Below, piece by piece: positions 1-64,000 of a stretch of 64,000 bases of DNA (position 1 is the first letter of the stretch; the number at the start of each line of letters is the position of its first letter). The stretch is taken from contig CAVWLW010000052.1 of assembly GCA_963755715.1 (NCBI GenBank), forward strand, positions 90,545-154,544. The letters are read 5' to 3'. The notes under the pieces were generated by a model, which was not told where the DNA came from, did not search any database, and saw only the letters and a list, made by a program, of their open reading frames with translations. This DNA is from an uncultured delta proteobacterium. GTDB lineage: Bacteria > Desulfobacterota > Binatia > UBA9968. The translations under genes and the position numbers were made by a program.

Positions 1-11
1 TACCTCACGTC

Positions 12-93
12 TCATTTCAAACGGAGTGAGAAATCTTTCTTGTCTGACGGGCGGCGGAATCGGAAAGATCTCTCGCTGCGCGCTCGAGATGAC
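12..93. repeat. Intergenic imperfect inverted repeat, TCATTTC..GAGAAATCTTTC / GAAAGATCTCTC..CGAGATGAC family
   Basis: Arms TCATTTCAAACGGAGTGAGAAATCTTTC and GAAAGATCTCTCGCTGCGCGCTCGAGATGAC; the same arms recur at 6213-6288. Confidence 0.65.
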
Positions 94-253
94 AACACTA
101 GACTGAGTGTCACGGCGGAGTAACGACATAATCTCGACGCGGGACGGAGAGTTGGGGCGACGCACAGCAGCTACTCTATTAGCTCGTGTTGACCTCTCGT
201 CACATCCGATGTTATTCGCCTAAGGAGCATTCGAGCAAAGAAAGGACAAGTTC

Positions 254-1031
254 ATGATCAAGGAAGGCAAGTTTACACTCTTGGAGAAACGCGGCGCGGT
301 GGCGAAAATTACCATCAACCGGCCGGAAAAAAGAAACGCGTTGAGCCGGGATGCGATTCGCGAAATTCTTTCGCTTTTCGAAGAACTGCGGAACGACGAT
401 TCGATAGCGGTAGTTTTGACCACCGGTGCCGGCGACGTGGCCTATTGCGCCGGCCGCGATCTCTCTGAATTTCCCACGGAGGGCGGCAAGAACCGCGGCA
501 CAGACCGCCGCGCCGAGCCGCGCGCTTATCATGTTGCCGAGGTCATTCGGACTTTTCCTAAAGTCACGATCGCCGTAGTGAATGGTTTCTGTCTTGGGCG
601 GCGGCATTACGCTGTTGCTGCCGCATGACCTGGCGATTGCATCGGATAAAGCGCAATTCGGTTTGCCTGAAATCAAGCGGGGCTTCTTGCCTTATCCGAT
701 CATCGCGACCATGTTCAAAACTCTCATTCCGACGAAACTCGCATTCGAGTTGATTCTCACCGGCGAAAATTGGGACGCGCAGAAATCCATGGCCGCTGGT
801 TTGATCAATCGCGTGGTGCCGCACGCCGAGCTGCAGGACGCAGCGTGGAAATGGGGCGAGGAGATCGGCAAGTTCGACAAAGTGACTTTGAAATTTTGCA
901 AAATGGCGGCGCATTCGTCGATGGAAGCGGCGAGCGTGCCGATGGCGGCGGAGATCGCTTGGTTGATGCAGGAGGAGCATACGTTGGTGAACCCGCGCGC
1001 GTACGCCGGGACGAAGGAGTTTCATAAGTAG
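254..1031 (+). CDS. Enoyl-CoA hydratase/isomerase (crotonase) family, frameshift near 597
   Basis: ITINRPEKRNAL, YCAGRDL and VNGFCLG in ORF 254-628 continue as GGITLL..FGLPEIKRG in ORF 582-1031. Confidence 0.85.
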
Positions 1032-1077
1032 GTGACAAACAGAGCGAAGCAAAATCGTCGGGCGCGAGGTCCTGCGT

Positions 1078-2085
1078 ATGAAAATATTTCGAATGTTCGG
1101 GAAATCGGTTTTGACAGTGTCGTGCCTGACTCTGGCGGCGGGCGTGTTGGCGACGTCGGCGTCGGCGAAAACGACCCTGCGCGTCGCTTACAGCTCGATT
1201 TCCGGCTCGGCTGTTGTGCCCTGGATTGCTGTCGATAAGGGGTTTTTTGCCAAATACGATCTCGATGTCGAGCTAATTTACGTCGCCGGCTCGCAAGCGA
1301 TGCAGTCGTTACTTAGCGGTACCACGCCGATCGGTCTTCAGGGCATCGAGCCGGTGTTTCGCGTCAACGCCCACGGCAGCGACACGGTCATGATCCTGGG
1401 TCTGGTGACCAAGCCGCCTTTCTCGATTATCGTGCGTCCGGAGATCAAGGACTATCGTGAGCTCAAAGGTAAAGCGATGGGTATCACCCGCTACGGCTCG
1501 TCGACCGACATGCTTTTAAGACTCACTCTGGAAAAATGGGGTTTCAAGCCGGAAAGCGACGTGCCCATCTTGCAAATGGGCGGCGTGCCGCCGATCTTGG
1601 CCGGCATGCAGTCGAAGCGGATCTTCGGCGGTCCGCTTTCGCTGCCGACCTTGGCACGCGCCAAACAAGAAGGATACCGGGAGCTGGCGGACGTCGCCGA
1701 CTTGGTTCCCGACTACCAAGTTGCCGGAATCGTGACGCGGCGCTCATTCATTAAACAGAATGGCGACGCGGTGCGCGGCTTCCTCAAAGCAATAATAGAA
1801 GCGACGGCAACCTTTAAAAACGATCCGGCAACTGCGCGGAAGGTCATGAGAGAGCGGCTCAAGATCGACGATCCTTCGGTGATCGAAGAGACCCAAAAAA
1901 ATTACCCGCGCTATATGCCGATGGTTCCGTATCCGAGCCGCGCCGGGATCGCCGTCATCAAATCTTTCCTGGATAAAACCGATGCCGCGGTGCGGCCGCT
2001 GTCCATCGACGATCAAATCGACAATCAGATCGTCCGTGAGCTCGAACAGAGCGGGTTTATCAATGGCGCATATCGTTCCAAATGA
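1078..2085 (+). CDS. ABC substrate-binding protein, NMT1/THI5/TauA-like
   Basis: Signal peptide, FFAKYDLDVEL, LKGKAMGITRYGSSTD, C-terminal VRELEQSGFI. Confidence 0.85.
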   Translation: MKIFRMFGKSVLTVSCLTLAAGVLATSASAKTTLRVAYSSISGSAVVPWIAVDKGFFAKYDLDVELIYVAGSQAMQSLLSGTTPIGLQGIEPVFRVNAHGSDTVMILGLVTKPPFSIIVRPEIKDYRELKGKAMGITRYGSSTDMLLRLTLEKWGFKPESDVPILQMGGVPPILAGMQSKRIFGGPLSLPTLARAKQEGYRELADVADLVPDYQVAGIVTRRSFIKQNGDAVRGFLKAIIEATATFKNDPATARKVMRERLKIDDPSVIEETQKNYPRYMPMVPYPSRAGIAVIKSFLDKTDAAVRPLSIDDQIDNQIVRELEQSGFINGAYRSK

Positions 2086-3068
2086 GGGGAAGGCGAAGAT
2101 TCATGCGTTTATATTTTCTCGGTGCGCTGATTTTTCTGTTGTCACTGACGGCGATCGGCGGCGCTCAAGAACGCCGCAAGATTCGCATCTCGAATGCGAC
2201 CTTGAGTTATTCGGCGTTACCTCTGGTGGCGGCGCGCGAGTGGAAACTATTTCAAGAGCAAGGCTTGGATGTGGAGATCATTCTTATGCGCTCGGCTGCC
2301 GCCGCGGCGGCGCTGGTTTCCGGCGATCTCGACTATCAATCCGGCATCGGACCGGCGAGCATCAGCGCGACGTTGAGCGGCGTGGAGTCGCGCGCACTCT
2401 GGTCATCCACCAGTCACATCACTTATTGGTTGATGGCGAAACCGCAGTACAAATCGGTTCAGGAATTGAAGCAGAAGAAAATTGGCGTCTCCGGTCTGGG
2501 CGGGACGAGTCATGTGGCGATGGTGGTGGCTCTGGAAAAAAGCGGTCTGTCCGCGAAGGACTATGTGGCGGTTTCGGTGCCCGGCGGGAATCTCGTGCAA
2601 TCGCTCGACTCCGGGTTCGTCGACGCGGCAACGCTCAATCCGCCCACCATGTTCTTTGCCCAGCGGCGCGGCTTCGTTCGCTTGCTCGACATCGGCTCGA
2701 TGGTCGAGATGGCGTCGGGCGGTCTGACGGCGATGAATCGCACGATCAAAACTCGGCCCGATGAAGTCAAGCGTATTATCCGGGCTCTGCAACTTGGCAA
2801 GCGCGCCATGCTCAAGTCGCGAGAAAGGACTCTCGATCTGATCACCAGCGTGCTCAAGATGGACAAGCAGACCGCGGCGGACACTTACAGCATCGTGCAA
2901 ACTACTTTTAATGACACCGGCATTCCCACGCGGGAGGGCATCGGCAATATTATCCGAGCGATCAAAGCCGACGGTCGTTTCACTGATCGCAATATCGCTT
3001 TCGAAGAAGTCGCAGAACCGCGGTTCGCTATCGAAGTCGCCAAGGAACTGGGTTACAAGGTGCCGTAA
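2082..3068 (+). CDS. ABC substrate-binding protein, NMT1/TauA-like
   Basis: Signal peptide, FQEQGLDVEII, ALVSGDLDY, KKIGVSGLGG; ATGA overlap with the upstream gene. Confidence 0.85.
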   Translation: MRGRRRFMRLYFLGALIFLLSLTAIGGAQERRKIRISNATLSYSALPLVAAREWKLFQEQGLDVEIILMRSAAAAAALVSGDLDYQSGIGPASISATLSGVESRALWSSTSHITYWLMAKPQYKSVQELKQKKIGVSGLGGTSHVAMVVALEKSGLSAKDYVAVSVPGGNLVQSLDSGFVDAATLNPPTMFFAQRRGFVRLLDIGSMVEMASGGLTAMNRTIKTRPDEVKRIIRALQLGKRAMLKSRERTLDLITSVLKMDKQTAADTYSIVQTTFNDTGIPTREGIGNIIRAIKADGRFTDRNIAFEEVAEPRFAIEVAKELGYKVP

Positions 3069-3074
3069 CGAGAA

Positions 3075-3157
3075 TGGGGTGATGGAGTAATGGAGTAACG
3101 GAGTGATGGGTATTCGGATCGAGCAACACTCCAATACTCCATCACTCCATTACTCCA
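3075..3157. repeat. 8-bp-unit (TGGAGTAA / TTACTCCA) inverted-repeat hairpin
   Basis: Four or five TGGAGTRA-like units face four TYACTCCA-like units between convergent genes. Confidence 0.8.
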
Positions 3158-3178
3158 ATTGGGAGTTGGGTGGATGGG

Positions 3179-4127
3179 CTAATTCCCCACCGGCGCAAAC
3201 AGTTCGCTGAGCGGTGCGCGATAAGGAATGTAACCCTGCTCGTGCGCATACTCGACGAATTTTTCCAGCACCACTTGATTCTCCGGCGTCAGACCGTGGC
3301 CCCACGGATTCTTGCCGAAAGACTTCTTCCTCTTCTTCTAAAATCAGCACGGCGCTGGGAAATGCGGAACGCTTGGCGTAGTCGTAGGATTTTCGACAGA
3401 GTTCCTCAGCCTGATTGAACGCTTCTAACAGACTCGAAACCAGCCAGGGATTTTCATCGAAAAGCGATTGGCGCACGACCAAAGTGTGGGTGATCGGAAA
3501 GATTTTGGTCTTGCGAAAGTAGTCGTTGACCGTGCTGCGCGGGTCCTTGAACAGGCGCTCAATGCGCGGATCTTTGGCCCGGAACGACGGCACGATATTG
3601 GGCGGAATCAACGCGTCGATCTCGCCGCGGAGCAACAGCGCTTCGGTAGGCTCGTCGACAACGGTAATTTTGATGCCTTTGGGCGGCTGGTAGCCGGCGC
3701 GCTCAGGATCCGAGGTGTACCATTCGCATTCCTCGGGCCGCACGCCGTAATGCTCCTGGAGAATGCCCCTGGCCCAGAGGCCGACAGTCAGGCGGTACTC
3801 ATCCATGCCGATTTTCTTCCCTTTGAGATCTTCGGGCTTTTCAATTCCCGATGCGGGCGAACAGAAAATGTACGGATGAATTTGCATGCGCAACGGAAAA
3901 ATAGGCAAGGCGATGACCGGTTCTTTGCGGCAGCGCGCCATCATATACCAGGAGAGCGACATCTCGGCGATGTCGAATTCCTCATACACCGGCCGCATGC
4001 AGGCTTCGCCGGTCTCCGCGCGACGCGGTTGCAGCTTGATTCTTGCCGCAGTCACTTCGCCGTTCAGCAGCGGTCGCGTGCGGTGATAGTCGGCGAGCAT
4101 GAGGGTCAGTTCGAGATCGGGTGCCAT
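3179..4127 (-). CDS. 4,5-dihydroxyphthalate decarboxylase-like protein (PBP2 fold, no signal peptide), frameshift near 3320
   Basis: DYHRTRPLLNGEV, EFDIAEMSLS, ALPIFPLR, WARGILQEHYGV, IFPITH; the shifted frame gives NPWGHGL..YAHEQG..LFAPVGN*. Confidence 0.75.
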
Positions 4128-4147
4128 GATGTCTCCTTCGTAACGTT

Positions 4148-5125
4148 TCAGCGATTCTGACCGAGAGCCTTTGACAACAAAGATCGCGCGAAGAATTTCT
4201 CAGCGCCGCCGAGTTTTTTCGCCTCCGCTTCGATGTGCGCGGCGACGAAAAGGGCTTCAATATCTTCCTTGGTGATGCCGATCGAATAAACCGTCGAAAA
4301 TTGATTGACTACTTTGCGTATAGTCGCGGGGTCGCCGAACTTGTTGCTTTTAATGATGTTGGCGGCGACCTTTTCTCTATCGGTTCGAAGAAAATCGAGC
4401 CCCCGCTTCATGCCTCTCAGCAGCGCGGTTACGCCGTCGGGGTCGGTTTCCGCTTTGCGCTTGCTCGACAATATCACAACGAAAGGAAACCCGGAAACCA
4501 CGTTGCCGATATCGAAGAGCACAGGGAAGCCTTTTTGTTCTAGCTCGATGCGTTCCATGAACGAAAATGGCGATGCATGGATCCTGCCGCCTTCTAGAGC
4601 TTGGGCACGCGCCGGGCTGTTGCCGACGCCGTACAGTATCTTGTAATCGCGATCGCGCACGAGTCCCTTTTTTGCGAGTCCTTCGACTGCGGCGTATTCG
4701 GCGATGCCGCCGGCGCCGGTGACGCCGACGATCTTGCCCTTTAAGTCGCTCACCTGCGTGATGCCCTTGGCGCCCATCAGCGTATAATCCATGTAGGGCT
4801 GCATGCCGCTGACGATCGTCAGCGGCGCGCCCTGTGCGATCGCTCGCACGGCCGGCACGCCGGCGACGATCGTATAGTCGACGTCCCCGCCGACGAGGGC
4901 GGCGATGGCCGTCGGCCCGCCGCGAATAAAGATGGTTTTGACTTCGAGGCCCTCGGCCGCGAAGAAGCCGAAATCGACGCCGACGATCAACGGCAGCGTG
5001 CTGTTCAGAGTCGGCGTCTGATAGGCGAAGGTGACGGGCTTGGCCGATGCGAATGGTGCACCGATCAAGCTAATAAGGGACGCTACAAGTAATAGGATGC
5101 GCGAATTGTGTGTCAGAGATTTCAT
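4148..5125 (-). CDS. ABC substrate-binding protein, NMT1/TauA-like
   Basis: Signal peptide, FFAAEGLEV, ALVGGDVDY, DLKGKIVGVTG. Confidence 0.85.
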   Translation of the reverse strand: MKSLTHNSRILLLVASLISLIGAPFASAKPVTFAYQTPTLNSTLPLIVGVDFGFFAAEGLEVKTIFIRGGPTAIAALVGGDVDYTIVAGVPAVRAIAQGAPLTIVSGMQPYMDYTLMGAKGITQVSDLKGKIVGVTGAGGIAEYAAVEGLAKKGLVRDRDYKILYGVGNSPARAQALEGGRIHASPFSFMERIELEQKGFPVLFDIGNVVSGFPFVVILSSKRKAETDPDGVTALLRGMKRGLDFLRTDREKVAANIIKSNKFGDPATIRKVVNQFSTVYSIGITKEDIEALFVAAHIEAEAKKLGGAEKFFARSLLSKALGQNR

Positions 5126-5139
5126 TCAGCTCATTTCTT

Positions 5140-6154
5140 CTATAGATCGAGTGTGCTTTTTGCGAACAGCTCCTCGATTTTCGGTTTCTTGGTGATCAGG
5201 CCTTGCTCGTGGGAAAAATCGATCAAGGTTTCGAGCATCTTGCGATTACCTTTAACGCCGTACGGATAGGGATCGTTGCCGAACATTTCTTGGGTCATCG
5301 TGAGATATTCTTTGCCGAAAAACAGTCCTGAAGGAATGCTGTCCGCCAGCTTGGCGTTGAAATACGCTTTGGCTTTGACAAAGCCGGTGTAAAGGTTGAA
5401 CGCGACCCAAGGATATTTTTTGTAAATATCGCCGCGAACTGTGTAGGTGTGATTGACCGGCAGAAAACCCCACTTCTGGAAAAAACGCTTTCCCTCAGCC
5501 ATACGGTCGGTGAAGAGCAACTTCACTTTGCTCCAATCGCCGTCCGACCCGGGAATGCGATGCGACCGGCCGATCACGTTGGGCATGTTTTTCCATGGGC
5601 TGTTGATGGCCGCCACATCCAATTCACCGTTCACCAGCATCGATGCCAAGCTTTTGTCCGTTGGTATACGCTGGAACGATATTCCCGCCGGCGGCGTGAA
5701 GCCGGTCTGGCCGCCATGGCTGAGCTCTTCGGTGCGCTCCATGTACCAATGCACTTTATATTGTGAAACGCCGAAGTCGTGTTCGAGAAAGCCGCGTTGC
5801 CAGAGCGCCGCGGTTTGCTGATACTCGCCGACGCCGATACGTTTGCCGAGGAGGTCTTCCGGTTTCTTAATGCCGGCAGTCGGTGTTGTAGGAAAGCTCG
5901 GTGTGGAAAAGCCGCCGGCTGGGAAACACCGGCAGCGCGATGATGTCGAAGCCGCGCTCGCGCGCGATCAAATACGAGGACATCGACATCTCGCCGACTT
6001 CGAACTCTTGGAATTTGAGCTGGCGCCAGAACGTTTCCGACGGATGGGAGTAAGTGGGGACGATTTCGATGCCCTCCGCTTCGACGGCACCTTTCATCAG
6101 CGGGTCGACTCTTTCGTTGAACGCGGAGATGAAGCTGAGTCTAAGTTTTGGCAT
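5140..6154 (-). CDS. 4,5-dihydroxyphthalate decarboxylase-like paralog 2, frameshift near 5880
   Basis: MPKLRLSF..HPSETFWRQLKF..ALPVFPSR, then EYQQTAALW, FLPVNH, DPYPYGVKGNRKML, FSHEQGL. Confidence 0.75.
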
Positions 6155-6212
6155 AGATTGTTTTCCTTCCGTCAACGATCAACGCATTCAAACCTGCGCC
6201 GGTTCATTTAGG

Positions 6213-6288
6213 GAAAGATCTCTCACTCCGTTCGAGATGACAGATTGCGTATTTTATCTGTCATTTCGAGCAAAGCGAGAAATCTTTC
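6213..6288. repeat. Inverted repeat of the same family as 12-93, with arm order swapped
   Basis: GAAAGATCTCTCACTCCGTTCGAGATGACAGAT ... ATCTGTCATTTCGAGCAAAGCGAGAAATCTTTC. Confidence 0.75.
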
Positions 6289-6312
6289 TCCCTTTCTAGC
6301 GTGGCTTCAAGA

Positions 6313-7323
6313 CTACGTCTCCAGGGTTTCGGCGGCGAACAACTCTTCGATCTTCATTTTGCGCGGGGTCAAACCTTGCTCGTGAGAGTAATTGATGATC
6401 GTGTCGAGCATCGCTTGGTTGGCTTTCAGTCCGTAAGGAAACGGATCGTCGCCTAGGATCGATCGGGTCATCGCGAGATACTCCGGAGCGAATTGGAGAG
6501 CCTCCGGGATACGCTCCAAAAGAGTTTTCGCCATTTGTTCTTTGGCCGCGCTGAACGCCTCGAACAATTTCACGGCGATCCCCGCTTGCTCGCGGTAGAC
6601 GTCGCCGCGGATGATGTAGGTGTGGTTGACGGGGACAAAGCCGTGGGCGGCGACGAAGCGCTTGGCTTCGCCGATCTCATCGGGAAACAACGGTTGGACT
6701 TTGGACCAATCACCTGAGCCGCGAATGTGCGTCGAGCGGTCAATGACGTTGACGGCTCGCGAGAGATGGCTGGCGATCGGCGCGACGTCGATTTCATGAT
6801 TGACGAGCATGGTTGCCATACTCTTGTCCGGTGGTATGCGGTGAAATGAAATGCCGGGCGGTGGCGTGAAACCGGTGGCGCCGCCGTGGCTCAATTCGTC
6901 GGTGCGTTCCATATACCAATGGACTTTGTATTGCGATACGCCGAAGTCGTGCTCCAAAACGCCGCGCGCCCAGAGCGCCGCGGTTTGCTGATATTCGCCG
7001 ACGCCGATGCGCTTGCCGTTCAGATCGCCGGGTTCCTTGATACCGGAGTCGACGTGATAGGACTGCTCGGCGTGGAAGAAACGCCGGCTCGGAAAAACCG
7101 GCAAAGCGATCATGTCGGCGCCGCGCGAACGCGCGATCAAGAAGGACGACATGGACATTTCCGCGACTTGAAATTCCTGAAACTTGAGCTGGCGCCAAAA
7201 GGTTTCCGACGGGTGCGAATAGGTCGGGATGATTTCAATCCCGTCGGCTTTGACCGTTCCGTTCATGAGCGGCTCGACGCGCTCATTGAAATTGGAGACG
7301 AAGCTCAAAGTTAAATCGGCCAT
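6313..7323 (-). CDS. 4,5-dihydroxyphthalate decarboxylase-like paralog 3 (intact)
   Basis: MADLTLSF, HPSETFWRQLKF, GVGEYQQTAALWARG, DPFPYGLKANQAML, YSHEQGL. Confidence 0.8.
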   Translation of the reverse strand: MADLTLSFVSNFNERVEPLMNGTVKADGIEIIPTYSHPSETFWRQLKFQEFQVAEMSMSSFLIARSRGADMIALPVFPSRRFFHAEQSYHVDSGIKEPGDLNGKRIGVGEYQQTAALWARGVLEHDFGVSQYKVHWYMERTDELSHGGATGFTPPPGISFHRIPPDKSMATMLVNHEIDVAPIASHLSRAVNVIDRSTHIRGSGDWSKVQPLFPDEIGEAKRFVAAHGFVPVNHTYIIRGDVYREQAGIAVKLFEAFSAAKEQMAKTLLERIPEALQFAPEYLAMTRSILGDDPFPYGLKANQAMLDTIINYSHEQGLTPRKMKIEELFAAETLET

Positions 7324-7357
7324 CCTGGTTTCCTGTATGTCGCGCGGACTGATTGGG

Positions 7358-8371
7358 TTACAAGCCGAGAGTTTGCTCGGCAAAAAGTTCCTCGGCTTTC
7401 ATCTGGCGCGGCGTTAATCCTTGCTCATGCGAATAACCGGTGATCGTATCAAGCATCGCCTGATTGGCCTTCACGCCATAGGGAAACGGATCGTCTCCGA
7501 TCATTTCGCGCGTCATCGATAAATAATCGGCTCCGAAGAAAAGCGCGCTAGGAATCTGCTCCAGCAGTTTCTCTTTCGCGACGGCTTTGGCTTTGACGAA
7601 CCCGGCGTAAAGGTTAAACGCCACCCAGGGATATTTTTTGTAGATATCGCCGCGAATAATGTAAGCGTGATTGACCGGAAGAAAGCCGTGCTTGCTTGTA
7701 GAAACGCGTTCCTTCGGCGATGCGGTCGGGAAAGAGCGGCCTTATTTTGCTCCAATCGTCTTTTCCCGACGATACGGCTTGAACGATCGAGCGTGTTCGC
7801 CTGAAGAACAAATGGGCTGGCGACATGGGCGACGTCCAGTTCGTTGTCGATCAGAGTCGAAACCAGGCTCTTGTTCGGCGCGATGCGGTTGAACGAGATG
7901 CCTGCCGGCGGCTTAAACCCGGTCGCGCTGCCGTGGCTCATCTCTTCGCTGCGTTCCATGTACCAATGAATCTTATATTGCGACACACCGAAGTCATGTT
8001 CCAAGATGCCGCGGATCCATAGCGCCGCGGTTTGCTGATACTCGGCAACGCCGAGTTTTTTGCCGGCAAGGTCTTCCGGCTTCGTGATGCCGGAGTCTGA
8101 TGTTGTAGGACAGTTCGGTTTGAAATAGTCGGCGGCTCGGGAAGACCGGCAGCGCGACCATGTCCGCGCCCTGGGATTTGGCGATCAGAAAAGACGACAT
8201 CGACATCTCGGCAACTTCGAATTCGCCGAACTTGAGCTGGCGCCAGAAAGTTTCGGCCGGATGGGAGTACGTCGGAATTAATTCTATTCCTTCCGCCTTG
8301 ATCGTTCCGTTCATCAGCGGCTCGACCCGCTCGTTGAAAGCTGAGATGAATCCTAAAGTGAGTTTCGGCAT
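7358..8371 (-). CDS. 4,5-dihydroxyphthalate decarboxylase-like paralog 4, frameshifts near 8100, 7760 and 7690
   Basis: Fragments 7994-8371, 7513-8004, 7614-7826 and 7358-7624 are colinear with paralog 3. Confidence 0.75.
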
Positions 8372-8389
8372 CGCGCTTTCCGGTAATTA

Positions 8390-9076
8390 CTAGAATCCGT
8401 CGATCGACCAAATGTCATACAATAATTCCATGCGTCGAAAAGTCGCTTTGTACGTCTGCTCCTGCAGGGACGGCGAGTGGAGATAGCGGACCGCGATTTC
8501 TTCGGCAAGGCTGCTGTGATCTTCATCCGCTTCCGAGTGGACGGTGAAAAAACGAACGTCATTGGGGTTCATCTTGTAGTTCTTTATCAAGCCGTTGCCG
8601 ATCGCCGCAGCCGCCGGACCGAAGGTTCCTTCAGCGCCGATTTGAATCGACATGACGACGAACCACGGCAGCGTGTGGATGATCAACTCGACGTAATAGA
8701 GATGCGCCGCAGTGGACGGGCGCAGCTCGGCGTTTTCCAATTGCTTCTGGGTTAGGCCGATGGAGTTTGCGAATCGGATCGCTAACTCGTTGTGCCCGGC
8801 GGTGCCAGTGTCCAACCCCCGGGTTTCTTCCTCGACGACACCCCAAAGTTTTTTCGCGATCTCCGGGTCGGTGCACGCCAAATAACGCAGCATACAGATG
8901 CGCGGCACCGCGGCGCGAAACTGGTAGTCTTGAATCGCCCAGGCGCGAATCTGATCCATGCTCGCCGTGCCGTTGCACACCGCCTTCAAAAACGGATGCT
9001 TGATGCGGATTTTGGGAAACGCCTGGATGTCTTTCTTCAATTGCTCGACGAATTCTGTAGATGCTGGCCATAGCAT
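8390..9076 (-). CDS. CADD/PqqC/TenA-like heme-oxygenase-like diiron (HDO) protein
   Basis: HPFL near the N-terminus, EEETRG..GHNEL, GAEG and FFTVHSEADEDH (CADD-type E/H/E/HxxxDxxH ligand pattern). Confidence 0.75.
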   Translation of the reverse strand: MLWPASTEFVEQLKKDIQAFPKIRIKHPFLKAVCNGTASMDQIRAWAIQDYQFRAAVPRICMLRYLACTDPEIAKKLWGVVEEETRGLDTGTAGHNELAIRFANSIGLTQKQLENAELRPSTAAHLYYVELIIHTLPWFVVMSIQIGAEGTFGPAAAAIGNGLIKNYKMNPNDVRFFTVHSEADEDHSSLAEEIAVRYLHSPSLQEQTYKATFRRMELLYDIWSIDGF

Positions 9077-9102
9077 TGTTCCTCCTCAACAAATAGATCG
9101 CA

Positions 9103-9170
9103 TGGGGTGATTGGAGTGATGGAGCGTTGTTCACCCCATTAATTAATCACTCCAGTACTCCATTACTCCA
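9103..9170. repeat. 8-bp-unit inverted-repeat hairpin, copy 2
   Basis: TGGGGTGATTGGAGTGATGGAG ... TCACTCCAGTACTCCATTACTCCA; overlaps the stop codon of gene 9163-9891. Confidence 0.75.
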
Positions 9171-9891
9171 ATTTGGTTTTGTCTCCATTCAACCGGCTGA
9201 CGTAATACTCCCAGCCGCGCATCGGAAAGCGCTGGTCTTCGTTATAAACTTTCAGTTCTTCGGCGGTCAGATATTTGGGTTCACCGTGCAGCAGCGCTAG
9301 ATGATTCCACTCGCCCAGCATCGCGAGCCGGGTTGTGCGCTCGATTACCTGTTCGACACTCTCGCCGACCACGGCGTCGCCGTGGGCGCGCAGTAGCACG
9401 ACCGGTCCCTTGCCGAGCGCGGCGGCGAGCTCATTGCCACGATCCACCGTGCGCACTAGGCCCACGCCTTCATACACCGGCGGTCCGTCGGCGGAAAGAA
9501 ATTTGCCGTAGTGGTGCATGGGCTTGAGCTTGATCGGCAGTACACTGAAAATGGTACTCCATTTGGAATGCGTGTGCGCGACGCTGACGATTTCCGGACG
9601 CGCTTTCAAAATGCAGGAATGGATCGGCCACTCGTTGGGCGGCGTCTTGGCGCCGTCGAGGTAATTGCCGTCGAGATCTTGCATGATCAGCCGATCGCGA
9701 GTGACGCAGCCGGGGCTGACGTTGGCGATCGTGATGAACGCATCCGCGCCGGGCACGCGCACGCTGATATGACCGTAGCCGTCAGTGACTCCTTCATGAT
9801 CGAGGATGTGGCAGGCGGTCATCAACTTATCCGTCAGTTCTTTCAATTCCGCTGAGTTGATTTTAGGCACATCTTTTCCGCTGGCAGGCAT
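9163..9891 (-). CDS. Class II aldolase/adducin family protein
   Basis: GYGHISVRVPG, EWPIHS, VAHTHS and LLRAHG zinc-binding motifs. Confidence 0.85.
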   Translation of the reverse strand: MPASGKDVPKINSAELKELTDKLMTACHILDHEGVTDGYGHISVRVPGADAFITIANVSPGCVTRDRLIMQDLDGNYLDGAKTPPNEWPIHSCILKARPEIVSVAHTHSKWSTIFSVLPIKLKPMHHYGKFLSADGPPVYEGVGLVRTVDRGNELAAALGKGPVVLLRAHGDAVVGESVEQVIERTTRLAMLGEWNHLALLHGEPKYLTAEELKVYNEDQRFPMRGWEYYVSRLNGDKTKLE

Positions 9892-9954
9892 GAAGGCTCC
9901 TTAAATAAATCGAATGATCTTTTTTCGCGAATCTATTCGTCAGTCCGCGAGCTG

Positions 9955-10673
9955 TCAAGAAGAGTAGCGATCGCGAATCCGGCTCAAGTAATATTCCCAC
10001 GGGCGCGCGGGAAATGCCGGATCACCGGAAAAAGTCGCCAACTCCTCCGCGCTCATATAAAGCGGTTCGCCATGCGCGACGGCCATGTGTGCGAGCTCGC
10101 CGATAAAGGCAACCTGGATAGTGCGCTGGATCGCTTCTTCGAGACTTGCGCCAACGACCGCATCGCCATGCGCGCGTAGCAAAACTGCCTCGTTGTCTTT
10201 TAACGGTCGCGGCCAGCGCTTCGCCCCGTTCGATCGTGCCGATCAAGCCGGCCGCCGGGTAGATCGGCGGACCCGCGACGGGAAGAAACTTCGCGTACAT
10301 GTGTATTGGCCGGAGGCCGCCTTTTAATACGCTGAAGAGCGCGCTCCACTTCGAATGCGTGTGGCAAACGCTCCTCACGTCGGGACGCGCGCGCATGAAT
10401 GCGGGCGTGAATCGGCCACTCATAGGGCGAGGCTTTGTCACCGCCGAGATAGTGGCCGTCCAGATCGAGCATGATCAGTCGATTCACCGTGGCGCAACCC
10501 GGGCTCACGCCCGCGATAGTCAGAAACGCATCGGTTCCAGGAATCCGCATGCTCACATGGCCGAAGCTATCGGTGATGCCTTCGCGGTCGAGAATATGAC
10601 AGCCGTCGACGAGTTTTTGCTTGAGCTCTTTGAGTTCGCTAGAATCAAAACCGGGAATATTGGTATTAGCCAT
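9955..10673 (-). CDS. Class II aldolase/adducin family paralog, frameshifts near 10395 and 10200
   Basis: FGHVSMRIPG, EWPIHA, VCHTHS and LRAHGD split over three frames, colinear with 9163-9891. Confidence 0.8.
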
Positions 10674-10771
10674 GAAGACTCCTCAAATCAAGTTTCGCAG
10701 AGTCGGTTCTATGGGGCGACTATCGCGCTGTCAAGGCGCGTCAGCTTGACAATCGGCGCGCTGGAAGGTTA

Positions 10772-11779
10772 ATGCCCATGCCATTGGGAGATACCGCCAT
10801 GATCTTTGCTCTACTGTGGTTGACGCTGTTGTTTTTGCCGGAGCGACTTGCCGCTCAAGAGAAGTACATCGCCAGCTATGCCGGGTTCGCCGGATTTCAA
10901 GCGCCTCTGTGGGCTGCGAAGGATTTCGGTTTCACGGCAAAATACGGCGTGAATACTGACTTAGTCATGATCCCCGGTTCGGCGCGGGGCGCGCAAGCTT
11001 TGCTCGGTGGCAGCATTCACTTCGGCCAGATCGACGGCACCGCGTTGATCGCCGCGATCAATCAGGGCGCGGATCTCGTCTTCGTCGCTTCATCGCTGAA
11101 CAAATTCCCGTTCAGTTTGGTCGCTCAGAAAAATATTCGACAACCGAAGGATCTCATCGGCAAGAAAGTCGGCATGGTAGGCTTCGGCGGAGCGCACGAA
11201 GTGTCATTGATCCTGGCGCTGAAGGAATGGAATATTCCGCGTCAATCGGTAACGTTGCTCGCTAGCGGACCGGCCGCCAACCGTTTGTTGGCACTTTCGA
11301 GCGGCGCTCTCGATGCCACGTTGCTCGCGCCGCCAGAGACGGGTGAGGCCGCGCGCATGGGGCTGCCGACGCTGGCACACATGACCGAGCTCAAAGCGGC
11401 CTACTTTCCCATGAACGCGATCGCCACGCGCCGCTCTTTTCTCGAAAAGAATCGTGATGTGATCAAACGATTTCTCCAAGCTTATGCGGAGGGCATCCAC
11501 CAGTTCATGACCAGCAAGGAAAAAGGCGTCGCGATGCTGACCCAGCGGATGAAGCAGAAAAACCCGGCGATTGTAGAAGAGACGTATCAATACTTTGCTT
11601 CGACGTTTTCCTCTCCTCCGCGCATGTCGCACGAAGGCATGCGCGCCGCCATCGACATGCTCCAGCAACGCTCGCCGGAAACCAAGTTCGACACCAACGT
11701 GGGCAAATACGTCGATGAGCGTTTGATGGACGAGTTGGAGAGAGAAGGTTTTTTCAAGAAGATGGGCGGAAAGAGCTGA
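10772..11779 (+). CDS. ABC substrate-binding protein, NMT1/TauA-like
   Basis: Signal peptide, PLWAAKDFG, DLIGKKVG, C-terminal ELEREGFFKK. Confidence 0.85.
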   Translation: MPMPLGDTAMIFALLWLTLLFLPERLAAQEKYIASYAGFAGFQAPLWAAKDFGFTAKYGVNTDLVMIPGSARGAQALLGGSIHFGQIDGTALIAAINQGADLVFVASSLNKFPFSLVAQKNIRQPKDLIGKKVGMVGFGGAHEVSLILALKEWNIPRQSVTLLASGPAANRLLALSSGALDATLLAPPETGEAARMGLPTLAHMTELKAAYFPMNAIATRRSFLEKNRDVIKRFLQAYAEGIHQFMTSKEKGVAMLTQRMKQKNPAIVEETYQYFASTFSSPPRMSHEGMRAAIDMLQQRSPETKFDTNVGKYVDERLMDELEREGFFKKMGGKS

Positions 11780-11805
11780 CGAAAGGTTGTTCGATATCTT
11801 TCCCA

Positions 11806-12381
11806 ATGTTAGCGAGTGCAACATCTGAATCTTTACTTCACTGTCATCCGGACACTCCGTGTCCAGCGGTCACGAGCATCAAAGCGACGATAGGCTGGAA
11901 ACAAGGCCGAGCTCTGACGGTCGTCTATACGCTCAATGGAGCTGTCGATCTCTTGCGGGTTCCGCCGCGTCAATCGATTCGCAGGACCGATGGCTTGTGG
12001 CAACATACCTGCTTCGAGTTATTCATCGCCGCGCAGAACGACGCTGAATATTATGAGTTCAATTTCTCTCCCTCTGGTGAGTGGGCCGCGTACGGGTTTC
12101 GCAATTATCGCGACGGCGGCGCGATCGATAGCGACGACCTCGAGCCAAACATCGCTGTCCAACAAAGTGCTGAGACGTTAGAGGTGAGCGCCGTTCTTCG
12201 CGCGGATCGTTTGTCGGGGATAGCGCCCGAGATTTGTTTATCGCTGGGGCTTTGCGCCGTGATCGAAGATCTCGACGATTCGCTATCCTACTGGGCGCTC
12301 AAACATCCTTTCGGAAAGCCCGACTTTCATCATCCCGATTCTTTTGCTGTTGAACTTACTGTTCCTGGTTCGAAATCCTGA
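11806..12381 (+). CDS. DOMON-like domain protein
   Basis: LWQHTCFELF, YYEFNFSPSGEWAAYGF, SYWALKHP..PDFH. Confidence 0.75.
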   Translation: MLASATSESLLHCHPDTPCPAVTSIKATIGWKQGRALTVVYTLNGAVDLLRVPPRQSIRRTDGLWQHTCFELFIAAQNDAEYYEFNFSPSGEWAAYGFRNYRDGGAIDSDDLEPNIAVQQSAETLEVSAVLRADRLSGIAPEICLSLGLCAVIEDLDDSLSYWALKHPFGKPDFHHPDSFAVELTVPGSKS

Positions 12382-12402
12382 AAGCGCTTAAAATAGCAAA
12401 CC

Positions 12403-13608
12403 ATGAAATTCGGAATCGACCGACTCAGAGACGAACCGGCATTACGGAAACCCTTGGCCGGAAAGCGTGTGGCGTTGCTTGCGCATCCTGCCTCGGTGAC
12501 GCGGGATCTAGTGCATTCCCTCGATGCGCTGGCTTTGCTGAAAGATATAAAGCTCACCGCCGCCTTCGGCCCGCAGCATGGGTTGCGCGGCGACAAGCAG
12601 GACAACATGGTCGAGTCGGCAGATTTCCACGACCCGGCGCACGGCATTCCGGTTTTTAGTCTTTACGGTGAAGTGCGCCGGCCGACGGCGACGATGATGG
12701 ATAGTTTCGACGTTTTGCTGGTCGATCTCCAAGACGTGGGTTGCCGCGTCTACACGTTCATCACGACCCTGCGTTACGTTCTCGAAGCAGCGGCGCAGCA
12801 TAAAAAGGCTGTCTGGGTTCTGGACCGGCCGAACCCCGTTGGGCGCCCGGTCGAAGGGCTTCGACTTTGCCCTGGCTGGGAAAGTTTCGTCGGCGCCGGG
12901 TCATTGCCGATGCGCCACGGCTTGACGCTCGGCGAGCTGGCGAAATGGTTCGTCACTACCCTGAAGCTCGATGTGCAATGCGAAGTAGTCAAGATGGAAG
13001 GTTGGAATCCCACGAACCCGCCGGGATTTGGCTGGCCGCTCGGCGAGCGGAGTTGGATCAATCCGAGTCCTAACGCGGCGAATCTTTGGATGGCGCGCTG
13101 CTACGCCGGGACTGTAATGCTGGAAGGCACGACACTCTCCGAAGGGCGCGGCACGACGCGGCCGTTGGAATTGTTCGGCGCGCCGGATCTTGAGTCCGGT
13201 GCATTATTGAGCAAAATGGAAGCGCTCGCACCCGAGTGGCTGCGCGGCTGCCGCCTGCGCGAGTGTTGGTTCGAACCGACTTTTCACAAACACGCCGGCA
13301 AGCTTTGCGCGGGCATACAGATCCACGTCGACGATCCAGGCTACGATCACGAGAACTTTCGGCCATGGCGATTGATCGCGCTGGCGTTAAAGTCGTTGCG
13401 AGCTTTGAGACCGGACTACGAGCTCTGGCGCAACTTTGCCTATGAATACGAACGCGACCGTCTCGCCATCGACTTGATCAATGGCGGCGAGGTTCTGCGC
13501 CAATGGGTCGACGATCCGGCGGCCGTGCCGGTTGACCTCGACAAAATGACGACTTCAGACGAGAAATCGTGGATCGAAGAGCGAGAGTCGGTGTTGTTGT
13601 ATCGTTGA
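12403..13608 (+). CDS. DUF1343 / exo-beta-N-acetylmuramidase NamZ family
   Basis: FGPQHG, DLQDVGCRVYTF, VLDRPNP, RHGLTLGEL, PSPN, EGTTLSEGRGTTRP. Confidence 0.85.
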   Translation: MKFGIDRLRDEPALRKPLAGKRVALLAHPASVTRDLVHSLDALALLKDIKLTAAFGPQHGLRGDKQDNMVESADFHDPAHGIPVFSLYGEVRRPTATMMDSFDVLLVDLQDVGCRVYTFITTLRYVLEAAAQHKKAVWVLDRPNPVGRPVEGLRLCPGWESFVGAGSLPMRHGLTLGELAKWFVTTLKLDVQCEVVKMEGWNPTNPPGFGWPLGERSWINPSPNAANLWMARCYAGTVMLEGTTLSEGRGTTRPLELFGAPDLESGALLSKMEALAPEWLRGCRLRECWFEPTFHKHAGKLCAGIQIHVDDPGYDHENFRPWRLIALALKSLRALRPDYELWRNFAYEYERDRLAIDLINGGEVLRQWVDDPAAVPVDLDKMTTSDEKSWIEERESVLLYR

Positions 13609-13672
13609 ATTATCAGCGTTCCTATGACGGAAATAAGATCGAATATCGCAATTGCGATGGAGGGACGGAAAG

Positions 13673-14224
13673 ATGGCTGATCACGATAGCAACGAAAAAT
13701 GGTTTGAAGGAAAAAGTTCGCTATTCAAATCGCGCGCCGAACGGGTCAAAGCGGATATCGCCCGGCGCAAAGCCGGCCGGAAGGCGATCAAGGGTGAAGA
13801 CGTCAAGGTCGAGTGGGAAGAGCAGAACGGCGTGTGGATGGGGCCGCTAGTTTCGCAGGAGCTTGGATTTCAGAATCGCATCATCGAAGTCGATTGCCAC
13901 ATCTACCCACCGCATTCCCATTCAGTCACACACAAGCACAACGAAGCGATCATCATCGTCTTGCGCGGTCAGGGTTACAGCATTCTCGACGACGAGCGCA
14001 TCGACTGGAAGCCCGGCGACACGCTTTACATCGGCCAAGGCGTGTGGCACCAGCACCACATCACGAGCGACGAAGCGGCGATGGTGTTCGCGATCAAGCC
14101 GCTACCGATTCAGGAATACATGGGTGAGCTGAATATCGTTTACAAGGGTGACAAACCGAAGATCAATCCGAACTACAAGGCGGGCACCTTCTTGGAAGAG
14201 TTCGCTAAGATCGGCAAAAAATAA
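13673..14224 (+). CDS. Cupin domain protein
   Basis: HKHNEA..GQGYS..WKPGD..WHQH cupin motifs; ATG at 13673 follows GGAGG. Confidence 0.8.
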   Translation: MADHDSNEKWFEGKSSLFKSRAERVKADIARRKAGRKAIKGEDVKVEWEEQNGVWMGPLVSQELGFQNRIIEVDCHIYPPHSHSVTHKHNEAIIIVLRGQGYSILDDERIDWKPGDTLYIGQGVWHQHHITSDEAAMVFAIKPLPIQEYMGELNIVYKGDKPKINPNYKAGTFLEEFAKIGKK

Positions 14225-14263
14225 GTGCAATTGACGGCCGACCTTATAAAAATACGAGCTCAC

Positions 14264-15221
14264 GTGAAAAAGACTTTAGTAGTGTTGTCGGTCGTCGCGC
14301 TCTTCGAGATCCCGCTCCTTCACGCTGCGGAGAAGGTTCGAATTAGCATGACTGGATTTGCCGGACAGTTCATGACTTTTCCTCTGGCGCACCGGCGAGG
14401 TTTTCTCAAAGAAGAGGGAATCGAGGCCGAGATCATTCGAATCTCGGCGGCCGCAGGCAGAGCTGCGCTAGCCAGCGGCGAAGTAGATTATTCGACCGGA
14501 ATCGGCGGTACGGCGATCGGTGGCGCGCTATCCGGAGTACCGATCAAAGTCGTGGCCTGCTATGTGCCGGCGCCGGTGCTCGCGCTGGTGGCGCGGCCTG
14601 AGTTTAAATCGGTCCAGCAGCTCAAGGGCAAAACCGTCGCGGTTCTCATCTTCGGCGGTGTCGCGCATTTCGCCGCGCGAGCTATCGCCAAGCACTTCGG
14701 TCTCGATCCCGAAAAGGATTTGAAATATCTCGCCGTGGGTCCGCCCGATGCTCGCTTCGCCGCGCTCAGTCAGGGGTTGGTCGACGCGGCCGTGCTCGGC
14801 CCGCCGTTGGATTTTGCGGCGAAGAAGCAAGGCCACAATATTCTCGCTAGAGCCGATGAAGTTCTCATCTTCCCCGAAACCGGTTTGGTCGCCGGGGTGA
14901 AAAAAATCCAAGACAAGCCGGACGAAATCAAGCGCGTTATCAGAGCTGGGATCAAAGCCAACCGTTTCATCCGCGCCAATCGCGATGGAACTATCCAATT
15001 CTTAATGGAGTGGCTGAAGCTCAATCGAGAGACTCGCCACGGCCACCTATGACAGCGTGGTCAAGGTTTACGATGAGGATGTCAATATCTGTGAAAAGGG
15101 ACTGCGCCTCGTGATCGATGAGACCAAGAAGACGATGAAGCTCAACCGTGAAGTTCCCTTCAGCGAAATTGCCGATCTGTCGATTCTGAGAGAGGCGCAG
15201 CGGGAGCTGGGAGGCAAATAG
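14264..15221 (+). CDS. ABC substrate-binding protein, NMT1/TauA-like, frameshift near 15035
   Basis: FLKEEGIEAEI, ALASGEVDY, DPEKD; the shifted frame ends ILREAQRELGGK*. Confidence 0.8.
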
Positions 15222-15351
15222 ACGCGCAGATGCCGACGGTAATTATCGGAAAATCGATAACGGAGTGCCGCCGTCAAGGTCTGGCGCGGTGCCGCAAGAA
15301 TCAGGCCCTCGCACATCTGAATCAGGCGGGCGGCGCCGTGACTTTGTGAAT

Positions 15352-15781
15352 TCAACATGCGGTACGCAAGCGTAGCTTTCGTCGGCGCGCGCCGGAACGA
15401 TATTTTTTCAAACGGAGCGTGGGCGAAGTGCTACTCCGGCTTTGAGTACTCCAACGATTGAGGCCGCGGCGTAGGTAGTCGGCGTCGAGGCCCAGCGTCT
15501 CGCAGACGTTGCTAAAGGAAAAAATCCAATCTTCGCTGTCCGCGGCGCTGACCCACTGTTGCGCCTCTTCAAAGCTTTTACGTTGGCGGTGCGAAGAGCG
15601 CAGCGGATCTCTCGCCAAGCACGAGACGGCGTCCTCGAGTAAGGCGGCCATCAGCCTGCGCTCCGGGTCGACGAAGCGGCTTGCGCTTGAGCGTGGCATA
15701 AAACTGGTCCGGCGCCAGCATATCGGGCTCGAAAAGCTTGATCGCATCCTGCGTCGTTACTAAGTTTGTCGCCGTTTTCAT
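15352..15781 (-). CDS. Hypothetical protein, frameshift near 15685
   Basis: LFEPDMLAPDQFY joins PERRLMAALLEDAV..WIFSFSNVCETLGLDADYLRRGL; GGAGG-type RBS upstream. Confidence 0.6.
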
Positions 15782-15900
15782 GACATCAGCCTCCGTCGCC
15801 GTTAACAGGATTCATACGAGCAGGATAAGCGGAAAATGATATATTGACAAATTCATAATTTCTTATTGTTTCATAGATAAAATCGAACTATTATTCTCCC

Positions 15901-16800
15901 GTGGAATGGCTGAATTACCATCATCTGTTGTATTTCTGGACGGTGGCGCGGCTCGGCAGTGTTTCGCGCGCCGGTGAGGAGTTGCGCTTGACGCAGGCGA
16001 CCGTGAGCGCGCAACTGAAGTCGCTGGAAACAGCGCTTGGCGAAAAGCTATTTCGCAAGGCCGGACGACATCTGGCGCTAACCGAAACCGGCAAAATCGT
16101 CTTTCGTTATGCCGATGAGATTTTTTCACTCGGCCGGGAAATGGTGGGCGCTCTTCAGGGCCGGCCGGAAGGGCATTTGGCGCGGGTGACCGTGGGCGTC
16201 GCTGACGTTCTGCCTAAATTGGTCGCCTATGAATTGATCGAGCCCGCGCTCAAGCTCAGAGATACTTATCGGGTGATTTGTCGCGAGGGAACGAACAAAG
16301 AGTTGTTGCCAGCTTTAGCGGTTCATGACATTGACGTGGTGCTGACCGATACGCCGATCGACCCCTCGATCAATGTCAAAGGCTTCAGTCATTTGCTCGG
16401 CGAATGCGGCATGACACTCTTCGGTACGACGAAGTTAGCGGCGTCGATCCGGGGTAAGTTTCCTCAATGTTTGGATAGCGCTCCGTTTGTGCTGCCGACC
16501 CCTAACACCGCGGCGCGGCGCTCGCTCGACCAATGGTTCGAGCTCGAGAAAATTCGTCCCGTGATCGTCGCCGAATGTGAGGACAGCGCTTTGCTGCAGG
16601 TGTTTGGGCAGCGGGGCTTGGGCCTTTTCTTTGCGCCTTCCGTGGTCGGCGCAGAAATCCAACGACAGAGTCACGTGAAAGCGATCGGGCGCGTGGAAGG
16701 CGTTCGCGAAAGATTCTTCGCCATTTCCCTGGACCGCAAGCTAAAGCACCCCGCTGTGGTCGCGATCTCGGAAGCCGCCAGAGCTAGATTATCGGACTAA
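15901..16800 (+). CDS. nhaR: LysR-family transcriptional activator, NhaR-like
   Basis: WLNYHHLLYFW, RYADEIF, GVADVLPK and HLLGECG are NhaR-subfamily motifs. Confidence 0.7.
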   Translation: MEWLNYHHLLYFWTVARLGSVSRAGEELRLTQATVSAQLKSLETALGEKLFRKAGRHLALTETGKIVFRYADEIFSLGREMVGALQGRPEGHLARVTVGVADVLPKLVAYELIEPALKLRDTYRVICREGTNKELLPALAVHDIDVVLTDTPIDPSINVKGFSHLLGECGMTLFGTTKLAASIRGKFPQCLDSAPFVLPTPNTAARRSLDQWFELEKIRPVIVAECEDSALLQVFGQRGLGLFFAPSVVGAEIQRQSHVKAIGRVEGVRERFFAISLDRKLKHPAVVAISEAARARLSD

Positions 16801-16932
16801 TAACTGGTGTGGCGACTCCATTCGCATCCAAACGGGGGGTCAGTGAAGGGGCCGTTTCTTGGAAATCTTTGCCTGCTGTTATAGAGTCGGCGCAGTTAAA
16901 TACCGCGATCAAGCTCGCACGAGGAGGCGTTC

Positions 16933-17967
16933 ATGGAAGTAAAGTCGACCAAAGAGCTTCATTCAGAGCTCGCAATGCACAGCGTCCGCTTTGCCAAGGA
17001 TGAGCAAGGGCGGCGCAAGGGGCAGGACGTATTGTTCAAGTGGCCGGAGATCGAAAAGAAACTCGGCGAGCACAAGCATATTTACGTCGTCGATGCTCGG
17101 CTTGGTTCGAACAATCACACCCATCGCTTGTGGTACGACGTGATTCCGCCGCACACCGAGGAAGGACAGGAATGGCGCACCCTCGGCCACCGCCATACCG
17201 TCGAGGCGATTATCTACTTTTTGAAAGGCCACGGTCATAGCATCATCGACGGCGAACGCTACGATTGGGGGCCGGGAGATTTGCTGAGCGTGCCGATGTT
17301 TTCCTGGCACCGGCACATCAACGATGGCGACGAACCGGTGCTGCGCATCGCGTCGACGACCGGGCCGTTGTCTCTGGCGTTGGGGCAAGCGGTTTACGAA
17401 GACGAGCGCTATCCCGAGTTTTGGATCTATGCGCAGGAAGGTGAGGATGCGCGCAAGACGCTGATCCCCGGAGGAGGCGGCAAGATTGATAACGGAAAGA
17501 TCGCCGGCAGTCGCACGGCGGAAATGTACGCCGAGCAGGTGGCCTTTGCGATGCACGAAGAGCAGCTCAGAAGAAAAAGCAAAGTGCTGGTGAAGCAGAA
17601 GGATCTGGTTTTCGAACCGACGGCGATGGGAAATCTCGCTTATGTTGTCGATCCGCGCATCGGCTGCCACAGTAAAGCGCTCGGCGTCGTTATGGCGGAA
17701 ATCCCTCCGGGCAAGCGTTCCGGGGCGCATCGCCATCTTTACGACGAGATCGATCTTATTGTCAGCGGCAAGGGCAAGGTGATCGTCGAAGACAAGGAGT
17801 TCGACTTCGACACGCTCGACGTGCTCTCGATCCCTGTTTTTCAGTGGCATCAATACTTCAATACCGGTAGCGAGCCGCTGCGGATTCTCGGCATTAACAC
17901 CAGGTTGGCGATGGATAATTTGGGTTTATCTTTGACGCATCAGGGGGAGCATGCCGACTACGTTTGA
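16933..17967 (+). CDS. Bicupin protein (gentisate 1,2-dioxygenase-like fold)
   Basis: Two cupin motif sets: HRHTVEA..WHRH and AHRHLYDE..WHQY. Confidence 0.75.
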   Translation: MEVKSTKELHSELAMHSVRFAKDEQGRRKGQDVLFKWPEIEKKLGEHKHIYVVDARLGSNNHTHRLWYDVIPPHTEEGQEWRTLGHRHTVEAIIYFLKGHGHSIIDGERYDWGPGDLLSVPMFSWHRHINDGDEPVLRIASTTGPLSLALGQAVYEDERYPEFWIYAQEGEDARKTLIPGGGGKIDNGKIAGSRTAEMYAEQVAFAMHEEQLRRKSKVLVKQKDLVFEPTAMGNLAYVVDPRIGCHSKALGVVMAEIPPGKRSGAHRHLYDEIDLIVSGKGKVIVEDKEFDFDTLDVLSIPVFQWHQYFNTGSEPLRILGINTRLAMDNLGLSLTHQGEHADYV

Positions 17968-17984
17968 TTGAAGGATCGTGTGTC

Positions 17985-18977
17985 ATGGCACGCATCATTT
18001 CACTGCTGCTATTTTGGCTACTCATCTCGTCGCCCTATGTTTACAGCGCTGACTTGGAATCGGCGCGCAAAGAGGGCGAGGTCGTGCTTTACACGACTAT
18101 GGTTGTTTCTGACTTCCAAGTGTTTCAAAAAGCCCTGGCAAAGAAATATCCCTTTCTCAAGATCAATCACGTTCGCCTCGGCGCCTCGACGTTGGTGGCG
18201 CGCGCCGTGGCCGAATTTCGCGCGGGAAAGCGTCTCACCGATGTTTACGGCGTTACGCCGGATTCGATGAATTACATGCGCGAGCAAGGTATTTTGGCTC
18301 AGTACTCCAGCCCCGAAGCCAAGTTCATTCACAAGGGATTCATGGATCCGAAGGGATTTTGGTCTGGCATCAACACCGACGTGCTGGTGACCGGCGTCAA
18401 CACGGGGCAACTGAACCTCAAGCGAGCGCCGCGCAGCTACGTCGATTACCTCAAGCCGGAATTCAAAGACAAGATGGCCTTTCACATCGGCACCAATAAT
18501 CCATTGATCGGTATGGCCGAGTTGCAGGGCGAAGACAAAGCTCTGACTTATATGCGGAGCTTCGCCAAGCAGGGATTGATTCAGCACAATGGCTACACCA
18601 AAATTTCTCAGCTATTGGCCGCCGGTGAGTTTCCTCTCGTTGCTTTTATGCAAGTGACTAAGCTGGAAAAGATTCGGGAGCGCGGTGGTCCGGTGGATTG
18701 GCTTCCGCTTGATCCGTCGTTCGCGACGGTTTCTTCGGTGGCTGTATCGAAGAATGCGCCGCACCCAACCGCGGCGCGGCTGCTGGTCGATTTCTATCTA
18801 TCGGAAGATGGCCAAAGGGCGCTGCGCGAGATCGACAAAATTCCCTTGCGTCGAGGAGTAGAGCCTGATTCGAAGCGAGTGGGCGAATTGATCGATCAAG
18901 CGCCGCACGTGATTAAATATGAAGGCGATGCCGGAAAGTATATCAAGCAGTTTAATGAGATTTTTCTTGGGAGATGA
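17985..18977 (+). CDS. Extracellular solute-binding protein (Fe3+/AfuA-like cluster)
   Basis: ARKEGEVVLYTT, KKYPF, LAAGEF, KNAPHPTAARLLVDF. Confidence 0.8.
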   Translation: MARIISLLLFWLLISSPYVYSADLESARKEGEVVLYTTMVVSDFQVFQKALAKKYPFLKINHVRLGASTLVARAVAEFRAGKRLTDVYGVTPDSMNYMREQGILAQYSSPEAKFIHKGFMDPKGFWSGINTDVLVTGVNTGQLNLKRAPRSYVDYLKPEFKDKMAFHIGTNNPLIGMAELQGEDKALTYMRSFAKQGLIQHNGYTKISQLLAAGEFPLVAFMQVTKLEKIRERGGPVDWLPLDPSFATVSSVAVSKNAPHPTAARLLVDFYLSEDGQRALREIDKIPLRRGVEPDSKRVGELIDQAPHVIKYEGDAGKYIKQFNEIFLGR

Positions 18978-18997
18978 TTCCCATCGAGTAAACCGCT

Positions 18998-19692
18998 GTG
19001 AACGTGCTTTTCGACCTTGATGGAACTCTAACTGATCCGCGGGAAGGAATCCTGGCGTGCTTCAAGCATGCGCTGGAAAAACTTCAAGTGGCTGCGCCGA
19101 CTGACCGAGAGCTCGAGGGATTTATTGGACCACCGCTGTGGGAAAGCTTCTCGACGCTATGCGGCTCAAGCGACAAAGGCGTCGTCGAACAGGCGGTCGC
19201 GCTTTACCGTGAACGCTTCGCCACCAAAGGCATGTTTGAGAACCGCATATATTCTGGCATAGCCGATGCTCTCGCCAGCTTTCAACAGGCGAGAGTGCAG
19301 CTTTTCGTTGTGACCTCAAAAGCGCGCCTGTTCGCCGAGCCTATCGTGGAACACTTCGGTCTTAGAAGATTTTTTCTATCCGTGCATGGCAGCGAGCTTG
19401 ACGGCAGCTATGCCGACAAGTCGGAATTGATCGCAAAAGTGTTGCGCTCGGAGTCGCTGACGCCTGATGAGACCGTCATGATCGGTGATCGCGCTCACGA
19501 TGTCATTGGCGCAAAGGCAAACGGGATCTTTTCAGTCGGTGCGCTATGGGGTTTCGGTTCGCGAGACGAGCTGGTGTCGGCCGGTGCGGACCTGTTGTGT
19601 AAGACACCGAATATGCTCGTCGAAACTGTGCGTGTTTTCGGTAGGGCAGGAGTTTGCGTAGAGATCGTTCTTCCTATAGCCGAGGATAACGT
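18998..19692 (+). CDS. HAD-family hydrolase (phosphoglycolate phosphatase/5'-nucleotidase-like), read in frame into the next gene
   Basis: FDLDGTLTD, VTSK, MIGDRAHD, WGFGSRDEL; no stop before 19693. Confidence 0.7.
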
Positions 19693-20845
19693 AATGGAAA
19701 TCAAATTTGGTTTATTCAGCTGCGACTCCCACGCGCAACTCGACCGCGACGCATGGACGAAACGGCTGTCGAAACAGAAGTGGGGCGATCGGATTCCACA
19801 GATCGTCGAGGTCAATGAGAACGGCCAAACCGTCGACCGCTGGATGGTGAATGGCAAGGTGCGTAGCGAGTGGGTGTGTAACTGCCCCGCGGCAATGGAG
19901 GGCGGCGTCGAGCGCGGTTACTATCCGCGCCGCTGGGAAGAAGTGCCGAAGATCGTCTACGATCCGGCCGAGCGATTGAAAGCCCTGGATGACGATCGAG
20001 TCGACGGTGAAGTACTCTATCCGAATGGCCCCGTTGCCAATTTTGCCTTTCTGCAGGCTGACGCCGCTTTCGAGCTTGCGTGCGTGCAAGCCTACAATGA
20101 CGCGCTGGCGGAATGGCGCGAAGTGAGCGATCGATATGTGCCGGTCGCAATTATCCCGTATATGAGTGAAATCGACGTCGTCGTCGCCGAGGTCGAGCGT
20201 TGCGTGAAGCGCGGCCATCGCGGCGTCGTCATGCTGGCCGAGCCGGCGTTTACGAAAAAAGGCCTCAAGCGGATGAATGATCCTTTCTGGGAACCGCTCT
20301 GGGCTTCCTGCCAGGAGTTGGGAGTTCCCATGCACTGGCACGGCTCGTCGGGTTTAGTCCAGCAGTTATCCCTACCAAAATGGGACGGATTCAGCCGGAA
20401 GGAATTTCATACTGTTTCAACCTCGCGGCTCTGCGCGACACCGGCACAACTGATCCCCAATCTGATCTTCTCCGGCATTCTCGACCGCTATCCGCGGCTC
20501 AAATGGGCGTGCGCCGAAACCGGCTTCGGCTGGGTGAGCTACGTGCTTGAATCCTGCGATCACGAGTGGCAGCAGCGGCGTCTATGGAATGAAGGCGTTC
20601 GCACCAGACCGAGCGAAGTTTTTCGGCGGCAGATTTACGTGGATTTCTGGTACGAGAAGGCAGGTATCGAGCTGCGCGAGCTGGTCGGCGTCGACAATAT
20701 CATGTGGGAATCCGATTATCCGCACATCGCGTCGACCTATCCGAGATCCTGGAGTTTCGTCGAAGCGTCGCTCGGGGGTGTGCCGGAGGAAGAACGAAAG
20801 AAAATGTGTTATGGCAACGCGCTCAGGCTGTACGGCGTGGCATAG
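19693..20845 (+). CDS. Amidohydrolase_2 family protein
   Basis: GAGGA RBS before ATG at 19693; SCDSH, PMHWHG, ETGFGW, MWESDYPH. Confidence 0.8.
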
Positions 20846-20945
20846 TTTCCGAACCCAGTGAGGATCATCTCAAACGAAGTGAGAGAGCTTTTTATAAAGG
20901 TAGATTTTTCGACTTCGCCTCGAAATCGCGGGCGATGGTAACAAT

Positions 20946-22094
20946 ATGACGGTGAACAATTTCTTTATTAGCGTCGACGATCATGTCCAGGAACATCCGG
21001 AGGTTTGGACCCAGCGGCTCTCTCGGTCGAAGTGGGGCGATCGCATTCCCCACCTCGCAAAGAATTCAGACGGCGTCGAGCGGTGGGTCGTCGACGGTCG
21101 TGAGATTCCTTTAGCTGGAGTTGCCGATTGTGGCGCGGCGATGCCGGACCGAACTGTCAATCCGCAGTGCTGGGCCGACGTTCCGACCTCTATTTATGAT
21201 CCAAAGGAACGATTGAAAGTGATGGATGAGGCGGGAATTGATTACGCCGTGCTTTATCCGACAGTGGCGGGCTCGGGCGGCCAGAATTTCGGTCGCATCG
21301 AGGATGCCGAGCTAGAGCTCGCCTGCGTGCAAGCCTACAATGACTGGCTGCTGGAAGAGTGGGCGAGCGTGAGCGATCGTTTCATTCCGCAGTGCATTAC
21401 ACCGTTGTTTCCCGTCGATACCGCGGTGAAGGAAATTCGTCGCGCCGTGAAGAACGGTCATAGAGGTGTGATTTATCCTTCGGTGCCGATGGAATTGCGC
21501 GACGTCCCGCATATCAACGATTCTATTTACGACCCGCTATGGGCGACTTGCCAGGAGCTGGCTGTGCCGATCTGTTTTCATGCCGGCGCATCTTCGGCGA
21601 TCCAAATTCCCGCATATGAAGGATATTCGCCGACGATCGCTGCTGCGTTTCAGGCGATCACGCGCCCCGCGAGTACGGTATCGGTCTTGGTGAATCTGCT
21701 GATTTCAAAAATTCTCATGCGTTTCCCGAATCTCAAAGTCGTGCTTGCGGAGAGCGGCCTGGGTTGGGGAGCGTATCTCTTGGAGTACACGGACTTTCAG
21801 GCGACGGGCGATCAGTTGCCGCAGAATGGTTATGATCTCATGCCGTCCGAAATGTTCAAGCGACAGTGCTATTTGGTTGGATGGTACGATCAAGCGAGTT
21901 TGCGCGTGCGGAATTATATCGGCACTGAAAACATTCTTTGGTCGACGCAATTTCCGTCGGCCACCTCGACTTGGCCGGACACCCAAGAGGCTCTGGCCAA
22001 GAGCTTCGACGGGGTCGACATCAACGATCGGCAAAAAATACTTTGGGAGAATGCGGCGAAGCTGTACAAGATTCCCGTGATTCGAAAGAATTGA
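20946..22094 (+). CDS. Amidohydrolase_2 family protein with a variant C-terminal motif
   Basis: SVDDH, PICFHAG, ESGLGW; WSTQFP in place of SDYPH. Confidence 0.8.
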   Translation: MTVNNFFISVDDHVQEHPEVWTQRLSRSKWGDRIPHLAKNSDGVERWVVDGREIPLAGVADCGAAMPDRTVNPQCWADVPTSIYDPKERLKVMDEAGIDYAVLYPTVAGSGGQNFGRIEDAELELACVQAYNDWLLEEWASVSDRFIPQCITPLFPVDTAVKEIRRAVKNGHRGVIYPSVPMELRDVPHINDSIYDPLWATCQELAVPICFHAGASSAIQIPAYEGYSPTIAAAFQAITRPASTVSVLVNLLISKILMRFPNLKVVLAESGLGWGAYLLEYTDFQATGDQLPQNGYDLMPSEMFKRQCYLVGWYDQASLRVRNYIGTENILWSTQFPSATSTWPDTQEALAKSFDGVDINDRQKILWENAAKLYKIPVIRKN

Positions 22095-22146
22095 CGAAGC
22101 GGTGTGACTGAAAGAAATGTCGCAGCGCGGAAGCGAGGAAAACATC

Positions 22147-22827
22147 ATGTCCCATTGGCCAAAAATTCGTCCGACTATCGATGAAATGGTCAACCGACAA
22201 TTCGATACCGCGGAATTCAAAAAGCTCTTCGCCGTGCGGTTGACGCCGCGACGGATCGAAGTTTATCAGAATCACATGACCTTTTACGCCAACAACCGGC
22301 GCGACTGCTGGTCTTTTGTCGCGGGCAAAGCCCCGCTCGACGTCAAGCGGGCGATTTGGCAGCATGAAAAGGACGAGTTAATCCATGACGATCGGATGGG
22401 GCGCGCGCACGTGACGGAACAGGACCTGCAGGCGGGCGATGAATCTTTGCTCGCGCCGGGTGCGAAGGCGGCCTTTTACGCCTGGCTTTACTGCGCGCGC
22501 GAGAAGCCGTGGCTCGAAGGTCTGGTTTACTCGCATATTCTCGAACGCCGCAACAATAGCGCGATTGTCAAAGGCGGCGGTTTGGTCGAACGTTGGAAGC
22601 GTAAGCAAAGAGCCGAGCTTGGCACCAAGGAGGCCGAGAAGGATTTCCAGACCGAAGTGCATGCGGTCGCTGACGAAGATCACTCGGATATCTTCGAGCC
22701 GATCTTTACGCGCTACGTTGACAGCGAAACGGCTGCGCAAGCCATGCTCGCGGCGACGCGCGATGGATTATTGATCGACCGCGCTCTGCGCGGGGCGTTG
22801 GCGGACGCAATGGCGGCTGTAGAGTGA
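22147..22827 (+). CDS. Heme-oxygenase-like diiron (HDO/CADD-like) protein
   Basis: HEKDEL..AHV, HILE, VHAVADEDH. Confidence 0.65.
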   Translation: MSHWPKIRPTIDEMVNRQFDTAEFKKLFAVRLTPRRIEVYQNHMTFYANNRRDCWSFVAGKAPLDVKRAIWQHEKDELIHDDRMGRAHVTEQDLQAGDESLLAPGAKAAFYAWLYCAREKPWLEGLVYSHILERRNNSAIVKGGGLVERWKRKQRAELGTKEAEKDFQTEVHAVADEDHSDIFEPIFTRYVDSETAAQAMLAATRDGLLIDRALRGALADAMAAVE

Positions 22828-22910
22828 CGGTTTGATCGAGGAATGATTGGATTAAACGATGCTATCTAACATAGTCAAATGTTCCAAAAAATAAAACGGA
22901 GGTAATAATC

Positions 22911-24002
22911 ATGGCTAATACACCAGTCACCGCTGAGGACGAAGTCAAAGAACGGGTCGGCTACAAGTCGCCGTACGAGCAGTGGAAAGAGTCGGAAGGC
23001 TTGCAAACTTATCGCGGCTTGTTCGTCAAGAATCTCTACGAGCTCGAGCTGAGTCCATGGAAATCGAGCGGCGACGGCTTGGCGGCGTTTCTGAATCTGG
23101 AAGGCACCGGCGGATTCAACGACTCCTACGTCGCGGAAATCCCGCCGGGCAAGTCGCTCAAAGCGCATCGACATTTGTTCGAAGAGACCATTTATATTCT
23201 CAAAGGCCAGGGCGCCACTTCGGTTTGGATCGATCCTAATCGAAAGGAAACTTTCGAGTGGCAAGAGGGAAGTTACTTTTCGATTCCTATGAATGCCTGG
23301 CATGAGCATCATAATGCTTCGGGTTTGGACTCGGCGCGCTACATCGCCATGACCAGTGCGCCGCGGGTGATCGATACGTTCAACAATTATGAATTTGTCT
23401 TTGAAAACCCGTTCCTGTTTCGCGACCGTTACAACGCGGAGGAAGGTTACTTCAAACAAAAAGCGCCGTCGCAGCAATGGTCAACCAACTTCGTCGCCGA
23501 TGTGCGCGTGTGCCAAACTTATTCCGGCGGCTTCGACCGCGGCGGCGGCGCGAAGAGCACGGTCTTTCGCATGGTCAACCAGACCGTCAAGTCGCATGTG
23601 TCGCTGTGGGGCGTCGGCGCCTACAAGAAAGCGCACCGACACGGGCCCGGCATTCACGTCTTGATCATTCGCGGCACCGGCTACTCGCTGATGTGGCAGG
23701 ATGGCAAACGCGAGGAGCGGATCGAGTGGGGACCGGGCAGCGTGTTCGTGCCGCCAGAAATGTGGTTTCATCAACATTTCAACGGTAGCGCCGAGCCGGT
23801 GTTTTTTCTCGCCATCGGCTGGGGCAGCGACAAGCCGAAAGCGGGCGGCAAGGCGTATGTCTACAAGAGCGTGAAAGAGGGCGGCGATCAGATCGAATAT
23901 GAAGACGAAGATCCGAAAATTCACGCCGAGTTCGAAGTCGCGATGAAAAACGCCGGCGCACGCTGCAAGATGGATTATCATCCGCACTGCACGATGAAGT
24001 GA
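22911..24002 (+). CDS. Bicupin protein
   Basis: HRHLFEE..WHEH and YKKAHRHGPG..WFHQHFN; GGAGG RBS. Confidence 0.8.
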   Translation: MANTPVTAEDEVKERVGYKSPYEQWKESEGLQTYRGLFVKNLYELELSPWKSSGDGLAAFLNLEGTGGFNDSYVAEIPPGKSLKAHRHLFEETIYILKGQGATSVWIDPNRKETFEWQEGSYFSIPMNAWHEHHNASGLDSARYIAMTSAPRVIDTFNNYEFVFENPFLFRDRYNAEEGYFKQKAPSQQWSTNFVADVRVCQTYSGGFDRGGGAKSTVFRMVNQTVKSHVSLWGVGAYKKAHRHGPGIHVLIIRGTGYSLMWQDGKREERIEWGPGSVFVPPEMWFHQHFNGSAEPVFFLAIGWGSDKPKAGGKAYVYKSVKEGGDQIEYEDEDPKIHAEFEVAMKNAGARCKMDYHPHCTMK

Positions 24003-24035
24003 GTTCGGCCGACGATCGAAGATCGAGGATGAAAA

Positions 24036-25118
24036 ATGGCGGCTAGGAAACTCCTGGCGAGCTTGGTCACGGTGTTGATCGTTACGTGTGCGATGTTCTC
24101 AACCGCGCAATGCGCGTCGGTCGAAGCGCTTTACAACGAGATCAACAAGCTGCCGGCGCAGCAACGCCAGAAGCGGCTCGAAGACGGCGCGCGCAAAGAA
24201 GGCGCATTTAAGTTTTACGGCATCTCCGCCGCTTCGTTGCTGAGCGCCTACACCGTTGGATTCATGAAAAAGTATCCGTTCATCAAAGCCGAATTCTGGC
24301 GCGGCAGCGGCAACAAGCTGGTCTTTCGCACGCTGACCGAGCATCGCACAGGCCAGTTGGATACGGATGCGGTTTTGGTCGGCACCGAAAACGTCATGAC
24401 GCTTAAACGCTCGGGCATCTGGGCGCGCTATTATTCGCCCGAATCGCCGAATTTCGGAAAAGAATATACCGACAAGGACGGCTACTGGCATGCGGACAGT
24501 TTGGGCATCTCGACGATCGCATACAATACCAAGCTGGTAAGAAAAGAAGACGCGCCCAAGGGTTACGACGATCTTTTCGATCCGAAGTGGAAAGGCAGTC
24601 TTTCCATCGATATGGAGCCCGAGCGGGCGTTGATGGGCTGGTTGACCGCCTGGGGGGAACAAAAGACCCGAGCTTTCGTCGACGGGTTGATGAAAAATGG
24701 GGCTATCGTGCGCCGCGGCCATACTTTACAAGCGCAACTTTTGTGTGCCGGCGAGTTCAAAGTTGGCGTGGAGATTTATCCCGACGGAATGTTGCGAATG
24801 AAACAGGACGGTTGCCCGGCGGCGATCGTTTTCCCCAATCCGACGCCGGCGCATATCAGCGGCGCCATCGGCATCTACACCAATACGCCGCACCCCCACG
24901 CCGCTGCGTTGTTCATCGATTTCATGAAATCGGCGGAGGGCGCAAAAATTCTTGCGGCAACCGGCCGAGTCTCTGGACGAAAAGGTGTCAGATCGGTCTA
25001 CGACGAACTGTCCAATCTTGAAGAACGAGGAATACCGCTCCTCATCGTCGGTCCAGACCAGTCGGAGCAAGTGGCCAAACCGATGGAAAAAATCATGAAA
25101 GAGATGTTGGTTCCCTAG
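24036..25118 (+). CDS. Extracellular solute-binding protein (Fe3+/AfuA-like cluster)
   Basis: GARKEG, AYNTKLV, DPKWKG, PHPHAAALFIDF. Confidence 0.8.
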   Translation: MAARKLLASLVTVLIVTCAMFSTAQCASVEALYNEINKLPAQQRQKRLEDGARKEGAFKFYGISAASLLSAYTVGFMKKYPFIKAEFWRGSGNKLVFRTLTEHRTGQLDTDAVLVGTENVMTLKRSGIWARYYSPESPNFGKEYTDKDGYWHADSLGISTIAYNTKLVRKEDAPKGYDDLFDPKWKGSLSIDMEPERALMGWLTAWGEQKTRAFVDGLMKNGAIVRRGHTLQAQLLCAGEFKVGVEIYPDGMLRMKQDGCPAAIVFPNPTPAHISGAIGIYTNTPHPHAAALFIDFMKSAEGAKILAATGRVSGRKGVRSVYDELSNLEERGIPLLIVGPDQSEQVAKPMEKIMKEMLVP

Positions 25119-25238
25119 ACGGAGGTCGCCGATCGCGTCGAGATGCGGAGCGCGACGATCTTGCTGACGCTTCCTGCCGTTAGAAAATCAATTGCAGATA
25201 GAGCATCCCTGCACGAGTCGTAAGGAGGATCGAGAGTA

Positions 25239-26403
25239 ATGTCTCGTCAATACCGGCATTTTTCAGCCGATAGCCACTTTGAATGCCTGCCGGAAACTTG
25301 GACCCATCGGGTGCCGGCGAAGTTTCGCGACCGGGCGCCGCGCCGCATCAAGCTTGCCGACGGCCGGGACGCGATTGTCGAGGAAGGCCAGCCGCTGGAA
25401 TATCGCGGCACCAATTTGTTCGCGGGAAAATCTCTGGAAGAATTTAATCCGGTTCATTTGAACTTCGAAGGATCGGTCGGTGCCGGCTCGCCGCAACAAA
25501 GGCTCAAAGAACAAGATGCCGACGGCATCGACGGCGAGCTTTTGTTCGCTACCGAGGCGCGCAACACCAAGATCAAGGACAAGGACGCATTGCTCGCGCT
25601 CATAAAGGCGTTCAACGATTACTTCATAGAGGAATATTGCGCCGTTGACCCCGATCGCCTGGTCGGCGTCGCGGTGATGCCGGATATCGGCGCCGATGAG
25701 AACATCGCCGAGATGCAACGGTGCAAGGAAAAAGGTTTCAAGGCGGTGCGGCTGCAGACGTTTCCGAGCGGCAAAAGCACGCCGACGCCGGAGGACGATA
25801 AGTTTTATGCGGCTGCTTTAGACCTGAACATGCCGATCACGATCCATACGTCGTTTCCCCGCCGCACGGACGAGCGCGATGTGTATCTGATGAAGTATCC
25901 CAAGGACCCGCAGGGCGAGGATCGGCCGTTCGATTTTCTCCAGCGCTTCGCGCGCCAGGGGATTTACCACTGTGGCGCAGTGGAAGCCACGCAATTGATT
26001 TTCACCGGCGTGTTCGACCGCTTCCCGAAGCTGCAAATTTTCTGGGCGGAAAATAACATCGGCTGGATTCCTTATTTCTATCAGCAGATGGATCAGACTT
26101 ATAAAGTTAATTGCTCATGGGCGGAGCGGCTTTTGGGTCTGCCGAAATTGAAAAAACTCCCAAGCGAGTATCTGCGCGAGCACGCCGCACTGGGGCGTCT
26201 TCGACGACCCGATCGGGATCCAACTGCGCCATATGGTCGGAGTCGACAAAATCATGTGGTCGACCGATTTCCCGCACATCGTCACGCGCTGGCCGAAATC
26301 ATTGGAATTGGTAGAAGAACAATTTGCCGGCGTGCCGGAGAATGAAAAGCAGGCGATGCTCGCGGGCAACGCCGTGAAGTTTTTTCATCTGAACGCAGCG
26401 TAG
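25239..26403 (+). CDS. Amidohydrolase_2 family protein, frameshift near 26190
   Basis: SADSH, PITIH, ENNIGW; the shifted frame gives MWSTDFPH..GNAVKFFHL. Confidence 0.8.
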
Positions 26404-26504
26404 TCACCAGGACAGACCCGGATTAATAGCTGCAAGACCGCAAAGGTCGCAGAACGTAGGGCGTAATGCATTACGTCCGTCTTTCAGGTAGATACTCTTC
26501 ACGA

Positions 26505-27632
26505 TTAACCAAGCGGCACCTGCAAATTGTAAAGCCGTGCAGCGTTCTCGCCTAAAATTCGATTCTGCGTTTCGTTCGAAAATCCTGCCTTGCGGATGCG
26601 CGAGACGGTTTCCGGCCATTTGCTGTCGCCGTGCGGATAGTCGGAAGCGTACATGATGCATTGGTCGCCGATAGCGTTAATCACGGCGGGTAGCATCAAC
26701 TCGCCTGGCTCGCAGGAAACCACCATGCGGCCTTCGGCGAAAAGCTCGCTCGGTTTGATGCGGCTCTTCGGCCGCTTGCGGTTTAAGACTCCATCGTACA
26801 TGCGCGGGTTCTTTTCACCGCGCTCGTGCATCTCGTCCATTCTTTCAATCCAATAGGGCAGCCAGCCGCAGCCGGTTTCGAGGAGGCCGAAACGAATCTT
26901 CGGAAAAAGATCGACGATCCCGCCACCGACGAGAGAAACCATCGCCGTGGTGAGTGTGAGCGGCATGGACACGGCTTTGGCGCCCCAGAAATGATCGAAC
27001 AATTCCTGGCCGACGGTGGGATACATTCCCGTGACGGTGTGCACTCCGACACCGACGTCGAGCTGCTCGACGGTTTCCCAGAACGGATAAAGCTCGGGAT
27101 GATCGAGGGTGCGCGTGCCGATGGTCCCCGTGACCATGACACCGACCGCGCCTTGTGATTTAACGGCGTGTTTCAATTCTTCCGCCGCCGCTTTGGGATC
27201 TTGTAGAGCAACGATCGCAGCAAAGCGCAGCCGTCCGCCGCTTTGAGCGCAGCGTTCGGAGATCCAAGTGTTGTACGCGCGGGCGATTGCCGTGGCGAGT
27301 CCCGCGTGCTCGAGACTATTTATCGACATCAGGACATTCGGATAGATCACCTGGAGATCGATACCCTCGAGATCGAGATCGGCCAGCCGGCCGGAGACGT
27401 TGCTGAGATCGAGATCTTTGACCGAGAGCGTCGGTGTCGAATTGGCGATACTGCCCGGCGTGCCGGGACCCCAACCGAACGGCTTGGTGATCAGGCGCCC
27501 TTCGATCAAGTAGAATCCGCGTCCGTCGTCGAACGTGACGAAGCGCGGCCGGTTCCGGTAGAATTCTTTGTCCATATAGTTGTCGAAAACTTCCTGCGGA
27601 ATTTGAGTGTGTCCATCGGCATCGATGATCAT
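26505..27632 (-). CDS. Amidohydrolase_2 family protein
   Basis: MIIDADGH, VGVH, LETGCGW, YASDYPH; GGAGG RBS. Confidence 0.85.
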   Translation of the reverse strand: MIIDADGHTQIPQEVFDNYMDKEFYRNRPRFVTFDDGRGFYLIEGRLITKPFGWGPGTPGSIANSTPTLSVKDLDLSNVSGRLADLDLEGIDLQVIYPNVLMSINSLEHAGLATAIARAYNTWISERCAQSGGRLRFAAIVALQDPKAAAEELKHAVKSQGAVGVMVTGTIGTRTLDHPELYPFWETVEQLDVGVGVHTVTGMYPTVGQELFDHFWGAKAVSMPLTLTTAMVSLVGGGIVDLFPKIRFGLLETGCGWLPYWIERMDEMHERGEKNPRMYDGVLNRKRPKSRIKPSELFAEGRMVVSCEPGELMLPAVINAIGDQCIMYASDYPHGDSKWPETVSRIRKAGFSNETQNRILGENAARLYNLQVPLG

Positions 27633-27652
27633 AAAACCTCCTCGGTTTCGCT

Positions 27653-28681
27653 TTAACGTTTCAGTTCTTGTTGCACCGCCCGAATCAGATTCCAATCGAC
27701 GAAATCTCTCGGCGCAAAAGTTGATTGGGTAATTTTCGCGTCCTGCTGCGCCCGCTTGATGGCCGCGTTGATAATTTCGTCCGACCCTTCACCCTTGAAG
27801 TTATAAGTGGCGATCGCTGCATCGTAAGCCAATTGGGAAGTCTCTCGGTCGAGATTCCAATCTTTCTGGATCAGCGCTACCGCTTCGTTCGGGTGATCGG
27901 TCGCGTATTGAAGCCCGCGCACGAGAGCGCGCAGCATACGGCGAATCTGATTGGGATTGTCGCGCAACTTCGCTCGGCGCGCCACAAGACCGTTTTCCGC
28001 GAAGCGCGGCAGTATCTCCGGTCCCGAAACCAAGCGGTTGAAGCCTTTGCGAACCGCCATCGCATCATAAGGCGGCGACAACGTGCTGGCCGCAACGGCA
28101 CCGGAGAAAAGCGCCGTGAGTCCTTGGGTGACGTCGATGGTCGAAATCAACTTCACGTCCTTCTCCGCGTCCAAACCGAGATACTTCACCATCGCCACGG
28201 TCGCGTGATAGTGGCTGCCGCGCGAGCCGCCGTGGCCGATAAGGCCGCCGCGCAGGCCTTTGGCATCTTTGATGTCAGGCCTGCTGATCAAATATAGAAG
28301 CGGCTTGTCCGTCGATACATAGGTTGCGACCAACGGCGCACCGCCAACGGCGGCGCCTAAACCGGAGTTGAAAGCCGTGATGTAGTCGAGATCGCCGGAC
28401 ACCAATGCCGCGATGGCGGTGCTGGTCTTTGTCGTGATCGGTTTTAAGTCGAAACCTTCGCTCTCAAAAATCCCGTAGCGCTGCGCGAGGTAGATCGGCA
28501 GATTGAGGACGTGTTTCGCGGAGAGACCGAGAGTCACGGGTTCAAGCTTGTGTGCGGCGCTCGGTTTTTCTTGAGCCGGAATGCACGCGGGTTGGAGCAG
28601 CGAAAACAAAAAGACGGAGAGGATGAAGACGAGGCGCGAGAAATAGTCGGGCGCGGATCGAAGGGATTTCACAAGGCCCAA
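27653..28681 (-). CDS. ABC substrate-binding protein, NMT1/TauA-like
   Basis: FESEGFD, ALVSGDLDY, DAEKDV, C-terminal VQQELKR. Confidence 0.8.
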   Translation of the reverse strand: MGLVKSLRSAPDYFSRLVFILSVFLFSLLQPACIPAQEKPSAAHKLEPVTLGLSAKHVLNLPIYLAQRYGIFESEGFDLKPITTKTSTAIAALVSGDLDYITAFNSGLGAAVGGAPLVATYVSTDKPLLYLISRPDIKDAKGLRGGLIGHGGSRGSHYHATVAMVKYLGLDAEKDVKLISTIDVTQGLTALFSGAVAASTLSPPYDAMAVRKGFNRLVSGPEILPRFAENGLVARRAKLRDNPNQIRRMLRALVRGLQYATDHPNEAVALIQKDWNLDRETSQLAYDAAIATYNFKGEGSDEIINAAIKRAQQDAKITQSTFAPRDFVDWNLIRAVQQELKR

Positions 28682-28760
28682 TCATAGTTCCGACCCGGGC
28701 TGATGCGCAAGTATATATTGACTGCTTGAGTTACACAGGTATGATTCGTCAAATGTTCGA

Positions 28761-29734
28761 TTGGAGAAAATATTGAGAACCATTGTTTGTGCCTTGTTCG
28801 TTTGGGCGGTACTGGTCACGTCTGCGGAGGCGCGCAAGGTGACTGTCGCTGTTCCCGTGCTCGACGTGACACAGAGCGCTTTGTTTGTCGCGCGCGACCG
28901 GGGGTTCTTCCAGAAAGAAGGTTTGGAAGTCGATTTGATCCTCATGCGCGGTGGCGTCGCGAATCAAGCGCTGATTGCCGGCAACGTCGAATTTACCACC
29001 GTGCCGACGGCCGGACTGCAGGCGGCGCTTCAAGGCGCGCCGCTCAAGGTCGTGCTCAGCACCTTTCACAAGCCGATGTTCTGGCTTTACTCAAGGCCGG
29101 AAATCCGCAGCGTCAAGGAATTGCATAATAAAAAAATCGCAGTGTCGAGTCTCGGCGCGGCCGGCGATTCCGCGTTGCGCGAGTTGATCAAGAAAAACGG
29201 CATGGATGAAAATCGCGACGTGGCGATCCTCGCCGTCGGCACCACTGCGACGCGGTTGGCCGCGCTCTCTGCCGGCGTGGTCGACGCCGCGATGATGACG
29301 TTTCCGCACAATATCACCGCCGCCGAGTCCGGGTTTTCGCGAGCTGGTCTCGTTCATCGCTTCGGATATCATTCAGCTTCAGGGTGCGATTGTGACGCGC
29401 GAAGCGCTGTTCAACACGGAACCCGACAGTCGTGGAAAAATTTTTGCGCGCGACGATCAAGGGAATCATTTACTATTCGACCAACCGGAGCGGCGCGATC
29501 CAAATTCTCGCGCGCGATGTCAAGACGCAGGAGAGCCTTGCGGCGAAGATCTACGATCTGGTCAAGCCGGCGCTCACGCCGGAAAGCATTCTGAATGATG
29601 ATTTGCAGAAACGCGTAATGGCACCGCTGTTGGAGCGAGTCACTAAGCGCGATCCGTCTACGGCGAGGTTTTTCGATTTCGCTCTGGCGCGAAAAATTAA
29701 CGGTGAGTTAAAGGCTGAGGGGTGGAAGCCGTAG
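28761..29734 (+). CDS. ABC substrate-binding protein, NMT1/TauA-like, frameshifts near 29335 and 29430
   Basis: FFQKEGLEV, KKIAVSSLG; C-terminal piece EKFLRATIKG..ELKAEGWKP. Confidence 0.8.
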
Positions 29735-29747
29735 ATGTAGGTTAAAG

Positions 29748-29800
29748 TCGTTCAAAACGTTCAAGCCGTTTCTGCTAAAGTACTCTCCGTCGTTCAAAGC
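29748..29800. repeat. 9-bp-period CGTTCAA-type short repeat cluster
   Basis: CGTTCAAAACGTTCAAGCCGTT..CGTTCAAAG; related clusters near 32480, 41060 and 42015. Confidence 0.5.
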
Positions 29801-29891
29801 TTCATTCCAGCATGGTCTCTTGACACAAATCCAGGCGGGATTTATTCGACCTCGACAAAGTATTTGCGATACGGTTCCTCTAGTGCGCGCG

Positions 29892-31175
29892 CTATCGAAG
29901 CGCGGCGAGCTTGTTTCTCCAGTGCGTCTGCCAATCCGTGCCGTTCGTGATCACTTCGGATACTACTGTCAGATGCGGAAAGCGATTCTTTTCCGCGCGG
30001 CGAATCACGTGGGGCGCTTCGCGACCGGCTTCAACGTCGCGAATGGCGCGTAAGACTTGACGGCGCGCGGCGATGATCGCCCTGTCGCTAGGGCCGAGGA
30101 ACTCCAACGTGCGGTCGACGATCGGGCCGCTGCCTTCGACGATAGCGGTGTCTTGCACGTTGAAGATCCGTCCCATTCCGGAAAAACTCCACGTCTTCAT
30201 CGACTCGCGATCTTGCAGGTAGCGATTTCCCTTGTTGCGCAACGGCCGATAGCCGGGCGTCAGTTCGTCGAGGATTTCCTGGTTTCTTTGAATGTCTTTT
30301 TCTTCCATCGGCGCGCTGCGGCGAAAGACGATGTCGTAGCGCCAGTGGCTGCGTGTCGTCGATCGGCACATGCCAGTAAAGATTGTAACCGTCGCCGGAC
30401 ATGGGGCCGGGGATCGTCGCCTTGTTGGGCAGAATGAAGTTTGTCACGCGAAAAAAAGTGCGACCCTTGTCGGTATCTCTCGTTGAAAAGATCCGCACGC
30501 CATAGTCCGTCTCTTCAATATCGATCTCGGGCGCCACGTCGGCTTCATAGAGTGCGAGCGGCAGTTTGCCATCGCTGCCTTCGACGGGTCGTTTCAAATT
30601 CTCTGGCACATTGGCTTGGCGGTGCAGATAAGACACGTGACTGGGGTCGAGGTTGCCTTCGTTCGCCTGAAAGTAATTGCACTCGTGAAAAATCTTGGTT
30701 ACGAGCACGTGGCCCGGACGGCGCGAGAAAGGGCTCATAGGCGGGAAAGAGCGGCAGCTTCGCCGGGGCCCATATAGGCAAAAATAATCCCGGCCTGCTC
30801 ATGACACGGATACGCTGGATGATGGACTTTTTCGCAGAATCTCTTTGTGAGGGTTCGCACGGTTGCTCTAGGCAGTTGCCGTGCCGGTCGTAAAGCCAGC
30901 CGTGATAAAGACAACGCAGACCACCATTCTCAACGCGGCCATAACTCAAGTCGGCGCGCCGGTGCGAACAGTGCAGACCGAGTAATCCGAGCTGTCCTTG
31001 ATCGTCGCGGAACAGCACGAGATCCTCACTCATGATGCGCACCGGCAAAGGCGCGCCATTCGCGGGCACTTCTTCCGCCAGAGGCTACCGGCTGCCAATA
31101 GCGACGCAACAAAGCGCCGCCTGGAGTGCCGGGGCCGGTGCGGGTTAGCAGGTCGTTTTCTTCTTGTGATAACAC
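29892..31175 (-). CDS. Rieske non-heme iron oxygenase, phthalate 4,5-dioxygenase/vanillate demethylase-like, several frameshifts
   Basis: LSQEENDLLTRTGPGTP..RRYWQP, CSH..CLYHG Rieske motif, EGNLDPSHVSYLH, QDTA. Confidence 0.85.
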
Positions 31176-31569
31176 TGTAAGCACTTTCTGGATTAAGACT
31201 ATCGAAATATATCCTTGACGCGTAGACAAGGTCAAATTCGAAATACTATTTTGCTACGAGAAAAGACCAGCGCAGCAACGCTGCAACTAAAAAGGGAACG
31301 AGATTGAACCATAACGTTCGGCGGGAAGAACACGCCCGGCGTGAAATAAGCGATCGTCGAGAATCAGACAGAACGTCCAAGGAAGGTCATCCGTCCTTTA
31401 CGTGCTTGAACCAAAAGATTTCGCGCTGCGCTCGAGCGACAGATAGCGAACCGACAGTAACGCGCTGCACGACGGAATGCGATAACGACCGCAGATTTGT
31501 TTGACCTCTGACGATGGGCTGTGATTATGTAGGTCGACGAAGGTTTGGATTTATTCGTGGAGGTTGATT

Positions 31570-32283
31570 ATGGTGAGTTCATGGCAGAGCATCAAAATCG
31601 ATCAAAGCAATATGCCGCTTTATCTGAGCGTGCCGGAAAGCGGCGGATCCGTGCCGGGGGTCGTCGTTGTGCACGGACAGTCGGGGTTGGAAAACTTCAT
31701 CAAAGACACGACACACATGCTAGCGCTCCAGGGCTACGTCGCCGTGGCTCCCAATCTTTATCATCGCGACAGTCCCGACTGTAAGGACGATAATCCGACG
31801 CGCAAGGCACGACTCCGCGATACGACGATCATCAAGGACATCGAAGGGGCAATCGGCTTTCTAAAGAGCCATTCTCGGGTCGATGGCGGAAAGCTCGGGA
31901 TCGTCGGCTTTTGCATGGGTGGTCGTCTTGTCTATCTCATGTCGGCGGCGAGCCGGGATATCAAAGCCGGCGTGATGTTTTATGGCAGCGGCACGATGGT
32001 GCCGTTCGGCGAAGGTCCGACGCCTTTCGAGCGCACGAGCGAGATCAATTGTCCGATCCAAGGTCATTTTGGCGCGGAAGATAAAAATCCGTCGCCTGAA
32101 GACATGCGCAAGCTCGACGCCGAGCTTACGAAGTTCGGCAAAGCTCATGAGTTTCACACTTACGCCGGCGCCGCTCATGCTTTTGTCAACACCGGCTCGA
32201 GTAACTACCGGCCGCGCGCGGCGGCTCTGTCATGGCCAAAAGCGATGGAGTTTTTTAGCAGGCATCTGGTCGGCACGAAATAG
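31570..32283 (+). CDS. Dienelactone hydrolase family protein
   Basis: GFCMGG nucleophile motif, GAED, AHAF. Confidence 0.9.
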   Translation: MVSSWQSIKIDQSNMPLYLSVPESGGSVPGVVVVHGQSGLENFIKDTTHMLALQGYVAVAPNLYHRDSPDCKDDNPTRKARLRDTTIIKDIEGAIGFLKSHSRVDGGKLGIVGFCMGGRLVYLMSAASRDIKAGVMFYGSGTMVPFGEGPTPFERTSEINCPIQGHFGAEDKNPSPEDMRKLDAELTKFGKAHEFHTYAGAAHAFVNTGSSNYRPRAAALSWPKAMEFFSRHLVGTK

Positions 32284-32477
32284 AGATCTCGGAAGGCGGG
32301 GTCGCGGCTGTATTTGCTGATAGAAAAAGCCGCTGTCTGAAGATTGGTTCGTGACGTTAAGCCTACACGGTACGAACCAAACCGGACTCCTGAATTTTTC
32401 CTCGCGGGTAATCCTGTGCCAAAGCGTAGGTTCCAATCTGCAAAACGAACGGGTTTGATAGAACTGCGGCGTGAAAC

Positions 32478-32522
32478 GGCTTGAACGATTTGAACGTTTG
32501 GAACGGCCAAATCGTTCAAGCG
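32478..32522. repeat. 9-bp-period TTGAACG / CGTTCAA hairpin
   Basis: GCTTGAACGATTTGAACGTTTGGAACGGCCAAATCGTTCAAGC. Confidence 0.6.
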
Positions 32523-33106
32523 CTTCTTATTGGCATGAGAGGCCGGAAGCTACTTAACCGGATCCGGCACTCCGGGCGGTTTGGTCTTAGCATCGTAGAA
32601 TTCCTGCGAAAATTCAGGTCAGCCAGTGAATCGGCATGGCCTCCCGACTGTCCTCTTGAATGAATGAACTTCGCTGATTCAGCCTTCGCCGATTCCGTTC
32701 ATGCATCATATCTATGTCGTGATACATCATGTCTATGTCGGCGAGAGTTCCGCGAAGCCCGTGTCACCGCAGATTCAGCACTTCTATGTGGCTGCGCCGG
32801 CGCGCGCAGGTTAATCTAAGGCATTCCCGCCCCCGAATCTTACCGCACGCATGACGAAGGCCGCGCCAGGTGTGCAATCTCACGTGCAAGGATCACCCGA
32901 TAAACCAACATGCCGTGGTCAGCCCAGCGAAAGACTGTAACTCAGTCGCGCACCTAGCGAACCCGATAATTCCAGCCGGAAGATGTGCTTCAGCAAACTA
33001 CCTAAGTTGTACTTGTTATCCCTGCCGACCGTTGCACGGAATGCTCTGCGGATCGCAATAATTTCTCACGTAACTTTGTAGTACCCTGAGGCATGCGAGA
33101 CTTACC

Positions 33107-33146
33107 GTAGAGTTTTCACTACCCTGGGGTAGAGCCAAAACTACCC
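33107..33146. promoter_or_regulatory. Tandem GTAG-N8-CTAC palindromes, putative enhancer (UAS) for a sigma-54 activator
   Basis: GTAGAGTTTTCACTAC (33107-33122) and GTAGAGCCAAAACTAC (33129-33144), 22 bp apart and about 100-130 bp upstream of the -24 box. Confidence 0.55.
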
Positions 33147-33239
33147 TTCAGGTGTATCGCCGTCTCATTTAGGAACTTACCATTCGAAATTCTTCCGTTC
33201 ACTCCACATTTTACTCTCGTCGAATCTCAGCACTGAGGG

Positions 33240-33254
33240 TGGCACGACGGTTGC
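33240..33254 (+). promoter_or_regulatory. Sigma-54 (RpoN) -24/-12 promoter
   Basis: TGGCACGACGGTTGC matches TGGCACG-N4-TTGC exactly. Confidence 0.75.
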
Positions 33255-33436
33255 GCTACGAAAGTCCGCGTCGGAGGTGCCAGCGTTCATCGCTTTGATG
33301 CTGTTCTATGCGTTCGGCTCCCAAAAAGCAGATTGAGAGAAGGTGATGCCTATGTTTTGAAGAGATTCATCCTTTCACCCTATCGGATATGTGCAAAGTC
33401 TCTACGCAGGCTCGTAAGCCTGTTAAAGGAGGACAC

Positions 33437-34338
33437 ATGAGATTGGAGAGCTTGACACCAGATCGCATCAAGACGAGGCACACGTTGGTCGCGCGTCATC
33501 TCGCGTGGCATACACCGATCTCTCGCAGGACGTTTCTCAGGGCTGGAATCGGCACGTCCGCGATGGGCGCGGCACTCGGCGCGGGCTCTTACGGCCCGTA
33601 GCCGCCTCGGCCGCTCCCGGGATCGGCAATGTGCTGCCAATCCCCAGCACGCTGGAGCCTTTCCCTGGTGTAGAGATTCACGTGCAAGCACCGCCCTTCA
33701 CTGGGCCCAATACCGATCCGTCGACCGTCTGGAACTTCCAGGGCGCTTCAGGCATCGCCTTCATGGACACTTCGGCAACGCGTAGGCATAGGAAGACCGG
33801 CGAGGAGGAGGTCCTGCCCTCGACAATGAACCACATGACGTTGATGCAGGGCATCTACGTCGGGCGAGATGGTCACGTGCGGGAGGGTACCTTCTCCTTC
33901 GTTTGAATTGACATCTACGCCCCTGGAGGGGCGCAGCAGCTGCACGATTTCAACCCCGGGATTACCCAGAATGGCCTTTTTTGGACGGTCGTTCTCCCAG
34001 CCGACAATGTCCATGTAGACCTCAGCGCAGGGGCAGCCACGCTCGAAGTGGACTCCCTGGACATGAAGGACTATTACACCCTTGAGAACTCATTTCTGGC
34101 TAACATTGGGCAACCGACCCCTGCAGTGATGTCTTTCACCGTCGTGTGGAACGCAACTGGTAGCGTCAACCACTACGATAACGAGGCCGAGAATTTCCGG
34201 GGCGATTGTAGGGACACCTTAGGGCGGATCGAGTACTCGGGACGCGCTGGCGATTTTGAGTTCCAGTCCGCTCCTCTTGCCAGCTCGACGACCGTCGCCG
34301 CAGAGATTGGTCGTGAGAGCAACGGCTCGTTCTACTAA
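33437..34338 (+). CDS. Putative Tat-exported selenoprotein of unknown family (about 300 aa; in-frame TGA at 33904-33906; 1-nt frameshift near 33585)
   Basis: AAGGAGG RBS, SRRTFL Tat motif, ..GTFSFV-TGA-IDIYAPGG..HDFNPG..GLFWT open to TAA at 34338. Confidence 0.6.
33918..33933 (+). promoter_or_regulatory. SECIS-like hairpin
   Basis: CGCCCC-TGGA-GGGGCG starts 11 nt after the TGA and has a G-containing loop. Confidence 0.5.
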
Positions 34339-34649
34339 GTGCTGGCCAGTCGAAGCTTCGCAGTGGGCGTTTATGCCCAAGGCAGGGCCGGATTGACGGC
34401 GTCTCGGTCCGCGAGGACGGAATCGAACGTGGAAGTAAGATCGCCGGCCGTGCCGTCAATCTGTTCCTCAAGCCGGAGAAAAAATAGCTTTTCCCACAGG
34501 GACGTAGCTCGAATTCTGTGTCGTTGGATCTGGGCTACGTTCCTACGAGAGGGTGCGGCCTGTCAGATTAGACATCCTTGCGCGTTTCATTCGTTTCACC
34601 TTCTTGTATAATGTTATTTGGGGAGAAATACACGGTTTCAAAAGCGGCC

Positions 34650-36151
34650 TGTCAAGCCACCTCAAAATCTAACCGGAGCTGGGATTCGTTGAGTCATGTG
34701 GAAATCTAACCGAAGGTTGTGTACGAATCTGTCCTTCTATTTCAAATTTCTGATGTTTGAGTTTGTTGCTGAAGGTCCAGCCTCTCCATGCTGAGCCCGA
34801 CCGATGAGATACGGAGCGAGTCTTTTGGGGGTTGAGCTCAGGGTTTGGCCGCATTTCTTTTATTGGGGTTTTCTCCCGCATAGCACCATTTCGTTGAGCC
34901 GCTAAAGGGTAAGAGAGTCGAGTTGCTGATCGATACGATGTGACAGTTCAAAAGGGTCGGTATTTTGCCCCAGGGATTTTAGCCCCTGGATCTGTGGGAG
35001 AGTTTTGTTTTGGGATTTGAGTACCCGCTTTAGAGGAGTAGAGGGCGGATCGTAATGGCGCATCACCCGTGAGCCTTGACGGACTTTGCTTCGAAGCTTC
35101 ATGGAAGGCTGGAACAGATTCTGAAAGATCCGAAGCTGCTCATAGAGCTGGTTGATCCTCTTGAGGGCTTCTAAAGTGTCGTAGCGCTCCCAGCCCAAGA
35201 GTTTACGCACGTGGGTCCAGTTTTTCTGCTCCACATGCGTATTGTCATCTTTTTTGTGGGGCGCGAGCGGGTGAACTAGATTTTAGAGGTTTTGGGTCTT
35301 TGCTGACAGAAATTAAACAGGTGGGTATTGATGAACTCGCTGCCGTTGTCGGAGTCAATGCCGCGCATTGCGAAAGGCAATCTCTGCTCAATTTCTCTAA
35401 GCGCCGCCACAATTCCGAGCTGGCCTTTGCCCATGACCGCCTGTCGTTCCACCCAGCCGGTGGTGATATCGACACAGTCCAGAGTGTAGATGAACTCCCC
35501 AGCTGCCGAGGCGCCCGAATGCGCGACCAGGTCGATTTCTAGATAGCCGGGCAAAGCCACCTCCCAATGATCAGTCTTGATAGTAATCATGTGTTTGAGA
35601 AGTGAGCCTGGGCGAGTGGTGCCATAGAGGCGTCGTTTGACGGTGCGCTTGTGGGGGAAAAGCCGCCGATCCATCACGAGCACTGATCGCCAAGAGCTCT
35701 TTTTCCAATTCTTCGTTCACCTTAAAGTGCTTCTTGATCCAGGGGAGCCACTGCGGCAGTGTCGCCTTTAGACGCTGAGAGCACAGATAGCCGGAGGCTT
35801 CCCAGACCTTGGCCAGCACCTTAATGCTTGCCTTACTGTAGGTCACCGAGCGCGGCGTCACACCTCGGCGCACAGCGCCTGGGCAAAGGACGGCTTAAAA
35901 GCCAGATGGCGTACTTGCGGTTATAACCGCACACCTTGCAGAACTCTTCCAACATCGCGCTCTTCTCTGTGCGCCGCCCCTGTCGGTAGCGCTTATGAAT
36001 CGATCGCAAATACTCCCGCTTGGATTGTCGCGCCATACTGAATCCCTCCATCACTCCCCTTCTTCTCCTCCACAGCATGAGGCCAAGGAGGGTTAGATTT
36101 CCAAACGGCGCAACGAACCTTTACTCGGTTAGATTATACAGGCGCAATACG
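34650..36151 (-). mobile_element. Insertion sequence (rve/DDE integrase type, ISNCY/IS481-like) with doubled terminal motifs
   Basis: AATCTAACC at 34666 and 34703; GGTTAGATT at 36091 and 36127; transposase between them. Confidence 0.75.
34669..36036 (-). pseudogene. DDE transposase/integrase in six fragments (decayed, or split by sequencing error)
   Basis: SKREYLRSIHKRY..GYNRKYAI, YLCSQRL, EIDLVAH, GIDSDNGSEFIN, EQKNWTHVR, NLFQPSMKL. Confidence 0.8.
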
Positions 36152-36274
36152 AGCGGTTGACAGCGAAGTTCACGGTCGGATACGCTCTCGAACCGATCCG
36201 ACAGCCTCGCGTTTCCAGCCTCCTCGCGATTAGCCAAGCGACAGTTCTCTTAGAATAGTTTTAGGGGAACTCTG

Positions 36275-36568
36275 ATGGGATGGCTTAGGGCAGTAAAGAA
36301 GAAAACGGATTCACAGGCTACCAAACTGAGCCAACTCAAAGAAGAGCTGCGCCGCGTCGCCGAGAAATTCGAACCTCACAAGGGCAAGTTTTCCGAAGCC
36401 CTAGAGCAGCACGTTCACGATCTAAAGCCAGAAGTCGAAATTGAGCTTTCAGAGTCCAAAACTCTGCAGGCAATCTCCGATGTTTGCGCCCTTGCTTTTG
36501 CCACTGCTGCAAGTGACGACACTGAGCTGGTGATCAGATTTGGTAAGCGGATGAAGGGGACTAAGTAG
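36275..36568 (+). CDS. Hypothetical protein, possibly a remnant of a sensor N-terminal coiled coil
   Basis: ORF with a purine-rich RBS and the coiled-coil-like segment LKEELRRVAEKFE..SEALEQ. Confidence 0.35.
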   Translation: MGWLRAVKKKTDSQATKLSQLKEELRRVAEKFEPHKGKFSEALEQHVHDLKPEVEIELSESKTLQAISDVCALAFATAASDDTELVIRFGKRMKGTK

Positions 36569-36598
36569 GCGCGAAGCGTAAGGCGTGAGGTGAGATCA

Positions 36599-37615
36599 AT
36601 GAATGAGAAAATTTTTGCTCTTGCGCTCGGCGTTCTGCTCTTTGCGCTTTGCTTGTCCGCTCAAGCGCAGCAGCCAACAAAGGTTGCTCGGATAGGTTAT
36701 CTGAGCCCGGGAGACCCCGTCGGCAGGGGTTATCGCACCGAGGCATTCCGCCTAGGGCTGAAAGAACTCGGATACATTGAGGAAAAAAATATTATCATCG
36801 AGTATCGGTTCGCAGAGGCCAGGTCGGATCGGTTACCCGAGTTGGCGCGCGACCTTGTCCGTCTCAAGGTCGACATTATCTTTGCAGGAGGCCACGAAGC
36901 GACCGAGGCCGCTAAGAATGCGACGCAGATGATCCCGATTGTCACAAGCAGTCAGGACCCTGTTCGCTCCGGGTTTGTCGCTGCCTTACCGCGACCAGGT
37001 GGAAACATTACCGGACTGACTAACCTTACCTCCGAGTTAGTCGGAAAACGGCTTGAGCTGCTAAAGGAGGTGATTCCGCAGCTATCCCGCGTCGCCGTCT
37101 TATGGACACCAAGTCATCCTGCCTCCACAATCTGGAGAAGGACCGAGGTTGCCGCTCAATCCCTGGGCGTGCAGCTCCTGGCGGCAGAGCTACGAGATCG
37201 AGACGACTGGGTAGAGATCCAAATCGGTAAGGCTGTGTTTAAAGATTTACAGCCGGCTTTCGCAGCTATAAAAGAAGAACGTGCTGAGGCCCTCTTGATA
37301 CTACGGAACCCGATCGTTAATGACCAGACAAAAAGGATCGCCAATTTTGCGGCCAAGAGTAGGTTACCGGCCATCTATGACGAGAAAAGATTTCCGGAGC
37401 TTGGTGGCCTCATGAGTTATGGAACCGATCTGGCTGATGTGGACCGGCGTGCGGCAATCTACATTCATAAGATCCTCAAGGGAGCCAAGCCCACGGATCT
37501 CCCGATAGAACGGCCGACGAAATTCGAGCTGGTGATCAACCTCAAAACAGCCAAGGCACTGCGATTGAAAATTCCTGCGCACTTGCTTACAGAGGCAGCC
37601 GAGGTGATTGAGTGA
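36599..37615 (+). CDS. ABC substrate-binding protein (ABC_sub_bind/DUF534 type)
   Basis: RIGYL, GLKELGY, RPGGNITG, GKRLELLKE, GGLMSYG, ILKGAKPTDLPIERPTKFELVINLKTA. Confidence 0.9.
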   Translation: MNEKIFALALGVLLFALCLSAQAQQPTKVARIGYLSPGDPVGRGYRTEAFRLGLKELGYIEEKNIIIEYRFAEARSDRLPELARDLVRLKVDIIFAGGHEATEAAKNATQMIPIVTSSQDPVRSGFVAALPRPGGNITGLTNLTSELVGKRLELLKEVIPQLSRVAVLWTPSHPASTIWRRTEVAAQSLGVQLLAAELRDRDDWVEIQIGKAVFKDLQPAFAAIKEERAEALLILRNPIVNDQTKRIANFAAKSRLPAIYDEKRFPELGGLMSYGTDLADVDRRAAIYIHKILKGAKPTDLPIERPTKFELVINLKTAKALRLKIPAHLLTEAAEVIE

Positions 37616-37841
37616 GAAACGCATGAGGCACGAACCAGCAGGCAACAGCGACAAACAACAAAGCAGCGATTCGAATGTGGATCGCTGAATTGAACAACAA
37701 CCGTCTAGACAAACTGAAGGTCTGCGAAGCAATTAACGCCCGAGGACGAGTGCGGGAATCGAAAATCTAAAATCCAAAATTCAAAACAACAGACTCAGCT
37801 GGAAGCGCGGCCGGCTAGTTCGCCACTACTTCCTCATCTCG

Positions 37842-39686
37842 GTGATTTTGATCAGCGGCGGGCTTGTCACGAGCGGGCTGAGCGAACTTTACTTCCGTTA
37901 CCGCGAGAGCGCAGCAGACCTTGTACGGCTTCATCAGGAAATTACCTCCGGGGCTGCCTCGAAAATCGAGCAATTTGTCGAGGAGATCGAGCGCACGACG
38001 AGAGGAGCCGCCAAAAGCCGTGAAATCACGGAGAAAGGGCTCTCACCGGAATATCGGTTCGAGTTGAGACGGCTCCTCGCTATCGCCCCGGCTATCACGG
38101 AGGCGGTGGCGATCGACAGCGATGGAACATCGCGTGTAGCCGTCTCACGTATTAACCGCATCTTAGATGCGAAAATCGATTCCGCGTTGCCGGCGCTCCA
38201 GTTGGCTAAAGAAGGAAAGTCCTATTTCGGTCCCGTCTACTTTCATAGGGATTCTGAGCCGTACATGACGGTTGCGGTTCCCATCGAGCGATACGTAGGA
38301 CGGGCGATTGGAATTCTTCAAGTTCAGGTCAATCTAAAGTACGTGTGGGACCTGATATCGAAACTAAAAGTCGGAACCGACGGTTACGCTTATGTTGTAG
38401 TGCCCAACGGCGATCTCATCGCGCACCCGGAAATTGGCCTTGTGTTGCAACGCCGCAACGCAGCCCACCTCGATCAAGTGCGTTTGGCTTTCCAACCCCG
38501 AACCGATGCGGAAAGCCCGACGTGGATCGTGGCCACGAATCTTCATGCCCGGAAGGTTTTTAGCTCCTGGTCGCCACTTCCAATACTCGGTGCCATGGTC
38601 TTCGTTGAGCAACCCGTGGAAGAAGTATATGGCCCGCTTTATGCTTCGTTGTTTAGAACTTCCGGTTTCCTGCTCCTCGGTCTTGGCATGGCGCTTGTTG
38701 CCTCCTTGTTTGTGGCCCGGCGGGTCGTTCGGCCACTGGAAACGCTGAGAAATGGGGTCGAGCGTATTAGCGGCGGAGATATGAATGCACGCCTGGACCT
38801 GAAAACTGGAGATGAGATCGAAGTGCTCGCGGAAGAGTTCAACAAAATGACGGAGAATCTCCAACAGGCCTACGCCGGCTTGGAGCAAAAAGTTGCAGCG
38901 AGAACTGAGGAGCTTGCTGTTGCCAACGAGAGATTAAAGGAGCTCGATCACCTGAAATCGGACTTCGTCTCCCACGTCTCGCACGAGCTGAGGACACCGC
39001 TTACGGCAATCAAAGGTGCCGTGGATCTGATACTGCGCGAGGTGCCCGGACCGCTTACCGAGAAGCAAATTCACTATCTCACCCGCGTGAGATCTAATAC
39101 GCAGCATCTGGCCGGATTGATCAATGACCTTTTGGATCTCTCCAAGATCGAGTCGGGAAAGACAGAGGTGAAACCCAGTCACGTTTCTCTCGTCGGTCTC
39201 GTGCATGAGGTTGTGGAGAGCTTGCGGCCTGTTGCGGCGGAGAAGATCATTGCACTTGAGGCGTCCATTTCCGAGCCGTCGATTCTGGTGTGGGCGGATC
39301 GGGATAAGATCAACCAAGTTCTGATGAACCTGATCGGCAATGCGATCAAGTTCACGCCGACTCAGGGCAGGGTTACGCTGTCAGCTTCAAGAAATGGCAA
39401 TGGAAGCGTTCAGGTTTCGGTGTCCGATACCGGTCCGGGCATACCGCCGGACGAAAGAGAAAAGATTTTTGATAAGTTCTACCAGATCGCCCAGGTGGGA
39501 GATGTAAAGCCCAAAGGCACCGGCCTCGGACTCGCAATTTGCAGAGCCCTTGTGAAGTTGCACGGCGGAAAGATTTGGGTCGAGCCTGAGCCGAGTGGCG
39601 GCAGCATATTTTATTTTACTCTGCCGGCAGCTATATCCGGAGACGCTAAATTGCCAGCGACGAATGCGGACATGGATGTCAGTTGA
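37842..39686 (+). CDS. Membrane sensor histidine kinase (Cache-HAMP-HisKA-HATPase); true start probably further upstream
   Basis: Two TM segments, HAMP DEIEVLAEEFNKM, SHELRTPL, NLIGNAIKFT, DTGPGI, GTGLGL. Confidence 0.9.
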   Translation: MILISGGLVTSGLSELYFRYRESAADLVRLHQEITSGAASKIEQFVEEIERTTRGAAKSREITEKGLSPEYRFELRRLLAIAPAITEAVAIDSDGTSRVAVSRINRILDAKIDSALPALQLAKEGKSYFGPVYFHRDSEPYMTVAVPIERYVGRAIGILQVQVNLKYVWDLISKLKVGTDGYAYVVVPNGDLIAHPEIGLVLQRRNAAHLDQVRLAFQPRTDAESPTWIVATNLHARKVFSSWSPLPILGAMVFVEQPVEEVYGPLYASLFRTSGFLLLGLGMALVASLFVARRVVRPLETLRNGVERISGGDMNARLDLKTGDEIEVLAEEFNKMTENLQQAYAGLEQKVAARTEELAVANERLKELDHLKSDFVSHVSHELRTPLTAIKGAVDLILREVPGPLTEKQIHYLTRVRSNTQHLAGLINDLLDLSKIESGKTEVKPSHVSLVGLVHEVVESLRPVAAEKIIALEASISEPSILVWADRDKINQVLMNLIGNAIKFTPTQGRVTLSASRNGNGSVQVSVSDTGPGIPPDEREKIFDKFYQIAQVGDVKPKGTGLGLAICRALVKLHGGKIWVEPEPSGGSIFYFTLPAAISGDAKLPATNADMDVS

Positions 39687-39692
39687 TTTCAC

Positions 39693-41045
39693 ATGAAAAT
39701 TCTTAGCGGAACGATACTTGTCGCTGACGACGACGCCGATATTCGTGAAATCTTGCGCGACACACTCAACAGCCTCGGCGCCAGGATCGTTACCGCTGTC
39801 GATGGCCAGGATTGTTTAGATCGCGTCGAGGCGGACGTCCCGGACGTGGTTCTGCTCGATATCGAGATGCCGGTTAAGAGCGGCCTCCAGGTGCTGCAGG
39901 ATTTGCGCCGGCGCGGCAGTGAGATGACCATCATCATGATTACGGCCTACGGAACCATCGAGCGGGCGGTGCAGGCGATGAAGCAAGGCGCTTATGATTT
40001 CATCACCAAGCCGTTTGATCTCGATCATATCACTTTGGTCGTTGAAAAAGCTTTGGAGCGAGAAAGGCTCAAGCGCGGTCTCGAACACTTCTCCGAAGAG
40101 ACGGGGGAGCGTTATCGGCTGATTGGTGGCGAAAGCCCAAAGATGCGCGCGTCCATCGAAACAGCCAGAAAAGCCGCGGCAAGCCGATCCACGGTACTGC
40201 TGCTCGGCGAGAGCGGCACGGGAAAAGAGGTCTTTGCCCGCGCGATTCACCAATGGAGCGACAGGAGAGGAGAAACATTCATCGCGATTAACTGTGTAGG
40301 CTTGTCGAAGGATCTGCTCGAGAGCGAGCTCTTCGGTCATGAAAAAGGCGCATTCACAGGGGCGCATCAACTTAAAAAGGGGAAGATGGAACTGGCCGAT
40401 AGAGGGACGCTGTTCCTCGACGAAGTCGGAGATATTTCGCCCGAGCTGCAAACAAAGCTTTTACGGTTTCTCCAAGAGCGGGAGTTTGAGCGCGTCGGCG
40501 GCGCCCAGCAGATTCGCGTCGACGTCAGAGTGATTGCCGCGACCAACCGTGATTTGACGAGCGCAATGAGAGAGGGACGTTTTCGCGAAGATCTTTACTA
40601 TCGTCTTAACGTGATCCCGATTGCGCTACCGCCGCTGCGAGAGCGGAGGGAAGATATACCTGTACTGGCAAAGTATTTTTTGCGGCGCACTGCCGCGGAG
40701 ACCAAAAAGAATCTTGCTGGGATCTCCCAAGATGCAGAGGCGATGTTCATCGCATACGAATGGCCGGGGAACGTGCGCGAGCTGGCAAACGTCATCGAGC
40801 GCGCCGTTGTGCTTGGGCAAGGATCCGAAATTTCCGTTCACGATTTGCCGTCATCAACGGTGGGTCTGGCAGAAAAAAATGACTGCGCGAGTCTCTCATA
40901 TCGGGGAGCTTTGGAGATGGCCAAAAGAGACGTCGTTCTCCGAGCGCTCGCGCAGACTGATGGCAATCGGGCGGCCGCGGCGAGACTTCTCGGTCTGCAC
41001 AAAACCCATCTGCTGAATCTGATCAAATCCCTGAGAATCGACTAG
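39693..41045 (+). CDS. Sigma-54-dependent NtrC-family response regulator
   Basis: Receiver domain with LLDIEMP, GESGTGKE, ESELFGHEKGAFTGA, WPGNVREL, Fis-type HTH. Confidence 0.95.
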   Translation: MKILSGTILVADDDADIREILRDTLNSLGARIVTAVDGQDCLDRVEADVPDVVLLDIEMPVKSGLQVLQDLRRRGSEMTIIMITAYGTIERAVQAMKQGAYDFITKPFDLDHITLVVEKALERERLKRGLEHFSEETGERYRLIGGESPKMRASIETARKAAASRSTVLLLGESGTGKEVFARAIHQWSDRRGETFIAINCVGLSKDLLESELFGHEKGAFTGAHQLKKGKMELADRGTLFLDEVGDISPELQTKLLRFLQEREFERVGGAQQIRVDVRVIAATNRDLTSAMREGRFREDLYYRLNVIPIALPPLRERREDIPVLAKYFLRRTAAETKKNLAGISQDAEAMFIAYEWPGNVRELANVIERAVVLGQGSEISVHDLPSSTVGLAEKNDCASLSYRGALEMAKRDVVLRALAQTDGNRAAAARLLGLHKTHLLNLIKSLRID

Positions 41046-41147
41046 AGTAAGAGTGCTACGATCCAATGGTTCCAACAGTTCCAATCGTCCAGCGGTTAAG
41101 GTTCTCTGACTCGCTCAAGACGTTCAAAGGCGATTTGAGCGGTAGCC

Positions 41148-41549
41148 CTAATCCCAGATAGTGCGAACTAAACCGGATTTCTGGATCTCTTCATCGCCGG
41201 TAATGAGCGGCAACCCCGCGACTCTGGCTTGGGCGATGATCAGACGATCATAGGGATCCCTAATGGTTGTAAATACTGCAGCTTCGAGAAGCAGATCGGT
41301 ATCGTTGACGCCCAAGTCAAAATTTTCCGCCTGTCGCATCGAGACCACAAAATCGCGGAATGGTAGGGGAAGGCGAATCTTGCCGATCTCCGAAAGGAGC
41401 ATCACTTCTTCGAGGACTGTAAATGGCACTACCATGGTCTCCCGCCCACGTTTTACCCCGTCAAAAATCCTTAAGGCTCTGCGGCCAAGGCGATTCCTTC
41501 GACCCGTGACGTGATGAACGAAGGGATGGGTATCTGTCACAAACGTCAT
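41148..41549 (-). CDS. vapC: PIN-domain (VapC-like) toxin
   Basis: VTDTH, TVLEE, DPYDRLIIAQA, LITGD; ATGA overlap with the antitoxin gene. Confidence 0.8.
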   Translation of the reverse strand: MTFVTDTHPFVHHVTGRRNRLGRRALRIFDGVKRGRETMVVPFTVLEEVMLLSEIGKIRLPLPFRDFVVSMRQAENFDLGVNDTDLLLEAAVFTTIRDPYDRLIIAQARVAGLPLITGDEEIQKSGLVRTIWD

Positions 41550-41845
41550 GAGAACTTCTTAAGGACTGCTTCGATCCGTGACTTGCGCAACTCGCGTATC
41601 GCTTCATCGATGTCGCCGGAGGCAGTGGCGATTCCTTCAAGGTTGATGATCCTTTTCCCGCCGACAGTCTTTAGGTATTTCGAGGTGCCCGAGAGTTCCC
41701 GGTATCTATCGATGCCGATAATGACAGCGCGGGGTTTTTGCCGTTTGGATACGATGTAAGCATCTCCGCTTTCCGCCACGCGATCGACGATTTCGCTGAG
41801 CTTCGACCGAGTCTGCACGAACGTCATGATTTTTTCCTTTGCCAT
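41546..41845 (-). CDS. Phd/YefM-family antitoxin
   Basis: RSKLSEIVDRV..IVSKRQKPRAVII; lies directly upstream of the PIN gene. Confidence 0.8.
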   Translation of the reverse strand: MAKEKIMTFVQTRSKLSEIVDRVAESGDAYIVSKRQKPRAVIIGIDRYRELSGTSKYLKTVGGKRIINLEGIATASGDIDEAIRELRKSRIEAVLKKFS

Positions 41846-41858
41846 CGAGATCTCCTCC

Positions 41859-41877
41859 TGTACACTTTAAGTGTACA
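41859..41877. promoter_or_regulatory. Palindromic toxin-antitoxin operator
   Basis: Perfect inverted repeat TGTACACTT-T-AAGTGTACA just upstream of the antitoxin RBS. Confidence 0.7.
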
Positions 41878-42085
41878 CTCGGGCGTGACCCTGGTCAATG
41901 TTAAGAAGCGCAGAACGGGAAGCAAATCCGCCGGGCGAGAGAGCGGTCGTCCGAAGCGCTTTGGGTTTTTGGCTGGTGCTGATTGGGATTGAGTAATGGG
42001 CGAGATGAGATCGGCTCGAACGATCCAAACCGTCGGCAACGGTCAAATCGTTCGAGCCCTCTTTCAGGCAGATACGTAGCGGAGT

Positions 42086-42925
42086 TTATTTGGTCGGATT
42101 CGGTACTCCCTCGGGCCGAGTCTTTTCGTCGTAATACTCCTGCGAAAATTCGGGTTTACGTCTTTCCGAAAATGCCGCTGAACCTTCGTCGTAGTCTTTG
42201 CTCTGGCGGAGATGGGCGTAGAAATCTCGATGCACTTCGAAGCCCTTTTCCCATCCCTGAATCTCGTAGAGCAGTTTGTCTTCGATAAATTCCACGGTAT
42301 GTGCGGCGATCAGCCGGCCGTTGCGGTTGATAGTCGTGGCGAGCTCAATACAGTCGTCCATCAACTTTTCCGGGTCGCAAATCTTTTGCACGAGACCGAG
42401 CCTAAAAGCGGTATCGGCGTCGATCATTTGGCCGCTTAAAGCGAACCAATAAGCCCAGCCCGTCGGCAACTGGCAAACGTAGCTGGGCCACGCCGCCATG
42501 TGCGACCAGCGTACTTCAGAGCAGCCGAATTTCGAGGCCGGCACGCAGTAGCGGATGTGACAGGACAACGCGAGACTGAAACCGCCGCCGACGGCGTAGC
42601 CGTTGATCGCAGCAATGATCGGCTTGTGCATCTGCAGTGGGCGCAAGCTCGAATAACCTCGCGGACCCGATCTCGGTCCTTTCATTTCACCTCGGGCGAA
42701 TGCGAGATTCTCTTTCAGATCTCCGCCGACGCAAAAAGCGTCCGCCGTCCCCGTCAGTATAATCGACCAGACGTCGTCATCTGCTTTTGCTTTCTGCCAA
42801 CATTCATCGAGCGCCCAGTAGAGATCGCGGCTGATCGCGTTCTTTTTCTCCGGGCGGTTGAGACGAACAATCGCGATATGCGGATCGCGCTTTTCATAAA
42901 CACACAAGGGTCCTGCTTCTGCCAT
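42086..42925 (-). CDS. Enoyl-CoA hydratase/isomerase family
   Basis: RLNRPEKKNAI, FCVGGDL, KPIIAAINGYAVGGG; AGGAG RBS. Confidence 0.9.
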   Translation of the reverse strand: MAEAGPLCVYEKRDPHIAIVRLNRPEKKNAISRDLYWALDECWQKAKADDDVWSIILTGTADAFCVGGDLKENLAFARGEMKGPRSGPRGYSSLRPLQMHKPIIAAINGYAVGGGFSLALSCHIRYCVPASKFGCSEVRWSHMAAWPSYVCQLPTGWAYWFALSGQMIDADTAFRLGLVQKICDPEKLMDDCIELATTINRNGRLIAAHTVEFIEDKLLYEIQGWEKGFEVHRDFYAHLRQSKDYDEGSAAFSERRKPEFSQEYYDEKTRPEGVPNPTK

Positions 42926-42940
42926 TGTTCCTCCTCTTAG

Positions 42941-43033
42941 AAATGGAAAATTGATAATGGAAAATTGAAAATGTCGGAAGCCGTTCAGGCCGTACTCTAA
43001 TTTTTCAATTTTCAATTCTTAATTTTCAATTAT
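42941..43033. repeat. 7-bp-unit (AAAATTG / CAATTTT) AT-rich inverted-repeat hairpin
   Basis: AAATGGAAAATTGATAATGGAAAATTGAAAAT ... AATTTTTCAATTTTCAATTCTTAATTTTCAATT. Confidence 0.75.
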
Positions 43034-44241
43034 TAATAAAGCACCTTCTCTTCGTCCAACTTCCTTATTTCGTCGTCGCTGAGACCGAGCAAGTTGCGCG
43101 CGATCTCGTGCGTATGCTCGCCCATCAGCGGCGCGAGGCCGCGCACTTTGCCGGGCGTTTCCGACATGCGCATGGGAACATTTTCAGTCACGACTTCGCC
43201 GGCTTCCGGTTCGTTCAATCGTACAAGATAGCCGGTAGCGGCGTATTGCTTGTCGCGCTTGAACTGATCTTCCACGTCTTGGACGACGGCGGCGCAGATG
43301 CCGATCTTTTGCAATGCCTCCATCACTTCATACGGATCGTACTGGAGCGACCAGCTCGTCACCCACTTGTCCAACTCTTCTTTGTGACGCACGCGCTGTA
43401 GGTGTGTCGCGAATCTTTCCTCGGCTTTGAGCCCCGATTTTTCCAGCAGCCGCGCGAAGCGTTGCCATTCGTCGTCGGTGTAAACCGCGATGACACACCA
43501 GCGGTCGTCCCCCTTGCACTGATAGGGACCGTAGGGTGCGGCAATCAAACTTCGATTGCCCTCCGGAGTCGGCTCTCGTTTGTTGACCGTGTATTCGAGA
43601 TATTTAGGCCCTAAAATCGACGCGCCGATTTCTTGCTGCGCGCTGTCGATCCATTGGCCGAAGCCGGATTTCTTGCGCTGGATCAGCGCGCAAACGACAC
43701 CGAAAGCGCCGGTGACGCCACCCATAAAATCGGGGTGCTGCGTGCGCGGCTCGGCGGTCGCGGTGGTGGCGTTTGGATAATTCCACAGGTACGTCGTACC
43801 CATGGTGTTGCCGACGTTAGGACCGTAGGTGAGATCGGCAGCGTGGGGGCCGGTACAGCCCATGCCTTTGACGCGGATCAGAATTATTCGCGGGTTAATC
43901 TCTTTAAGCTGGGGCCAGTCGAGTCCCCACTTTTCCAAGATGCCCAGGCCGAAGTTTTCCACGAGCACGTCGGACTTTTTCACCAGCTCACGCACGAGCT
44001 CGCGGCCTTTCGGCGTTTGCATGTTGACGGTGAAAGATTTCTTGCCGCGCTGGAGCTTCATGAAGTCGGGTTTCTTGTTCCAGAGCTTGGGGTCTTCGCC
44101 GCGATGGCCGTCGCCGCGCAGGCGCGTTTCACAGCGAATCACTTCCGCACCGAACTCGCCGAGCACGCGCGCCACGGTTGGACCGGCGGCGCCGGTGGTC
44201 AGCTCGACGACACGTATTCCTTCAAGGGCAAACTTGCTCAT
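43033..44241 (-). CDS. CoA transferase family III (CaiB/BaiF)
   Basis: LEGIRVVEL, GAEVI, RGKKS, DVLVENF, HPDFMGG (catalytic Asp position), APLMGEH. Confidence 0.9.
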   Translation of the reverse strand: MSKFALEGIRVVELTTGAAGPTVARVLGEFGAEVIRCETRLRGDGHRGEDPKLWNKKPDFMKLQRGKKSFTVNMQTPKGRELVRELVKKSDVLVENFGLGILEKWGLDWPQLKEINPRIILIRVKGMGCTGPHAADLTYGPNVGNTMGTTYLWNYPNATTATAEPRTQHPDFMGGVTGAFGVVCALIQRKKSGFGQWIDSAQQEIGASILGPKYLEYTVNKREPTPEGNRSLIAAPYGPYQCKGDDRWCVIAVYTDDEWQRFARLLEKSGLKAEERFATHLQRVRHKEELDKWVTSWSLQYDPYEVMEALQKIGICAAVVQDVEDQFKRDKQYAATGYLVRLNEPEAGEVVTENVPMRMSETPGKVRGLAPLMGEHTHEIARNLLGLSDDEIRKLDEEKVLY

Positions 44242-44256
44242 AAAGTTCTTTCCTGT

Positions 44257-44332
44257 TGGAGTAATGGAGTACTGGAGTGATGGTGTATTGGAAAAACGCA
44301 GTACTCCAATATTTCATTACTCCATCACTCCA
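44257..44332. repeat. 8-bp-unit inverted-repeat hairpin, copy 3
   Basis: TGGAGTAATGGAGTACTGGAGTGATGG ... GTACTCCAATATTTCATTACTCCATCACTCCA. Confidence 0.8.
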
Positions 44333-44340
44333 GTTTATCT

Positions 44341-45552
44341 TCAGATGACTCCCTCGGCTCTGAGGGCGACGAGATCGTCGTTGTTCATGCCCAGCTCGTC
44401 CACGTAAATTTCCTTGTTGTGCTCGCCGAGCAGCGGTGCGGGTCGATAAATGCTGCCGGGAGTTTCCATCAGCCGCGGCACAACGCCGAATTGCTTGTAC
44501 TTGCCGATCACCGGGTGCTCCATGTCAACGAATAGTCCGCGTGCTTTGGTCTGCTCCATCTCGATGAATTCGCCAACGGTGTTGATCGGCGTGACGGCGA
44601 TGCGGCGCTTTTGGCCTTCATCGTATAATTCTTCTTTGGTGCGCTTCGCGCAGAACTCGGCGATGCATTTGGTCACGATGTCCGGATGCTTGCGGCGGTA
44701 GGACATTTTCTCGAACTCCGGGCCGGAAATCTCCGGCGGACTTCCCATCCAGTCGACCAGGCGGCGCCATTGTTCGACGGGAATGATGAATATGCGCGCA
44801 TAGCCGTTCTTCGTCGCATAGGGATCGTAGAGATCGGTCTCTTCGCCTTTGCGCGAGGCGCGCGCCGGCTTTTCACCGGTGTAACCGTAATTGGGAATAA
44901 AATATCCGGCGATGTGACCGGCGCACTCGTGCATCGATACGTCGATATATTGTCCTTTGCCACTGTCGAGACGATGATAAAGCGCGACTGCGATACCGAA
45001 GGCGCCGTAGGTCGATGCCATGCCATAGGCGATTTCGCCGGGCGGCTGCAGCGGCGGTTCGCCGGGCTCGCCGGCGAGATAAAGCAGATTGCCGAGCGCG
45101 ATGCCGGCCATGTCGTTGGCTTTATAGTCGCGCCACGGGCCGCTTTGACCGAACGGCGTGATTGCCGCGTATACGAGACCGGAATTTTGTGCGCGCAAGG
45201 TTGGGTAGCCGATGCCCAATTCATCCATGCGTCCGGGGCGCGCTGTTTCTAGAATAACATCGGCTTTGCGCACCAGTTCGAGAAACACCGCGCGGCCGTC
45301 AGGTTTTTCGACGTCGAGCGTGATGCTGCGCTTATTGGTATTGAAATGAAGAAAGTAGAGGCTTTTTTCCGGATGCGGCGTGTCGTCTTTGAAGGGCGGA
45401 ATGCGCCGCGACTCGTCGCCCGATGGCGCCTCGATCTTGATGACATCGGCACCCATGTCGGCGAGTAGTTTCGTGCAATGCAATCCGAGCGGCCCGGCGA
45501 TATCGAGCACGCGGTAACCGCTGAGCGGTCCCGTTCTAGTGACTGTCTCCAT
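44341..45552 (-). CDS. CoA transferase family III (partner subunit)
   Basis: LSGYRVLD, LADMGADVIKIE, NTNKRSITLD, PFGQSGP, APLLGEHN. Confidence 0.9.
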   Translation of the reverse strand: METVTRTGPLSGYRVLDIAGPLGLHCTKLLADMGADVIKIEAPSGDESRRIPPFKDDTPHPEKSLYFLHFNTNKRSITLDVEKPDGRAVFLELVRKADVILETARPGRMDELGIGYPTLRAQNSGLVYAAITPFGQSGPWRDYKANDMAGIALGNLLYLAGEPGEPPLQPPGEIAYGMASTYGAFGIAVALYHRLDSGKGQYIDVSMHECAGHIAGYFIPNYGYTGEKPARASRKGEETDLYDPYATKNGYARIFIIPVEQWRRLVDWMGSPPEISGPEFEKMSYRRKHPDIVTKCIAEFCAKRTKEELYDEGQKRRIAVTPINTVGEFIEMEQTKARGLFVDMEHPVIGKYKQFGVVPRLMETPGSIYRPAPLLGEHNKEIYVDELGMNNDDLVALRAEGVI

Positions 45553-45863
45553 GAAATTCCTCAGCAAAAGATGACAAACTTGATTCGACCGAGATTCTTA
45601 CTTGGACATGACTATGGTGTCAAGGCGCGAAGCGCGGTATCAAGTTTGTCGAGCGTCTTCGTTTGAATCACCCGTCATGCTTGAGATTTGCGGTCCTGAC
45701 GTGAGGTTTTCGCGCCAGGACGCGACAGGCGATATATTTCATGGTTTACAATGCGCATGGTGATCTTAGTAAGTATCAGAGCGAACGGTAGACTCCTGAG
45801 AATCTGACTGTCGAATTAGTCGTCACGCTTAGTGAAGCTCATGCGACCGTAAAATAAAGCTTC

Positions 45864-46865
45864 ATGAAACGATTGCCAACAAGGCGTCACTGCTTGTCAA
45901 TCGCCTGCGATCGTTCTTGTTTCTTGCGAGCGGACGAGGCGTTGCCGCCGATAAAGTCCGCATGGCGTATGTGAGCCCGAGCGTCTCGCTGTCGTTGCCC
46001 TGGTTGGCCAAGGAAAGCGGCATTCTCTCCAAGTATGATTTAATCGGCGAAGTTCTTCTTATCACGGGCAGTCCAAGACTGGTTCAGTCCCTTATCGCCG
46101 GCGACGTGGATGTCGCCTTCGCCGGCATCACCGCGATCACTCGCGCGCGGGTGCGCGGCGCCGAAATCGCGATCCTCGGCGCCGCGGCCAATGTTTCAAG
46201 CCAAAAGCTCATGGTCGGCCGCAATTCAAAAATACGCCGTCTGGAAGATTTGAAAGGCGCGATCATCGGCGTCTCACAGTACGGTTCGGAAGCGGACACC
46301 TTCACACGCAATGCGCTGGCACTCGGCGGGCTGAAACCGGACAAGGACGTGACGATTCTCCAGCTCGGCGGTCATCCGCAGGTCGCCGCGGCGATGGTCG
46401 CGGGCAAACTCGACGTCGGTGCGCTGGCGGGTCTCGCCGCACTGACTGCGGAGAAAGCGGGCGCAAGGCTTCTCGCCAGCGCGGCGGAGCTTAAAATCCT
46501 ATCGCCGTCGGGCACCTTCGCTGCGAATCGCGGTTTTATTCAGCGCAGACGCAGCGTGGTCGACCGGCTAACGCGTTCCTTCGTCGAAGCGGTTCACTAT
46601 TTGAAAACCAATCGCACCGGATCGATCGCGCTGCTGCAGAAATATTTCGGCGGCTTGAGCGCGGAAGAGGCGAGTTATCTTTACCAGGAGCAGATCGATT
46701 TGATGGAAGTTTTGCCTGCGCCCAACGAAAAGGCGCTCCAGGCGGTGCTCGATCGCGAAACCGACCCGAAGGTGAAGAGCTTCTCGACGGCGGACTTCAT
46801 CGATCGCGAGCTTTTTTAAAGAGATTGAAAAGAGCGGCATGATTGAGCAATTGTATCGGAAGTAA
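45864..46865 (+). CDS. ABC substrate-binding protein, NMT1/TauA-like, frameshifts near 45905 and 46805
   Basis: DKVRMAY, LIAGDVD, IGVSQYGSE, PDKDV; the shifted frame ends EIEKSGMIEQLYRK*. Confidence 0.8.
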
Positions 46866-46902
46866 ATTAAGATAGGTTTCTTAACAAGAGAGGAGACAAA
46901 CC

Positions 46903-47265
46903 ATGGCACGTATCAGACATATCGCACTACTCACGAAGGATACCGAAAAACTCTCGGAGTTTTACAAAACGTCCTTCGGTCTCAAAGAGGTCGCTCGCAG
47001 CGGTGAAGCGAGCGAGCACGGCAGGGCGATCTATCTTTCCGACGGCCACATCAACCTCGCCGTTTTGCCGGCACGCAACCGTCGCGAAGGCATTTACCAC
47101 TTCGGCATGGAAGTCGAAGATGTAAAAGGAGCGACGCAAACCGCGCTCGCTGCCGGCGCCACGGGCGGAACGGCAAATCTTCCCCGAGACGGTCGTTTTG
47201 CCGAGACGTTTGTCCTCGATCCGGTCGGCACGCGCGTCGATCTGTCGCTGGGGTGGAAAGTGTGA
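46903..47265 (+). CDS. VOC/glyoxalase family protein
   Basis: RIRHIAL, FYKTSFGL, YLSDG, HFGMEV, DPVG..DL; GGAG RBS. Confidence 0.85.
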   Translation: MARIRHIALLTKDTEKLSEFYKTSFGLKEVARSGEASEHGRAIYLSDGHINLAVLPARNRREGIYHFGMEVEDVKGATQTALAAGATGGTANLPRDGRFAETFVLDPVGTRVDLSLGWKV

Positions 47266-47335
47266 ACTTTCATTTGGCCGGTCGTCGAGAGACGTAAAAC
47301 AAAACGTCAGTAGGGTGCCGACGCAGGAGGTCAAG

Positions 47336-48388
47336 ATGAAAAGGAGTTGGCTCACGCGATTGCAGACCTGTCCGATGAGACTAGCGCCGTTGGTTTCGGT
47401 TATCACCTTAATCATCGGGGGAGCAACCGCCGCTAACGCGCAAGAACAGATCATTAAACTGCGCGTCGGGCTCGGCGACGTTTCACTCAACAAAGTGCCG
47501 TTCGTTGCCGCCTACGAGGCGGGGATTTATAAAAAGAACGGTCTCGATGTCGAGCAGTTCATCACGCCGAGCGCAGCGGACGTCGCACGGCGCAGCGGTG
47601 TTACTGTTCCCAAGGAATTTATTCGCGCCGGTGGGCGGGATACTCCGATCGTGATCGGTGGTGGCAGTCCGCTGATCGTTCGCTGGACGACGGATGCGCA
47701 GGCGGACGATCGCGTGATCGTCGCTTGCACCGATCCCGTAGTGCGCTGGCGCATTATCGCGCGCCCCGACATCACTAACATCGAGCAGCTCAAGGGTAAA
47801 CGGCTCGGCTACTCAGGATACGGCGCGGTGACCCATTTTGTTGCGCTGACTTTTTCTAAAATCATGGGCTGGAACCCTGAGCAGGATTTATCTCTGATGT
47901 CGGGCGCCAATACCATGGACGCGTTGAAGAGCGGGCGTGTAGACGCGATCATCGCGAGCGAGCTGCACGAGACCATGGCATTGTCCGCGGGCTATAAAAT
48001 CCTTGTCGACCTGGCGAAGTACAATATCCCTAACGCAGGCTCCGGCGTGAGCGTCTCACGCGCTTGGCTGAAGGACAATCAAGAGGCGACGCGCCGATTT
48101 GTTAAGTCGACCGTCGAGATGATCGCTTTGGTGAAACGAAACAAGCAAGCGGCTTTCGGCGCAATGGCCAAATGGTACAACGTGACCGACCCGGAAAAGC
48201 AGGAGCAATTCTACCGGGAAGTTTCGAACCTGCCGCGCAAGCCGTATCCGTCGGTCGACGGCATCAAAAAAGTCATGGAAATTTACAACACCCATGAGAT
48301 GCGCAGGTACAAACCGGAGGATTTCTACAACGACAACTTCGTGCGCGAGCTCGACAAGGGTGGATTCATCGATAGCCTCTATGATTAG
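47336..48388 (+). CDS. ABC substrate-binding protein, NMT1/TauA-like
   Basis: AGGAGG RBS, YKKNGLDVE, QLKGKRLG, C-terminal VRELDKGGFIDSLY. Confidence 0.85.
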   Translation: MKRSWLTRLQTCPMRLAPLVSVITLIIGGATAANAQEQIIKLRVGLGDVSLNKVPFVAAYEAGIYKKNGLDVEQFITPSAADVARRSGVTVPKEFIRAGGRDTPIVIGGGSPLIVRWTTDAQADDRVIVACTDPVVRWRIIARPDITNIEQLKGKRLGYSGYGAVTHFVALTFSKIMGWNPEQDLSLMSGANTMDALKSGRVDAIIASELHETMALSAGYKILVDLAKYNIPNAGSGVSVSRAWLKDNQEATRRFVKSTVEMIALVKRNKQAAFGAMAKWYNVTDPEKQEQFYREVSNLPRKPYPSVDGIKKVMEIYNTHEMRRYKPEDFYNDNFVRELDKGGFIDSLYD

Positions 48389-49023
48389 GCGAGTGGAAGC
48401 CCTTCGCGATATCGCGTATGAGCGCGCTCGACTGGCGTGTTTAGAGAAGTCGTCTGTTGCAATATCCGAGTTAAATTATCGCGGTTATAATATCTTTGGG
48501 CGGCACAGATTTGCTCGCCGATTACTTTTTGATGAACTTCCTGATGATCATGGCGTTGGTTTCGGCGCCGTAGACATTGCCCACGGCGTGGATGGGCGCA
48601 ACAGAGAAACTCCCGCTTAATTTTGTCCTGAAACGCGACGTCATCGCACCGATCGCTGGCGATCATTTTTAAATATCAATTCGGTTCGCGCTGTCCTGGG
48701 CGGGCTTTACGTTCACGCGCTTACGAAGAGTCTTCGCCGGTCGAAATATTCAACCACCGTCGGCGTTCCCGATGTCTCTGTTTTTGCGGGGTTGGGTATA
48801 GACTGAATTGAGCAAATCTGTTTCATGTACAAGGTGTTGGCCTCGGCTGTGGTAATAGTAGCCGGCGATCTTCGTCAAGCAGCATTCAGATTGGGTATTC
48901 TCGCCGATAGTTGTAATATCAGGTTGACGGCGGCGGCGGCGAGATTTTCGACACTTGCCATTCTGGAATATCGACGCGAGACGTTTGCTGCTAGCAGTCT
49001 CAATCGAAGAAAGGATCCATACC

Positions 49024-50307
49024 ATGGAATATGATACCGCCTTTCGGCCCTACCTGGCCAAGCGCATCGAACAGATCGAGGCAGCGGACATCGTTGTCGG
49101 TATCCCTTGCTACAATAACGACGCTACGATCGTACACGTTATCAAACAGGTTAGCCGCGGTCTTGCCAAGCATTACAAATCGGCGCGCTCGGTCATCTTG
49201 ATCTCCGACGGCGGCTCCACCGACGATACCCGCGAGGTCGCTCGCGAGGAAGAGATCATGCCGTGGCAGGAGAAGATCGTTTTCGTCTATCGCGGCTTGG
49301 CCGGCAAAGGCACCGCGCTGCGGGCGATCTTCGAAGCGGCGGACAAGCTCAGCGCGAGCGCATGCGTGGTCGTGGACGCGGATTTGCGGAGTATCACCCC
49401 AGACTGGATTCGATATCTCCTCGAGCCGGTACTGGAAAAAAACTTCGATTACGTCGCGCCGATGTATTCGCGCTACAAATGGGATGGTACGATCACCAAC
49501 AATGTAGCGTACAATTTAACGCGATCGCTTTACGGCAAGCGCATCCGCCAGCCCATCGGCGGCGACTTCGGGCTGTCGAAAAATACCATCCGCACCTATC
49601 TCACACAAAACGTTTGGATGACGGATGTCGCCCGTTTCGGCATCGATATCTGGATGACCACCCAGGCCATCGCAAGCGGCTGCCGGGTATGCCAAGCCAA
49701 TCTCGGCGTGAAAGTCCACGATCCGAAAGATCCCGGCGTGGCTCTCGGCCCGATGTTCCGCCAGGTCGTTTGGACGCTTTTTACGCTGATGGAACAGCAT
49801 GCTTTGGTGTGGAAGGACGTTCGTGGGAGCGAGCCGATCGAAAGCTTCGGTTCAACGGAATTTCCCGAGCCCGAGCCCATCAACGTCAACCAGGAGTTGC
49901 TGATCCAGAATTTCAAGTTGGCGTTTCAACATTTTGGCGCGCTCTGGAAAGATCTGCTGAGCCCGTCTTCCTATAGCGTGGTGCAAAAGCTCGCCGCGTC
50001 AGAGCGCAAGAATTTTTTGCTCGACGCCACGTCCTGGGCACACATTCTTTACGAAATCGCCGCGATCTTTCATCACTGGCCTAAGGACCGCGCCAAGCTG
50101 GTCGATCTGATGAGCCCCCTTTACGAGGCCCGGGTCGCTGCCTTTATAAATGAAACCGCCGAGATGACCACCGCGGAGTCCGAACAGGTCGTCGAACGCC
50201 AGGCGGAAGTTTTCGAGCAAGAGAAATCCTATCTGCTCGATCGCTGGGAGACCGACGACAGCGGTCCCAAGCCGAAAAGCATGTTGCAAAAGGTGATCGG
50301 CGGTTGA
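49024..50307 (+). CDS. GT-A glycosyltransferase, glucosylglycerate/mannosylglycerate synthase-like (Ggs-like)
   Basis: VGIPCYNN, SDGGSTD, GKG, DADL, DGTITN, RQPIGGDF, FGIDIWMT; lies in an operon with gpgS/gpgP-like genes. Confidence 0.65.
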   Translation: MEYDTAFRPYLAKRIEQIEAADIVVGIPCYNNDATIVHVIKQVSRGLAKHYKSARSVILISDGGSTDDTREVAREEEIMPWQEKIVFVYRGLAGKGTALRAIFEAADKLSASACVVVDADLRSITPDWIRYLLEPVLEKNFDYVAPMYSRYKWDGTITNNVAYNLTRSLYGKRIRQPIGGDFGLSKNTIRTYLTQNVWMTDVARFGIDIWMTTQAIASGCRVCQANLGVKVHDPKDPGVALGPMFRQVVWTLFTLMEQHALVWKDVRGSEPIESFGSTEFPEPEPINVNQELLIQNFKLAFQHFGALWKDLLSPSSYSVVQKLAASERKNFLLDATSWAHILYEIAAIFHHWPKDRAKLVDLMSPLYEARVAAFINETAEMTTAESEQVVERQAEVFEQEKSYLLDRWETDDSGPKPKSMLQKVIGG

Positions 50308-50340
50308 TATGAGCGAAATCGACTCAGAGATCTTATCCTT

Positions 50341-52182
50341 ATGCAGTGCGATAAAATTCTTCTGCCTGTGGTGGTCCCTTCTGAGACCCGCGGCAACATA
50401 GAGCTGGCAGTCCGGCTTTTGCCGGCGCACGGCAAGCTCGTGGCGTTGAAAGTCATTCGCGTGCCTGAGGCGACGTCGCTGAGCGAAGGCGCGGCGGAGG
50501 CCGTCGACTCGCGCGCGACACTCGACGAAACCCACGCCATCCTCCCTGACCCTCGAGTCGAATTGAAAACTCTCGTGCGGGTTTCCCATCATCTGTCCGA
50601 GGGCATTAGCGAGACCGTTGCCGCAGAAAATGCCGACTTGTTGATCTTACCCTGGAAAGGCAGCGCGAGCTCCGATGCCGCCCTGTTTGGCCGCACCATC
50701 GACCGCTTGGTCGAAACTCCTCCTTGTAATTTGCTGGTCGCCCGCGTCGGGGAGTTGGCGAATTGCAAAAAAATCCTACTCGCCGTGCGCGGCGGCCCCT
50801 ACGCGGAATTTGCCCTGCAGATCGCGGATCGGCTCGCGCTTTCCCTCTCCGGTGAAATTACCGTGCTGCACTGCGAACAGCATTTTGCAGCACCGGATTT
50901 CAGCGAGTCGCTTTACGGAGACTTTCTCCGTGGGTTGCGCTTCAAACCGAATGTGAAACGGCTGGTGACGGTCGAAGGCAACCCCCAGGAAATCATCCTG
51001 CAAGAGGCGCAAAAACATGATCTCGTGATCACCGGCGCCACCGCGGGAGCCGAACCCCATTCATTCGTTCTCGGTCCGATCGTGGAACAATTGGCCCGTT
51101 CCACCGACAAGCCGCTGCTGGTGGTAAAGACGCCGCAACCCTTTGAGACCTGGGACAAACAGCGCCGTTTGATCCAACCGAAGGCGCTTTCGGAACGGGT
51201 GGACCAATGGTTTGCGGAGAATACTTTTCATCGCCAGGAGTTCGGCGACCTGGCGAAGCTCGTCGACCTGAAAAAGAAACAAAACCTCACGATCAGCCTC
51301 GGATTGCCGGCGCTCAACGAAGCAGAAACTATCGGCAACATTGCGCGCACCATCAAGCACAAGCTCTTCGACGAATACCCGCTGCTGGATGAAATCGTGC
51401 TGATTGATTCGGACTCAAGCGACGACACGGTCAAGATCGCGGAGGATATCGGCATTTCGGTTCACGCGCACAAGGATATCCTGCCGCAGCACGGCACTTT
51501 TCGCGGCAAAGGCGAGGCTTTGTGGAAGAGTCTTTTCGTCCTCAAGGGAGATATCATCGCCTGGGTCGACACCGACATTCGCAATTTTTATCCCGGTTTC
51601 GTTTACGGCTTGCTGGGTCCCTTGTTGCGCGAGCCTGAGATTCAGTACGTCAAAGGTTTTTATCGCCGTCCGATCAAGGCGGAAGGCAAGCTGGTGTCCG
51701 AAGGCGGCGGGCGGGTGACCGAGCTGACGGTCCGGCCGCTATTCAATCTTTTTTATCCGGAGCTGTCGGGCATGATTCAACCTCTCGCCGGAGAGTACGC
51801 CGGTCGCCGAACAGCGCTCGAACGGATGCCGTTCTTCACCGGCTACGGCGTAGAGACCGGGTTGCTGATCGATCTGTTCAATGAAATTGGCCTGAACGCG
51901 ATCGCCCAGGTGGACCTCGAAGAACGCGTCCATCGTAACCAGTCTCTTGCATCGCTTAGCCAAATGTCCTTTGCGATCATCCAAGTGGTGATGCAACGCT
52001 TGCAAGAAAAAAACCGAATTCAAATAATGGACGAAGTCAATCGTTCGATGAAACTGATCAAGCCGCAAGAAAAAAGCTACGCGCTGGAGCTCAAGCCGAT
52101 CCAGGATCGGGAGCGTCCGCCGATGCTCACCATACCCGAGTACCGGGCCAAACACGCCGCGTGCCGTGACGGGAAATGCTGA
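50341..52182 (+). CDS. gpgS: Tandem USP domains fused to glucosyl-3-phosphoglycerate synthase
   Basis: Two USP-like repeats (DLLILPW..FGRTIDRL..PCNLL; DLVITG..LGPIVE..PLLVV), then PALNE, DSDSSD, GKGEALW, DTD, GGRVTEL, QPLAGEY, GYGVE, HRNQ. Confidence 0.8.
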   Translation: MQCDKILLPVVVPSETRGNIELAVRLLPAHGKLVALKVIRVPEATSLSEGAAEAVDSRATLDETHAILPDPRVELKTLVRVSHHLSEGISETVAAENADLLILPWKGSASSDAALFGRTIDRLVETPPCNLLVARVGELANCKKILLAVRGGPYAEFALQIADRLALSLSGEITVLHCEQHFAAPDFSESLYGDFLRGLRFKPNVKRLVTVEGNPQEIILQEAQKHDLVITGATAGAEPHSFVLGPIVEQLARSTDKPLLVVKTPQPFETWDKQRRLIQPKALSERVDQWFAENTFHRQEFGDLAKLVDLKKKQNLTISLGLPALNEAETIGNIARTIKHKLFDEYPLLDEIVLIDSDSSDDTVKIAEDIGISVHAHKDILPQHGTFRGKGEALWKSLFVLKGDIIAWVDTDIRNFYPGFVYGLLGPLLREPEIQYVKGFYRRPIKAEGKLVSEGGGRVTELTVRPLFNLFYPELSGMIQPLAGEYAGRRTALERMPFFTGYGVETGLLIDLFNEIGLNAIAQVDLEERVHRNQSLASLSQMSFAIIQVVMQRLQEKNRIQIMDEVNRSMKLIKPQEKSYALELKPIQDRERPPMLTIPEYRAKHAACRDGKC

Positions 52183-53012
52183 AGCTATCGAGATCAAGCC
52201 GGCTGATCGTCATTACCGATGTGGACGGTACGCTCATCGACCAACGAACCTACAGCTATGAATTGAGCCTGCCCGCCGTGCGCCGACTCCAGGCAAAGCG
52301 GATTCCGATCGTTCTATGCTCGACCAAAACGAGCGCCGAAATAATTCTACTGTGGCGCGAGCTGGAGCTCGATGACCCCTTCATTTGTGAAAATGGCGGC
52401 GCGATCTACATGCCGCGCGACTATCTCAAAGTGACTTTGCTCGGCCTAAAGACGGACGGTCCTTTCGAGGTGCTTGAGTTAGGCACTGATGTTGATCGCT
52501 TGCGCCACGCGCTGGCGGATGCGGCAGGCGCATGCGGTGTGGTCTTGCGAACTTTTGGACAAATGGAGGTCGACGAGATCGCCACACTGACCGGCCTTTC
52601 GTTGGATCAAGCGGCGCGCGCGTTGGAGCGCCGCTACGACGAGCCTTTCCTGGTTGAGTCCGGCGACAGCGAAAAAATGGCGGCGATGCTGCACGCAAAA
52701 AAGTTGACCGTCACCAAGGGCGATCGCTTTTATCATCTGAGCGGCGGCCATAGTAAGCGCGACGCGGTGGAAGCTCTGCTTAATCTTCACCGCGATCAAT
52801 ATGGCCAAGTGATCGCGATCGGTCTGGGAAATTCGGCCAACGACGGCCCGATGTTATCAGCGGTGGACCGGCCCGTTTTAGTCAGAAATCCGGATGGGCG
52901 CTGGGACGGCACGGTCGTCGAGACCATCCCCGATGTCGAGCGTACGATCGGGACCGGGCCGCAGGGATGGAGAGAAGCCATCGACGGGATTCTGGACGAA
53001 GCGACGCCATGA
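52176..53012 (+). CDS. Mannosyl/glucosyl-3-phosphoglycerate phosphatase (HAD-IIB)
   Basis: TDVDGTL, STKT, ENGG, RRYDEPF, GNSAND. Confidence 0.8.
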   Translation: MLKLSRSSRLIVITDVDGTLIDQRTYSYELSLPAVRRLQAKRIPIVLCSTKTSAEIILLWRELELDDPFICENGGAIYMPRDYLKVTLLGLKTDGPFEVLELGTDVDRLRHALADAAGACGVVLRTFGQMEVDEIATLTGLSLDQAARALERRYDEPFLVESGDSEKMAAMLHAKKLTVTKGDRFYHLSGGHSKRDAVEALLNLHRDQYGQVIAIGLGNSANDGPMLSAVDRPVLVRNPDGRWDGTVVETIPDVERTIGTGPQGWREAIDGILDEATP

Positions 53013-54317
53013 GCTTGAAAGCGGGTTGCCGTTGGCGGGGGGCGCGATTGAGAACGATCCTCATTCTATTCATCGTTTTATTCATCGCACCACTCGCGGA
53101 AGCGCAAACTCAACTGCGATTCGTCACCTGGAGATCGGAAGCGGAGCGGGTTTGGGAGCAGATCATCGCCGACTTCGAAGTTAGACATCCAGGAGTCAAA
53201 GTTGTTCAGGAAGTCGGGCCTCATTCGTCAACTGAATTCCACGACCTTGTCACCCAGAAGCTGCGCAATCGCGATCCCCAAATGGACGTGTTTTTCATGG
53301 ACGTCATCTGGCCGGCCGAGTTTGCCGCCGCCAACTGGGCGCTGCCGCTGGATGCCTTTTTCTCCGCGGCGGAACGAAACTTATTTTTGGCTGCGCCGAT
53401 CCAAGCCGATACTTATGACGGACGGATCTACGGCGTGCCGATGTTTGTCGATGCCGGAATGCTTTATTACCGCAAAGATCTTCTTGAAAAGCATAATTTC
53501 CCGCCGCCGCGCACGTGGCCCGAGTTGGTCCGCCAAGCGCGGATCAATTTTGGCCCAAGAGCGCGATCCATACCTGACCGGCTACTCGGCGCAGTTTAAA
53601 CAATACGAGGGACTGGTTTGCAATATGATGGAGTTTGTCTTGAGCAACGGCGGTGCGCTGTGGAACGAACAGCGCCTCCAAAGCACGCTCGATGACCCTA
53701 AGGCGAAAGAGGCAGTGCGGTTCGTGCGCGATCAAATTATCCGCTTAATCGCAAATCGCGGCATTCTGGCCTACCAAGAACCGGAATCGCTGGCCTTGTT
53801 TACGCAGGGAAAAGCGATCTTCCATCGCAATTGGCCCTACGCCTGGGAAGCGTCTAATGACCCCAAGCAGTCAAAAGTCGCCGGTAAAGTCGGCATCGTG
53901 CCGTTACCGGCTTTTCCCGGGCAAAAGAGCGCCGCCACCCTGGGCGGTTGGCAGCTGGGCATCAGCCGCTTCTCGCGTAATCCGCAGCTCGCTTGGCAAT
54001 TCGTCCAATTCATGACCAGCGGCGAGACGCAAAAACGGATTGCGCTCGAGACCGGCCGCGGGCCGGCACGCAAGGCGCTCTATCATGATCCCGAGATCCT
54101 CAAGAAAAGTCCCCAGTTCCAGTCGCAGTACGAGACGTTCACTCTGGCCGCGCCGCGACCGCGAACGCCGGTGTATCTACCACTTTCAAACATCCTGCAG
54201 CGTTACTTCAGCTCGGCCATCGCCATTGCCGATTCGGACATCGACCAGCTCGCGCGCGCCGCGTCGCGCGACATGGATCGCGCCTTGGACCTCTTGCGTG
54301 ATCGGAGAGAGCGGTGA
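53009..54317 (+). CDS. Carbohydrate ABC substrate-binding protein (trehalose/maltose-like), frameshift near 53545
   Basis: MDVIWPAEFA, YYRKDLL, QYEGL, RNWPYA, TLGGWQL. Confidence 0.85.
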
Positions 54318-55204
54318 GTAACAGCCAAGATCCGGTCTGGCGATTTCTGTTGCCGAGTTTTGTGTTTGTCGGCGTCTTCTCTCTTTATCCGATATTGGAA
54401 TCTTTTCGGCTGAGTTTTTATCGGATGATATTGACTCTTCCTTGGCTCGGCCAGAAATTCGTCGGCTGGGAGAACTATCGGGATCTCATCACCGATCCGG
54501 TGGCGCTGGGCTCGCTCAGCACTTCCGTGATTTTCGTCGCGGTTACCACGCCCTTCGAAGTGCTGCTCGGCCTCGCCATGGCGCTGGTGCTGAACGAATC
54601 CTTTCGCGGCCGCGGTTGGCTGCGCGCCATCGTGCTCATCCCCTGGGCGGTGCCCACCGTGGTCTCGTCGCAAATGTGGCGCTTCATTTTCAATGACCGC
54701 TACGGTCTTTTCAATTATCTCCTGTTCGGCGACGCGACTCAGCTTTACTGGGCGCCGCTGGCAGAGCCGGGATTGGCGTTGATGTCGATCATGGCGGCGG
54801 ATATTTGGAAGACCAGCGCGTTTGCCGCGCTGATCATTCTCGCCGGACTGCAGGGGATTCCCGGTGAGCTCTACGAGGCCGCCAGCATCGACGGCGCGAG
54901 CGCGTGGCGGAAGTTTCGTCATATTACTCTGCCGCTGGTCAAGCCGGCTTTGCTGTTAGCGCTGTTATTTCGCACCATCGACGCGCTCAAGGTCTTCGAT
55001 CTGGTATTCGTCATGACCCAAGGTGGGCCCGCCGACACGACTAATCTCTTGCAATTCTATGGCTACAAAAAGAGCTTTGCCGAAGGCATGATCGGCTACG
55101 GCTCGGCGATCGCGGTCGTGGTATTTTTGCTCTCGCTCTTCTTGTCGGTTCTCTATATTCGTCTGCTCGGAACCGGTTTGCTCCGAAGGGAGCAGCAAAC
55201 ATGA
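54314..55204 (+). CDS. Carbohydrate ABC permease
   Basis: EAASIDGAS EAA loop, FDLVFVMTQGGP. Confidence 0.9.
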   Translation: MSNSQDPVWRFLLPSFVFVGVFSLYPILESFRLSFYRMILTLPWLGQKFVGWENYRDLITDPVALGSLSTSVIFVAVTTPFEVLLGLAMALVLNESFRGRGWLRAIVLIPWAVPTVVSSQMWRFIFNDRYGLFNYLLFGDATQLYWAPLAEPGLALMSIMAADIWKTSAFAALIILAGLQGIPGELYEAASIDGASAWRKFRHITLPLVKPALLLALLFRTIDALKVFDLVFVMTQGGPADTTNLLQFYGYKKSFAEGMIGYGSAIAVVVFLLSLFLSVLYIRLLGTGLLRREQQT

Positions 55205-56013
55205 AAAAATTCGCATTCGCGGCGTCCGTCGCCGCGATCGGTTCGCTGACCTTGCTGCCGTTTGTCTGGTTCGTGCTCACGTCTTGGAAAAACGCGGCCG
55301 AGATCAACGCCATCCCGCCGGTCATCCTGCCGAGTTTTCATTGGGATAACTATCGCGCCGCGATCACGCGCTATGGGCTGCTGCATTATATCGGCAACAG
55401 CGCGATCGTCGCGTCAGCGACGACGTTGATCAGTCTGGCGATCGCGTCGCTGGCGGCGTTCGCGCTGGCCCGGTTCAAATTGCGCTGGGCGCGCTACTAT
55501 CTGATGTTGCTGCTGGCGCTTTCCATGTTTCCTCAGATCGCCATTGCCGGTCCGGTGTGGCGGCTGTTGAATTTTCTGGATTGGCTCAATAGTTATCACG
55601 GCATTGTCGCCGCGTATATTTCACTCACCTTGCCGTTTGCGGTCTGGGTGCTGACGACGTTTTTCCAGGAGCTGCCGTACGATATCGAAGAAGCGGCGCT
55701 GGTCGACGGCTGCACACGCTGGCAGGCGCTTCGACTCGTCGTTTTGCCGCTGGCGGCGCCGGGACTTTTTACCGCGGCGATTCTGGTTTTCATCCACGCC
55801 TGGAACGAATTCTTTTTCGCACTGATTATTTTGACCTATCCGGCGTTGCAAACGCTGCCGGTCGGTATCGCACTCTTCCCCGGTGAATACACGATGCCGT
55901 GGGGCGAGATCGCTGCGGCGTCGACGATCGCCACGCTGCCGCTGGTTGCGCTGACGCTGATCTTTCAACGGCGCATCGTGCAGGGCTTGTCAGCGGGAGC
56001 GGTGAAAGGCTAA
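55201..56013 (+). CDS. Carbohydrate ABC permease
   Basis: EEAALVDG, WNEF, QRRIVQGLSAGAVKG. Confidence 0.9.
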   Translation: MKKFAFAASVAAIGSLTLLPFVWFVLTSWKNAAEINAIPPVILPSFHWDNYRAAITRYGLLHYIGNSAIVASATTLISLAIASLAAFALARFKLRWARYYLMLLLALSMFPQIAIAGPVWRLLNFLDWLNSYHGIVAAYISLTLPFAVWVLTTFFQELPYDIEEAALVDGCTRWQALRLVVLPLAAPGLFTAAILVFIHAWNEFFFALIILTYPALQTLPVGIALFPGEYTMPWGEIAAASTIATLPLVALTLIFQRRIVQGLSAGAVKG

Positions 56014-56047
56014 GAAATCGCTCCGGGCGACGGAGCTGGAGGAAGCC

Positions 56048-57115
56048 ATCGCTTCTCTGACGGTCAATAAACTTTCCAAAACTTTCGGCGCTTCGCGGAT
56101 CTTGGAAGAGATTTCATTTACCGTCGCCGATGGCGAGTTTTGTGTCCTGCTCGGTCCGTCAGGTTGCGGCAAGACGACGCTATTGCGTATCGTTGCGGGT
56201 CTGGAATCCGCCTCCGGCGGAACCGTTGATATCGATACGACGCGCGTCGACCTGTTGCCGCCGCAGGAGCGCGACGTCGCGTTCGTGTTTCAAAATTACG
56301 CCCTGTACCCGCACATGACGGTGTTTGAGAACCTGGGGTTCTCGTTGCGCTTGCACGGCGTGGTGAAAGAGGAGATCCAAACGCGCGTCACCGAGGTGGC
56401 GCGGCTGTTGGAGATCGATAATCAACTCAATCACAAACCTCAACAATTGAGTGGTGGGCAAAGACAGCGGGTTGCCTTGGGGCGGGCGATTGTGCGCCGG
56501 CCGAAGCTTTTTCTCTTCGACGAGCCTCTGTCCAATCTCGATGCGACGCTGCGGGCAAACATGCGCGTGGAGCTCGGTAGGTTGCACACTCGGTTAGGTT
56601 CGACGATGCTCTACGTTACCCATGATCAAGCCGAAGCGATGACTCTTGGCGAAAAAATTATCGTGTTAGACCAGGGGCGAATTCAACAGATCGGCACGGC
56701 GTCGGAGATTTATCATCGGCCAAGCAACTTGTTTGTCGCCAGTTTCGTCGGCCAGCCGCAGATGAATTTTATCGAAGGGCGTTTGGACGGCCATGGCAAA
56801 TTGCACAGTAAAGCCGGCGTAGAATTCGATCTATCCGGCATCCTAGGTGGGCGCGCCGTACCAGATTCGCAGCTGACCGTCGGTATTCGTCCCGAAGACC
56901 TACGCCGCTGTGCCGCCGCGGATGCCTGCTTTGCCGGAACCGCGGAGTTCGTCGAAGACCTGGGCTCGGACTGCTTCGTTCATCTAGTCTGTGGCGGGCT
57001 CAAACTCGTAGCGCGCTTACCCGCACAAGATCCGATCAAACTGGGTCAACGTCTTGACCTGAACGTCGATCCTGAGCGCGTCCATCTATTCCACCAAGAG
57101 CGCCGGATCGATTAA
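56048..57115 (+). CDS. Carbohydrate ABC ATPase (MalK-like); apparent start codon is ATC
   Basis: GPSGCGKT, FQNYALYPHM, LSGGQRQR, DEPLSNLD; GGAGGA RBS before ATC at 56048. Confidence 0.9.
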   Translation: MASLTVNKLSKTFGASRILEEISFTVADGEFCVLLGPSGCGKTTLLRIVAGLESASGGTVDIDTTRVDLLPPQERDVAFVFQNYALYPHMTVFENLGFSLRLHGVVKEEIQTRVTEVARLLEIDNQLNHKPQQLSGGQRQRVALGRAIVRRPKLFLFDEPLSNLDATLRANMRVELGRLHTRLGSTMLYVTHDQAEAMTLGEKIIVLDQGRIQQIGTASEIYHRPSNLFVASFVGQPQMNFIEGRLDGHGKLHSKAGVEFDLSGILGGRAVPDSQLTVGIRPEDLRRCAAADACFAGTAEFVEDLGSDCFVHLVCGGLKLVARLPAQDPIKLGQRLDLNVDPERVHLFHQERRID

Positions 57116-57305
57116 CCAACGCCCGTAGCGCGAGAGGACAAACGTTTGGAGAGCTGAATGCGGCTCTTGGACAAACGACGCGCGCCTCTGCTAAGAAAGT
57201 CAAAGCCGGCTCGACGCGAGGTGAAAGCTTTCGCGCCGAAGAGTCACGTCGAACGCTGAACGAAGCGATCGATGGCCGAAAAATTAAGCCGCCAGGGAGT
57301 TTGAT

Positions 57306-58301
57306 ATGCGAGCTAAAATATTCTTGTGCGCATGGGTCATAGGTTTGTTTTTGTTTCACAGGACGGCCCATGCCCAGCCCACGCCAGAGCGCATCAACGC
57401 GATTTATGCTTCGATCGCGGGAGATCATGCGGCCCTTTATGTGGCTCAAGAGATGGGCTTGTTCCGCAAATATGGTTTAGACGTGAATCTCAGCTATATC
57501 GCGGGCGCGGCTCAGGTGATCCAAACCATGATGGCGGGCGAAAATCAGATCGCGACGGCGGGCGGTAGTGGCGTCGTGGACGCGGATTTTGGCGGAGCGG
57601 ATTTGGTGGCCGTGGCGGGGATGGTCAACATGCCGGCCTTTTATATTGTCGTCCAACCCGAGATCAAATCGATTCAGGACCTGCGCGGAAGGCCGGTGGG
57701 CATCACCCGCTTCGGCTCATCCACAGATTTTACGATGCGCTATATTTTGCGCAAAGCCGGTCTCGATCCCGACAAAGATGTGCCCTTGTTGCAGCTCGGT
57801 GGTCAGCCCGAGCTTGCCGCCGCCATCGAGACGCGGCGAATCTTTGCCGCGCCGATGACGCCCCCGGCGCTGCAAAAGACGCTTAAGGCGGGAGCGCGAA
57901 TTCAGATCCCGCCCAAAACCATCGGGCTAAGTTTTCCCCACGTCGGCATTGTCGTGCGCAAAACATTTCTTGCCGCGCGCCGGCAAACCGTCAAGAATTT
58001 CATCGCGGGCTACTCCGAAGGAGTCGCCATGCTTCACAAAGACAAGGAGGCGAGCAAAAAGGCGATCGCTAAGTTCCTCCATTCCGAGGATCCGGAAATT
58101 CTCGAAGCGAGTTGGCAATTCGGCATCGACGTGATCGAGCGCATTCCCAACCTAGACCCGGAAATGTTTAAACTGGTGATCGAAGAGCGGACACGCACGC
58201 GGCCCGAAGCGGCCAAGGCCAAACCGGAACAGTTTTTTGACGACAGCCTGGTGCGAGAGCTGGAAAAGGAAGGTTTCTTTAAAAAGATCTACGCACGCTG
58301 A
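57306..58301 (+). CDS. ABC substrate-binding protein, NMT1/TauA-like
   Basis: FRKYGLDV, GITRFGSSTD, DPDKDV, VRELEKEGFF. Confidence 0.85.
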   Translation: MRAKIFLCAWVIGLFLFHRTAHAQPTPERINAIYASIAGDHAALYVAQEMGLFRKYGLDVNLSYIAGAAQVIQTMMAGENQIATAGGSGVVDADFGGADLVAVAGMVNMPAFYIVVQPEIKSIQDLRGRPVGITRFGSSTDFTMRYILRKAGLDPDKDVPLLQLGGQPELAAAIETRRIFAAPMTPPALQKTLKAGARIQIPPKTIGLSFPHVGIVVRKTFLAARRQTVKNFIAGYSEGVAMLHKDKEASKKAIAKFLHSEDPEILEASWQFGIDVIERIPNLDPEMFKLVIEERTRTRPEAAKAKPEQFFDDSLVRELEKEGFFKKIYAR

Positions 58302-58428
58302 GGCAAAACCAGGCGGGTTTGATCTTGCTGGCCATGCGCTTATTCTGGTTGAGTTGGTGCGCATGGACTCGGCAAGCCGTTGATCGATTGGGCCTGCCGA
58401 TTGTGGGTCGGTGTAGAACCGTTGAACG

Positions 58429-58911
58429 CTAGTGTGAACCCGCGCTCAAACCGCTCGCCTGAGCGACAATTTCGTTGACGCTCTTGTCCAGATCGAGCGG
58501 GCGGTTGACGCGCGCGTTGTCGCGCTCGGCGACGAGCGCGTAAATTTCCAGCCGGTTACCTTCCGGATCTAGAAAATAGCACGAGACGGTGTTGCCCATC
58601 TCTTCGTAAGCATGGCTCACGCAGTGGTCAATTGGCACACCCTGGGCTTTGAACCGTTCGTAAAATTCTTTCACATCCGTCGGCGTATCGACGCGCCAGG
58701 CGATGTGGGCAATGATCTTGGCGTTGCCCTCGCGTCCTTTGGTCAGAGCGAGTTGGTGGTCTTCCACGTTGGGATCGGGCGTCAGAAAGACCATCCGCCC
58801 GGCATGCTCGCGGTATTTGACGAGCCCGAGAACGTCTTTGTAAAAAGCGACCATCTTCTCCAGATCGTTGACGTACAGCACCACGTGACTCAGGCCTCTG
58901 ATTGTCGGCAT
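58429..58911 (-). CDS. VOC family protein (extradiol dioxygenase/glyoxalase-like)
   Basis: LSHVVL, FYKDVLGL, HQLAL, HIAW, YFLDPEGNRLE. Confidence 0.85.
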   Translation of the reverse strand: MPTIRGLSHVVLYVNDLEKMVAFYKDVLGLVKYREHAGRMVFLTPDPNVEDHQLALTKGREGNAKIIAHIAWRVDTPTDVKEFYERFKAQGVPIDHCVSHAYEEMGNTVSCYFLDPEGNRLEIYALVAERDNARVNRPLDLDKSVNEIVAQASGLSAGSH

Positions 58912-59267
58912 TGTGAAACGCCTCCTTCCCTTGAACTCAGGCACGCCAGCGCGCGCCAATGGATCGATATTATTGTTCCTCTCTGCGCTCTCTGGCTAGA
59001 GATATCCGATTACTCCGTCCGATGTCAATTAAAGATCAGAATGGGAAACAGATGACAGGATCACTCCGTTCCACTCAAGCAGTAACCATTGCTAATGGTA
59101 ATACCAGGCTCAAGCTGCGGATTTCGCCCAAAAAAAAGAATTGAACTTAGGGATCAAAAGGGCCATAATCCCGGCTTTGACAGCTTTGGCGTCGGGAAAT
59201 TAACATCGAAGAAACAGGCTTAGACTGCGACAGGGTCGCTAACCTTTTCGTATGCCAGGAGGGATGT

Positions 59268-59867
59268 ATGACTGAGCAGAGTCAACAGATTTTATACGTT
59301 GACGACGACAGCAGCCTGAGAGATGAAATATCTTTGTTCCTAGCGGGCTACAAAATTTCGGCCTGCGAAACGATAGGCGACGGTATCGCTTTAGCGACGC
59401 AGCAAAGCTTTGCCTTGTACCTTTTGAATCTCAGTCTCCCCGATGGTTCCGGCTTTAGCCTGTGTCAGAAAATACGGGTCTTTGATCTTAATACGCCGAT
59501 CGTTGTCATTTCGATTCATGACAGTGAAAGTTACCGGAAATATGCACTCCAAGCCGGAGCTTATGGGTTTTGGGCGAAGAGCGGAGATTTGCATCAGCTC
59601 AAAACCACAATCGAAAGGTGCCTGTTCGAGAGTCGGCTAAGGTCCTTCGAGGCGAAACGCGCCGAATTCGCGGCAATCCGAGATGAGCTTGCGCAGCAAC
59701 GCGAAGAGGCGCGGGCGCGCCAAGCGCAGGCGCGGGAGATTCAGGCCCAGTATCGAGAGAAGAGGGTCATGTTGGCAGCCTCTCGCGCCTTCGAAAATGC
59801 GGGAGGAAGCCGGGCCGATTTTTCGCACCTGTGGCCGGAAGCATACGCGGAAGCTTCCACTAAATAG
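59268..59867 (+). CDS. Receiver-domain protein with a coiled-coil tail (phosphoacceptor Asp replaced by Asn)
   Basis: ILYVDDD, LYLLNLSLPDG, TPIVVIS, GAYGFWAK; AGGAGG RBS. Confidence 0.7.
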   Translation: MTEQSQQILYVDDDSSLRDEISLFLAGYKISACETIGDGIALATQQSFALYLLNLSLPDGSGFSLCQKIRVFDLNTPIVVISIHDSESYRKYALQAGAYGFWAKSGDLHQLKTTIERCLFESRLRSFEAKRAEFAAIRDELAQQREEARARQAQAREIQAQYREKRVMLAASRAFENAGGSRADFSHLWPEAYAEASTK

Positions 59868-60570
59868 TCACTCGGAGCAGGACTGTTGCCGCGAATATGC
59901 TCGCCGAGCCTACCGATTCAATGCATTTGCCCTTGCCGTAGTAGGTTCTCTTCTTACAGCTCAATTGCGGCGCACCCTTTAACAGTTTGCATGCATCATC
60001 TCGCCTGATTCTCGCTAAGACGACCCTATTATCAATTCGTCGAATTCTGCTTTTGCGTTATTTCACCGCAGCAGTCTCCTGTCCGTTGATCTCTCAGAAA
60101 AAAGCTCGAATAATTTTCCAGCCGTGTTAGCTCAGCATAGCGAACGAGTCACTCAATGACGACGCTCTCAACAGTGACCTGCGGAGCCGCAACTCTTTCG
60201 TCGTAAAAGACGTGATCTAGAGCATCGAGGCTTATCGTGACTTGCTCGGCTTTAGGAATCGGGGGGTTCAGTCATGCCAGCCGATGTTTGATGGGAGCGA
60301 ACGGGACGGAGTCGCCATTCATCTGTTTAGCTCATGGCTGTCTTGTCCAGCGTCGGAATTTGGCGATGGTCGGAAATGACGATCACACGGTGTCCTTGAG
60401 CGCGTCTTCTTTTTTTCGCTAGGCTGCTAATACGTTTTTCCGTCGCGCCGAGCTCACAATTTGATCTCAATTCATCTCATCGAAATACATCGATCGATTG
60501 TGATATATCAAAAACGTTTTGCCATCACTGGGTCAGCTCGCGGACCCGTCATTTTGAGAGAGAGGGCATC

Positions 60571-60857
60571 ATGATTCGCCGATTGCTAGTTTCCTCAGCG
60601 CTCTTCGCAGCTATCTTGTGTCCGCTGAATCTTATGGCCCAGGAAAAGAAATTGGAAAAGTTCCGCACCGGCGGCGGCTCGGCGTCAGCGGCGCAGATGT
60701 CGGTTTGGCTTGCCAAGGAAGGGAATTATTACGAGAAGAACGGCCTCAGCGTCGAGGTCATCAGTATTCCGGGAAGCTCGCTGGCGATCCAGGCGATGCT
60801 GTCGGGAGAGCTGCCGATCATTCAAGCCGGCGGCGCGGGACCGATTCAGGCCGCGCC
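60571..60857 (+). pseudogene. 5' part of an NMT1/TauA-like binding protein gene, truncated
   Basis: Signal peptide, YEKNGLSVE, QAMLSGE; family resemblance stops after PIQAA. Confidence 0.75.
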
Positions 60858-61534
60858 CCTGTGTCTAAGTGATTTGTTGAGTTTGTCTCTTCTACTCGAT
60901 CACCCAATTCAAAGGCAACTGGTTGTATCAGTCCCGTTTTATCCTCGTGTCGCTGGCTGTCAACCGACCCAGTTTATGCAGAAACGCGAGCGTATGAAAA
61001 TCAGCTATTTTCCTGAGGAGGAGAGCAACCAAGCGTGACGATTCGACTACGGGAGCTGTATCAGATTTGATTTGTGGGGTGAGCGACAGTTCATCACATT
61101 GCAAGTTCCCCCCGGACACTTGACGGCTCCCTACAAGTTTTTCTTGGCTCACAAATATCTGCTGGATTCACTTTATACGCCTTTGCCATCGCGATTCCTT
61201 CCCAGTTCTCATAGGGATTATCTATTCGGTCAATTTGTTTAATTGATTGGCCCAGTTAGTCTTCAACAAATTTAAAAATACCGTGACAATATTTCATGGT
61301 GGTGTGATAGGTAGCGAGATTAAAATGCTCCTCAAGATTTGAGCAATTGAGATTGTGTTCAACTCTAATTGAAAGAGACGACGTCTTGGAGCTTCAAAAG
61401 GCTTGGAAAAAAATCGCGGCAACCTGCGTTGTAATCATCCAGTGTATGACAGCGAGCTAAAGAAAACTTGAAGACAAGATCGACAAGTACAAATGGAAAA
61501 AATCTAAGAAGAGGAAAGCTGGCTAGAGCGTAAG

Positions 61535-61759
61535 ATGGCGAATCTGGAATATAGAGGGCACCTCATTTCCGTTTCTGTTATCTACGATACCCAAAATCAT
61601 TATCAACTCACTCCCATTATAGACATTAGGCGCTCTGAGTTCATTGAGGTCCTGAACACAATACTTACACAGCAGGCTTTCAATACCGTAGAAAACGCAA
61701 CCGGGTTTGGCTTTGGACTAGGGCGAGAATGGGTTGATGAGCGTCTGTCACCGGAGTGA
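61535..61759 (+). CDS. Small hypothetical protein
   Basis: YRGHLISV..A.GFG..LGREWVD; GTGA overlap with the next ORF. Confidence 0.5.
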   Translation: MANLEYRGHLISVSVIYDTQNHYQLTPIIDIRRSEFIEVLNTILTQQAFNTVENATGFGFGLGREWVDERLSPE

Positions 61760-61959
61760 GCGGAATGATCCTATTTTACCGAAGGCATAAAGACACGTTA
61801 GATCCAGAGTGGCATTTCCATACCGACTGCCCGCATTGGCCGGATACCAATTTCGTGCAACTGCATTTTATAAATCCCGAAATGAACGAGCGGTTTTGCG
61901 AAGATTGCGCGAACCTAGAAGCCGCGATGTTTCCATCAAAAAAACCCGCGGACGCTTAG
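61756..61959 (+). CDS. Small putative metal-binding protein
   Basis: WHFHTDCPHWP..FCEDC. Confidence 0.5.
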   Translation: MSGMILFYRRHKDTLDPEWHFHTDCPHWPDTNFVQLHFINPEMNERFCEDCANLEAAMFPSKKPADA

Positions 61960-62007
61960 CGGCAAGCATCCGCCGACGAAAATATAAGCGTAGAGCTGGG
62001 AGCTCGG

Positions 62008-62177
62008 TTACCGGTGGACTCGACGTCTATGGCTGCCACAACAACCGCAGGGCTGGAGGTTATCACTGCCATCGCGGCCCACTAGCAGGGCAATCGTTCA
62101 GCTCAAAGGAAGAGATGCTCAAGAAACTGTCAGCAGAGAATACTGATAGAAAAGTCCAGACAGATGTTAAGAAGTAA
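62008..62177 (+). pseudogene. YHYH-domain protein fragment
   Basis: GGLDVYGCHNNRRAGGYHCHRG motif; no clear start or signal peptide. Confidence 0.5.
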
Positions 62178-62343
62178 GGCGAAATCTCCGGCGGAGAGAA
62201 AAGAACCGCCAACTCCGAAGAAACCCCCTATAAAAGAGCCCAAGAAAGTCCAAAAGCCTATCGGCGATCCGCCACCGAAGAGAGCACCAAAACGAGTGAT
62301 GCTTCAAGGCTACTTTCAGGATTCGATATGGCAAGGTATCTAG
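62164..62343 (+). CDS. 59-aa Pro/Lys-rich small ORF (not in the supplied ORF track)
   Basis: MLRSKAKSPAERKEPPTPKKPPIKEPKKVQKPIGDPPPKRAPKRV..; ATG at 62164 to TAG at 62343. Confidence 0.35.
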   Translation: MLRSKAKSPAERKEPPTPKKPPIKEPKKVQKPIGDPPPKRAPKRVMLQGYFQDSIWQGI

Positions 62344-62522
62344 CCCGAAGCTGTCCTCGATGTAATGGCTATCTTGGAGTCGTGCTGAGAGAGCCGGGGC
62401 GCAACGTACCGCTGCAAGCGGTGAATGGTCGATGCACTCGTTGCTCTTATCGCATGGCTTGGATTGTTATCAGAGGCAAAGGATCATCGAGCGACAACAT
62501 CCGCAAGGCAAGTCATACCTAG
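62328..62522 (+). CDS. Small zinc-ribbon protein
   Basis: CPRC and CTRC pairs. Confidence 0.55.
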   Translation: MARYLARSCPRCNGYLGVVLREPGRNVPLQAVNGRCTRCSYRMAWIVIRGKGSSSDNIRKASHT

Positions 62523-62713
62523 AGAGCACCCCCATCCGACAGCCCGCGCAACAACCTTTTTCCTGCCACCCAACCGGGAGGCGGGTTGAAATGTCAATTG
62601 AATGTCACCAAGTGTCAAGACAAGCAGCGTTTGAGGGATTATCTCTTCCGCATCAATTTTATTCTCCCTTCCTCGGCGTAGCCGGGCAGTGAAGGGGTGT
62701 AGGGAGGAGCACA

Positions 62714-62986
62714 ATGAAAAGGCTCGCAAAAGCAAGAAACATCAAGTCAGGTGAGACAGTCCTTGACCGTGGCACGCGCTTCATTATCAAAGAGGTCTGC
62801 GTTAGCGCGGAACCCGGGCGGCTCGCGTTCATCGACATGCAGGATGTCTGGCACGGGAACTATCATCCAGATGAATATTTAGCAGTAGGGGAAGAACTCG
62901 CCCGCAAACGTGCCGTAACTTACGATTGGCAAATAGTACAAGAGGCTTACCTGTTGGCTAACATGCCTTCAGAGATGATTCATTAA
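62714..62986 (+). CDS. Hypothetical protein
   Basis: GGAGGAG RBS followed by a 90-codon ORF. Confidence 0.5.
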   Translation: MKRLAKARNIKSGETVLDRGTRFIIKEVCVSAEPGRLAFIDMQDVWHGNYHPDEYLAVGEELARKRAVTYDWQIVQEAYLLANMPSEMIH

Positions 62987-63399
62987 CCGCGCCCCCTCTC
63001 AATGATTTATTTTCTGTCCATTCACGGCGCGATCCTTGGCTCAATTTCGAGCGGCGCTCGACGAGAGCAGTGTGGTGTTGGTCATGTGTTCTAGAACTAG
63101 CAGAAACAAAAACGAATGGAAATTGAAGAAAAACCAATCACATTTCACAAACATATTTGTTTTCTATGCCGGCGATCCTATGAAGAGGTTGAAACCGGCG
63201 AGTGCCAGTACGGTCACGACCATCCATGGGGGAAATGTCCTCCGTGCGAAGACAAATTTGCCGTTGGTAAACCAATCACTTTCCTATGACGGTCCGCATG
63301 TTGGTTTTAATCTTAACTTAATGATCGTCAATTTGTTCGAGCAAAGGCAAGGATCTGGCTTTGCAGCTACTAGCTATTGCGTTCTGCTGGCGCCCATTG

Positions 63400-64000
63400 T
63401 CACTTGATCACCTTGTCCGTCCGCGCCAGCGCGTTGGGCGGAATCGTCACGCCCTCCAGCCGTGCCGCCACAGTCTCAAGGTAGGCGTACTTCGCTGTTA
63501 GCTCTTCGACCTTCGATGCCAGCACCGCAATCTGCGCCTCCTTCTGTTTTAGCTCCGCCGTGCGCTTCTCCAGCGCCTGCACCGCGACCATAAGAATCCC
63601 CGCCAAGTCGCCAGAGTTGATCGTCGTCTCCGTGCCGATCTGTCCGACGCCGTCTTGGCCGAAGGCCGCAAAGAAGTCTTGCGCCATGGGACCATAGTGG
63701 CGAAACTCTTTAGGATCATGGCCAATGAAGTTCCAACTCGATAGCTCAAAGCCGCGAATCTTCCCCAGCACTGCTTCTCCATCCACCGGCTGGAAGTTTT
63801 CCTTCTTGGTCTTGTCCGAACTGGCAGTAAACGCCACCTGCCCTTCGATCACCGTGACAGCAGTGTTTCCCAGGCGGATCTTATTGCTGGCATTGACGAT
63901 GGCTCCATTGCCAATAGCCGTAGCGTTGTTCAGATTCCCAGCAGAAATCGGCATCGGCTCCGAATCCGATGGCGGTGTTGTCGTTGCCCGTGGTGTTGCT
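63400..64000 (-). CDS. Tail-fibre/adhesin-like protein with an intramolecular chaperone (peptidase S74/ICA) domain; 5' part lies outside the window
   Basis: NTAIG/ATAIG repeats, SSDKTKKENF, HYGPMAQDF, C-terminal coiled coil. Confidence 0.75.
   Translation of the reverse strand, partial: ATPRATTTPPSDSEPMPISAGNLNNATAIGNGAIVNASNKIRLGNTAVTVIEGQVAFTASSDKTKKENFQPVDGEAVLGKIRGFELSSWNFIGHDPKEFRHYGPMAQDFFAAFGQDGVGQIGTETTINSGDLAGILMVAVQALEKRTAELKQKEAQIAVLASKVEELTAKYAYLETVAARLEGVTIPPNALARTDKVIK

Follow-up and report, generated by a model that had tools for sequence, protein, structure and literature searches.

A conserved in-frame TGA followed by a covarying hairpin very probably encodes selenocysteine in a family of predicted exported β-barrel proteins

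Relation to described selenoproteins

Selenoproteins exported through the Tat pathway are already known as such, the periplasmic formate dehydrogenase being an established case. Formate dehydrogenases of the FdnG/FdhA type carry a Tat signal, one in-frame Sec-UGA and, shortly after it, a bSECIS hairpin, and the same arrangement is found at the locus described here, which lies in a window of 64,000 nucleotides (the whole stretch of DNA that was analysed). The two proteins differ in kind, with FdhA being a large Mo/W-bis-PGD enzyme having a UHxP motif (TIGR01553), whereas the window family is predicted to be a 240-aa all-β barrel and has no match to TIGR01553 or another model. FdhA is entered in Table 1 of a May 2026 review, which lists 119 prokaryotic selenoprotein families with model identifiers (PMC13188914). 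The window family matches none of the Pfam, NCBIfam or TIGRFAM models of that table, the comparison covering the families defined by these three collections, and no entry of the table describes a Tat-exported barrel (PMC13188914).

A second likeness is to the deep-Sep hypothetical proteins DG, DW and DF and to GOS_B and GOS_C, which are also recognised only by a conserved UGA, a bSECIS-like hairpin and homologs (PMC12013277, PMC13188914). Unlike the window family, these predicted families have NCBIfam models (NF049953, NF041197, NF049942, NF041374 and NF045500). The new deep-Sep families come from Desulfobacterota and are given with NCBIfam models, and all nine deep-Sep families (DG, DW and DF included) are stated to have Cys homologs (PMC12013277), whereas a Cys form is rare in the window family (1/16). 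This rarity probably explains why searches based on Cys/TGA pairs missed the family.

Searches with the window protein (P0001) give no Pfam family above its cut-off, with 17 members of the family matching only TAT_signal, and no NCBIfam match, with 0 of 77 members matching at E ≤ 0.1. A sequence search of the PDB gives no match, and Foldseek against the PDB returns nothing above a TM score of 0.30. No description of the family was found in the full text of the articles searched. The preliminary description of this DNA, made from the sequence and a list of open reading frames, had stated that the protein resembles no recognised selenoprotein family, and the absence of Pfam, NCBIfam, PDB and catalogue model matches agrees with this. 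A new selenoprotein family using the standard bacterial Sec mechanism is probable.

One candidate relative was tried and not confirmed. A language-model feature search with the Cys homolog P0125 as query places DUF1838 (PF08894) clusters at 0.94 in 26 of 30 matches. HMMER finds no match to PF08894 for 17 members at E ≤ 10, and a PF08894 search finds nothing in five genomes that hold the family, with stops read through, although it also finds nothing in any of the 14 control genomes. The match did not recur with the C-terminal half of the window protein as query. Kinship with DUF1838 is a lead only.

Gene layout and state of the window copy

The arrangement of the locus is given in the Table. 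The three open reading frame pieces are read with high confidence as a single gene for an exported β-barrel protein whose conserved in-frame TGA encodes selenocysteine under the direction of a hairpin, in a family lying outside current catalogues. Such a gene would produce a precursor of about 300 aa composed of a Tat signal peptide followed by a mature single closed β-barrel of about 240 aa. Its UGA would be decoded as selenocysteine by SelB and tRNA-Sec, which the hairpin beginning 11 nt downstream would recruit in the manner of other bacterial selenoprotein mRNAs.

Table. Positions of the features of the candidate selenoprotein gene in the window
Feature	Position	Strand	Basis or remark
Shine-Dalgarno-like AAGGAGG	33426..33432	+	read from sequence; 4 nt 5' of the ATG
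ATG and Tat signal peptide, ATG frame	33437..33585	+	long n-region, SRRTFL, hydrophobic stretch
S-R-R-T-F-L codons	33521-33538	+	direct reading
TAG closing frame 1 (ATG frame)	33599-33601	+	direct reading
GGG run, one base short relative to all close relatives	33583..33585	+	comparison with six relatives
Signal-peptide end (LLRPVAASA/A, AxA site) and N-terminal half of mature protein	33586..33903	+	frame of 33505
In-frame TGA, proposed selenocysteine codon	33904..33906	+	residue 157 of repaired 300-aa precursor
bSECIS-like hairpin	33918..33933	+	CGCCCC 33918-33923, TGGA 33924-33927, GGGGCG 33928-33933
C-terminal half, 143 codons and TAA	33907..34338	+	TAA at 34336-34338
Three ORF pieces	33389/33437..33601; 33505..33906; GTG 34048..34338	+	ORF list

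The ribosome-binding site, ATG, twin-arginine motif, in-frame TGA and frame open to the terminal TAA that the preliminary description had named are each seen in the sequence, and its three fragments agree with the ORF list, the earliest start 3' of the TGA being a GTG 47 codons on that lacks a Shine-Dalgarno sequence. With one base restored, the gene has the claimed length of about 300 aa (300 aa) with the TGA as codon 157, and the hairpin lies at the claimed distance of exactly 11 nt past the TGA. The AAAGGAG core of the ribosome-binding site is kept in six close relatives (L105-L109 and L134). The N-terminal piece scores 18.7 bits with the Tat signal model TIGR01409 (cut-off 16.7) and 17.1 with Pfam TAT_signal, under the cut-off of 22.7 for that model, and an S/T-R-R-x-F/L motif is present upstream in most of the 80 homolog loci in genomes. 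All of the Tat features are present in the window, but the h-region and the AxA site are out of frame with the twin-arginine motif.

The last normal gene before the gene-poor stretch is an intact gene of the dienelactone hydrolase family at 31564-32283 on the plus strand (PF01738, E = 8.8e-48). The region 32300-33420 directly 5' of the gene has no ORF of at least 200 aa, and an Rfam scan of 32200-35000 shows nothing relevant. Another region of the window, 60001-64000, likewise has no ORF of at least 200 aa and has a G+C content of 0.48-0.53 compared with about 0.55 elsewhere.

The break in the reading frame of the window copy occurs at the GGG run. All six of the close relatives, which come from soil metagenomes and have 86-94% protein identity to the window, have one more base at this run. 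The site reads GCGGGGCTC in L106-L109 and L134, GCAGGGCTC in L105 and GCGGGCTC in the window, and in each of the six relatives a single open frame extends from the ATG through GAGLLRPVAASAAPGIG to the TGA. A contig from run X3 has an additional base behind 33582. The contigs of the relatives carry the extra base, and none of the differences listed for them falls at 33904-33906. Among public sequencing runs none contains half or more of the sampled words of the stretch, the best reaching 0.40, and the RNA contigs spanning the TGA in one soil metatranscriptome indicate transcription at most. A database protein of 156 aa (P0008) is 98% identical to the window and terminates exactly before the TGA. 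The preliminary description had placed a missing G near 33585 and likened it to many other indels in this DNA. The missing base is found, but it is not clearly an ordinary assembly indel, and the copy may be a pseudogene.

Assembly error and recent inactivating mutation are about evenly matched as explanations for the window copy. There is accordingly an even chance that the family is one of true selenoproteins of which this copy is a pseudogene, with the deletion being real and the protein neither made nor exported in this organism. The deletion is missing from the six close relatives, and the many intact ORFs of 300-615 aa elsewhere in the window indicate that indel errors are infrequent there. 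The window branch also has a surplus of private non-synonymous changes (7 non-synonymous to 3 synonymous compared with 21:46 in four relatives, Fisher p = 0.031, from small counts). These private changes include F83L, at a position occupied by F in 74 of 76 others, and the window also has a private F205C, where at least 72 of 76 others have a hydrophobic residue. The gene is placed in a gene-poor stretch of 4 kb, with ORFs of at least 200 aa covering only 7% of the window between 32 and 36 kb, whereas intact ORFs of 300-615 aa occupy most of the window. Just downstream of the gene, at 34902-36078 on the minus strand, four consecutive short ORFs (81, 100, 135 and 110 aa) look like a transposase broken by several frameshifts, the third (135 aa) having a weak match to the rve integrase core (E = 5.7e-4, below the cut-off). 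No homolog is present in the 40 related genomes searched (24 of the same genus and 16 of the same order), which fits a recently acquired, dispensable gene.

Set against a pseudogene, the deletion is located in a G homopolymer, and homopolymer assembly errors do occur in this assembly, since selD in it is likewise broken by a single-base homopolymer indel (AAA in place of the AA that preserves the frame). The remainder of the gene is open for 250 codons, the pN/pS values against four close relatives are still below 0.45 (0.16-0.31 for the N-terminal half and 0.35-0.44 for the C-terminal half), and few counts underlie the p value for the private changes.

The TGA column, the hairpin and the selenocysteine machinery

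The reading of the TGA as a selenocysteine codon is strongly supported at the level of the family. In genomes, TGA is present at the column in 80 of 80 loci, and the tblastn homology continues through it in frame. These loci are those kept of 114 relatives on one-genome-per-species contigs, all of them MAGs, and without L047 and L074, which are from genomes flagged as unpublished, the count is 78/78. Among JGI metagenome loci, for which one of the two search patterns demanded W or C at the column, 35 of 36 have TGA and the remaining one has TAA. The combined set contains TGA at 115 of 116 loci, one TAA and no TGG or TGY, with the frame and the adjacency of the two halves kept in 116/116, in answer to the check proposed in the preliminary description. 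The sole locus with TAA (L120:654-656) may be a dead copy or a sequencing error. The titles of the genome loci name Acidimicrobiia, Gaiellaceae, Streptosporangiaceae, Ktedonobacteria, Thermomicrobiales, Anaerolineales, Dormibacterota, Terriglobia, Blastocatellia and Eisenbacteria. Most members come from soil MAGs bearing the labels Actinomycetota, Chloroflexota, Acidobacteriota, Dormibacterota and Eisenbacteria, and the labels of the homologous loci cover at least five phyla.

The hairpin of the window has a 6-bp stem, a 4-nt UGGA loop, a distance of 17 nt from the UGA to the loop and a free energy of -11.1 kcal/mol. It agrees in all respects with the bSECIS model, which calls for an apical loop of 3-9 nt with G in its first two positions, an upper stem of 4-16 bp, a UGA-to-loop distance of 16-37 nt and an MFE ≤ -7.5 kcal/mol (PMC13188914). 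In nearly every homolog the hairpin begins 13-14 nt past the UGA and has a stem of 6-8 bp with a GUU, GUC, GGU or AGUU loop, and the stem sequences differ widely among homologs. A hairpin of at least 6 bp and ≤ -7 kcal/mol is found at +10..+46 in 68 of 116 sequences, whereas at 186 other in-frame offsets within these genes the share averages 7.6% and does not exceed 24.6%. All four bSECIS criteria hold at 76 of 117 sites, the share at 162 control offsets averaging 6.3% and peaking at 18.4%. The other 41 of 117 hairpins fail the strict model as scored with contiguous stems only.

With a covariance model made from 12 ungapped sequences, 55 on-target sites were aligned, every one of them at the TGA (alignment A8). 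In this alignment, which is fitted to the structure and whose pairing and covariation figures are to be read with that in view, 91.8% of cells are paired compared with 61.4% in shuffles (0/500 reach the observed value) and 31-47% when the partner is slid, and changes on both sides occur in 7 of 8 stem pairs. The position of the hairpin is fixed and 7/8 pairs have compensatory changes, which bears out the conservation and covariation that the preliminary description had asked for. When the 55 nt that follow the TGA are aligned with plain MAFFT, RNAalifold gives no consensus structure because the loops are misaligned, and ranking 36-nt windows by MFE within each gene is uninformative, with the site being the most stable in only 4 of 81 genes. 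The amino acids that the stem encodes vary (YAPGGA, YDPSSGA, FTGAVGS and FTSPVED); it is the RNA pairing and not the protein sequence that is conserved there. The codon right after the TGA is ATT, CTG, CTC or CTT in most loci and ATG in one subgroup (L039, L041, L043, L046, L048, L055, L060 and L095). In this AUG-after-UGA subgroup a second, lower stem (GGACCUG/CAGGUUC) lengthens the hairpin as far as the UGA, and the resulting SECIS-like structure reaches up to -26 kcal/mol.

The genome from which the window is taken contains selA (617 bits) and selB (416 bits) side by side with selD adjoining, and a tRNA-Sec (76.7 bits), all above curated cut-offs, so that the four components sought, selA, selB, selC and selD, are all found. 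The selD gene (G000:C3:71086-72013, minus strand; L011/L012) is a selenoprotein gene in its own right, its N-terminal region containing an in-frame TGA. Among the 49 genomes that hold the family, selA is above the cut-off in 45 and some Sec component is present in 48. The other four are G047, having selA in pieces and tRNA-Sec, G064, having selB and tRNA-Sec, G077, having selB, and G048, having none. The selA of G047 (G047:C2:326992-328258) is in several frame-shifted pieces placed beside selB pieces and tRNA-Sec, and long-read MAGs such as G047 seem to carry many indels. For comparison, Sec use is put at 21.5% of sequenced bacteria (PMC5029168), a background for sequenced bacteria at large. 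In the phylum of the window selA is present in 184 of 201 genomes, a proportion too high to be informative and from a phylum that is not that of the holders.

The residue at the column in database proteins requires separate consideration. Among 16 full-length representatives it is W in nine, Ser in three, Cys in one, and F, K, L and G once each. The preliminary description had named Trp in homologs as evidence against selenocysteine; W does occur in these nine of 16 proteins, but at the DNA level TGG is found in 0 of 116 loci. The W-containing protein P0006 is 95.2% identical over 250 residues to L133, the DNA of which has TGA, and in P0124 and P0129 a W is present just beyond the usual C terminus of the family. 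The W of the database homologs is probably TGA translated with code 4, a gene-calling artefact of short contigs, as indicated indirectly by the identity of P0006 and L133, the C-terminal W of P0124 and P0129 and the absence of TGG from the 116 loci. Of the family genes whose end is visible, 78 in all, 27 terminate at TGA, so TGA serves as a stop in these organisms and there is no change of code. The single Cys form among the 16 (P0125) provides a Sec/Cys pair, and this signature is thin in the family.

A reading without selenium, in which a near-cognate or suppressor tRNA would insert Trp or some other standard residue at the UGA and the hairpin would stimulate read-through, is very improbable. 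UGA is the leakiest stop codon, which together with the W of the database proteins counts towards such read-through. If Trp were acceptable, TGG would be expected among the loci, where none occurs, and both the near identity of a W protein to a TGA locus and the W at the position of a code-4 terminal TGA oppose it, as do the fit of the hairpin to the SelB-type model in loop G, spacing and size and the almost constant presence of Sec genes in the holder genomes.

Equally remote is a true stop, with the 156-residue Tat-signal protein as sole product or with a separately made downstream half assembling with it, for which the splitting by gene callers (the matches listed being mostly N-terminal halves of 152-201 aa or C-terminal halves) and the ATG directly after the TGA in one subgroup can be cited, but against which stand the distant first start of the window without a Shine-Dalgarno sequence, a next codon in most loci other than ATG, the invariant D106, Q115, D118-G122 and W130 within the 47 start-less codons, the need of the AF2 barrel for strands of both halves and the frame and adjacency kept at every locus.

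Selenocysteine at a single continuous gene remains the preferred reading, and the form in which the family appears in databases is as expected by the preliminary description, which had stated that standard annotation would split it; the database relatives are mostly N-halves or C-halves. A word-indexed protein search gives 170 relatives, and most of the 120 listed are 152-201 aa long, cover the first 31-49% of the query and end at the TGA column. An exhaustive profile search gives 1,970 representatives at 50% identity, halves included (E ≤ 0.001), and most of the 150 matches listed are C-halves. In public collections a member takes one of three forms, an N-half of about 155 aa, a C-half of about 145 aa whose start lies at the Sec column or just past it, or a full-length protein with W. 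Well over a thousand cluster representatives are affected by this systematic annotation artefact. The names given to relatives at their sources are "hypothetical protein", "TAT pathway signal sequence" and "secreted PhoX family phosphatase".

Predicted fold and biological meaning

The AF2 model of the read-through product, calculated with an alignment of 77 read-through sequences, has a pLDDT of 94.6 and a pTM of 0.91 and is all-β with long strands. It forms one domain, a single closed β-barrel to which strands from both halves contribute, and Sec104 (mature numbering) is located within strand 95-108, in agreement with the β-strand context proposed in the preliminary description, which had also called for such a structure prediction. 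The set for comparison comprises the small closed β-barrels OmpW, PagL and NspA, the TbpB/fHbp-type lipoprotein barrels, and nitrobindin, YceI and acetoacetate decarboxylase. Invariant residues occur on either side of Sec (G50, G86, F100, U104, D106, Q115, D118-F-N-P-G122, W130, D159, W185 and N243-G244). H117 is nearly invariant in the family, and at residue 80 at least 90% of members have D and the clade of the window has H. The motif surrounding Sec is F-x-F-x-U-[ILM]-D, and no redox motif is present. From the strand pattern of the model, U104 and D106 appear to face the same side as H117 and Q115 from the next strand and residue 80 from the previous strand, and these positions are placed a few residues before the variable loop encoded by the hairpin.

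The neighbours of the gene are not conserved, and no neighbour family recurs at more than 9 of the 80 loci. The shared families (SDR, ECF sigma factor, Ser/Thr kinase and phosphonate-binding protein) are too generic to suggest a function. As a working guess from the model, the protein may be an extracytoplasmic enzyme whose reactive nucleophile or redox centre would be Sec104, located close to one end of the barrel and next to D106 and H117. An exported enzyme with Sec as its reactive centre is favoured because the change from U to C or S in rare homologs fits a nucleophile, and a Sec/His/Asp metal-binding site would be the main alternative function. A more specific proposal, of low probability, would make this protein the first member to be recognised in a family of exported β-barrel enzymes that depend almost obligately on Sec, in which Sec would be the nucleophile of a Sec-His-Asp-type site (U104, H117 and D106/D80) with rare replacement by Ser or Cys and a chemistry that need not be thiol-redox.

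Selenoprotein genes are routinely split or truncated by annotation, and new selenoprotein families usually come from Cys/UGA pairs, which are largely lacking here. As a practical warning, public protein sets show the family as halves of about 155 aa and about 145 aa or with a spurious Trp. If confirmed, the finding would add a widespread family, with 1,970 representatives at 50% identity, at least five phyla among its labels and soil MAGs as its main source, and would provide a concrete target for 75Se labelling and soil metaproteomics. A fold without a solved relative by sequence, no redox motif and an extracytoplasmic location would then point to a wider range of bacterial selenium uses. The selenoproteomes of Actinomycetota, Chloroflexota and Acidobacteriota are considered small, and if the reading of the protein as an enzyme with a Sec nucleophile is true, selenium would be required for an extracytoplasmic activity in soil members of these three phyla.
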